Shown here one piece after another: positions 1 to 38,587 of a stretch of 38,587 nt of DNA. Both the position numbers and the translations under genes were made by a program. Position 1 is the stretch's first letter; each line of letters begins with the position of its first letter. The stretch comes from Basidioascus undulatus (Eukaryota). The notes below the pieces were generated by a model. It did no database searches. It was not told the DNA's origin and was given only the letters and a program-made list of their open reading frames with translations. The stretch spans positions 1-38,587 of the forward strand of contig JTLS01000041.1 in NCBI GenBank assembly GCA_000826855.1, read 5' to 3'.

Positions 1-1973
1 GGGAGGTGGCGGGGCAGGAGGAGGAATATCGCCGGTGTCGATGTGAACGATGTTGCCGCCGAGCTCGGGGTCGCCGACCTCATCTTCGCGCAGACGCCGC
101 ACAGCGACCGTCACGCCCGCTTGTACGCGCGTGCCGGCGAGCTCGCGCTCAAACATCTCGACGACCTGCGCGCCGTCGCCCTCCTCCACCGACTCTCTGT
201 ACCCAACGCGCATGCGGCCCATCCGCGCGCGCACGTTAAACTCCTCCAGCAACCGCCGGAACGAAATCTCGAGGTGGAGCTCCCCCAGGCCGCTCAGGAG
301 CGTCTGGCCCTCGCCCCCGGCGGCCGCAGCGTCGTTCGGCTCGGTGAGGACGAGGGACGGGTCGGTACGGAGCAAGGAGCGGAGCGCGAGCGCGACGGGC
401 TTCTCGTCCGCGAGGGACTCGGGCTCAATCGCGACGCTGAAGACGGGCGGGGGGATCGTAATGTTCTTGAGCTTGAGCGGCGCGGGCGGGTTTCGGCGCG
501 GGTCGGACGCCGAGAGGAGCGTGTCGCCCGTGCGCGTGTCTTTGAGCCCGAGCAGGACGCCAATGTGCCCTGCGGGGAGCGCGGGCACCTCGACAGACCG
601 CTCGCCCGACATGAGCATCAGCTTCGAGATGCGCTCGCGCACGCCGGTGGACGTGTTGTGCAGCGTCGTAGTCCGACTCAGCGTCCCTGTAAGAGAAAGG
701 ATTGCACGTCAACCGGTGCCAAGGGGCTGTACTATTTTGACATCACAGCCTTACCGGAATACACCCGCACCCAGGTCATCCAGCCTTTCCGCGCGTCCCA
801 AACGACTTTGAACGCAAGCGCGACGCAGCCCTCGTCCGTCATCGGAACGATCTCTCCGTTCTGCCCGACAGCAGGTGCGATCTCTGTCGGGTTGGGAAGG
901 TAGTCGACGACTGCGTCGAGCAGGGGCGCGACGCCGACGCCCTTGAGCGCCGAGCCGCACAGAACGGGGAGCACGCGGCCCTCGTGCGTCAGTCGTCTGA
1001 GCGACGCGCGAAGCGTGTCGGCTGAAAGATCGATGTGCGGGTTCTCGCCCTCGAGAGCGAAGAATTCCTCGACGAGGACTTCGTCCAGGGACGAGAGGGT
1101 CTCTACGAGGGCCGTGCGCGCCTTGTGCGCCTCGGGGACCCACTCGGGGGGCATGGCGGAGACTTCAGGCGGTGCGGCGGAGGGGAACGGGAAGGTGAGG
1201 TAGGTGAGGTCGACGAGGTCGATCAGGCCAGAGATACCGTCCCCTGAGGGGTGCGGGACGGGGAGCTGCAGCGCTAGGGGAGCGGGGTGCAGCTTCTGCA
1301 GTGTTGACTGCAGAGAACGTGCGAAGGACGCTCCCGGCCGATCGAGTTTGTTGACGAAGAGGAGAAGCGGGGAGAGGTTGTACCTGTGCATGATTGAGGA
1401 TCGCAGTCGTAAGTAATCGTCGCTTTGGAACGAGGCGCGAGGAAACGCCGCGCACCGCTTGGCCTGTCTCCAAATGCCCTCCGTCTGCGCCTCGACGCCC
1501 TCCACCCCATCCAGGACCACCACCCCTCCATCTAGGACCCTCACCGCCCTCTCAACCTCCACCGCAAAATCCACATGGCCCGGCGTATCGATCAGATTGA
1601 TGCGCGTATCCTTCCACACGAGCGGCACGCTCGCGCTCTGGATCGTGATCCCGCGCTCTCGCTCGGCGGGGAGGAAGTCCGTTTGCGTCGTCCCCTCGTC
1701 AACCGATCCGGGCCCGCGCGGGAGCAGACCGGAGAGATGGAGGAGCGACTCGGTGAGCGTCGTTTTGCCCCCGTCGATGTGCGCCATGATGCCGATGTTG
1801 CGCAGGAGGGTGGGAGGAGGGAAGGCGCTCGGGTCGGGGACGGAGAAGCGTGCGGGAGAGGTGGAAAGTCGACGATAATTAGCGGAAGCATGGCGGGCGA
1901 CGACGAGCGGGGAGAGCCGAGAATGTCGTGTGGACTGCCGCAAAAGTGGGCAGCTCCGGAGGCGAGTCGCCAT
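1..1973 (-). CDS. MEF2: Mitochondrial ribosome-releasing factor 2 (EF-G2/RRF2mt), spliced; 3' end lies outside the window
   Basis: Arg/Ser-rich mitochondrial presequence; translational GTPase motifs RNIGIMAHIDGGKTT, ERERGITIQSA, INLIDTPGHVDF, NKLD, GSAL. After an intron (~752-687) the frame continues with EF-G domains II/III (PPPVFSVAIEPES, LLRTDPSL, GQTLLSGLGELHLEI). Confidence 0.9.
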
Positions 1974-2642
1974 GGCTCAGCGTCGCGAGGCCTGCATGAA
2001 AGAAATTCAGCAAGTTCTGAAATCGATCGAGTTGAAATGACCACCCACAGAACCGCCGGCGGTCTCTGCAGTTCTACGAAACGACAGCGAAGACGAGAGC
2101 TCGCGAAAAAGCTTGGTCGAAATCGGCGCAAGTGCTGCCGCGGCAAACTGGCAAGTGGTGCCCAGCGAAACGAATCCCAGGTCAGCGACCGAATTCAATT
2201 GGTAAGGTTAGTACATGAGAGTGCGAACTTTGAAAGAAGTGAAATGTGTAATGAAAGTAGGTGTGAGAGGGAAGTGAGAAGGCAGGCACGGAAGGACATG
2301 AGGGCCGGCATTGGCTCGCTTGGAACAGCAAACAGCAACGCGGTTCGAAACCGTTACACTCACCTTTGACGTTCTCAACTTCGTCTCACAAAGAAACGTT
2401 TCCAAAAGCAGAACAAGGCAGGCAAAGGCAAACCACGATAGTCCTTCCATTCGATGTATTGCATTTCATAGCATCACTACTGATGTGTGCGGGATGGTGG
2501 AATAGTACAAGATGCTCGACTGATGAGGGAGATACTGCAGGCTACATAGACACAGGATTTAAGCTGGAAATCAAAAATTAAACGCGAGAAACGGGCTGCC
2601 CTCCATAAAGATGGGAGCTTGCGATGATCCCCTTCCTTCCGC

Positions 2643-4841
2643 TCACTTAGACGACGAAGTGGCGTTGTTGAAGATGAGAAGGTTAGGGCTCTCGACGCCG
2701 ACGTCGGAGAGGACGCCGCGGTTGGAGAGCTCGATGAGCGTCTTCTTGAGGATGGCGGGGGAGATGGGGCCGGGCGCGGGCGCGGAGAGCGCCTGCTTGG
2801 GCGAAGGGAAGTAGGACGAGAGCCAGCCGGGCAGGACGGCATCGAGGCCGCGGAGCGTGGACTGGACGGCGAAGATCGGGAAGGACTCGACGAGCTTGCG
2901 CGAGGTTGGGATCGGCTCGAGCGTCGTCAGGTCGAGCTTGGAGCCGTGCAGCGAGAGAAGGTAGGCGAGGACACCGGCTGGCGAGGCGAAAAGTAGTTGT
3001 CAGGACATGGATGAGGGGATGCAGGAAGTAGAAGTAACGTACCGGTGTGGGGCGAGGCCATCGAAGTGCCAGAGATGGTGTTGGTGCTGTAGTTGCCTGG
3101 GGACAGGGAGGCATGTTAGCCCCAGATACCACAACGCTACCGGAATCAAAGACGCACCAGTGTTCCAGGTGGAGAGGATGTTGAGACCGGGGGCGAAGAC
3201 ATCAACGCACTTGCCCCAGTTGCTGATTCGGGGAATAAAACGACAGTCAGCGGCTGACTCGCTATGCGGGCTGGGCAAACGGCAACAGTTACACACCTGA
3301 AGTAAGCCCGCTCGTCCCACACGGTGGAAGCGCCGACGGTGACCGCCTTGTCGGCAGCAGCAGGAGAGTAGTTGCACGCGTCCTTGTTGTCGTTGCCAGC
3401 CGCAACAGCCTGCACACGATCACAGACCACGCCAGACAATCGGCGACACGCTCTTACAACGATGCTCGGGGGAAAAGCAAAGACGCACGAAGTGCAGGCC
3501 AGACTCGACGGCGCGGTTGACGGCGCGGTCGAGCGCGGGGCTCTTGCCACCACCGAGGGACATGTTCGCGACGGAGCCCTTGTGCGCCGTCTTACCGTTG
3601 GTGGCGACCTCGGCCTCGGCGGCCTTGGCCTTCTTGAGCGCCTGCTCCGCGGCCCAGACGACGCCAGAGACAACGTCCGACATGGTGCCCGAGCCGTTCG
3701 TGCCAAGGACCTGTGCACGAAGACGTGAGCATGCGGAGACACAAGCACAATGTGGACGATGTCGCGAACCTTCACAGCGTAGAGCTCAGCCTTCTTCGCG
3801 ACACCGTACTTGCGGGAACCGATAGTGCCCTGGAAGGCAACGGAGGCATCAGCACCACGCGGGCGCAGGCGGGGAAGAAGAGCGGAGCTCACCGCAACGT
3901 GCGTGCCGTGGCCGTTGCCGTCAATGTCCTGGTCGTTCTGGGGAATGGTCTTACCCCAGTGGGCGCGGCCCTCAAACTCGACGTGGTTGACGTTGATGCC
4001 GGTGTCGATGATGTACGCGTCGACGCCCTCACCGCCTTCGGTGTTGTAGACGTACTTCTGGAACGTGCTCAAGGAGAGGGGGTCCCTGTGGGAGATGCGG
4101 GCAAGACCCTGTCGTCGACAAGCAGCGATTTAATAATCAGTGCCTGATCAGGAAGAGTAAGGCACGCGCGGAAGCAGCTTACCCAAGGCGCGTTCTTCTG
4201 CGTCGTCACATCGGCGGCCTCGATGTGCTCGTCGTCCTCGACGCCGCGCGGGACGTCCTGCGTCCACACGAGGCTGTCGCGCTCGACGTACTCGACCTCG
4301 GGCTGGGCGCGGATGGCGTCGAGCGTGTGCTCGTCGATGCCGTGCACGCTGTAGCCGTTGAAGCCGCGCTCGCCCGCGTGCGCGACGAGGTTATAGATGT
4401 GCCCGAAGCGCGCCGGGATCGAGGAGCGCTTGCGCGAGGACGACTCGGAAACGGAGCGGCGAGCGAAGGAGTGGTGCGACGAGGCTGGAGATGGGGGAAA
4501 TGGTCAGTGGGTTGGTCTGGGACTGGTGGGGTGCGCGTAGGCGTGGAGCTAAGGGCGGACTATGCGTTCCAGCATTGTAATATTTCGTCACAGCACGATA
4601 TCTCAACAGAGGATGTCGCTGATACACCGCGACTGAAACTCGAGGTGCACGACGATCGAGGACGCCACTCACTCTCAGCCAAGTCGACACCGTCCCTCAA
4701 GACGACGATGTACGAGTCCTTGACGCGCTCGTCGGCGGCTTCAGAGTGGACGTCGCCATGCACGGGTGCGAGGACCTGGGTACGGAGAGGCGACGCGGCG
4801 GCGAGGCCGACAAGCGCGAGGGCAGGGAGGAGATGCTTCAT
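2643..4841 (-). CDS. PRB1: Vacuolar subtilisin-like serine protease (S8, cerevisin/proteinase B type) with signal peptide and I9 propeptide, multi-exon
   Basis: Signal peptide MKHLLPALALVGLAAASP; I9 propeptide (SYIVVL, VEYVERDS); catalytic triad motifs IIDTG, NGHGTHVA and TISGTSMASPH; AAGNDNKDACNYSPA; ends LLIFNNATSSSK-stop. Confidence 0.92.
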
Positions 4842-6014
4842 GATGAGCTCGGCGGGAGATCGGTCGTCGTCGTCGTCGTCGCTCGGTCGTCACTTGGCTC
4901 CGTTGCACAACTACGAGGGAGAAGGGAGGGGGGAATAAAAAGGGAAAGGGAGACTAGGAGGGGGTGGGTGTATGCGCGGGGAGATGGATGCTGTGGGTGT
5001 GGGTAATGGTAAGAAGGAGAGAGAGGGGGTCGGGTTGAGTTGAGTTGAGGAGAGGGGTCGGACGACTCACGAGCGATGACGCGGCGCGCTCGTGCTTATC
5101 AGCCAAGCGGAGTCACGCGGAAGCCTATTAATGTTCGCTACAGTCTCTACTAGCAATTCCTATACTACGCTGCTCGCCGCACCCCATCCGGCTTGAAGCA
5201 CATCTCTGTCGCATCCGGAGCGGTCGCTGCTGCTTCAAGCCACTTCTGTGCATCGAAATCGACGGTAAAGAGCTACATAATGCCACCCAACGATGTACCT
5301 TGCTGAGATAGCCTTCGATGATCAAAGCAAGAGCATCAAACACCTTCGGCAAGCTTCGGACCGGCGCACCGGACTCCAGCCCCTTATCTGGGAGCTGATC
5401 GTCGTGTGTCGCTCGTTCGCGCTGGTCGTTATCAAGGAGCTGTACAGTTGACCAAACACACTTCTTGTATCCTGGCGCATCTTGGGTCACGCAACTGACT
5501 GAAATCGAGGCCTCAACCAAGCCGTTCCCGGCTCGTGCTTTGAAACGAACCCGCCCAGCATCTTGCACGAGTGTCATGCGTCGTTTCAATGCAGATCTAT
5601 TAGGTTTTGGATGGAGCAATGATGGACCATGGACCACTAGGTCCTAGGTAATAACATAAACAAATGTCTCTTTGTGGACATACCGCTGTCTGAGCTGTAA
5701 GCAAGAACTGACCGTAGCTTCAGCCTGGTCGCTCCGCTCAGTCTTCCTTGGTCCTGAAAGGTTAGCGGCACTTACCCATACTACATACATCCGGGGAATA
5801 CACCAGACAATCGGAAATCTTGCATTTTGTATGTGCATGAGCGCCGCCGGGGCGTCGAAAGGACCACCTCGCAAGCCTACACGTCGCTGGCGCGGTTCCG
5901 GAAGACTGAAACCATAGGCCTCCAATAAGCTTCACTGAGCTTGAAGTTAGGTAGTATACTCTTCAATATTCTGGCAGCATGAGAGGCTTCAACTGTCCCA
6001 GTGCCATCTCTGCT

Positions 6015-6486
6015 GGAGCGAGATGTCCGCGCCATTGCAACCGAGCGTCGTCAGATGCAGCCTCCGATTGCATTCAACAACTTTACGAAGCTGAGAGCTG
6101 TCTGTCGGGTAGCGACAGTGGGCACCATCATGTCAGCTGGTGCCTAGAAAGCAAGCCAGATAAGCAGGGTGCTTACTGCTACAGAACTTGCGCGGAATGC
6201 GCTCCGAGACGGGGCTCTTGTACTGGTCCGAGTAGGGCTGCACTGTGGAACCCGGGAAGTGGATGAGAAGCATGATTCGAAGCGACCCAGCTGCCAGGAA
6301 ACTGGACAGACGTGCAGGTGGTCACGTTCGTGCCGCCGAAGTTGATAGATTTCACACTGGGAAGGAAAAGAGTTACTCAGATTGGTTTGCGAGATGAAAG
6401 GAGGTGGTACAAGCACATACACCGTGAGCGGCAACTTGGGTCGCGTCGAGGATCGCGAGAGCAGCGGCGGCGGTGAGGCGGAGCAT
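6015..6486 (-). pseudogene. AA9 LPMO, 5' half (signal peptide, His1 and N-terminal exons), inverted relative to the rest of the gene
   Basis: ATG at 6486 gives MLRLTAAAALAILDATQVAA|HG, i.e. His as first mature residue. GT-AG introns separate exons VKSINFGGTNVTT (from 6356), QPYSDQYKSPVSERIPRKF (6242-6177) and a decayed NGP-type exon (6101-6087). Exon 1 and exon 2 phases do not match. Confidence 0.8.
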
Positions 6487-6634
6487 GGCGGCGTGTGAAA
6501 TGAAGGTGAAGTCGAATGAATGGAAAGTGAGTAGAATTGGTTGCCCGAACCAGTCAAGTACTTGAAGGAGATGAAGTGGAAGCTGAAGACGAGGGGAATG
6601 AAGACTGAGGACGACTGCCAACATGGCAGTCGCC

Positions 6635-6640
6635 TTTATA
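6635..6640 (-). promoter_or_regulatory. Putative TATA box of the LPMO gene
   Basis: TATAAA on the minus strand about 150 nt upstream of the ATG at 6486, followed by a pyrimidine-rich leader. Confidence 0.45.
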
Positions 6641-6936
6641 CGCCTCCTGCCAACACCGTAGCTTGTTGAATATGAGCCCAGGGGAGCCTCAGTTTATGAG
6701 GCAAGGACCCAAATGACCTGAAATGACGTGGTGTACCTTGCCGAAGATGTGCGGGGCTGGACCTGACAATGCACGAAAATGGCTACATGTCGTCCAGGAG
6801 AAAGGCAGGCTGCGAGCGTGCCGCTGTTGCGCGGCTGTATTATGGGAACACTCGCTCTGGAGCTGTTTTCTTTCGCCACTCTGCGGAACAGTAGTAAAAT
6901 AGAAGCTTCATATAAAGAAGGGACGGCAGGATCGTC

Positions 6937-8462
6937 GCCGACATCACACTCCGCTGCATCGAATACAAGGACGTGGCGGACTCAACCAGCCCGCCCCCAT
7001 CGCCGCCAACGTGACCGCCGGAGATGAGGCTACGTTCTACGTGCGTGACCACTCTTGAGTGACTTTACCTCAGCTCTGCTGAACTTCGATTGTCTACGTC
7101 TGCAGTGCACGTATGTTGCCATTTTGAGATTCTGCAGTACGTTGTGCTAACGATGGACTATTCAGCGACTGGCCATCCTCGCACAAGGTGAATATCGAGC
7201 TTTTCACCTCCACAACATCAGGTAGCCTGTGACTCGCAACCATCTGGCTACAGGGTCCTGTCATCACCTACATGGCCAAGTGTGACGACGACGACTTCAC
7301 CAGCTTTGCAGTAAACGAGTCGGGTAAGCAGGCCACTGAATGGAGATATAAATTTACAGCACTCCACGCCTGAACGGGCTCCTCACCAAAGAGTGGCGTG
7401 CAGGCTGGCTACCTCTCGAATACAACGGCTGGGCGACGGACTTGCTGATCGCCAATGGGAACAGTTCGTATTCTATTTTCTGGGTTATTTCGACAGTGAG
7501 CTTACGCAGTTCTTCACAGGCTGGACGATCAAGCTGCCGTCCGACCTGACTGACGGCCAGTACATCATCCGGTGCGCTATCCCTTCCCACTCGACGCACT
7601 TCAGTGCTTCCCTTACACCATTAGTTTACAGGCACGAAATCATTGCCCTTCACCAGGCCTCTTCCAAGGGCGGTGCGGAGTTCTGTGAGTAATTGGATCA
7701 GGGAAGACCTTGGCTCGCTTCTTTTCCCAGAAACTCACTCACCCGCTTCATTCGCAACACCCCCATGCCAACAGGTTCAGATTAGCGGCGGTAGCGGCAG
7801 TGCCCCTCCTTCGGAAATTGGGTGTCTGTGACCTTGTCGCGTTTGATTATAGTATCTGCAGCCTCGCTGACCCACCTGCAAAAGGTGGCATTCCCTGGTG
7901 CATACGGCGAAGAAGACGCCGGCATTCTGTTCAACCTGTCAGCAGCGTTGATCCCACCTGGACTTGAAGAAACTCACTGATGCGTTCCATTTACCCTCAG
8001 CTATTCTGGTGGTGACATGTGCGGCTACAAGATTCGTAAGTTCTCAAACGATTGGACTTCGCGGTCCGCAATGCTTCTGACCCACCTTTTACAGCCGGTC
8101 CCTCCGTCTACGAGTCCCTCGAGGACAGCGCGAGCCAGTAAAAGTCCGGAGACTCCGGTTCCAACAGCACCGTGCCGGCGACGTCCGGCTCGGCTTCATC
8201 TGGGGCTCGTCTTCTACGTCTGACGACGTCCGCCGCTTCCGCAACCGCCTCCTCGCATGCCCGCACCGGCGCAGCATCGTCCGCCGCCACGACCGCCACC
8301 CTGGGGGGCACCTCGTTAGGCTCTTCTTCTGGCACTTCGGAAGGCGACGCATCCTCCACCGCCTCTTCGACCGCGGCCTCCCCCGTTGCGACCTCCGCGG
8401 ACAGGTCCTCGCGGTGCAAGCGTTCTGGCACGATTGGCCGCCGTCTCCGTTCCAACGCTTGA
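6937..8462 (+). pseudogene. AA9 LPMO, 3' half with Ser/Thr/Ala-rich C-terminal extension; disrupted
   Basis: Exons encode GGLNQPAPIAANVTAGDEATFY, a 5-nt micro-exon (7106-7110), DWPSSHK, GPVITYMAKC, WATDLLIANGN, WTIKLPSDLTDGQYIIRHEIIALHQASSKGGAEF, CQQVQISGGSG, VAFPGAY and YKIPGPSVY. Lesions: frameshift ~7410-7420, no AG acceptor ~7755, in-frame TAA at 8139-8141. Confidence 0.88.
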
Positions 8463-9363
8463 GCTAGAAGTTGTTGTTACTTGGGGCTTAGCCCATTTCC
8501 ACTTCTCTCTATTCTCGAACCCCTGAAGCGGCCCGTCGCCACCCACGTTTTCTTTCCTGTAATTCAGGACCACCTCGGGTAGCAGCATTCATACCTGTCT
8601 GTGGACTTGTCTCCGTGCCTTTGAAAGTAGCTTCAAAATTCGTCAAGTCCTACAGGGATGCTTTAAGCGGCTTCCAAAATTTTGACTTCCAGTCCCACAT
8701 TGACTGTCGGCGAGGGCGAGCTGTCGCTGCAGGGGGCAGGCCCTCTGCTGTGTACCATGGGAAAGCGCAAAGGCGAGCATCGAGTAGTGGATGGGTCGGT
8801 CCCATTTCGTTTTGAAAAGAATCACACTTGTTGAGCACTATTGATAGGACTTCCATGATGCGGAGCGCCTTCCGCCGTACCTTCCTCTGCCCGTCAGCTT
8901 CCCCTCAACACGCGGAAGGGAGTTTAGAGCGGCCAGCGATTCGGCAGGAGGTTGAGTGGAATCTTCAGCCTGAGCCCATGTTAAAATAGCTGGAATATTC
9001 TCAATGATTTCGCTCGCGAACGCGAGAGTCACTTCGCCGTTCGGCTGTAGCAAGAGTCCCGGCAGTCTATCCTTCAAGGCAGCCAAACTCTGCCGGATTG
9101 CGCTCGGCCTTATGGCATCCAGGTCACAATACTGAGAAGATCCCTCTGAACATACAGGATGAGTTTCGAGAAACGGCATTATGGAGTACGACCACGGCGG
9201 CGAGCAATGCGAATTGGGTACAGGTGCTACATGGGAGACAAGCGGTGCGGAAAGCGACCTGGATTACGGTCTCTAAGCAATAGTCTTCTGGATTACGAGA
9301 GATGTAAGCACTGGCTCAAAGTTGTTGAGGCTGAGAAAATTGTCGTACTATAAAAGCCAAGCA

Positions 9364-12300
9364 CTAAACCAACGATGCCGCCCCAGCGCTGCGGGACGCA
9401 GTAGCCGGCGGAGGGGCCTTCGGCTTCAGCGAGACGGTATACGTGAGCTTGTTTGTGAAGAGCTGCAGGAACTGGACGTGAAGTAGCGGAATAATGCCGA
9501 ACACGATGCCAGCTGGGAAGAACAAATAGCTGCGAAGGCAACTTGTCAGCTTGACCTACAACGGGTGAATGCACATAGGCCGACGCACTCTATCAAGGCG
9601 GTCGGGAACGGTCGGTAAGAGCGCTCAGAGGGCTGCTGGCCGAGGTGGGATGGCTCCTGGGCCGTCGACCCCTCGAGACGGAGCGTCCAACGCGTGAGGG
9701 ATGTCGCGCGATGGTATGCATCATAGGCTGTGCGAGCGACAGAAACACTGAGCAAGGTGAAGTGAAGTGAGAACAGAAGACCAACGCACAGATGCACATG
9801 ACCAAAGTCAGATAAAAGCTCGCCGGCCCCATGTAACGGGCAGTGTGGATCGCCCAGGTAGCCAGCAGGCCAGCCACAACCTCAGGGCCCCGGAGGAATG
9901 GAAGAAGAGGCTTCGCAGGCACGATCTCGCCCGACGCCAGCGTCGTTGCGGGAGGGAATAGAGTGAGCATGGTAAGGAGAATGAACATGTTCCTGCGGCC
10001 AGTAGTCAAGCGCAGGGCCGTCAGTCCAGTATTCCTAGGTCAAGTGTGTGGGCTTGTATTGGAACTTACCCCATAAGCATGTGGGCCTCGTACAGCCTCG
10101 CGAAGACCGAAAGGAACGGGGTGATGAGGATCTTGGCCTCCTGCGGAGCGTCCGGGTGGTTTGCTACCTCGTGAGGCCCGGCCGCAGACCCGCCCAATCC
10201 GAGCCAGGAGCTCTCGCGGCTCATTGTGGTCGGCTTCAGCTCCGGCGACCCGGACGGGCTGCTGTACACGGATGTGGCGGGGGAGTCGAGGGGCGGCGAG
10301 ACCCTGCCGGACGGCGAACCGAGCTCGAATTCGGAGAGCGAGGAGCTCTCAGAGAATGGCGTGGACAACACCGAGGGCGTAGACAGTGTCGAAGGCGCAG
10401 GGCTGAGATCCGATAGCTGGAAGGTACCGGGATCGATGACGGGAACCGAGATGTGGCGTTGGTGCAAGTGCGAGCGGGTGGACGGGGGCGGGTGCTGCAT
10501 GGCGGATGCCGAAAGCGGCTGGGAGGACAAGGAAGGGCGCGAGAGCAGGTGGTCTTCTTCGGGAAGCTTAATTGCGCCTGGGCCGAACTCGCCCAGAAGC
10601 AGGCGACGGTAAGAGTACCCGGTGTCGACTATGAGGTACATCGGGGAATGGAAACAAGACTCAGTCCCGAAGGTTCTGACGTTGCCGAGCGACAAGAGAA
10701 GGTCACGCACGGCAGCCCCACATATGGCGAACGGCCTGAACGTAACGCGCTTTGTGGTCGTTGAGGAACCCGCGAATACCTCCACGCTCGCCTCCGACGA
10801 CGTTGAGTTGAGATGCTGAAGAGTTTAGGGGGTGAGCACACAAGCTACAAGACTGGAGGCGCTGGTGACCGACTTACCAGGCGAATAGATCGTCTCACAG
10901 ATGAGATGACCCCGCGTACCGAAAAGGCATCTGAAGGCGGAGAATATCTCGAGTAAGTAACGGACCTCAAAGTTGATGTAGGCGTTACACAATGACCTGG
11001 AGTACGTACTTCAAAGACATGTGCATCTGCGAAAAGTTGAGGAACGTCAGCTCAGAGTTCACCCTTGAGTAGAGAAGATCATGGAACTCACGTCCTCGCC
11101 GATAGCCTCGGGACCCGCGTCCCAAAATCCGACCTGCATCGCAAGCATCATCGAGACGCTATATGCCGACGTCGGGATTTTCGTCGAAGAGCCCGGGAAG
11201 ATCGAGGACAGACCAGCCCTGCACAAGTAAGAGGAACGGATTCAGCCGGCTCTGTAACAGTATCCGCGAACATGTACAGTACATACTTACAGCGACCACA
11301 GAATATCAGTCACCCGTACCGAAACGGGCACGGTGTGCGCATTGCGGTCAAAGCAGATGGGCGCGGCAAACATCATCCTCGTGCTGGGTGTCGAAGATAT
11401 AAACCACCTTTGTGTCACTCGTTGGAACTCGAGGTTGCACAGGGAAACGTACCGCTGCTCCGGAGTTGCGAGGGCGAACTTGCATGCAACAGAGGCGAAA
11501 TAGTCGGCGGCAAAGCAGGCTGTAGATACCATCACGTTAGGGACGGGCCAAGCAGAATAGAGAGGAGTAATTTTTGGAAGACACGCACTGTCGCTATCCA
11601 TGACGGTAATAACCATTCGCCCAAGACGGCTAGGGTCTTCCCTGGCGTGTCTCATGGCCGAAGTGCGACTGGCCCAAGCGAGGTTGCTGCTTTTGCCAGC
11701 CGACTCGCCCTGAAGGTCTGGAATGCGAATTGTGTAAATTGTCAGTGTTATTGAAGACTTTACATAGGTGTCGCTGGTGAAGAGCAAAACAGAAAAACTC
11801 AACTGGGCGGGTGGAGGGTATAGCTGATGTCGAGAAAGAGCGGAGCATAGCTGGACATCAGCGTGCGAGCTTTTGCAACGGCCGTCTGCTCGCGCTCCTC
11901 CATTGCCAAGACAATGCGGTACGAGGTGCGGGCCAGCGAATGCGAAGCGAGCACGTCCAGGGTGTCGGACAGTGTAGAAAGGTCTTCGGCGTAGCTATTT
12001 CCATGCGTCGTCAGTGTCCATTCGCAACGAGACGCTCCCAACTGCAGCAAGGCTATTCTCACTTCGGGATGAGAATCACATGCTCGACCTGTTCGATCAG
12101 AGAACACAAAAGTATTAGGGGATCATCATTCCAGCAAAATACGAAAAGGGGGCGGCTGTGGACTGACAGATTCGAAATCAAGCACGTCTTCGACGCCTTC
12201 AACGCCCTCCTGAAGCCGCCTTTTCTCCCTCCCCTTCACCCACTCTCTCCGCCAATCGGTAGATGCGTGAGAAAGGACTCCGTCCCATGCTTTTAGAGCT

Positions 12301-12491
12301 CCCCATATGGAACGAAGGTTGACCTGAAGAAGGCACGCGTGCGTAATGAGAAGCACGGCAGCGTAGAGAGCCGGCGCGAGTTGTGGTCCCCATAGAGCGA
12401 GGGGGATCAGAGATAGGTGGGTGACGATGGGAGCGCGTTGAAGGATTGAAGCCAGGAGCGACGAAGACGATGATGATGATGAATGTGCCAT
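9364..12491 (-). CDS. Membrane-bound family 2 glycosyltransferase (processive-type, uncharacterised fungal clade), multi-exon
   Basis: N-terminal hydrophobic segments; HVILIPNYAED; GESAGKSSNLAWA; VITVMDSD (DxD); GFWDAGPEAIGED; ARYVQAVRHMWG (QxxRH in place of QxxRW); C-terminal hydrophobic helices; ends LFTNKLTYTVSLKP...ASLV-stop. The splice junctions I checked keep the frame. Confidence 0.82.
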
Positions 12492-15400
12492 AGTGCTCGG
12501 CGAGTCGAGGAGGCGTTGAAGAAGATGGTAGGGAGCAGACCTTGCTTCGCACAGCAATAGTGTCCCAAACGGTTCCTGCACGCACACCGCCTTGACCAGG
12601 GTCAAAGCGCATTCGATATGGACCCTAGGGGTGAGCGCTCCTGTCGCAAACCAGGGACTGCGCTCTGCGCACTGAAGCCTGAGGCTCCAGGTTGCTGACG
12701 CACGGAGCGCACCGGGATCTTACCAGTGTCGACGGCTGCTGGCCCTTGGTCCACCTTCTCCACGCAGGGTAGCAAGAAACTCAAGCACGTGTTCCGAATT
12801 TCAATCCTGTGGTCAAGTTCAGAGCTGGTAGACGGATTGTCGACAGCTGGGACAGAAAGGAGGCAGGGCCTGTGCAAACAGCGTGCGCGCTCGCCTGATG
12901 GAACGTGTACAACTTGATGCTGGTCATGGTGGATGCGTCCGCTAGCTTGCAATACCAGGGGCGCGTCCATTTTTCTTTCGTTTCGAATTCCAATTTTAAG
13001 TGTACTCTTTCGGTTTCTCAGGAGTTTCTGAGCTTTGGAAGTCGACCAAAGCGTCAGGACCCTTATCCGAGCCCTGAAGCGTGAGGATGACAACTTCGGC
13101 AGCGCCGCCTGTTTCTGTCGTGCCTCTTGGGCCCTCAACTTATCGCGTGCGACTCCCCAACATAAAGACTTTGCAATGAACTTGTAATGCGATGTTTCTA
13201 TGCACCGCATAGCGCCGTAAACATATGCTGGCAGACCAGACTTCCACATCGCTTCGCCTCACACAAGCTCGTTAAGAGGTGTCGCCCCGTGCACCTTCAA
13301 CAGCAACATGAGGACGGAATTGTGTAACGGTTACGATTTCGCTTGCCGCGATGAGGTTAGCCGGCGCGATCTACCAGGGACAGGAGGTTAAGGCTTGGCA
13401 CCGTGCGAGGCGGCTCTGTGAAGACTGTCCAATCACGTCCTTTGGCGTGCGTCTGCGCTGCGGGCGACTAGCTCACCTTCTGTCCCTATTCATGTATAGC
13501 TTGAACCTAGCCAGCATGAATCCGTCCCATTTCCATCAAAGCAAAGGTGGTGTAACGAAAAGAGGATGAACCGGGGTAGGCTGACAATGGAGTTTGACGC
13601 CAGCAGTCAGGCTGTCGTGATGTTGCTTGGCCTCGCTAGATTTGGTCGCAACGTATGAACGTCTCCGTACAAGATGAGTATTGATGGTGAAACTTAGAAC
13701 AAAGGTCGGGAAAGCGTCACGCACCCTAAGATCTCAAACCCGCGCAGTCTTAACTCCGCGAAGGCCAGCAAAGGCGCAAGGGCACTGAACAAGCGGAAGG
13801 CTCCATTCAGGCGAGGGGCGCCACGAGAGCTATATGATGCCGATCAAAACTACCCTTTAGAACATCGGCCGACGAGCGAAAATATTGCTAGAGGAGCGTG
13901 GGAGGGCGTGGGCGGACGAGCAAGTGAGCAACAAGGAAGGGAGACAACCTGGGTAGATGACGATGAGCGTCCGGAACGGGAGCGGCCTGTGGATCTGTGT
14001 ATAGACCATATTTCAGTATGACTCCGAGGAAGGAGACCAAGGGGCGACCTTTGACGGAGGGTGTTGATTGATAACATGAAAGGCAGCGAAGTGAACGTCG
14101 GACACTGGACGGGGGAGCGCGTGCAGTCCGCCACCACAGCGACGAACGAGAAGATCCTGAAAAGGGCGGGACGCTCTCAGTAAAGCAGCGAAAACGGAAG
14201 CGACATTGAAAGGATGATCGACCGCCCTCGACGTTGGCATGTGGAAGCTTGAAGTCGCGAAGCAACCCACTTTACCTCGTAGCCACTGCAGCATTGTTTA
14301 GGGTGGATTAGGGCGTACCTCTGGATAGTATCTAGGATCGAAAAGTCAAAGCCCGTGCAGCTGAAGAGTTCGGGAGCGAAGGAAAAGCTGGCGAGCCATC
14401 GAAGTGAGCAATCTTCGATTGTCTGGGTCTTCTGCCATCTTTGACCTTCAGAGTGATACTCAGTATTGCAGAACAACGCTGCGTGGCTTCCTTGTGCGGA
14501 GATGAGTTTTCTTGGAGGGCGGATAATAAGGGACGCTCACTCACCGTGTAAGAAGGTTGGTTCCTATATTCCTAAGGATTACAAATAATGCTTGCCCCTG
14601 AAGGATTCATCTGGAGGAGAAGGGGAACGGTATGCGGAAGCATGTGCAGCGACCAGCTGAGAAACTGCGCCGGTCCGATGGGCCAAAATGGTCATCGAAC
14701 CCGACCGAGCAGGTCGGAATACGCCATGTTTAGTATTTGGACGCTGATTCGAAGCGAAAGGAGGATATCAGCTTCGACGGGCGGTCAGTAACGGGAGTGC
14801 AGAGAGAAGGAGCAGCGGGCCCTGCGTCTTGTTTTCGCGGCCGCCGAGCGACCGGGCGCCTCGCCGGTTCGGAGAGGTTCGTAAGCACATTCCTCCCGAT
14901 TGCCTGATAAATTGTCACCATACCCTTTGTGTAACTTGTTCCAGCTGAAAAGCAGCCAGACATAAGTCGTTCTAGACGCGTTATGAGCAAGGCACAGAGG
15001 CAGGGTCGGATCAAGCTGGCGTGCATGGGGGTTTCACTTCTAAGGAAGCTGCATGTCCACATTATAATCACTAAATATTTGGAAGTAATATGGGGCCAAA
15101 AATGAGTCAAAGGACAATGCGTTACCAGTGTTATGGATCAATCGGCTTCATTCGGAGAGAGAACTTGAAGGCCGCAGCCTGGGCTGGTCTTCCCTGCTTT
15201 AGCTCACAGATCGACAGAAGCAAGACCACGAGTTCTGCATCTCGAACCGATGGACATACAGTAACATTTCAGCTGGGCTCACCAATGCTTTTACACAGCG
15301 CACGGTCAATACCCAATCAACTGGCGGTCGTCTGGTGGCCTTCCTCCCCAAGGTGACTCAAAGTCGCCAGTTCGGCCTCGCGGAAACCCTTCAGCTTTCG

Positions 15401-15529
15401 AGTCGGAGTCCAAGACTTTTGTTGATAACCTTCAATTGTTTCTTTTAAGGCATTGCTTAGATGTAATCAATGACGGCCGCCTGCTCAGTGTCAATGCACA
15501 TGTACGGTTCAGCGCGCCGGCTGGCGTGC

Positions 15530-16180
15530 TCCTTAGAGGTCCGACTCCGACTCGATGCAATGTTCTGGAACCTACCTGAAGTGAACCATACCATATATAC
15601 TCAGTGGAAAGAAGTTAGAGAGCTGATGCCTATATCCTGGGTGGTCACTCGGCATCTTCCTTGAACAACCAGGAACCCCGGGGCCGCTTCACCAACTTCG
15701 TTCGGAGGGACTATAGCTTTCTCTGAGAAGCCTCCTGAAACAAGTTTGAGACAGTAAGCTCACGCAAATTTCCTAGACTTGATTCTGACATACTTAGGGT
15801 GTGCATGAACACGCTAACGGCCATGACTTGGGGTGCACTGAAGTTACGAACTGCCTGATTACATCTTAGAATGTATGACCCAGCCAGTGTATCGGGAATT
15901 CAAATAGCCGTGGAGTAGCTTGAAGAGTTTAGCCTATGTCTCACACAATTCGAATGTCATGACTATTGCCAGTTAACCCGGTTACAGACCCTTGCGAGGA
16001 TCCGGACGCGGCGAGGTGCTTCTCACACGACCATCCTCATTGCGTCTCTCAAATGCCTTAGATCGTCTCTTTCCTTAAATATCTCCATCAAGTGGGTCTG
16101 ACATAGTGCAAATCACCAAGGAATACAGTCTAGGCAACAAGAGCGTGCTCTCGGTGCCAGTCCCAGATCCAGCGATTACA
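15530..16180 (+). pseudogene. Possible heavily decayed class I glutamine amidotransferase-like gene
   Basis: Colinear fragments ADAYILGGHSASSLNNQEPRGRFTNFVR, VHEHANGHDLGCTEV and EYSLGNKSVLSV, interrupted by stops and splice-like signals. The catalytic GxCxGxQ motif was not found. Confidence 0.25.
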
Positions 16181-17099
16181 ACGGAACCTCATGCGTCCCC
16201 CTCCCTTCTCCTGAGGTAATGAAGTCCTCTAAAGTCCTAGAGGAACAATATTTTTTATGGATGTATTTTGATGTGGCCCTGTCCCTGAGTTAGAGTACGA
16301 AGCGGCATGTCTTTAACGTCCCTGAGCCGGGCAGCACGCTGCGCATCCCATCCAACGCTCGAACGTCTCTCCCGGAATCCCTTGTTGCATTCCACCCGAA
16401 GTCTCACCTCTGTTATTCAACCACACCCATATGTCCTGCTACCCTGTTTGACCGTCAGACATCAACTCGCTTGTAAGCGCTGTGCATCCTCTGGCGCAAC
16501 TTGACTGCGAATGCATGCACTAGTTGCATGGTCAAGCGCTCCTTAATCGCTGGTAATAAGATTCCTTGAGGTTTTGATAAAGCATGGTATCATATTTCAG
16601 CCGACCACACTGGCTTGTCGGCGAGTGAAGGCCTGAAGGCATGCGTTCGCTCAGCTTGAAAGCCTTTGGGTCAACGGTCACCGAGCTGTTGGTTCACCCG
16701 CCCCACCCTATCCTAGGAGAGCAAATATGGGGAGATTCTAAAGCTGTTTTTGACCTGCCCCGTTTAAACCCCCCGCACAAATATTCTCAAGTCACTTCTC
16801 TCTCCAACTTACGGTTCGCAAGGCATAGCGCACCAGCCCCGCTTCTGCTCTTCAGGCCTCCTCTCACAGCAGAAGCTGAAGCCTGGACGGAGAATGTAAA
16901 TAGTGTTTGGTTTAATGAATCAATCACAAACTCTTACAACGGAACCCGTTAAACATGAGGTAAAAAAAAAAAAAGCTGTGAATGATCTACCGCACCTACC
17001 GAGCATCTGCAGAAGTTTTCGAGACCCTGAATGAAGATATGTGGGATCTTCCTCGTCTTGCTGTTTTAAATACTATAGTGACAACTGCAGAATACAGTC

Positions 17100-17172
17100 G
17101 GCCGCTTGATCTAGTGGTTATGATGTTTGTTTTACACACAAAACGTCGCAGGTTCGAACCCTGCAGCGGTCA
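17100..17172 (+). tRNA. tRNA-Val, anticodon UAC, intronless
   Basis: Acceptor stem GGCCGCT/AGCGGTC, D-loop AGTGGTT, anticodon arm TTTGT-TT TAC AC-ACAAA, T-arm GCAGG-TTCGAAC-CCTGC, discriminator A. Confidence 0.95.
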
Positions 17173-17179
17173 AGCTATG

Positions 17180-17184
17180 TTTTT
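17180..17184 (+). terminator. RNA polymerase III oligo-T terminator for tRNA-Val
   Basis: T5 run 7 nt after the tRNA 3' end. Confidence 0.6.
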
Positions 17185-17260
17185 GCAACGCCTACAGAAC
17201 ACTTATGCATCCCTCTGCCGCACTGCCTCGAAGTCTATTGCCCGCCCATCACCTGGCGCT

Positions 17261-17516
17261 TCACTTTGGTTGTCTTTGTAATGTCGTGTCTCCTCCCGGC
17301 TGTTGCCCCGGCGACCCAGGTAGCTGGTGACCTAACCGGGCACCACGCTGACAACCAACTGAGAGACTCACGGCCCATACTCCCACCCACCTTCAGGGGG
17401 TCCAGGTGCTCCTCTTCTCTGGGTGGCGAGGGCGGGCGGGCATCGTCTCGGGAAACGTCGTGCTCGGCGATGTGCGAGGGCAAGGGCTGGCCAAGGGTGC
17501 CGGTGTCAATAGGCAT
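17261..17516 (-). CDS. Small hypothetical hydrophilic protein (~65 aa, two exons)
   Basis: ATG at 17516 gives MPIDTGTLGQPLPSHIAEHDVSRDDARPPSPPREEEHLDPLKVGG. A GTATGG...TTAG intron joins it to HQLPGSPGQQPGGDTTLQRQPK-stop. Coding-like GC content and a C/A-rich leader. Confidence 0.45.
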
Positions 17517-18097
17517 GATAGTGTGCTCCGGTAAATGGGACGAATCGATGTGGATAGAAGAGGGGCGTTGAATGTGTTTGTGAGCCTTTCCTTTGTGGCT
17601 GTGGTCGCTCGAGAGAGCGAGTGCGACCAGGGCGCACGGGTGACGGGAAGGCGTGTCATGCATGTTGAAGGCTCGCAGTGAAGCTTCGAAACACTATTGC
17701 GTCCTTAGAGCTGGTGTGCTCGAAGTGTGCAAGGTTTATCACTGTCTGTGCTTACGGGTCATCAATGCCTCGATCCTTTGGAATAAACGGTTCGTACCGT
17801 CAGGCGCCCGGTTGATGCAAACGGCTGCCAGCTTGCCCCCTGACAATAACCCCACAGGTTCTGCAGGATTCCATGCGTGCAACTGCCTATGGTTTGAGAA
17901 GAAAGGGGCAAACTTGACCGTCTTTCTGTGGATGCCGGTGCATGCGTGCTCTAGCCTCTCTGCGATAGCGACACAGCGACCATGCCAAACACGTTGTTCG
18001 ACGGCGCACTTCAGGCTTTCCTATCCCCTGCAGTCTTTATGAAACCATACGCAGAAGTACAAAATGTCGGTACAAGACCTTCCACAAGACCCAAGTG

Positions 18098-21000
18098 TCA
18101 CATGGCATGCTTGCCCCGCGTCTCGATAGGGAGCAGGAGCGACATGGGAGCGAGGATGCCGAACTGTTGAACCGCCCGAAGTCAACACCGACTCAAAAAA
18201 TTAAAAGAGTTAAACGCACGAATAGAGCGGAGATAACCAGGGGGATGTTGACGGAAACTGTGTGGGCGACAGTCAGCGACTTGGAGGGAACAGGATAGTT
18301 TCTCGTGTGGCGTACTGTCAACCAGACGGCCCGTCACACTGAAACAACCGAAGTCAAAGTCAACGCTCTTGACTTACAATCCAGGGAATAATATCAACAT
18401 AAAACGTACGCAGGCACCCAGCATGCAATCAGGCCTGCGATTATAGGACGGCGTCAGTTGTGCGGCTCCCAAGTCACAAAGCCAAGCTATGCGTACGAGC
18501 CAAGAGAGAAGCCATTCCAACCTGTACCCGTTCTCGATCAGCAAAACGCTCTTCTTGGGTAAAGAAGGGAGAGGAAGACTTACGCCGGTTCCGCGAACAT
18601 TCGTCGGGAAGACCTCTGTGATGCGGTTCGAGTTAGCTTCCGCACCGACAAACTTATTACTTTCCTGCCTGCGGCGGTTGAAATGCGGACCTGGTGAGTA
18701 GGCGTAGAGCACCGCATAGAATACGCTGCAAGGGTCGCAATGTCAACTTACGCCGTGCCCAGTGAGAGCGCAGTCATCACAACGCACTTTTGCATGAAGC
18801 TCTGGATGCAGTTCGCCGCAAGTTGCCCGCCAGCGCCTGAGTGGTGTTCAGTCAGACCCGATGCAGAAGACTTGCCGGCGGACGTACTGGTCAAGAATGC
18901 GAACAGAATCTGTGCAATGCAGTAAATGGTTGAGCAGGTGCATCCACCACCGACTGAACGAGCATGCTCTCACCAGGCACAGAGCGCACAAAGCTGAGGA
19001 AATTGCCATGGTCCCTTTACGGCCAAGGTAAAGAATATCGACCATGTACATCGCCGCAAACGAGCCGGGAATGCCGCATAAACTGATGTATACGTCTGTC
19101 CAGGCCATCTTCGTGAGAGAGGATGCAAAGAAGGGGTTCAACATGAACGCACATTGCTCGTACGAATCCCGCAAGGTCGTTACGCCGGTGTCCGCCCCTT
19201 TCAGCTCAAGGAATCGGGGCAGAAAGCCGTTGAACCTGGCCAAAGTTGCGTTAAAGATGTTCAAGCGCAACGCCCTGAAGCGTACATAGTGTATGCGATC
19301 TAATGCATGCCACTGGCGGTTAGCACATGAGTCTTCCAGAATAATGCGCCTCTTGCAAACGCACTTGAATGCTCTGCGTGCCAAAGCGTGACATTGTCAG
19401 CGAGGCGCGACGGTAAGGCAGCCAAGACTACGCACAATCCACAAAGCCCAGGTGAGTGCCGTAGTCCATCCCATTTTACGGGTAGCGAAGAGCGGCTTCA
19501 AGCGGGTCAGCGAGAACGCTGCGGCATGCTCTCGCAGAGCCTGACCCAGCGTCTTCTTCGGGCGCTCCTCCGGCGGCGGGATGTCCTCGAAGTCCGTGAT
19601 GGAGAACGTCTTGTCGGAACGGTTCATGCGCGCGATGCCGTTGAGGCTTACCACTGCCTCCTCGTGCAGGCCACGGGCGATGAGGTTTTCTGCCAAATTT
19701 ACTCGGTCAGAAACCCGCGCTACCGGACCGGAACTGACGAGTAAGAAGTACTAGGAGACTCGTAGAAGGTGAAAGCGAACCGCAGGAACCACCTGTAGAC
19801 ATCGGCGTTAGATTTTCTCGGACGTAGTGTTTCCACATGACAAAAAGATCGAACATGAACAGCGTGAAACCACCAAGTGTGATGCAAACGTAGCGCCACC
19901 CCATGTTGTCACCCCGGGCGCAATGGACAGCATCGCTCGCGCATGAGTACGGAGGGATAAGCCCGTAAGCAGCGATGGAGGCGAAAACTGGTGTCGTTTA
20001 TTGTCAGCTCGAGTGTTTTGGAACGATAGATAAGCATGTAACGCACGTTGACCCAGGCACCACCAGACAGACATCAACATAAGCAGGTTCTGGTTCTTGC
20101 GAGGACAGCCCTCGAGGAAAATCGCCTGGGGAAGGTATCGTGAGATCAATATGCGTTCTTTGAAAAACATGCGTAAGCTTCTTACCCCGTCAAGGGCGAG
20201 ATTTCCGCCTTTCGGCACGGTGTTGTGTTAGCACAGCATTCAAGCTAAAGGGCATGCACGGTCTCTCACCCGTTCCGGTTCCCATCTGATTGCGCCTCTT
20301 CAGAATTGCACCTCAAGCATAACCACGGATGTGAAACTCACAGCAGCAGCAAGACCGCATAATGCAGAGAAGCTGAGAGACCCGCCGAGGGCGGTTCCGA
20401 AGAGGCCAGCGGTCAGGAGGGTCAGAGTGAAAGCTGGTGAATGCAGAACCAGTTAGCACGTCAACAAGACGTCGAACTAAACGTCTAGGCCAATTTACCA
20501 ATCTGTCCTCCTAACTTTCAAGTCAGCGGAAGTCCTGGACCACGTCCAAGAAGAGAAGGCCTGCCTTTCTGCCAAAGCTGTCTGCGCCGACCCCCCATCC
20601 CAAGGCCCCCGTCGCCAGGCCTGCGAAGTAACAGCTCGTGACGCCGCCGATTTGGTAGTTCGACACTTGGAACTCCTGCCTAGCGCGGCCTTGGATGATA
20701 GCCAGCATTTGCAGCAGCCTGCGTCTTCTTCGTCAGCACGCACTTCAACACTGCAAAAGCATGGGTCTCACATTTGGTCGGCCTGATTTCAACTGTCAGT
20801 AAGCTATTCATCGTGTCTGAGCATTCATGGGGAAACGTACCGTCCATCCTTTCCGCGCCAGTGTCGTCGCTGATCAGCGGGCCTGCCCATCGCATGCATG
20901 GTACGGACTCACCGAAACCGCAGAGCACCCAGAGACTGCCGAACAAAACATCAGTCCGACTTAGGCCATTAAACGAAAGTGTAATGCGTACCTCCATTGA

Positions 21001-21255
21001 TATCTCCCAAGCCCCACCTCATCAAGGAACGTGTTGGCGTGCTGCCAATTGCTACGTCCGACCGCTATCAGTTCCAGCCGTACCAGACATGTCGCCGCCC
21101 TTCCCGACAACGTACGGGTCAACTTCCACGAGCTTCGCATACTCAGCATCGGCGGCATTGAAGTGTGTCTTCCTGTCCTCGATATCGCTTTTGGCAACGG
21201 TCTCATCCACAGCGGACGCGGCATCGTGGGTTGGCTTCTCGCCGGGGTCCGACAT
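18098..21255 (-). CDS. MFS transporter of the SV2/SVOP-like sugar-porter group, many exons including micro-exons
   Basis: FLDEVGLGRYQW, LCGFGWTADQM, WGVGADSFGRK (motif A), GGNLALDG, NMGWRY, YESPS, LGRKGTMA, AVLYAYSP/EVFPTNVRGTG; ends LLLPIETRGKHAM-stop. Start is either 21255 or an upstream in-frame ATG. Confidence 0.88.
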
Positions 21256-22222
21256 GGATGGCGAAGAAGATGTTAGTGGTGGTTGTGGTGATGGTGATGG
21301 TTGCAACCCAACCCGCTTAAGAACCAATTTAAAAAGCATGATCGGCCCTAGTCTTCTCACCTGCCTCCCTGAGCGGAGCGGTGGAAGACGGGCGGGCAAG
21401 TCGCAGCTAGCCAAGAACCAAAATTCACATGGGTGGGACCTCGGGAGCTTGGCGTAAATGACGCGATGCCTCAGCGCTCGAATTTTGCTTGAAACGCTCT
21501 GCTTGAACCCTGATGCAGTGCGATACCAAGCTGTCTGGTCGATCTGTTTGAATAGAGCAGGGAGCGAGCGAACAAGGGCGAAGCGGGCTTCAAGCTACGG
21601 CGGATGCAGGCGGCAGGAGCTCGTCTCCCCAAGCAGCACTGTCGGGCAATGTTGGGCCATGAAAAGCAAGCACGCAAGCAGGAACCGGCTGAAAAGGACT
21701 AAAGCCCGCTCGCAGCGAGAGGAAACAGCGGAATAAGGACGAAAGCAAGCACGCAAGCGGGAAACGAACATGAGCCCGGGAGGCAATCCGAAGCGTCCAT
21801 GTGCGAGGCAGCGGCGGCGCGAATACTTAGATTGGTAGCTTGTTTGAGCGCGAGGGCATGACCGTCATACGAGAGGATGTGGCGGGAGAGAGATACAAGA
21901 GTGCGCGGCCTAAGGCATAGCTGGAAGACGTGTCGAGTTTAATACGTATACGTAGACAGATCAACAAGAAGGGAAAGATGAGACAAGCGTGGCGGCGGGT
22001 GATTGAGAGATGCAGGGTAATGGGAGGGAGATGGGAAGGCGTGCGAGGGTGGTCTAGAGTGGGCCGGTAGTGGTAGAGCTACAGGGCATTAGGTTGCGGG
22101 GGGTGATGGGTCATGGTCGTGCGGGGGGACGATGCAATGCAAAGACAAAGCGAAGTAGAGGGAAGGACGAGAAGAGGGCGGGTAGGCGAAGGTAAGAAGT
22201 AGGCGATGGGTGCGAGAGATCC

Positions 22223-25200
22223 TCAAAACTCCATCGAGTCGTCCTGGCGCTTCCGAGCGTAGCGCCCTCCCGGCCGATCGTCGTCGTCGTCGAGGATCTC
22301 CTCCTCGGGGTCGCTCCGCAGGTGCGTTGCACCCAGACTCCGCGCCGCCTCGTCCATCATGTTCTCGCCCGTGTACGTGAAGCCACGAAACGAGTCTTGG
22401 ACGCTTCCCGTGAGCGGGCTGGTCGGCGCGCCCGACCCGCTCCCGCCGTTCGCCGTCGACGACGGCTGCTTGATCTCCTTCGCGCCCGCCGGGACGTTGT
22501 CGTCCGCCGCGACGTCATCGTCCCAAGGAACGCCGTGCTCGCGCAGGTCCGCGGACGTGAACTCCGTGTCGAAGTTCGCGACGGACTCGTCGGACTCAAC
22601 GAGCGGCTTGAACGGCGGCGTCACTTGCCGTGCGGCGAGCGCGTCCCAGTCGATCGACTTGAAGAACGCGTGCTCCTTCAGCTCGGCCGCGTCGCGCCGT
22701 GCGCCTAGACGGTGCTCGGGGTTCCGGTTCAACAGCTGTGTCCAGTGGAATGTGTCCAGTGGAAATGTCAGTAGACAAGCACTACCTTCGACAGACTGCA
22801 GTCTACTCACGCCCTTGACGAACTGCTTCCCATCATCGCCGATCACGCCCTTCGGGAATCGGATCTTGCCGAAGCAGATGTTCTGAAGGGCCTCCAGCGC
22901 ATTAGCAATGCTGTTTCCAGATGTCGTCGCACGCAATGGCGGCGTACCTTGTACATTTGTTGCGTGTCCTCCGCGTAGAACGGTGACCAGCCGCAGCACA
23001 TCTGGCCATCACCGCATATCGGCACTTCCGATCCGCCTGACGCAATCCACCCGGAACGCACCTCGAACAGCAGCACCCCCAAACTCCAAAAGTCAACGAG
23101 CATCGAGTAACCGTCATCGTTGAGCAGGACTTCGGGGGCGAGGTATTCTGCGGAAGACGCCCACATTGAATCAGCGATCGGATGCAGGCGTGGGGCATGG
23201 CGAAAAAATGGGAGTGAAACGCACCGGTCGTGCCGCAGAAGGTGGAGGTGAGCTGGTCGGCTGGCAGGTCGGGCTTCGAGAGACCAAAGTCGCAGAGAGC
23301 GACGTGACCCGTCGCGTCGAGGAGGATGTTCTCGGGCTTGAGATCGCTGTTCGGGGCCCCACCCAACTGTCAGCTTTTGTTGCTCTCCCCGTCGCCACCC
23401 ACTCCTCACGACCCCACCCCCAGATCCCGAGCAGAAGGAATACAGACGCACCGGTACACGATGTCGTACTTGTGCAGGTGCTCGAGTGCAAGCACAAGCT
23501 CGGCGATGTAGAACCGTGCGCGGTCCTCGGAGAAGCGGCCCTCGCGCTGCAGGTGCCAGAAGAGCTCGCCGCCAGATTTGTAGTCGGTGACGAAGTAGAG
23601 CTCCTTATCCGTCTGAAACGAAAACTTGAGGCCGACGAGGAAAGGGCACTCGAGTGAGACCTGGAGGATCTTGCGCTCGCCGATCGTGTGCGCGACCTCC
23701 TTCTTGGCGATGATCTCCTTCTTGGAGAGGACCTTCATCGCGTAGATTCGCTTCGTGTCTTTCTTACGCACTTGGAACACGCGCCCGAAAGTCCCCCGCC
23801 CGATGAGCCGCAGGAACTCAAAGTCCCGCGGCGTTAGGGAGTGTCGTGACTGTTCAATTGTGATCCGTAAGATGTGTTCAGCTTGCTGGAGACCTTGAAG
23901 GGGAGAGAGGGGGGAGAACCACGCACCGCGAACCGCTCGTACAAGATCTGCAACCGGATCTCGCCCGTGACCTTCTCCGACCTGATCTCCTTCCCCTCCT
24001 TGTCCTTCCCCATAGCCTCCAACCTTTTCCATCCAACTCATCAACTTCTGGCAAAGGCGCGCAAGGCAGCGAAGGGGGGGAAGTGAAAAGCCGGAATGCG
24101 CGCTCACTTGTACCACTGGTCCACCTCGACACCCGGCGTCAGCCGGAGCCGGATCTCCTTGTGCCCCAGGAACGCCTCGCCCTCGTAGTGGTCGTAGTCG
24201 ATGTGCTCGCCCTCGGGCGGGGGCTCGAGCGAGAGCGCCGCGAGAGACGCGTCCGCTGGAGGATTGTCGGCGGGGGAAGGGTTCGGGAGGGCAGCGTGGA
24301 CACGGTCGTAGACTGCGATTTCGAGGGGAGAGTCTTCCCGCGCGACGTCGCTATTCGTCACCCGGCATCTCGCGAGTCAGCAAACAGAGAGAAGCGGCGA
24401 GCGGGGTCGAGATGCGACGCACAAAGTAACCTCATGCTTCCAGAACGGACAGTCCCCGCTGGGCCCGAATAGCCCCCCTGCCGGGCCCGTCGTGGTCGGC
24501 GTCCGCACGCCGCCACTCGCGCCGCTCCCTACCGGCCTCGGCCCGTCCTCTAGCTTGTTCCTCGCGACGCCCTTCGCGAGCGCCTCGCCCGCGCCGATCG
24601 GCTCGCGCGAGACGAACTCGTTCTGCTCGAACGTGACTACGCAGTAAGGGCGCGCGACGGAGGGGTTCGGGACCGCCAGCCCGCGCGCCTCCATGATCTT
24701 CACGGTCAGGTGGCCCTTTGAGGAGAGCGTCGGGTTGTTCGTCTGCTGGCGCTTGAGCGGGGGAGGTCGGATGGAGAAGTCGGGAGGGTTCGTGGACAGG
24801 GAGGTCGTGGCGGTCGCTGAGATGAGGGCTGTCAGTGAGAGAGTCACAATTATATGCGAGAAGGTCGAAAGTATGTGTGTGTGGCTGAGAAAACGAGAGG
24901 CGAATTGAAGAAATGGAGCAGCGCCAGAAGGAGGAGAGAAGACACCGCCTCGTGCGAGAGAACGCGTTTCTCATGTCAGCAGAAACGCCTGCGCCACGCC
25001 CAGATCGCCTGTGTGCAATGGTCGCAACCGAATTACGCTGCGGAGAAGAGCAAAAGGAGAGGAACAGAAGCCCGTGACGGTCGCATCGTCCCACGCCGCT
25101 CCCATCTGCTCATCTTCGCCGCCTTCACTCACGCCCCAGCACCCAACTCGTACCATCCCATCGCATCCTCCAAAGACCCGTGACACTCCCAGCGTTTCGT

Positions 25201-25490
25201 CTCTCCCATGCCTCATCTCGCTCCGTTGCCATCGCATACTCAGACTCACCAGGCGTGATCCCACCGGGACTCGCTAGCGGGGTGGTGTTGTTGTTCGCGG
25301 ACTCTGCGTCCGCCATAGAGACGCTAGGTGCAGGCGCAAGGGACTGCTGCCGCTGCTGCGCGCTGTTGGGGGAGAGCGTCTGCTCCCACGGGTTGCTCTC
25401 ATCCGTTTTCTTGTTGGCCTTCGGGGCCTTGGGCGTCACGTCGCCCGCGGCGCTGTTGGCGGCGTTGCCCGGCCAGAAGCCTTTGAGCAT
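22223..25490 (-). CDS. SCH9: AGC-family Ser/Thr kinase Sch9/Sck1 with C2 domain, multi-exon
   Basis: C2 domain ([32 protein letters not shown]); kinase motifs [61 protein letters not shown]-terminus PPFKP...FDTEFT and hydrophobic motif FRGFTY. Confidence 0.95.
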
Positions 25491-25546
25491 CGTGGGCGCG
25501 GGAGGGTGCGGGGATAGAGGTGAGAAAGGGCGAGGAGGAGGAGCAG

Positions 25547-25567
25547 GTCAAGGTCAAGGTCAAGGTC
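25547..25567. repeat. Short (GTCAAG)n hexanucleotide microsatellite in the SCH9 leader
   Basis: ggtcaaggtcaaggtcaaggtc read directly from the sequence. Confidence 0.6.
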
Positions 25568-28511
25568 GATGGCGGTTAGTGCGAGATGGATGAGACGAGT
25601 CGGCAGAGTGCAGCCGAGCGCGCGTTCGTGCGGGAGGGGGCGAGGCTCAATCTGCGGACACTGCCCATTATCCCAGCACCCCCGTTCAAATTTCAGTGTC
25701 TTTGGCCTGCTATCGGCGAATAAATTGTAGAGTCCGGTGCGCACAGTATGCGTATATGCCCGTGTATACAAGGCGGAGATGGGAAGGGCGATAGGTTGAA
25801 TGAGGAGAAGGACCAAGATGGCGAGAAGACTCGAGCTGGGAAAGCGCTTGCTGGATGATGACGAACCCCCTCCCTAGCTGAGATCACCTCCCCTCACCGG
25901 CCTGTCCCTCGCTCGCAGCTCGCTCTCCCAAAACAGCAACGAACCTTCCCAATTAGGCAAACTACTCTGCCGAAAGCCTTTCAACGGAAATTGTTCATTT
26001 ACCATAGCCCGGAATCCCGATTACACCGAATCAGCCGCGTTCGAGACTTCAAACTGCTCCTCGAGCAGGAGGGGCCCCGCAGTCCCACAGCGTCATTTCT
26101 TTGCCCGGCCCCTTACGCCGACGCAGAGTGGATCTGCTTCTGCTCCTCTACATCCACCAAAATTGCAGCTGCCCGCGTCTCTGCTTGTGGGACGAGAAAA
26201 GCCTACCGAAGTGGTTGCGCGAGCCTGCGTTCACGCATTGGGTTGGCGAGTGCGGGCACCATGGGGCGCCTGTCTGTGAGCGCGCGTACCTGGATTTTCA
26301 ACGATTTCATGCACAAGTTCACAGCCGGTGCCTGTATTTTTCACAGGTACCCGACTTCACAACGACAGAGCCTGAACCTCTGAGGGAGCTGCAACAGGCT
26401 GAACCCCAACGCGTTTCACACGTCAACAAGCCTCGGAATCACTGATTCATGTCGACCGCCTATCGCTTTCACAGTCTTTTAGATGTGCAATCGTAAGTGC
26501 AAGCCGAAGCTTTCCTTTTGTTACACACCTCCTCGAGAGGCTCAGATGAACATCGTAATATCTATCGGACTCCGTTACTTCACAAGCCTCACCAATTAAA
26601 AACGACGACGCAACATTGTTGATAACTGGCAGTCGTCCACCTCGCTCAGCACACAGCCTCAGCCACTTCCAAACTCCTGGCTGTTCCGAACGTTAATACC
26701 ACACGACCTTTGTGCTTGGTGCAATGATCAGCAGTCTGCCCGACGTTGCGCAACGCCGCGTGGTCTGCCAGACTCGAAAGCACACGTGGAATTGGCTGCG
26801 TCGTGTGACCATGTAGTCGTCCTGTGACCTCCCTTCGTCGTGCAATTCACGCGATATACAGGAGAAAAGCTCCTGATGGTAACTGGGTGGAGAGTAGTGC
26901 GCAACAAACGCTGGCTCTGTGCCTGCGCGGAGCAGTGGTGCAACCGCACCCTTGCAGTCTTCTGCGTACAGACACTTTGTCTTCAGAGGGATCGATATCT
27001 CCCGAAATAGGTGGGGTGTGACTCCAATCACTACCGTGCTGGAGCTCAGCAGCAGCCGCCGGCGCTGGGTTTTAGGTCTTGGCGGTGAGCACAGTGAGCA
27101 CTCTGCTGAGGACGCACCTGCTCGACTTTGGCTTCAGGGAACCTTTGAGACGCTTGAACCATCAGGTCCCTAATTAATTTTATTCTCACTGAGCTCTAAG
27201 GGAGGGTGGGATGTGTAGAAAGTTTGGCCGGAAAGAAGACCGGTTCGGTGAGAAGAGGGATCGATGGAACGCGACCTTGAAGTCTTTGCCTTCTGTGAAC
27301 GGGAGTGAACAGTTCGCGTCGTGCTTGTCCTGAGGAAGTACTGATCCATCAAATATTGTATGGTTCAGCAGAAGTCGGAGATGGAAACGCTGATTGGGCG
27401 CAGGGGAGTGAATGTCGACAACGTCCACAGGCCACCAGCACTCTAGCGAACCTCAGTTCATTTTTTGCGGATGTACATGTCATGGTCCTTTTTGACCGGG
27501 TTTTCTCTATTGTGTTAGATTGATTAAGCTCCAACATAGTCCTGCAACGCCGGTACAATTGACGAGTCGCGTACAGTCAGTGGGGCTGCGCGCTGGCAGC
27601 TGCGAAAGTGCTAACGACAACGCGGATGCCAGGTGCCGCAGACTGCCAGGTTCACAAGGCGTTTACCTAGAATGGTAACGGACCAAACTACCTGCAACTT
27701 GGTCCCGGTGCGTGGAAATGAGCTCAGCTATACTATGTCTGGAGCGCACTGCCTGTGAAACGACTTCGAGAGCAGGTCTAAGCGGACACTACAGTACCGT
27801 GAACAGATGATCAAAATTTAAGGAGTTACGAAAGTCGTGCTTTCCTTTTACCAGATTGCTATAGGGAATGAGATAATGAGCTTTGCTTCTCGACAGTACG
27901 GTCAATCTTGACGTTGGTGGGCTCACTCAGGCTGGGTGTTGAGGCGCGGTTCATACGCATCCGCACACGACCTCGGCCTTCCAGGTATATTAGGTTTGCA
28001 TCTTTCCTGAATGATATATGTAGAAACATTTTCATTAGAATGGAGTTGAGAGGGTTGGGAAAGGCATAAAAAGGTGGAAGAGGTCGAAAGCGAGCGGTTC
28101 CGCGGATGTCTCGGAACCTGCCCTGAAGTTTCGAGGGCAAAGGTGCCAATATTAGAGCCGAAATGATTTCTCCCTTAACGCAGGACCCCTGGCTCACTTA
28201 TTGGTTAGATTCCGGTCAACAGCTTTTGCAGAACTCTCCAGCGTACAGTTGACTCTCGTCGGTGATCTTGATCCCTCGGTTGGTGAGTTGCTGAAGGTGT
28301 ACGCAAACACAATGAACCGCAGACTGACCAGAACGCTGCTTCTCCAAATATCCCGAAATACCCTTCTTCCCGCTCCTCGATCCGCCAACTTTGACCGACT
28401 TCCGTCCCTCTCGACCCCGGAATCGCTCTCGCGATGCGACCCTGCGCTGCTCCTGCGCTGTCCCGATGATGCTGTATTGGTGGATGGTGGATTTGTGGTG
28501 TTGCAGTCAAA

Positions 28512-28946
28512 ATGGCCAAGTCTAAGAAGTGCGTCTTCCTTTGATCCCGGGACGGGAGGAGCAAGCTAACGCTCCTGCAACCCCTTTCCCCCCAACTTTC
28601 CAGCCACACCAACCGTACATCCCCCTCATGCTACCCGCCGCGCAATCCTGCGCATGCACTCCTCTCGACATGTCCTGATTCACGCCTCCGGCTCCGCAGA
28701 CAACCAGAACAAGAAGGCCCACCGTAACGGGATCAAGAAGCCCAAGACCAACAAGCACCCCTCCCTCAAGGGTGTCGACCCCAAGTTCTTGCGCAACCAG
28801 CGCTTCGCCAAGCGCGGCACCCAGAAGGTGCGCCGTCTCCGCCGCGGGGAGAGGACTTGGTGCGAGGCCATGGGACGGTCCGGTTGACATGCTGGGTCGG
28901 GTTGCTGGAACAGGCTGTCGCGGAGGCCAAGGCTACCGCCGCTTAA
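28512..28946 (+). CDS. RPL29: 60S ribosomal protein eL29; coding exons 28512-28528, 28604-28614, 28700-28827, 28914-28946
   Basis: Spliced product [62 protein letters not shown]; all introns are GT-AG. Confidence 0.97.
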
Positions 28947-29424
28947 GCGGGTTTTTGGGGCTCCTCCTTGTTGCTGGGTCACGACATGGGGTATGATATG
29001 TAACAGCGCGCTTGCAATTATGCCTCCTTACGCTCATGCTCGCCTCGTGCTGTCGTGCACCCCCATGGAAGCTCGCTCACCTTGCGTTTAGCGCTCATTT
29101 CGATCACGAACGACTTAACTTCCGTTACTTATCGTTCTCGAGTCATGCTCAGAGCTCAATCGCACAGCCGTCAATTGTCGTTCAAGCGGTCGTGGTGTTC
29201 ATGTCCGCTCGAAGAGGCCTTCACTTCTCGAACTTGCCCCAACATTCGCCGCCGTCCTGCGACATTCGCACATGCTTTCCTGAGCAATATCACACAGTGA
29301 TGCGACACTCGCTCCGATCATACAGGATGATAATGGTACATTGGGCAAGCAAGGATAAGGAACCGCTCCACCGATGACGGATAGATGAAATGGATGCGGG
29401 AATTTCGCCGCTGTGGGAGGACGA

Positions 29425-30146
29425 TCAATTGTTCCACGGATGCACAGTTCCGAATGCGATCGGCGACGGAGGAGGTGTAGGGTACCCGTTCTCGATAATG
29501 TGGGTTACTGGCGGGGCGGGAGCGTTGAGCGGGGTGAGGATGTTCTTGATCTCGGCCCAGTTGACTATTACGTCGTAGTCCAAGTGGTTGAGAATGTGCC
29601 ACTCCACTGTTTACAGGTTGTCAGCGCCAGTGCACCATCCCGCAATCTCAACACCGAAGACGACGCACTCAAGCCCAGTTCCTTCTTCTTCGCAACACCA
29701 TAAGCGATCTTCTCCCACGTGTCGAGGTCGTACACGTTGTCGCAGAGCACCTTGCTTGCGACCATGAGCATGGTGATGAAGAGTCGGTGGAGGTTGACGT
29801 TGTGCGCGTCGGGTTGGCGCACGTAGAGGCGGCCGAGGAGGACGAGCGCGCTGAAGGGGACCGCAGGCGGGAGGTCCGCTCGTCGGAGGACACGCTTTAT
29901 GTAGTGGCCCAGCGGCGGCAGGTTTGCATGCACCGGTTCGATGGTCGGCGAGAAGAGCTGGGTGACGAAAGCCGCGCAGAATGTGGCCAACAAGGCGGGC
30001 GGCGGGAAACAGTCGGGCACCGCTGGCTGCGGCGGTGGCTGCAGGATGAGCGGGCACGTTGTGTAGAGAGGGCGAAGAGAAGCGTCGACATTCATGTGGG
30101 GAGTTTTGGTGCCGGGAAGGTAACGGAGGGACGGTACGGCCGGCAT
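29425..30146 (-). CDS. Pho80/Pcl-type cyclin (Pho85 cyclin family); one intron at 29668-29607; start codon uncertain
   Basis: Cyclin box: YIKRVLRRADLPPAVPFSALVLLGRL, NLHRLFITMLMVASKVLCDNVYDLDTW, ELGL|MEWHILNHLDYDV; Pro-rich tail YPTPPPSP. Confidence 0.8.
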
Positions 30147-31401
30147 GGCTGTAAGGTCGAAAGCGAGCGGGACGCGGAGTGAGCCTGCGGGCACAGCGTT
30201 GCGTCGAGAGACGACTCGCCTTCTTATGCTGTGACGTCTGGGAATGTCCACGAATCTCTAGGCACTGGAAGTCAGACCATGTCTGATCCGCATGAAGTCC
30301 TCGAGCCGACGCTCATGTTCAGCAACGGCATTCACCAGCGCGTATGTCGGTACAGGAGAGTAGCGCAGGGCGAACGGCCTGAAACGAGGATCGACGCGGA
30401 CCAGCGGGCGGAAGCAGCCCTGTCCTGGAGCTGGCCGAAAATGATCAGTTCCTGGCGCGGAAGGACCATCGGTCGTCACGGCAGACGAAAGCGAGTGGGG
30501 CAGAGTCAAGTTTGTCTGGCACGTTCAGGCGATGCGGGTGCACTTCGGATCGCCTGTTTCAGACGTCCTATGGCGTGAGGAACCAGGCTCGCTCTTGTGG
30601 CTTTCACTGGAAGAAAACTGTACCTCCTGAACCTTCCTGGAGCATAAGAAAACTTCGCTTCAGCGTAGCGCAGTTGATGAGAGCGTCTCGCAGTCATGAA
30701 GGCGTTGCGCTGTTACTAGTTCTGAATCCTCCTTCTACATTTTGAAGTTCGGGCAATCTCGACTTTCATCCGAAACAGCCATCCATTTTGCTTGGCAACA
30801 CTTATTCACATCAGGCGGGTTAAAACACAGCGACACCTAGGTACATTTTGCCGGAGATCTCAACGTGCAAATGTTACGAAGGCAAGGGATCAATTTGTTT
30901 GGCTTAAGGTGCACTTCTGTGAACGTAGGTCGATAGTAAAGACAGGTATAACCTCTTGCCTTCAACACGGCGTACATGTGTGCGTTGTCTTTGGCTGACA
31001 AATGTTTGCCGTCTGCAAGGGAACCGTTATGAAAATCTGATCCTCATACACATCCGGTCGTGTAATATGACTGCGTTTCTATTTGTCAAAACAAAGCGCA
31101 TACACTGTTAACAAGGTACACTGCACTTTGTAAAAAATTGCCCATGCAGTTCGTGTAAAGGAGACTTTTCAAGATGGCCACGGGCATTGGAGGGCGTCAG
31201 TTTACTACGTCGCCTGCCAATGCGCGGAGTGACGATCGAGTCACACACATCCTGCACTCTCCGTATCGGCCGAGAACCTCGGTAAAGCGATCTATGTCCG
31301 TCTTCTGCAGTTCAACCTTTACTTGCATTCCAGCGTACTTAAAGACGGCAGAAGGAGACAAGTTACCTGTCACCATCTCCCATCTGGTTCAAAGCATAGG
31401 C

Positions 31402-32598
31402 ATGGCCTACTCAGATCTTCCCAGCTTTCCACTCATTCATCCGGAGCTTCGTGAGACTTTTGAAGCGATCACGGCTGCCCCAGCTGTGCCATGGCACGAC
31501 GCTGCCGCTATCCCCGGCCTGCGTGAGACTTTCAAAAGAATGCTGCCCCCCCGGTCAGATGTGGTGCCCCCCCCCCCCCCTAAACACGAGTATAGCAGTC
31601 CCCCGATTTGGCATGTCTGTTTAAGGCTGCTGTGATACAAACCAACGAGATCTTCCTCGGTCGCGACGACGGCACGAAGCTCCGCGCCCTTGTTCTCCAG
31701 TCGGCGCAAGGCGCCACAGAGGGCGGCCCCGTGCTGTTGTGGGCACACGGAGGAGGCTTTGTGCTGCACCCTCCTGAAGTCGACTTCATCACCCTTGGCT
31801 ACCTCGTCGAGCGGGGCATTACTGTGAGAGCGTTGCACGTGCGCGAATAATGTTCCGCTCCGCTGACCACCGGCATCCTCATTTGCGATGTTTCCAGTGC
31901 ATCTCTCCCGAGTATCGTCTCTCGCCGGAGCACCCTCATCCAGCTGGTCGGTTATTGCTTGGTTCTATCCTAACACTGCTATTATCACGGTTGATGGCTG
32001 ACGGCTGCCACTGAACAGCTCTCGACGACCTGCACCAAACGTACAAGTTCCTGCTGGAACGCCCGCGCTCCTTCCGGCCCACAAACAGCTTTGTATCGGG
32101 GGACAGTCTTCCGGCTCGAACCTCGCTGCGTCGCTGGTCTACAGGCTCTAGCAATCGCGGTCGACTCCTCAATCGCGCCTCGTCCTTCTCGACTCACCTG
32201 ACGTCGACCTTCGGCCCGCCTCTCTCCAGGCCGCGCTCTACCCTACCTTCAACCCCGCCCACCCTCTCTCCCCCTACTTCGCCATACGCCCGGTCTCAGC
32301 CCTCGAGGCTTTCGCCAAGCACTACGCGGCCCGCGACTACTCCGACCCGGCCGTCTCCCCGGTCGTCGGCGACGGGAAGGGACTGCCGCCCCACTACCTA
32401 TCCATCTCAGAGCTCGACGCGACGCTAGATTCGGCGTTCAAGTACGCTGAGAACCTCCGGAAGGTTGGAGTACCCGTCGAGACGTACGTCTGGAGAGGTA
32501 CCTTCCACGCATTCTCGGGGTTTGTGCGAGACTCGAACGTCGCAACGGCGGCGAAGGACGGGTGGGTGAGGGCTTTGCACGAGGCTGTTATCTGGTAG
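31402..32598 (+). pseudogene. HSL-family alpha/beta hydrolase (esterase/lipase), disrupted
   Basis: IHPEL cap, LWAHGGGFV oxyanion motif, PEYRLSPEHPHPA, nucleophile elbow IGGQSSGSNLAA, LPPHYLSISELD and GTFHAF. A frameshift at ~32059-32066 and an in-frame TAG at 32149-32151 break the frame. Confidence 0.85.
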
Positions 32599-33386
32599 AC
32601 GGCTGGAGAGCATCTTCATACAAACAGAAGTTTAATTGTTACGTGTGTCCGTGTGTTTGGTGTAACCATGAGAGTTTTCATTCATTCAGACGTTTCTTGT
32701 CCGTGATTGGCACTTGCTGTCGACCTTTTCCGAGCGGTCAACACTTTCATTTCATCTCAACCGACCCCCGCGTGTATCACTCTAATTCCAGATACTTTTG
32801 GGCTTGAATTCTCTGTGCATTATCGTTGCGCCCCGACGCGATGCAGCATCATCGGTCGTGGCGGACACCAACGCTGATAGACATTGAGAAAGAAGCCACC
32901 GGCTTGCGTGCAGGACCGGTTGTGCATTCCTTGGATGTCATGGGTTCGTTTCAAAAAGTAGGCATTGTATTCAACAATGAAATACGCCAGTCAGAGCAGA
33001 TGAGACTAGAATAGAGGCATTTCTGAAATTGATTGACGCTGCACCAACGTTACCAAACAAAAAACGAGCCGCTCTCTCATGTATCTCGCCTTCGATGCAT
33101 GCTGCTTGTCCACTTAACAAATCTTACAGCTGCAGCAGACTGACCTCACCATAATATTATCGGCATTTACCGTTATTCCATCAACTCACTCAATCCTTTT
33201 CGGTCATCGAGGTTGCCCGCAGGCTTCCCCTTGATCGCTCGACACGAAGACGCGTTCAAGACGCGGTCCTGCGTTCGAATCCGCCACGAGAATTCCCATG
33301 TTCGCATCTCTCATCTGCATCGCAGCGGCTGCTGGTGCTGATGATATCTATTCGACCAATTCTAGATATCCCTTTATACGTGCGCC

Positions 33387-35767
33387 ATGTCGGACCCCAA
33401 CGGCGCGTCCAACGGCGCTGCAGCCGGTCCCTCAGCACCCAACCACCCTCTATCTTCGACCTCGTTCCACTCGATCGAGTACCCCGGCTACGTCTCTTCC
33501 TTTCCGGCCGCGCTCCCTTCGCTCGGTGGCGATCTCAAGCAGGTCCAGCACGCGTTCGAGGGAGACAACAAGCTACTGGAGCTTCGCCTTCGCCCATACA
33601 ACCCATTCGCGCACCCCGTCGCGGGCGAGGTCGTCGGCACCGCGAACGTCGTACTGAAGATCATGCGCAGGCGCCGGAGGAGGAGAAATGCGTACGCGAT
33701 GGAGGTTGATGGAGCCGCTGGGAAGGCACCTGCGGAGAAGGGCGAGTTCAAGGCTGAGATCGTTGGCGGTATCCAGAAGACGGCGAGATTCCGAGGTGCG
33801 TCTGCGCGCTATCTTCGAATTATCTGTATGCGCTGACGGCCTTTCCGTATTAGCCATGGCGGACTTCCAGTACGACGCCGACCTGTCCGACCCCATCCCG
33901 CAGCTGCGGCAGGCGCTGGAGACGTCTGATCGTGCGCATGCCGCTTTCTAGTCCACGTCTGTTGCTCACTCCACTGTTGACTTGCAGTGAAAGGCACGAT
34001 TGCCGCTATGAAGGACTACAAGCTCCCTCCTCCGCAAGAAGAGATGCTCAACCTCGCTGAGCGCGCTGCGATAGTCTCCAAAGCGCGCGCGGAGGGCAAC
34101 GATCTCGGGCGCGACGCGAACCCCGCCTTGCACGACCTCCGCATGATCCCGCCGCCCATCTTCAGTCGGATGACTATCCACCAGAACTACGCGTGCGTTT
34201 TGCTCAGTGTCATCCCTTGGCTTGCAACTCTGCAGCGGGCACTCACGCAGCGTCTTGCTCGGATGAACAGATACCGCCAGAACCCGGCTTCGGTGGAGAC
34301 GACTGCGCTGCGCCCGGACACGGGCGAGAGCTACCAGCGTATGATCAACAAGCATCGCGCGAAGGGGTGGAACCCCGTCCCGTGCGCGTTCGACGCGGAG
34401 TCCGTTCCGGAGGAGCCGACCAGCGAGGTGAAGGAAGGCGCGGCAACGTTCTCCGATCGGCTCGTTGCTTTGGTCCGGGAGGTGCGTGGATTGCCGCGGC
34501 ATGCCTTACATCTTCGCAGGTGCCTTCTCATACCTGAAATGTGACATTGCCAGAAATTCGAGGAACGCCCGGTTTGGACTCGGACGGCGCTGATGAACCA
34601 GTTCGACCCTGCGGACGCGAAGGCGATCAACAAGTGTGTCTCCTTCAGTCTGCCTCTCATGCAAAACGGTACATATTCTGACTTTCTATCCCTCCAGCGG
34701 CAAACCTATCGTCTCTGTCAACGCCTTCACCTTCACCAACGGACCGTGGTCCGACTGCCTCGTCCGCTACGGCTACGACCCGCGCTTGGACCCTAAAGCT
34801 CGCTTGTACGCCCCGCTTGCTCCTTGCTTGCGCTATGGCCGACGCCCGTTAAACTTAACATCTTCTGGCACCAAAAGCTATCAGCGCGTCTACTTCCGGA
34901 ACGTCAACGCAGGCCACCAGCGGAAGAGCCTCGCGCGGATGCTGTCGCGCAAATCGACGGGCGCCGGCGAGCAGGGCACGCCGGACGATGGAGCGTCTGG
35001 GGAGGACGCATCCAAGAGCGACCGGTGCGTCCGGTGGAAATGCTCGCATTTCGTTCGTTGGCGCTTGTCGGAAAGCTGACTATAGATGGATATGGTCTGC
35101 GCTTCGACAGCAAATCGCACATCTTCGATGGCGAGAACCTGCACCGCGCTATCGGCAATTACCAACTCATCGACGTGACGGACCCTCTGCTGCACCGCTT
35201 GATACACGACACGACGGACCTGCGCGAGGAATGCCACGTATGTGCTTGCCCTTCGCCGTCCAAGTCCCCCCCGAATGCTAAACGACCCGCGTTTCGTATG
35301 ATTCCCTACGCAGGAGAAAGATGGCTTTTTCCCGCCCGTGCGCTTCCGGCTGATCCGCGAGCTCCTGCGCCGCAAGTTCCGCGTGCTCTACGACGAGGGG
35401 CGCGCGCTCACGGACGAGGAGTGCCAAGAGATGATCGCCGCTGCGGCGGCGATGGACGACGACGAGGCCGCGTCGGACGGCGAGATTGAGCGCAAGCTCG
35501 CCATCGCGCGCGTCGCGGCGCCCACGGACTCGCGCCACAGGCACAGGAGCAATCGGGCGAAGGTGCCCCTGGCGCCGGAGGAAGCCGCGGTGCGTTGGCT
35601 TGACATCGTCGTTCTCCACCGCCGCCCACCTTTTCTTTGGATTGAAGAGTGGGCGAAGCTGACTGGGGTGCGTGGCGGGGTAGGCGGCGAGGCTCAAGGC
35701 TGCGCTTGTGGAAGAGCGCAGGGCGGGCAGGTCTGCCAGGGCGAGGGAGAGCACCGCCGGTGCATGA
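33387..35767 (+). CDS. TFC1: RNA polymerase III transcription factor IIIC subunit tau95 (Tfc1/Sfc1), multi-exon
   Basis: FHSIEYPGYV, LELRLRPYNPFAHPVAG, TANVVLKI, KTARFR|AMADFQY, IPPPIFS, FEERPVWTR, FTNGPWSDCLVRYGYDPR, SHIFDG, NYQLIDVTDPLL, DGFF. Confidence 0.9.
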
Positions 35768-36007
35768 GCCGACGAGGCGTAGTAGCCGGTTCGACGTTTA
35801 TTCATGTGCCATGGTCCCATGTTCGTGTCGCAGCGTCTGGTCAGCGGCGGTGTTTAGACTTGCTCCGTTCATGGTTGGCTGCGACTTGGGTGCGAGGCTC
35901 GGGAGCAAGGATCAGGCCAGCGAAGCTGATGTGCTGTGCCCGTCGACAGGCACCATCGGATTGAATGATACTAGCCAATTGTGAGCCCATGTTCCGGCCC
36001 GCCTGTC

Positions 36008-36066
36008 GACCAAGTCTGACCAAGTACTGTCAGTACTTGGTGTACCCTGACAGTACTTGGTGTACC
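36008..36066. repeat. Nested inverted and direct repeat cluster between the convergent TFC1 and YRB1 3' ends
   Basis: CCAAGTACTGTCAG (36020-36033) is the exact reverse complement of 36047-36060. CAGTACTTGGTGTACC occurs at 36031-36046 and 36051-36066. Confidence 0.8.
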
Positions 36067-36496
36067 AAGCAACAAGCACCTTCGTTCGTGCACGCTTCCT
36101 GGCCAGTACTGATGCTGACACTGTAAGCCGTGCTTGCCATTCACTCAAGAGTTCTCTTCTCAGATCCACCAATTGTACGCTTTTCTTGTGCTCAGAGGCT
36201 CATAAAGAACCGCGAACGTGGGAACAAATGAAGGTGATGCGTGAACTAAAGGTGTTGGCAATGCAGGTTTTATGTGGATTGCAGGTAAATGGCTAGCTAA
36301 TATGGGGGTGGGGCTGTAGCGGTCGTACATGAATTGATGAATTTCAGGGCGGGGGTTGTGCGAACTGTATGTGGATTGAACGGAAGCCGAAGGGGGGTTG
36401 CGAAGAAAGGGGGATAGTGGTAAGAACGAAGGGGGTCGTTTGGGCGTCGTCGTCGTGTTCGAGGCGTGAACCGAAAAGGGGGGAGGGAAGGACGAT

Positions 36497-37674
36497 TTAA
36501 GCGACGATGGCCTGTCGACATCGAGAGAGAGGGGAATTTGGTGAGTATCTGAAGAGAAGACAACGAAAAGTGAAGATGGACGGACCTCCTTCTCCTCCTT
36601 GGCCTCCTCCTTCTCCGTCTTGGGATTGCCCTTAACCTCCTCCTCCTTCGCGGGTGCCTCGGCAGCCTCCTCCGCCTTGACACCGCCGGCGGCGGACTCG
36701 TTGAGCTTCTGGCCCTCCTCGAACTTGTCCTTGAACGCCTGCGCATTCTCGGCGTTCGCGAAGCGGATCGCGAGCGTTTCGGCCGAGGTCTCGCCGTCGG
36801 AGATATCCGCCGCGACGGCCCACACCCAGGAGCGGTCGGAGCCGATGTTGGGGGAGAGCTTCATGTCGGGGGTGACTGGACGAAATCGAGGCGCATTTGT
36901 TAGTATAGAGGAGGTGGGCAGACGGAGAGGGAGGGGCAAGGGAAGGTAGGCAAGGGAATGACGACGGACGGTAGTGGTTCGCGCAAATCTTGAGCGTCTT
37001 GTCACGGCGCATGACAAGGCGGACCTTCTTGGACTCGCGGTGCTGGAGGATCCGGACGTCGCCGGTGCCACGCTCCTTCCACTCCGAGGTGTCCTTCGCG
37101 AAGCGGAACAGCTTGGCACGGCTGCAGGGTCCCACCGCCCACAGGTCAGCATCGGGAACCAAGAATGACGAAAGGGGAAGTGTGAGGTGATAAGGATGAG
37201 GGAAGAGGAAAGAGGAAAAGAGACGAACATCTTGAACAGCTCGTCCTCGTCCTCCTCGTTGGTCTTGGTCTCGACCGTCTCGGTCAGACGGACCACAGGC
37301 TCGTAGTGGGCCGTAGACTCCTCGTCGCCCTCGGTGACGCCGGAGGTGGTCGCGGGCTCAGCGGCGGGGGGAGCATCCTGGGTGGTGGCGGAGGGAGAAG
37401 AGCGAGGTCAGCATTACTAGGCGTGGCGGAAGCTGGGGAGGCTCAGGCTCGAGGAAGCGAGGTCGTCCAGTCTCCCAAACGGCCGCAACCCTCCATAGCG
37501 CCCTTCTCTCTCCAGCGGAGACTGTGTCCCCCAGCACAGTCTTGCAGTCCTGACAAACAACCAAACAACCGAACACCACACGCCTTCTCCCTACCGCTCG
37601 CTGCCCGCCCACGCACGACCGCCACGCCCGCGCCACGCAATGCACAATCGGCTCACCTTCGTAGGCTCAGACAT
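36497..37674 (-). CDS. YRB1: Ran-specific GTPase-activating protein 1 / RanBP1 (RanBD), multi-exon
   Basis: MSEPTK|...[98 protein letters not shown]; acidic tail. Confidence 0.95.
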
Positions 37675-38510
37675 TGTGATGAAAGTGGGCGGGTGTGCGG
37701 GGTGGAGTGGGACGAGGGTGAAATGTCAAAGAGCAGGAGAGCGGGTTGACGTGGAAAGTCAAAGATGAACCTCGACACCGCGTCTTGCGAGCGCTCGGGC
37801 GTTCAAACCCAGGCAAGCAGGCGCGCTATGGAATGTCGAAATGCCGATATAGACCTCAGCTGCCCTGGACCTTTCTATAGCTTTCTAATTGAACTCGGGT
37901 TACTTAAACAAGCATCTGAAAAATGCCACTTGAATGCACGTTATCTGGACGGCTCTCCTAAGGCTGACGCTTTATCAGGGACAGTACCCGTGAACATACT
38001 AACCCACACCGGCGTGCCTGCCCTGCGAGAGCGAAGAAACAGCGTGTTCTGTGCTTCATATTGTCGGTGCCATCCTTCATGATACCACAACTGTTACAAT
38101 GAAACGCCATGGAAGCTCCTCTGCGTTAGTAGATCGACTCATAACCCGGCCTGAAGAACGATGGCCCGTCGCTGTTATAGAATCCAAGATGACGATAAGC
38201 AGCTGGAACAGTATTCTTTTATTCTTGAACAAAATTTCAGACTATGTGACACATCAGTAAATCCACCTCAAGAGCTGAGCGCTTGGGGAAGTGTATCTTC
38301 GCGTAGCAGCGTTCATGTGGGGCAGGCTCTCATCCGAGCAGCCTCGACCCGAGCTTGCCATCCGCGGCCAATCACCAGGTGAGTTATGTCTATTTCTATC
38401 TTTAGTTCTAAAAGCATAAACAATTCCACCTCATTCCAGCTTATCTTCAAGGTTTTAGACGTCTCGGTTCTTCAGTTTTGAATTATAAATATTTTTTTTA
38501 CTAAAAATAA

Positions 38511-38587
38511 GGCGAGATGGCCGAGCGGTCTAAGGCGCCAGACTAAGGATCTGGTCCGAAAGGGCGTGGGTTCGAATCCCACTCTCG
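38511..38587 (+). tRNA. tRNA-Leu, anticodon AAG; last few bases lie outside the window
   Basis: GGCGAGA acceptor 5' strand, A box TGGCCGAGCGG, anticodon arm CCAGA-CT AAG GA-TCTGG, long variable arm, T-arm GTGGG-TTCGAAT-CCCAC. Confidence 0.95.

What the first reader, a model, noticed from the sequence alone, without database searches (positions are those of the whole stretch)
6015..8462. AA9 LPMO gene split by an internal ~0.94 kb inversion: promoter and His1 exons on the minus strand, remaining catalytic exons on the plus strand
Seen: the signal peptide, His1 and the next exons read leftwards from 6486, while the exons that follow them in an AA9 (GGLNQPAP...VTAGDE, WPSSHKGP, RHEIIALH, GAEF) read rightwards from ~6937. 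The two halves are complementary and together make one AA9 domain. I found no LPMO 3' exons left of 6015 and no 5' exons on the plus strand before 6937. Established: AA9 enzymes need His1 plus the second His to form the copper histidine brace. Inference: flipping 6015-6952 would rebuild a colinear gene with its TATA box. The simplest reading is a gene-killing inversion. An invertible on/off switch or an assembly error are alternatives. The other lesions in the gene argue against a currently working switch.
Basis: partly seen in the sequence, partly recalled or inferred. Interest (0 to 1): 0.8.

Follow-up and report, generated by a model that had tools for sequence, protein, structure and literature searches.

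The report
Fungal LPMO pseudogene split by inversion
A fungal gene for a copper-dependent polysaccharide-oxidising enzyme (AA9 LPMO) has had its promoter and first exons flipped onto the opposite strand by a roughly 0.75 kb inversion and carries further frame-breaking damage, so it is an ordinary dead gene and not a switch.

Summary
On the minus strand, 6486-6166 encodes a signal peptide, His1-Gly and the next ~40 AA9 residues. On the plus strand, 6916-8141 encodes the rest of the AA9 domain. In reference coordinates the halves abut. A sub-family HMM places the minus pieces at positions 4-24 and 36-61 and the plus pieces at 76-226. In 19 of 19 full-length references with an N-terminal placement, the minus part ends before the plus part begins.

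Only one N-terminal copy lies in the 38.6 kb window. Misassembly is unlikely: Logan contigs from two DNA runs of two studies each span 4000-10000 in one piece with no differences, and no inverted repeats flank the segment.

The gene has other damage:
- a frameshift at 6973-6974;
- no in-frame splice path from 7683 to 7760, so the axial Tyr codon is absent;
- an out-of-frame exon 1/2 junction.

My best estimate of the flipped segment is ~6166-6915 (about 750 bp), not 6015-6952. One break lies inside a coding exon and the other upstream of the promoter.

Verdict: a decaying AA9 pseudogene broken by a simple small inversion. Interest is low. A reversible switch is very unlikely, with no flanking inverted repeats, no recombinase and one orientation only. 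No relative's locus could be examined.

The parts
6633..6640 (-). TATAAAGG, a TATA-like box about 150 nt upstream of the minus-strand ATG
   Evidence: Read directly from the sequence. Function is inferred only.
6421..6486 (-). Exon 1: Met, 20-residue hydrophobic leader, then His1-Gly
   Evidence: AAHG aligns 4 of 4 with P0026, and the leader plus HG aligns with P0018 and P0072. Sub-family HMM positions 4-24.
6357..6420 (-). Canonical GT..AG intron 1 (64 nt). Splicing it leaves exon 2 one base out of frame.
   Evidence: The only in-frame path uses a 47-nt intron ending at 6376 and adds 7 non-homologous residues after His1.
6316..6356 (-). Exon 2, VKSINFGGTNVTT (first beta-strand after His1)
   Evidence: Aligned to VKDMNVDGKTY of P0072 and VTDLNVAGT of P0033, and to L045 q20-31.
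6243..6315 (-). Intron 2 (73 nt). Only a GC..AG path joins exon 2 to exon 3 in frame.
   Evidence: 3 solutions, all with GC donors.
6166..6242 (-). Exon 3, 5' part: QPYSDQYKSPVSERIPRKF, possibly continuing to CSSKHP. Minus-strand homology ends here.
   Evidence: tblastn against L045, 10 of 17. 10-11 of 17-19 with P0017, P0018 and P0033, and RKF shared with P0072. HMM positions 36-61.
6166..6915 (.). Best estimate of the inverted segment (about 750 bp): promoter, exons 1-2 and the first part of exon 3
   Evidence: Inferred from where homology ends on each strand and from the frame-B stop at 6913-6915. Each limit is uncertain by some tens of bases. No relative's locus was available to fix them.
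6916..7040 (+). Remainder of exon 3: ...ADITLRCIEYKD, then GGLNQPAPIAANVTAGDEATFY, with a frame change at 6973-6974
   Evidence: a 2-nt gap lies between the two homologous blocks and no in-frame path exists.
7106..7110 (+). 5-nt micro-exon between introns 7041-7105 and 7111-7165. It gives the linker 'CT' where L045 has 'WT'.
   Evidence: the only path whose linker has the homologous length; L045 sequence.
7166..7187 (+). Exon with DWPSSHK, which holds the second His of the histidine brace (7182-7184)
7254..7323 (+). Exon GPVITYMAKCDDDDFTSFAVNES(G)
   Evidence: Pfam AA9 positions 77-97. HMM E=5.9e-06. Clean GT-AG junctions on both sides.
7404..7463 (+). Exon (G)WLPLEYNGWATDLLIANGN(S)
7520..7571 (+). 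Exon WTIKLPSDLTDGQYII(R)
7632..7684 (+). Exon (R)HEIIALHQASSKGGAEF. The junction to the next block is broken.
   Evidence: Pfam positions 143-162; 0 in-frame GT/GC-AG paths from 7683 to 7760. The only nearby acceptor (7728-7729) creates TAA (read).
7760..7821 (+). Block PPCQQVQISGGSGSAPPSE(IG)
   Evidence: The junction to the next block is doubtful: the only path is a 38-nt intron with a 10-residue linker.
7885..7937 (+). Exon VAFPGAYGEEDAGILFN(L)
   Evidence: Pfam positions 176-199. 11 of 14 with L045.
8001..8035 (+). Exon YSGGDMCGYKI
   Evidence: clean junctions on both sides.
8095..8141 (+). Last exon (P)GPSVYESLEDSASQ, then TAA at 8139-8141
8142..8462 (+). Open S/T-rich stretch in the same frame after the TAA, ending ...RCKR... 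It may be a former C-terminal tail, or not coding.
   Evidence: There are weak low-complexity matches to the tails of L028, L033 and L080. Three other frames are also open here, so the openness is not significant.

Best explanation
This is one former AA9 lytic polysaccharide monooxygenase gene that was cut twice and re-joined with the middle piece flipped. One break lay upstream of its promoter. The other lay inside the exon that encodes the stretch between the motifs '...ERIPRKF' and 'ADIT..C'.

The flipped piece is about 6166-6915. It carries the promoter, the signal peptide, His1 and about 40 further residues, and it now reads leftwards. The rest of the catalytic domain still reads rightwards from about 6916 and has no start codon, no signal peptide and no His1.

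Neither part can give an LPMO. The histidine brace needs the N-terminal His1 and the second His in one chain (established knowledge of AA9 enzymes). The locus has since decayed, or had already decayed: it carries a frameshift, at least one broken splice junction and the loss of the axial Tyr codon.

Shown here: the AA9 homology of both halves, their complementarity, the single N-terminal copy, the arrangement in two read sets, and the extra lesions. Inferred: that the halves were once colinear at this locus, the exact breakpoints, and the order of events.
For: 1. The plus half is AA9: Pfam PF03443, 34.7 bits against a cut-off of 27.8.

2. The minus half is the AA9 N-terminus.
- L045 residues 1-64 score 67.2 at 6462-6190(-), the window-wide maximum. 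0 of 400 shuffles reach it.
- 33 of 150 library AA9 proteins score >=50 there, against 1 of 150 shuffled.
- 20 of those 33 place the match in their first 70 residues and before their plus-half match. 4 more are N-terminal fragments or N-extended proteins with the same order.

3. The halves are complementary.
- HMM of 62 references: minus pieces at 4-24 and 36-61, plus pieces at 76-226.
- In 19 of 19 full-length references the halves never overlap. The gap of 14-31 reference residues is the poorly conserved, frameshifted stretch 6183-6166(-) plus 6916-6974(+), which holds ADITLRC.

4. Both halves are about equally far from the nearest references: 43-50% identity for the minus half and 47-52% for the plus half. 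L045 ranks 1st of 26 for the minus half and 2nd of 26 for the plus half.

5. No other N-terminal AA9 signal lies in 4500-9500 or in the whole window.

6. The arrangement is real DNA. One 31,574-base Logan contig of run X1 (2014) and one 61,030-base contig of X2 (2025, another study) each cover 4000-10000 with 0 differences and no strand-changing joints. No flanking inverted repeat exists that could mislead an assembler.

7. Extra lesions: 0 in-frame paths for 6972->6975 and for 7683->7760. The canonical intron 1 leaves exon 2 out of frame.
Against: - No orthologous locus from a relative could be examined. Ancestral colinearity is therefore inferred, not seen.
- The best references differ between the halves: P0017 ranks 1 on the minus half and 14 on the plus half, while P0022 ranks 13 and 1. 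The rank correlation is weak (Spearman 0.24, p=0.013, n=106).
- Pfam alone does not detect the minus-strand pieces. The HMM hits there are weak when taken singly (E 0.12-0.73).
- Only 1 of 26 metagenome references picked out the N-terminus above noise.
- One or both DNA runs may be the data from which the window was assembled, so they are not fully independent.
- 6 of 10 plus-strand junctions are still clean, so decay is modest. A late inversion in an already dead gene cannot be told apart from an inversion that killed it.
Confidence: 0.78

Rival explanations
1. Two unrelated truncated AA9 fragments lie head to head. One is the 5' remnant of one paralogue on the minus strand. The other is a 5'-truncated second paralogue on the plus strand.
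For: The best-matching references differ between the halves: P0017 for the minus half and P0022 for the plus half. Other AA9 paralogues exist in the genome, since other contigs of X1 and X2 match 22-32 nt at 7260-7292.
Against: The halves meet at the same point of the AA9 domain with no overlap and at most a few residues unaccounted for. Two independent truncations would have to end at the same codon by chance. Both halves carry the traits of one sub-family, namely PY.D.Y..P...RI and GP.ITYMAK. Their distances to the references are similar. The references are only 43-52% identical, so a difference in best match says little.
Confidence: 0.08
2. Assembly artefact: the real genome is colinear and the 0.75 kb piece was flipped by the assembler.
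For: None positive. Only contigs could be laid, not raw reads, and X1 or X2 may be the source data of the window.
Against: Two DNA runs of two studies (2014 and 2025) were assembled by Logan independently of the deposited assembly. Each gives one contig (31.6 kb and 61 kb) through both junctions with 0 differences. No inverted repeats flank the piece (the longest pair is 30 nt at 70%, located elsewhere). A k-mer assembler therefore has no reason to flip it.
Confidence: 0.04
3. A reversible on/off switch: the promoter and 5' exons flip between orientations and so control LPMO production.
For: The geometry (promoter plus start of the gene inverted as one cassette) is what such a switch would look like. 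Contigs drop rare variants, so a minor colinear form is not excluded.
Against: - No flanking inverted repeats.
- No recombinase or transposase domain among the 128 ORFs of >=90 codons scanned, out of 176 listed.
- Only one orientation in the contigs of both runs, with no strand-changing joints.
- The colinear form would still carry a frameshift and a broken junction.
Confidence: 0.02
4. The inversion made something new. The old LPMO promoter and signal peptide now drive a small secreted protein that starts with His. One splice path gives an open 87-codon frame, 6486-6423 plus 6375-6179.
For: One search finds an in-frame path (47-nt intron, 6422-6376) into the 65-codon ORF 6376-6179.
Against: The stronger canonical acceptor at 6357 gives another frame. 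The ORF has no Pfam family. No selection test was possible.
Confidence: 0.04

Closest known systems
AA9 (formerly GH61) lytic polysaccharide monooxygenases, Pfam PF03443; nearest here are unnamed metagenome and library proteins L045, P0017, P0018, P0022, P0026, P0033 and P0072
   Same: Signal peptide followed by His1-Gly. Motifs PY.D.Y..P...RI, DI..C, V.AG, WP.SH.GP, TYMAKC, W..D.LI.N.N, RHEIIALH, C.Q..V.GG, FPGAY and IPGP, in the same order.
   Different: The gene is not colinear: the first ~60 codons lie on the other strand. The frame is broken at 6973-6974. The Tyr codon after GAEF is absent. Identity to the nearest references is only 43-52%.
Solved AA9 structures (PDB 7ntl LPMO9F, 2vtc Cel61B, 2yet GH61 isozyme A)
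   Same: Weak sequence matches of piece 7315-7692 to the strand before and the RHEIIALH helix region (E 0.16-0.81).
   Different: Distant relatives only. No structure was predicted here, because no intact chain exists.
Gene disruption by small inversions, for example the inversions that break the human factor VIII gene (recalled, no call)
   Same: Two breaks and a flipped middle piece that separates the promoter and 5' exons from the rest of the gene.
   Different: The factor VIII inversions arise between long inverted repeats and span hundreds of kb. Here the piece is about 0.75 kb and has no flanking repeats, which fits end-joining of two breaks.
Bacterial invertible promoter switches (fimS, hin; recalled, no call)
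   Same: A promoter-bearing segment in inverted orientation next to its gene.
   Different: Those have inverted-repeat borders and a dedicated recombinase and occur in both orientations. None of these three features was found here.

Membership tests
AA9 LPMO (Pfam PF03443) | Match to the family profile above the curated cut-off | tested here: met
   Piece 7315-7692 scores 34.7 bits against a cut-off of 27.8. Further pieces match at profile positions 77-97 and 176-199.
AA9 LPMO (Pfam PF03443) | N-terminal His1 directly after a signal peptide | tested here: met
   The leader ...VAA followed by HG at 6432-6421(-) aligns with the AAHG or VAAHG of P0018, P0026, P0033 and P0072. The cleavage site was not predicted with a dedicated tool. 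The residue lies on the opposite strand from the rest of the gene.
AA9 LPMO (Pfam PF03443) | Second His of the histidine brace (WP.SH motif) | tested here: met
   DWPSSHK at 7167-7187, with His at 7182-7184.
AA9 LPMO (Pfam PF03443) | Axial Tyr in the G-A-[QE]-F-Y motif | tested here: not met
   GAEF ends at 7683. There is no in-frame GT/GC-AG path to PPCQQ at 7760 (0 solutions). The nearest acceptor yields TAA.
AA9 LPMO (Pfam PF03443) | One continuous, spliceable reading frame that could give a working enzyme | tested here: not met
   The halves lie on opposite strands. There is a frameshift at 6973-6974 and a broken junction 7683->7760. Exon 1/2 is out of frame. It is a relic of the family, not a working member.
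Site-specific invertible switch | Inverted repeats at both borders | tested here: not met
   58 inverted pairs in 5000-8000, and none pairs ~6166 with ~6915. The longest is 30 nt at 70%, at 7311/7600.
Site-specific invertible switch | Both orientations present in one population | tested here: inconclusive
   Only the present orientation appears in the contigs of X1 and X2. Contigs cannot show rare forms.
Site-specific invertible switch | Recombinase encoded nearby | tested here: not met
   Pfam scan of 128 ORFs of the window (of 176 listed with >=90 codons). It found only housekeeping domains and no recombinase, integrase or transposase.
Unitary pseudogene | Recognisable homology plus lesions that preclude the product | tested here: met

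The most novel reading that the evidence does not exclude
The promoter-plus-5'-exon cassette is a eukaryotic invertible element. A minority of nuclei would carry the colinear form, making this a phase-variation-like control of a secreted enzyme in a fungus.
Probability: 0.02. Interest if true: 0.8.

Novelty: new member of a known kind. Interest (0 to 1): 0.2.

Why it matters
It matters little beyond annotation.

- Automatic gene callers will either miss this locus or call a truncated AA9. Counts of LPMO genes, often used to infer a fungus's way of life, would be off by one.
- The locus is a clean example of a repeat-free sub-kilobase inversion with a breakpoint inside an exon. Such events are under-reported, because short-read variant callers and protein-based annotation both overlook them.
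- Most introns are still intact, so the loss looks recent. The locus could serve as a marker of recent loss if relatives are compared.

Tried and rejected
- No whole genome is held for this window, so paralogues and synteny could not be searched.
- The search for homologous proteins with piece 7315-7692 found nothing at E<=0.001 or E<=10 (only 5 word-sharing candidates).
- The search for related loci in metagenome contigs found 211 pattern matches but no tblastn-confirmed relative. A degenerate RHEIIALH DNA pattern then gave 122 loci. From these I took 26 intron-less AA9 ORFs.
- The HMM of those 26 was too diverse to see exons 2-3.
- My first spliced-alignment script had a gap-penalty bug, so I discard its output. 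The corrected version was used from then on.
- PDB chains could not be fetched as proteins.
- Earlier findings of the scan returned nothing in three look-ups.
- Literature: two full-text searches, 'AA9 / pseudogene / inversion' (15 papers) and 'intragenic inversion / fungal / pseudogene'. I saw listings and abstract starts only. None describes an AA9 gene split by an inversion, and I read none further.
- RNA: no listed holder is on record as RNA. Run X3 behaves like a transcriptome, with spliced contigs. It covers 4000-4912 and 9141-9993 but has no contig over 5005-9024. This blank is not evidence on expression.
Aligning the two halves separately answered the question.
- Similarity of frame f0 of 6367-6251(-) to the AA9 C-terminal motifs scored 50-55 with 5 references. 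The sub-family HMM gave only E=3.6 and Pfam gave nothing. I treat it as chance.
- The TAA at 8139-8141 is not counted as a lesion. L045 also ends a few residues after its PGP motif, so the stop may be the natural one.
Full report
**Setting.** The window is fungal nuclear DNA. ORFs around the finding carry an EF-G-like GTPase (1-1976, minus strand), a subtilase with its I9 propeptide (3149-4503, minus strand), a protein kinase, ribosomal protein L29e, a cyclin, TFIIIC Tau95 and RanBP1 domains. No transposase or recombinase appears among the 128 ORFs scanned, out of 176 ORFs of >=90 codons. No whole genome is held for the window.

**The plus-strand half.** Stop-free pieces 7233-7373, 7315-7692 and 7795-7980 match Pfam AA9 (PF03443) at profile positions 77-97, 143-162 and 176-199. 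The middle piece is above the curated cut-off, 34.7 against 27.8 bits. It also gives weak matches to solved AA9 chains (7ntl, 2vtc, 2yet).

**Getting references.** The large protein index returned nothing for this intron-ridden query. The same was true of a protein-guided scan of metagenome contigs. A degenerate DNA pattern for RHEIIALH returned 122 metagenome loci. From these I took 26 intron-less, full-length AA9 ORFs, each with Met, a leader and His1 150-230 residues before the motif. One of them, L045, was then used for an exhaustive HMMER search. That search gave 3381 hits at E<=0.001, and the best 150 were fetched.

**The minus-strand half.**
- Read leftwards from 6486, the sequence gives Met, a 20-residue hydrophobic leader ending VAA, then His-Gly. 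A GTATGT donor follows.
- After a canonical 64-nt intron comes VKSINFGGTNVTT (6355-6316).
- After a further 73 nt comes QPYSDQYKSPVSERIPRKF (6240-6184).
- tblastn with L045 finds the last block at 10 of 17 identities, and finds the leader plus HG at 6468-6421.
- I wrote a protein-to-DNA aligner that allows introns and frame changes. The output had a bug and is discarded; onwards use the corrected version.
- With this aligner the first 64 residues of L045 score 67.2 at 6462-6190(-), the best place in the whole 38.6 kb on either strand. The other 25 references reach only 34-47, anywhere in the window. 0 of 400 shuffled L045 N-termini reach 67.2 (mean 42.8, sd 3.9, max 59).
- With the 150 library proteins, 33 score >=50 on 6180-6490(-), against 1 of 150 shuffled versions.
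- 20 of the 33 place the match within their first 70 residues and before their plus-strand match. Four more (P0007, P0011, P0054, P0143) are N-extended proteins or N-terminal fragments with the same order.
- The other nine of the 33 are discussed under 'Things that do not fit'.
- Typical matches are PYEDPYKNPAPERVSRK (P0017), FDPYSDPYRSPVPDRVMRK (P0018) and ...PIPARITRKF (P0072).

**Complementarity.**
- An HMM built from 62 full-length references places 6376-6693(-) at positions 4-24 and 6136-6321(-) at 36-61. The plus-strand pieces follow in order at 76-94, 103-122, 139-154, 152-187, 189-205 and 202-226.
- Positions 62-75 have the consensus VEDVTSADIACNKG. They correspond to ...RDGRIV ADITLRC IEYKD at 6919-6972(+), which is too short and too diverged for the HMM. 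Direct alignment to P0017, P0022 and P0033 does find it.
- In all 19 full-length references with an N-terminal placement, the minus part ends at reference residue <=59 and the plus part begins at >=68. They never overlap.
- Counting residues against P0017, P0026 and P0072, at most a handful of codons are unaccounted for at the seam (inference).
- No second N-terminal signal exists elsewhere in 4500-9500 or in the window.

**Where the breaks are.**
- Minus-strand homology runs to RKF (6184). By the HMM alignment it may run to CSSKHP (6166).
- On the plus strand, the frame that holds ADITLRC is closed by TAA at 6913-6915 and open from 6916.
- If an intron once lay between the two parts, the phases do not match. 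The donor candidates at 6182 and 6176 leave 1 nt. All three acceptor candidates (6917, 6920, 6929) need 2 nt from the exon before (and my reading).
- A break inside a continuous exon at about 6165|6166 and 6915|6916 fits without loss and in frame. This is an inference: one in three break pairs would be in frame by chance.
- The flipped piece is therefore about 6166-6915 (750 bp), not 6015-6952.
- No inverted repeat joins the two borders. That fits two breaks repaired by end-joining (inference).

**Is it real DNA?**
- Two DNA runs hold all sampled words of 5000-9500.
- Laid on 4000-10000, one Logan contig of X1 (31,574 bases, 2014) and one of X2 (61,030 bases, 2025, another study) each cover the whole stretch. 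Both show 0 differences and no strand-changing joint.
- These contigs were assembled from reads independently of the record that the window comes from, and their lengths differ from the window's. One or both runs may still be its source data.
- Together with the lack of flanking inverted repeats, misassembly is unlikely.

**Other damage.** For each pair of neighbouring homology blocks I listed every GT/GC..AG path (up to two introns of 38-160 nt) that keeps the frame without a stop.
- On the plus strand, 6 of 10 junctions have a clean GT-AG path with a linker of the homologous length. A seventh, from 7040 to 7167, does so by way of the 5-nt micro-exon 7106-7110.
- Two junctions have no path: 6972->6975 (two bases where three or none are needed, a frameshift) and 7683->7760. 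At the latter, the only nearby acceptor gives TAA and the codon of the axial Tyr is absent.
- One junction, 7816->7885, has only an implausible 38-nt intron.
- On the minus strand, the canonical intron 1 leaves exon 2 out of frame, and exon 2 joins exon 3 only through a GC donor.
- The locus would therefore not encode an LPMO even if it were colinear.

**Things that do not fit, or fit loosely.**
- The best reference differs between the halves (P0017 for the minus half, P0022 for the plus half). The rank correlation over 106 references is weak (0.24, p=0.013). At 43-52% identity this test cannot separate one gene from two paralogues.
- Nine of the 33 high-scoring references align the minus region elsewhere. 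Four are S/T-rich low-complexity matches in another frame.
- The other five align frame f0 of 6367-6251 (FLPSVKSINFGG...VQFPGSW...HPLPG) to the C-terminal AA9 motifs FYPSC.Q..V.GG / FPGAY / YPIPG. The sub-family HMM gives this only E=3.6 and Pfam gives nothing. I regard it as chance, but I note it.

**Verdict.** This is a relic AA9 gene whose promoter and first ~60 codons were flipped by a small, repeat-free inversion, and which carries further frame-breaking lesions. It is an ordinary pseudogene and of low general interest. A reversible switch is not supported.

Noticed in passing
window 7041-7165: A 5-nt micro-exon (7106-7110) lies between two canonical introns (7041-7105 and 7111-7165). It is the only splice path that gives a linker of the homologous length (2 residues).
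   Followed up: partly
window 6251-6367 (minus strand, frame of ORF 6179-6376): One open frame reads FLPSVKSINFGG...VQFPGSW...HPLPG. It resembles the AA9 C-terminal motifs FYPSC.Q..V.GG, FPGAY and YPIPG in 5 of 150 references (scores 50-55). The HMM E-value is only 3.6. It is probably chance.
   Followed up: partly
window 6458-6541 (plus strand): Antisense to the signal-peptide exon, the translation ...AACEMKVKSNEWKVSRIG weakly resembles the AA9 'AGD..V.F.W..WP.SH.G' region. tblastn gives E=0.18 with L032 and L049, and the HMMs give E 3.4-6.3. This is at noise level.
   Followed up: partly
window 7260-7292: Other contigs of runs X1 and X2 (one of 3846 bases, and another place on the 61 kb contig) match 22-32 nt here, in the GPVITYMAKC-coding stretch. 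This suggests AA9 paralogues elsewhere in the genome.
   Followed up: no
window 4000-4912 and 9141-9993: Run X3 is listed as DNA but behaves like a transcriptome. Its contigs skip 4108-4181, 4485-4672, 9288-9348, 9530-9588 and 9728-9789 with CT..AC ends, which are GT..AG introns of minus-strand genes. This confirms the introns of the subtilase gene (word depth about 650) and of the gene right of the AA9 relic.
   Followed up: no
window 8142-8462: An S/T-rich stretch is open in four of six frames and ends ...RCKR.... It resembles the low-complexity C-terminal tails of L028, L033 and L080, which end C-K-[LR]-K. If it was once coding, the TAA at 8139-8141 is a premature stop.
   Followed up: partly
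window 6959-6978 and 7416-7435: A 20-nt direct repeat at 80% identity covers ...IEYKDVA and ...LEYNGWA in two different exons of the same gene. It is probably chance.
   Followed up: no
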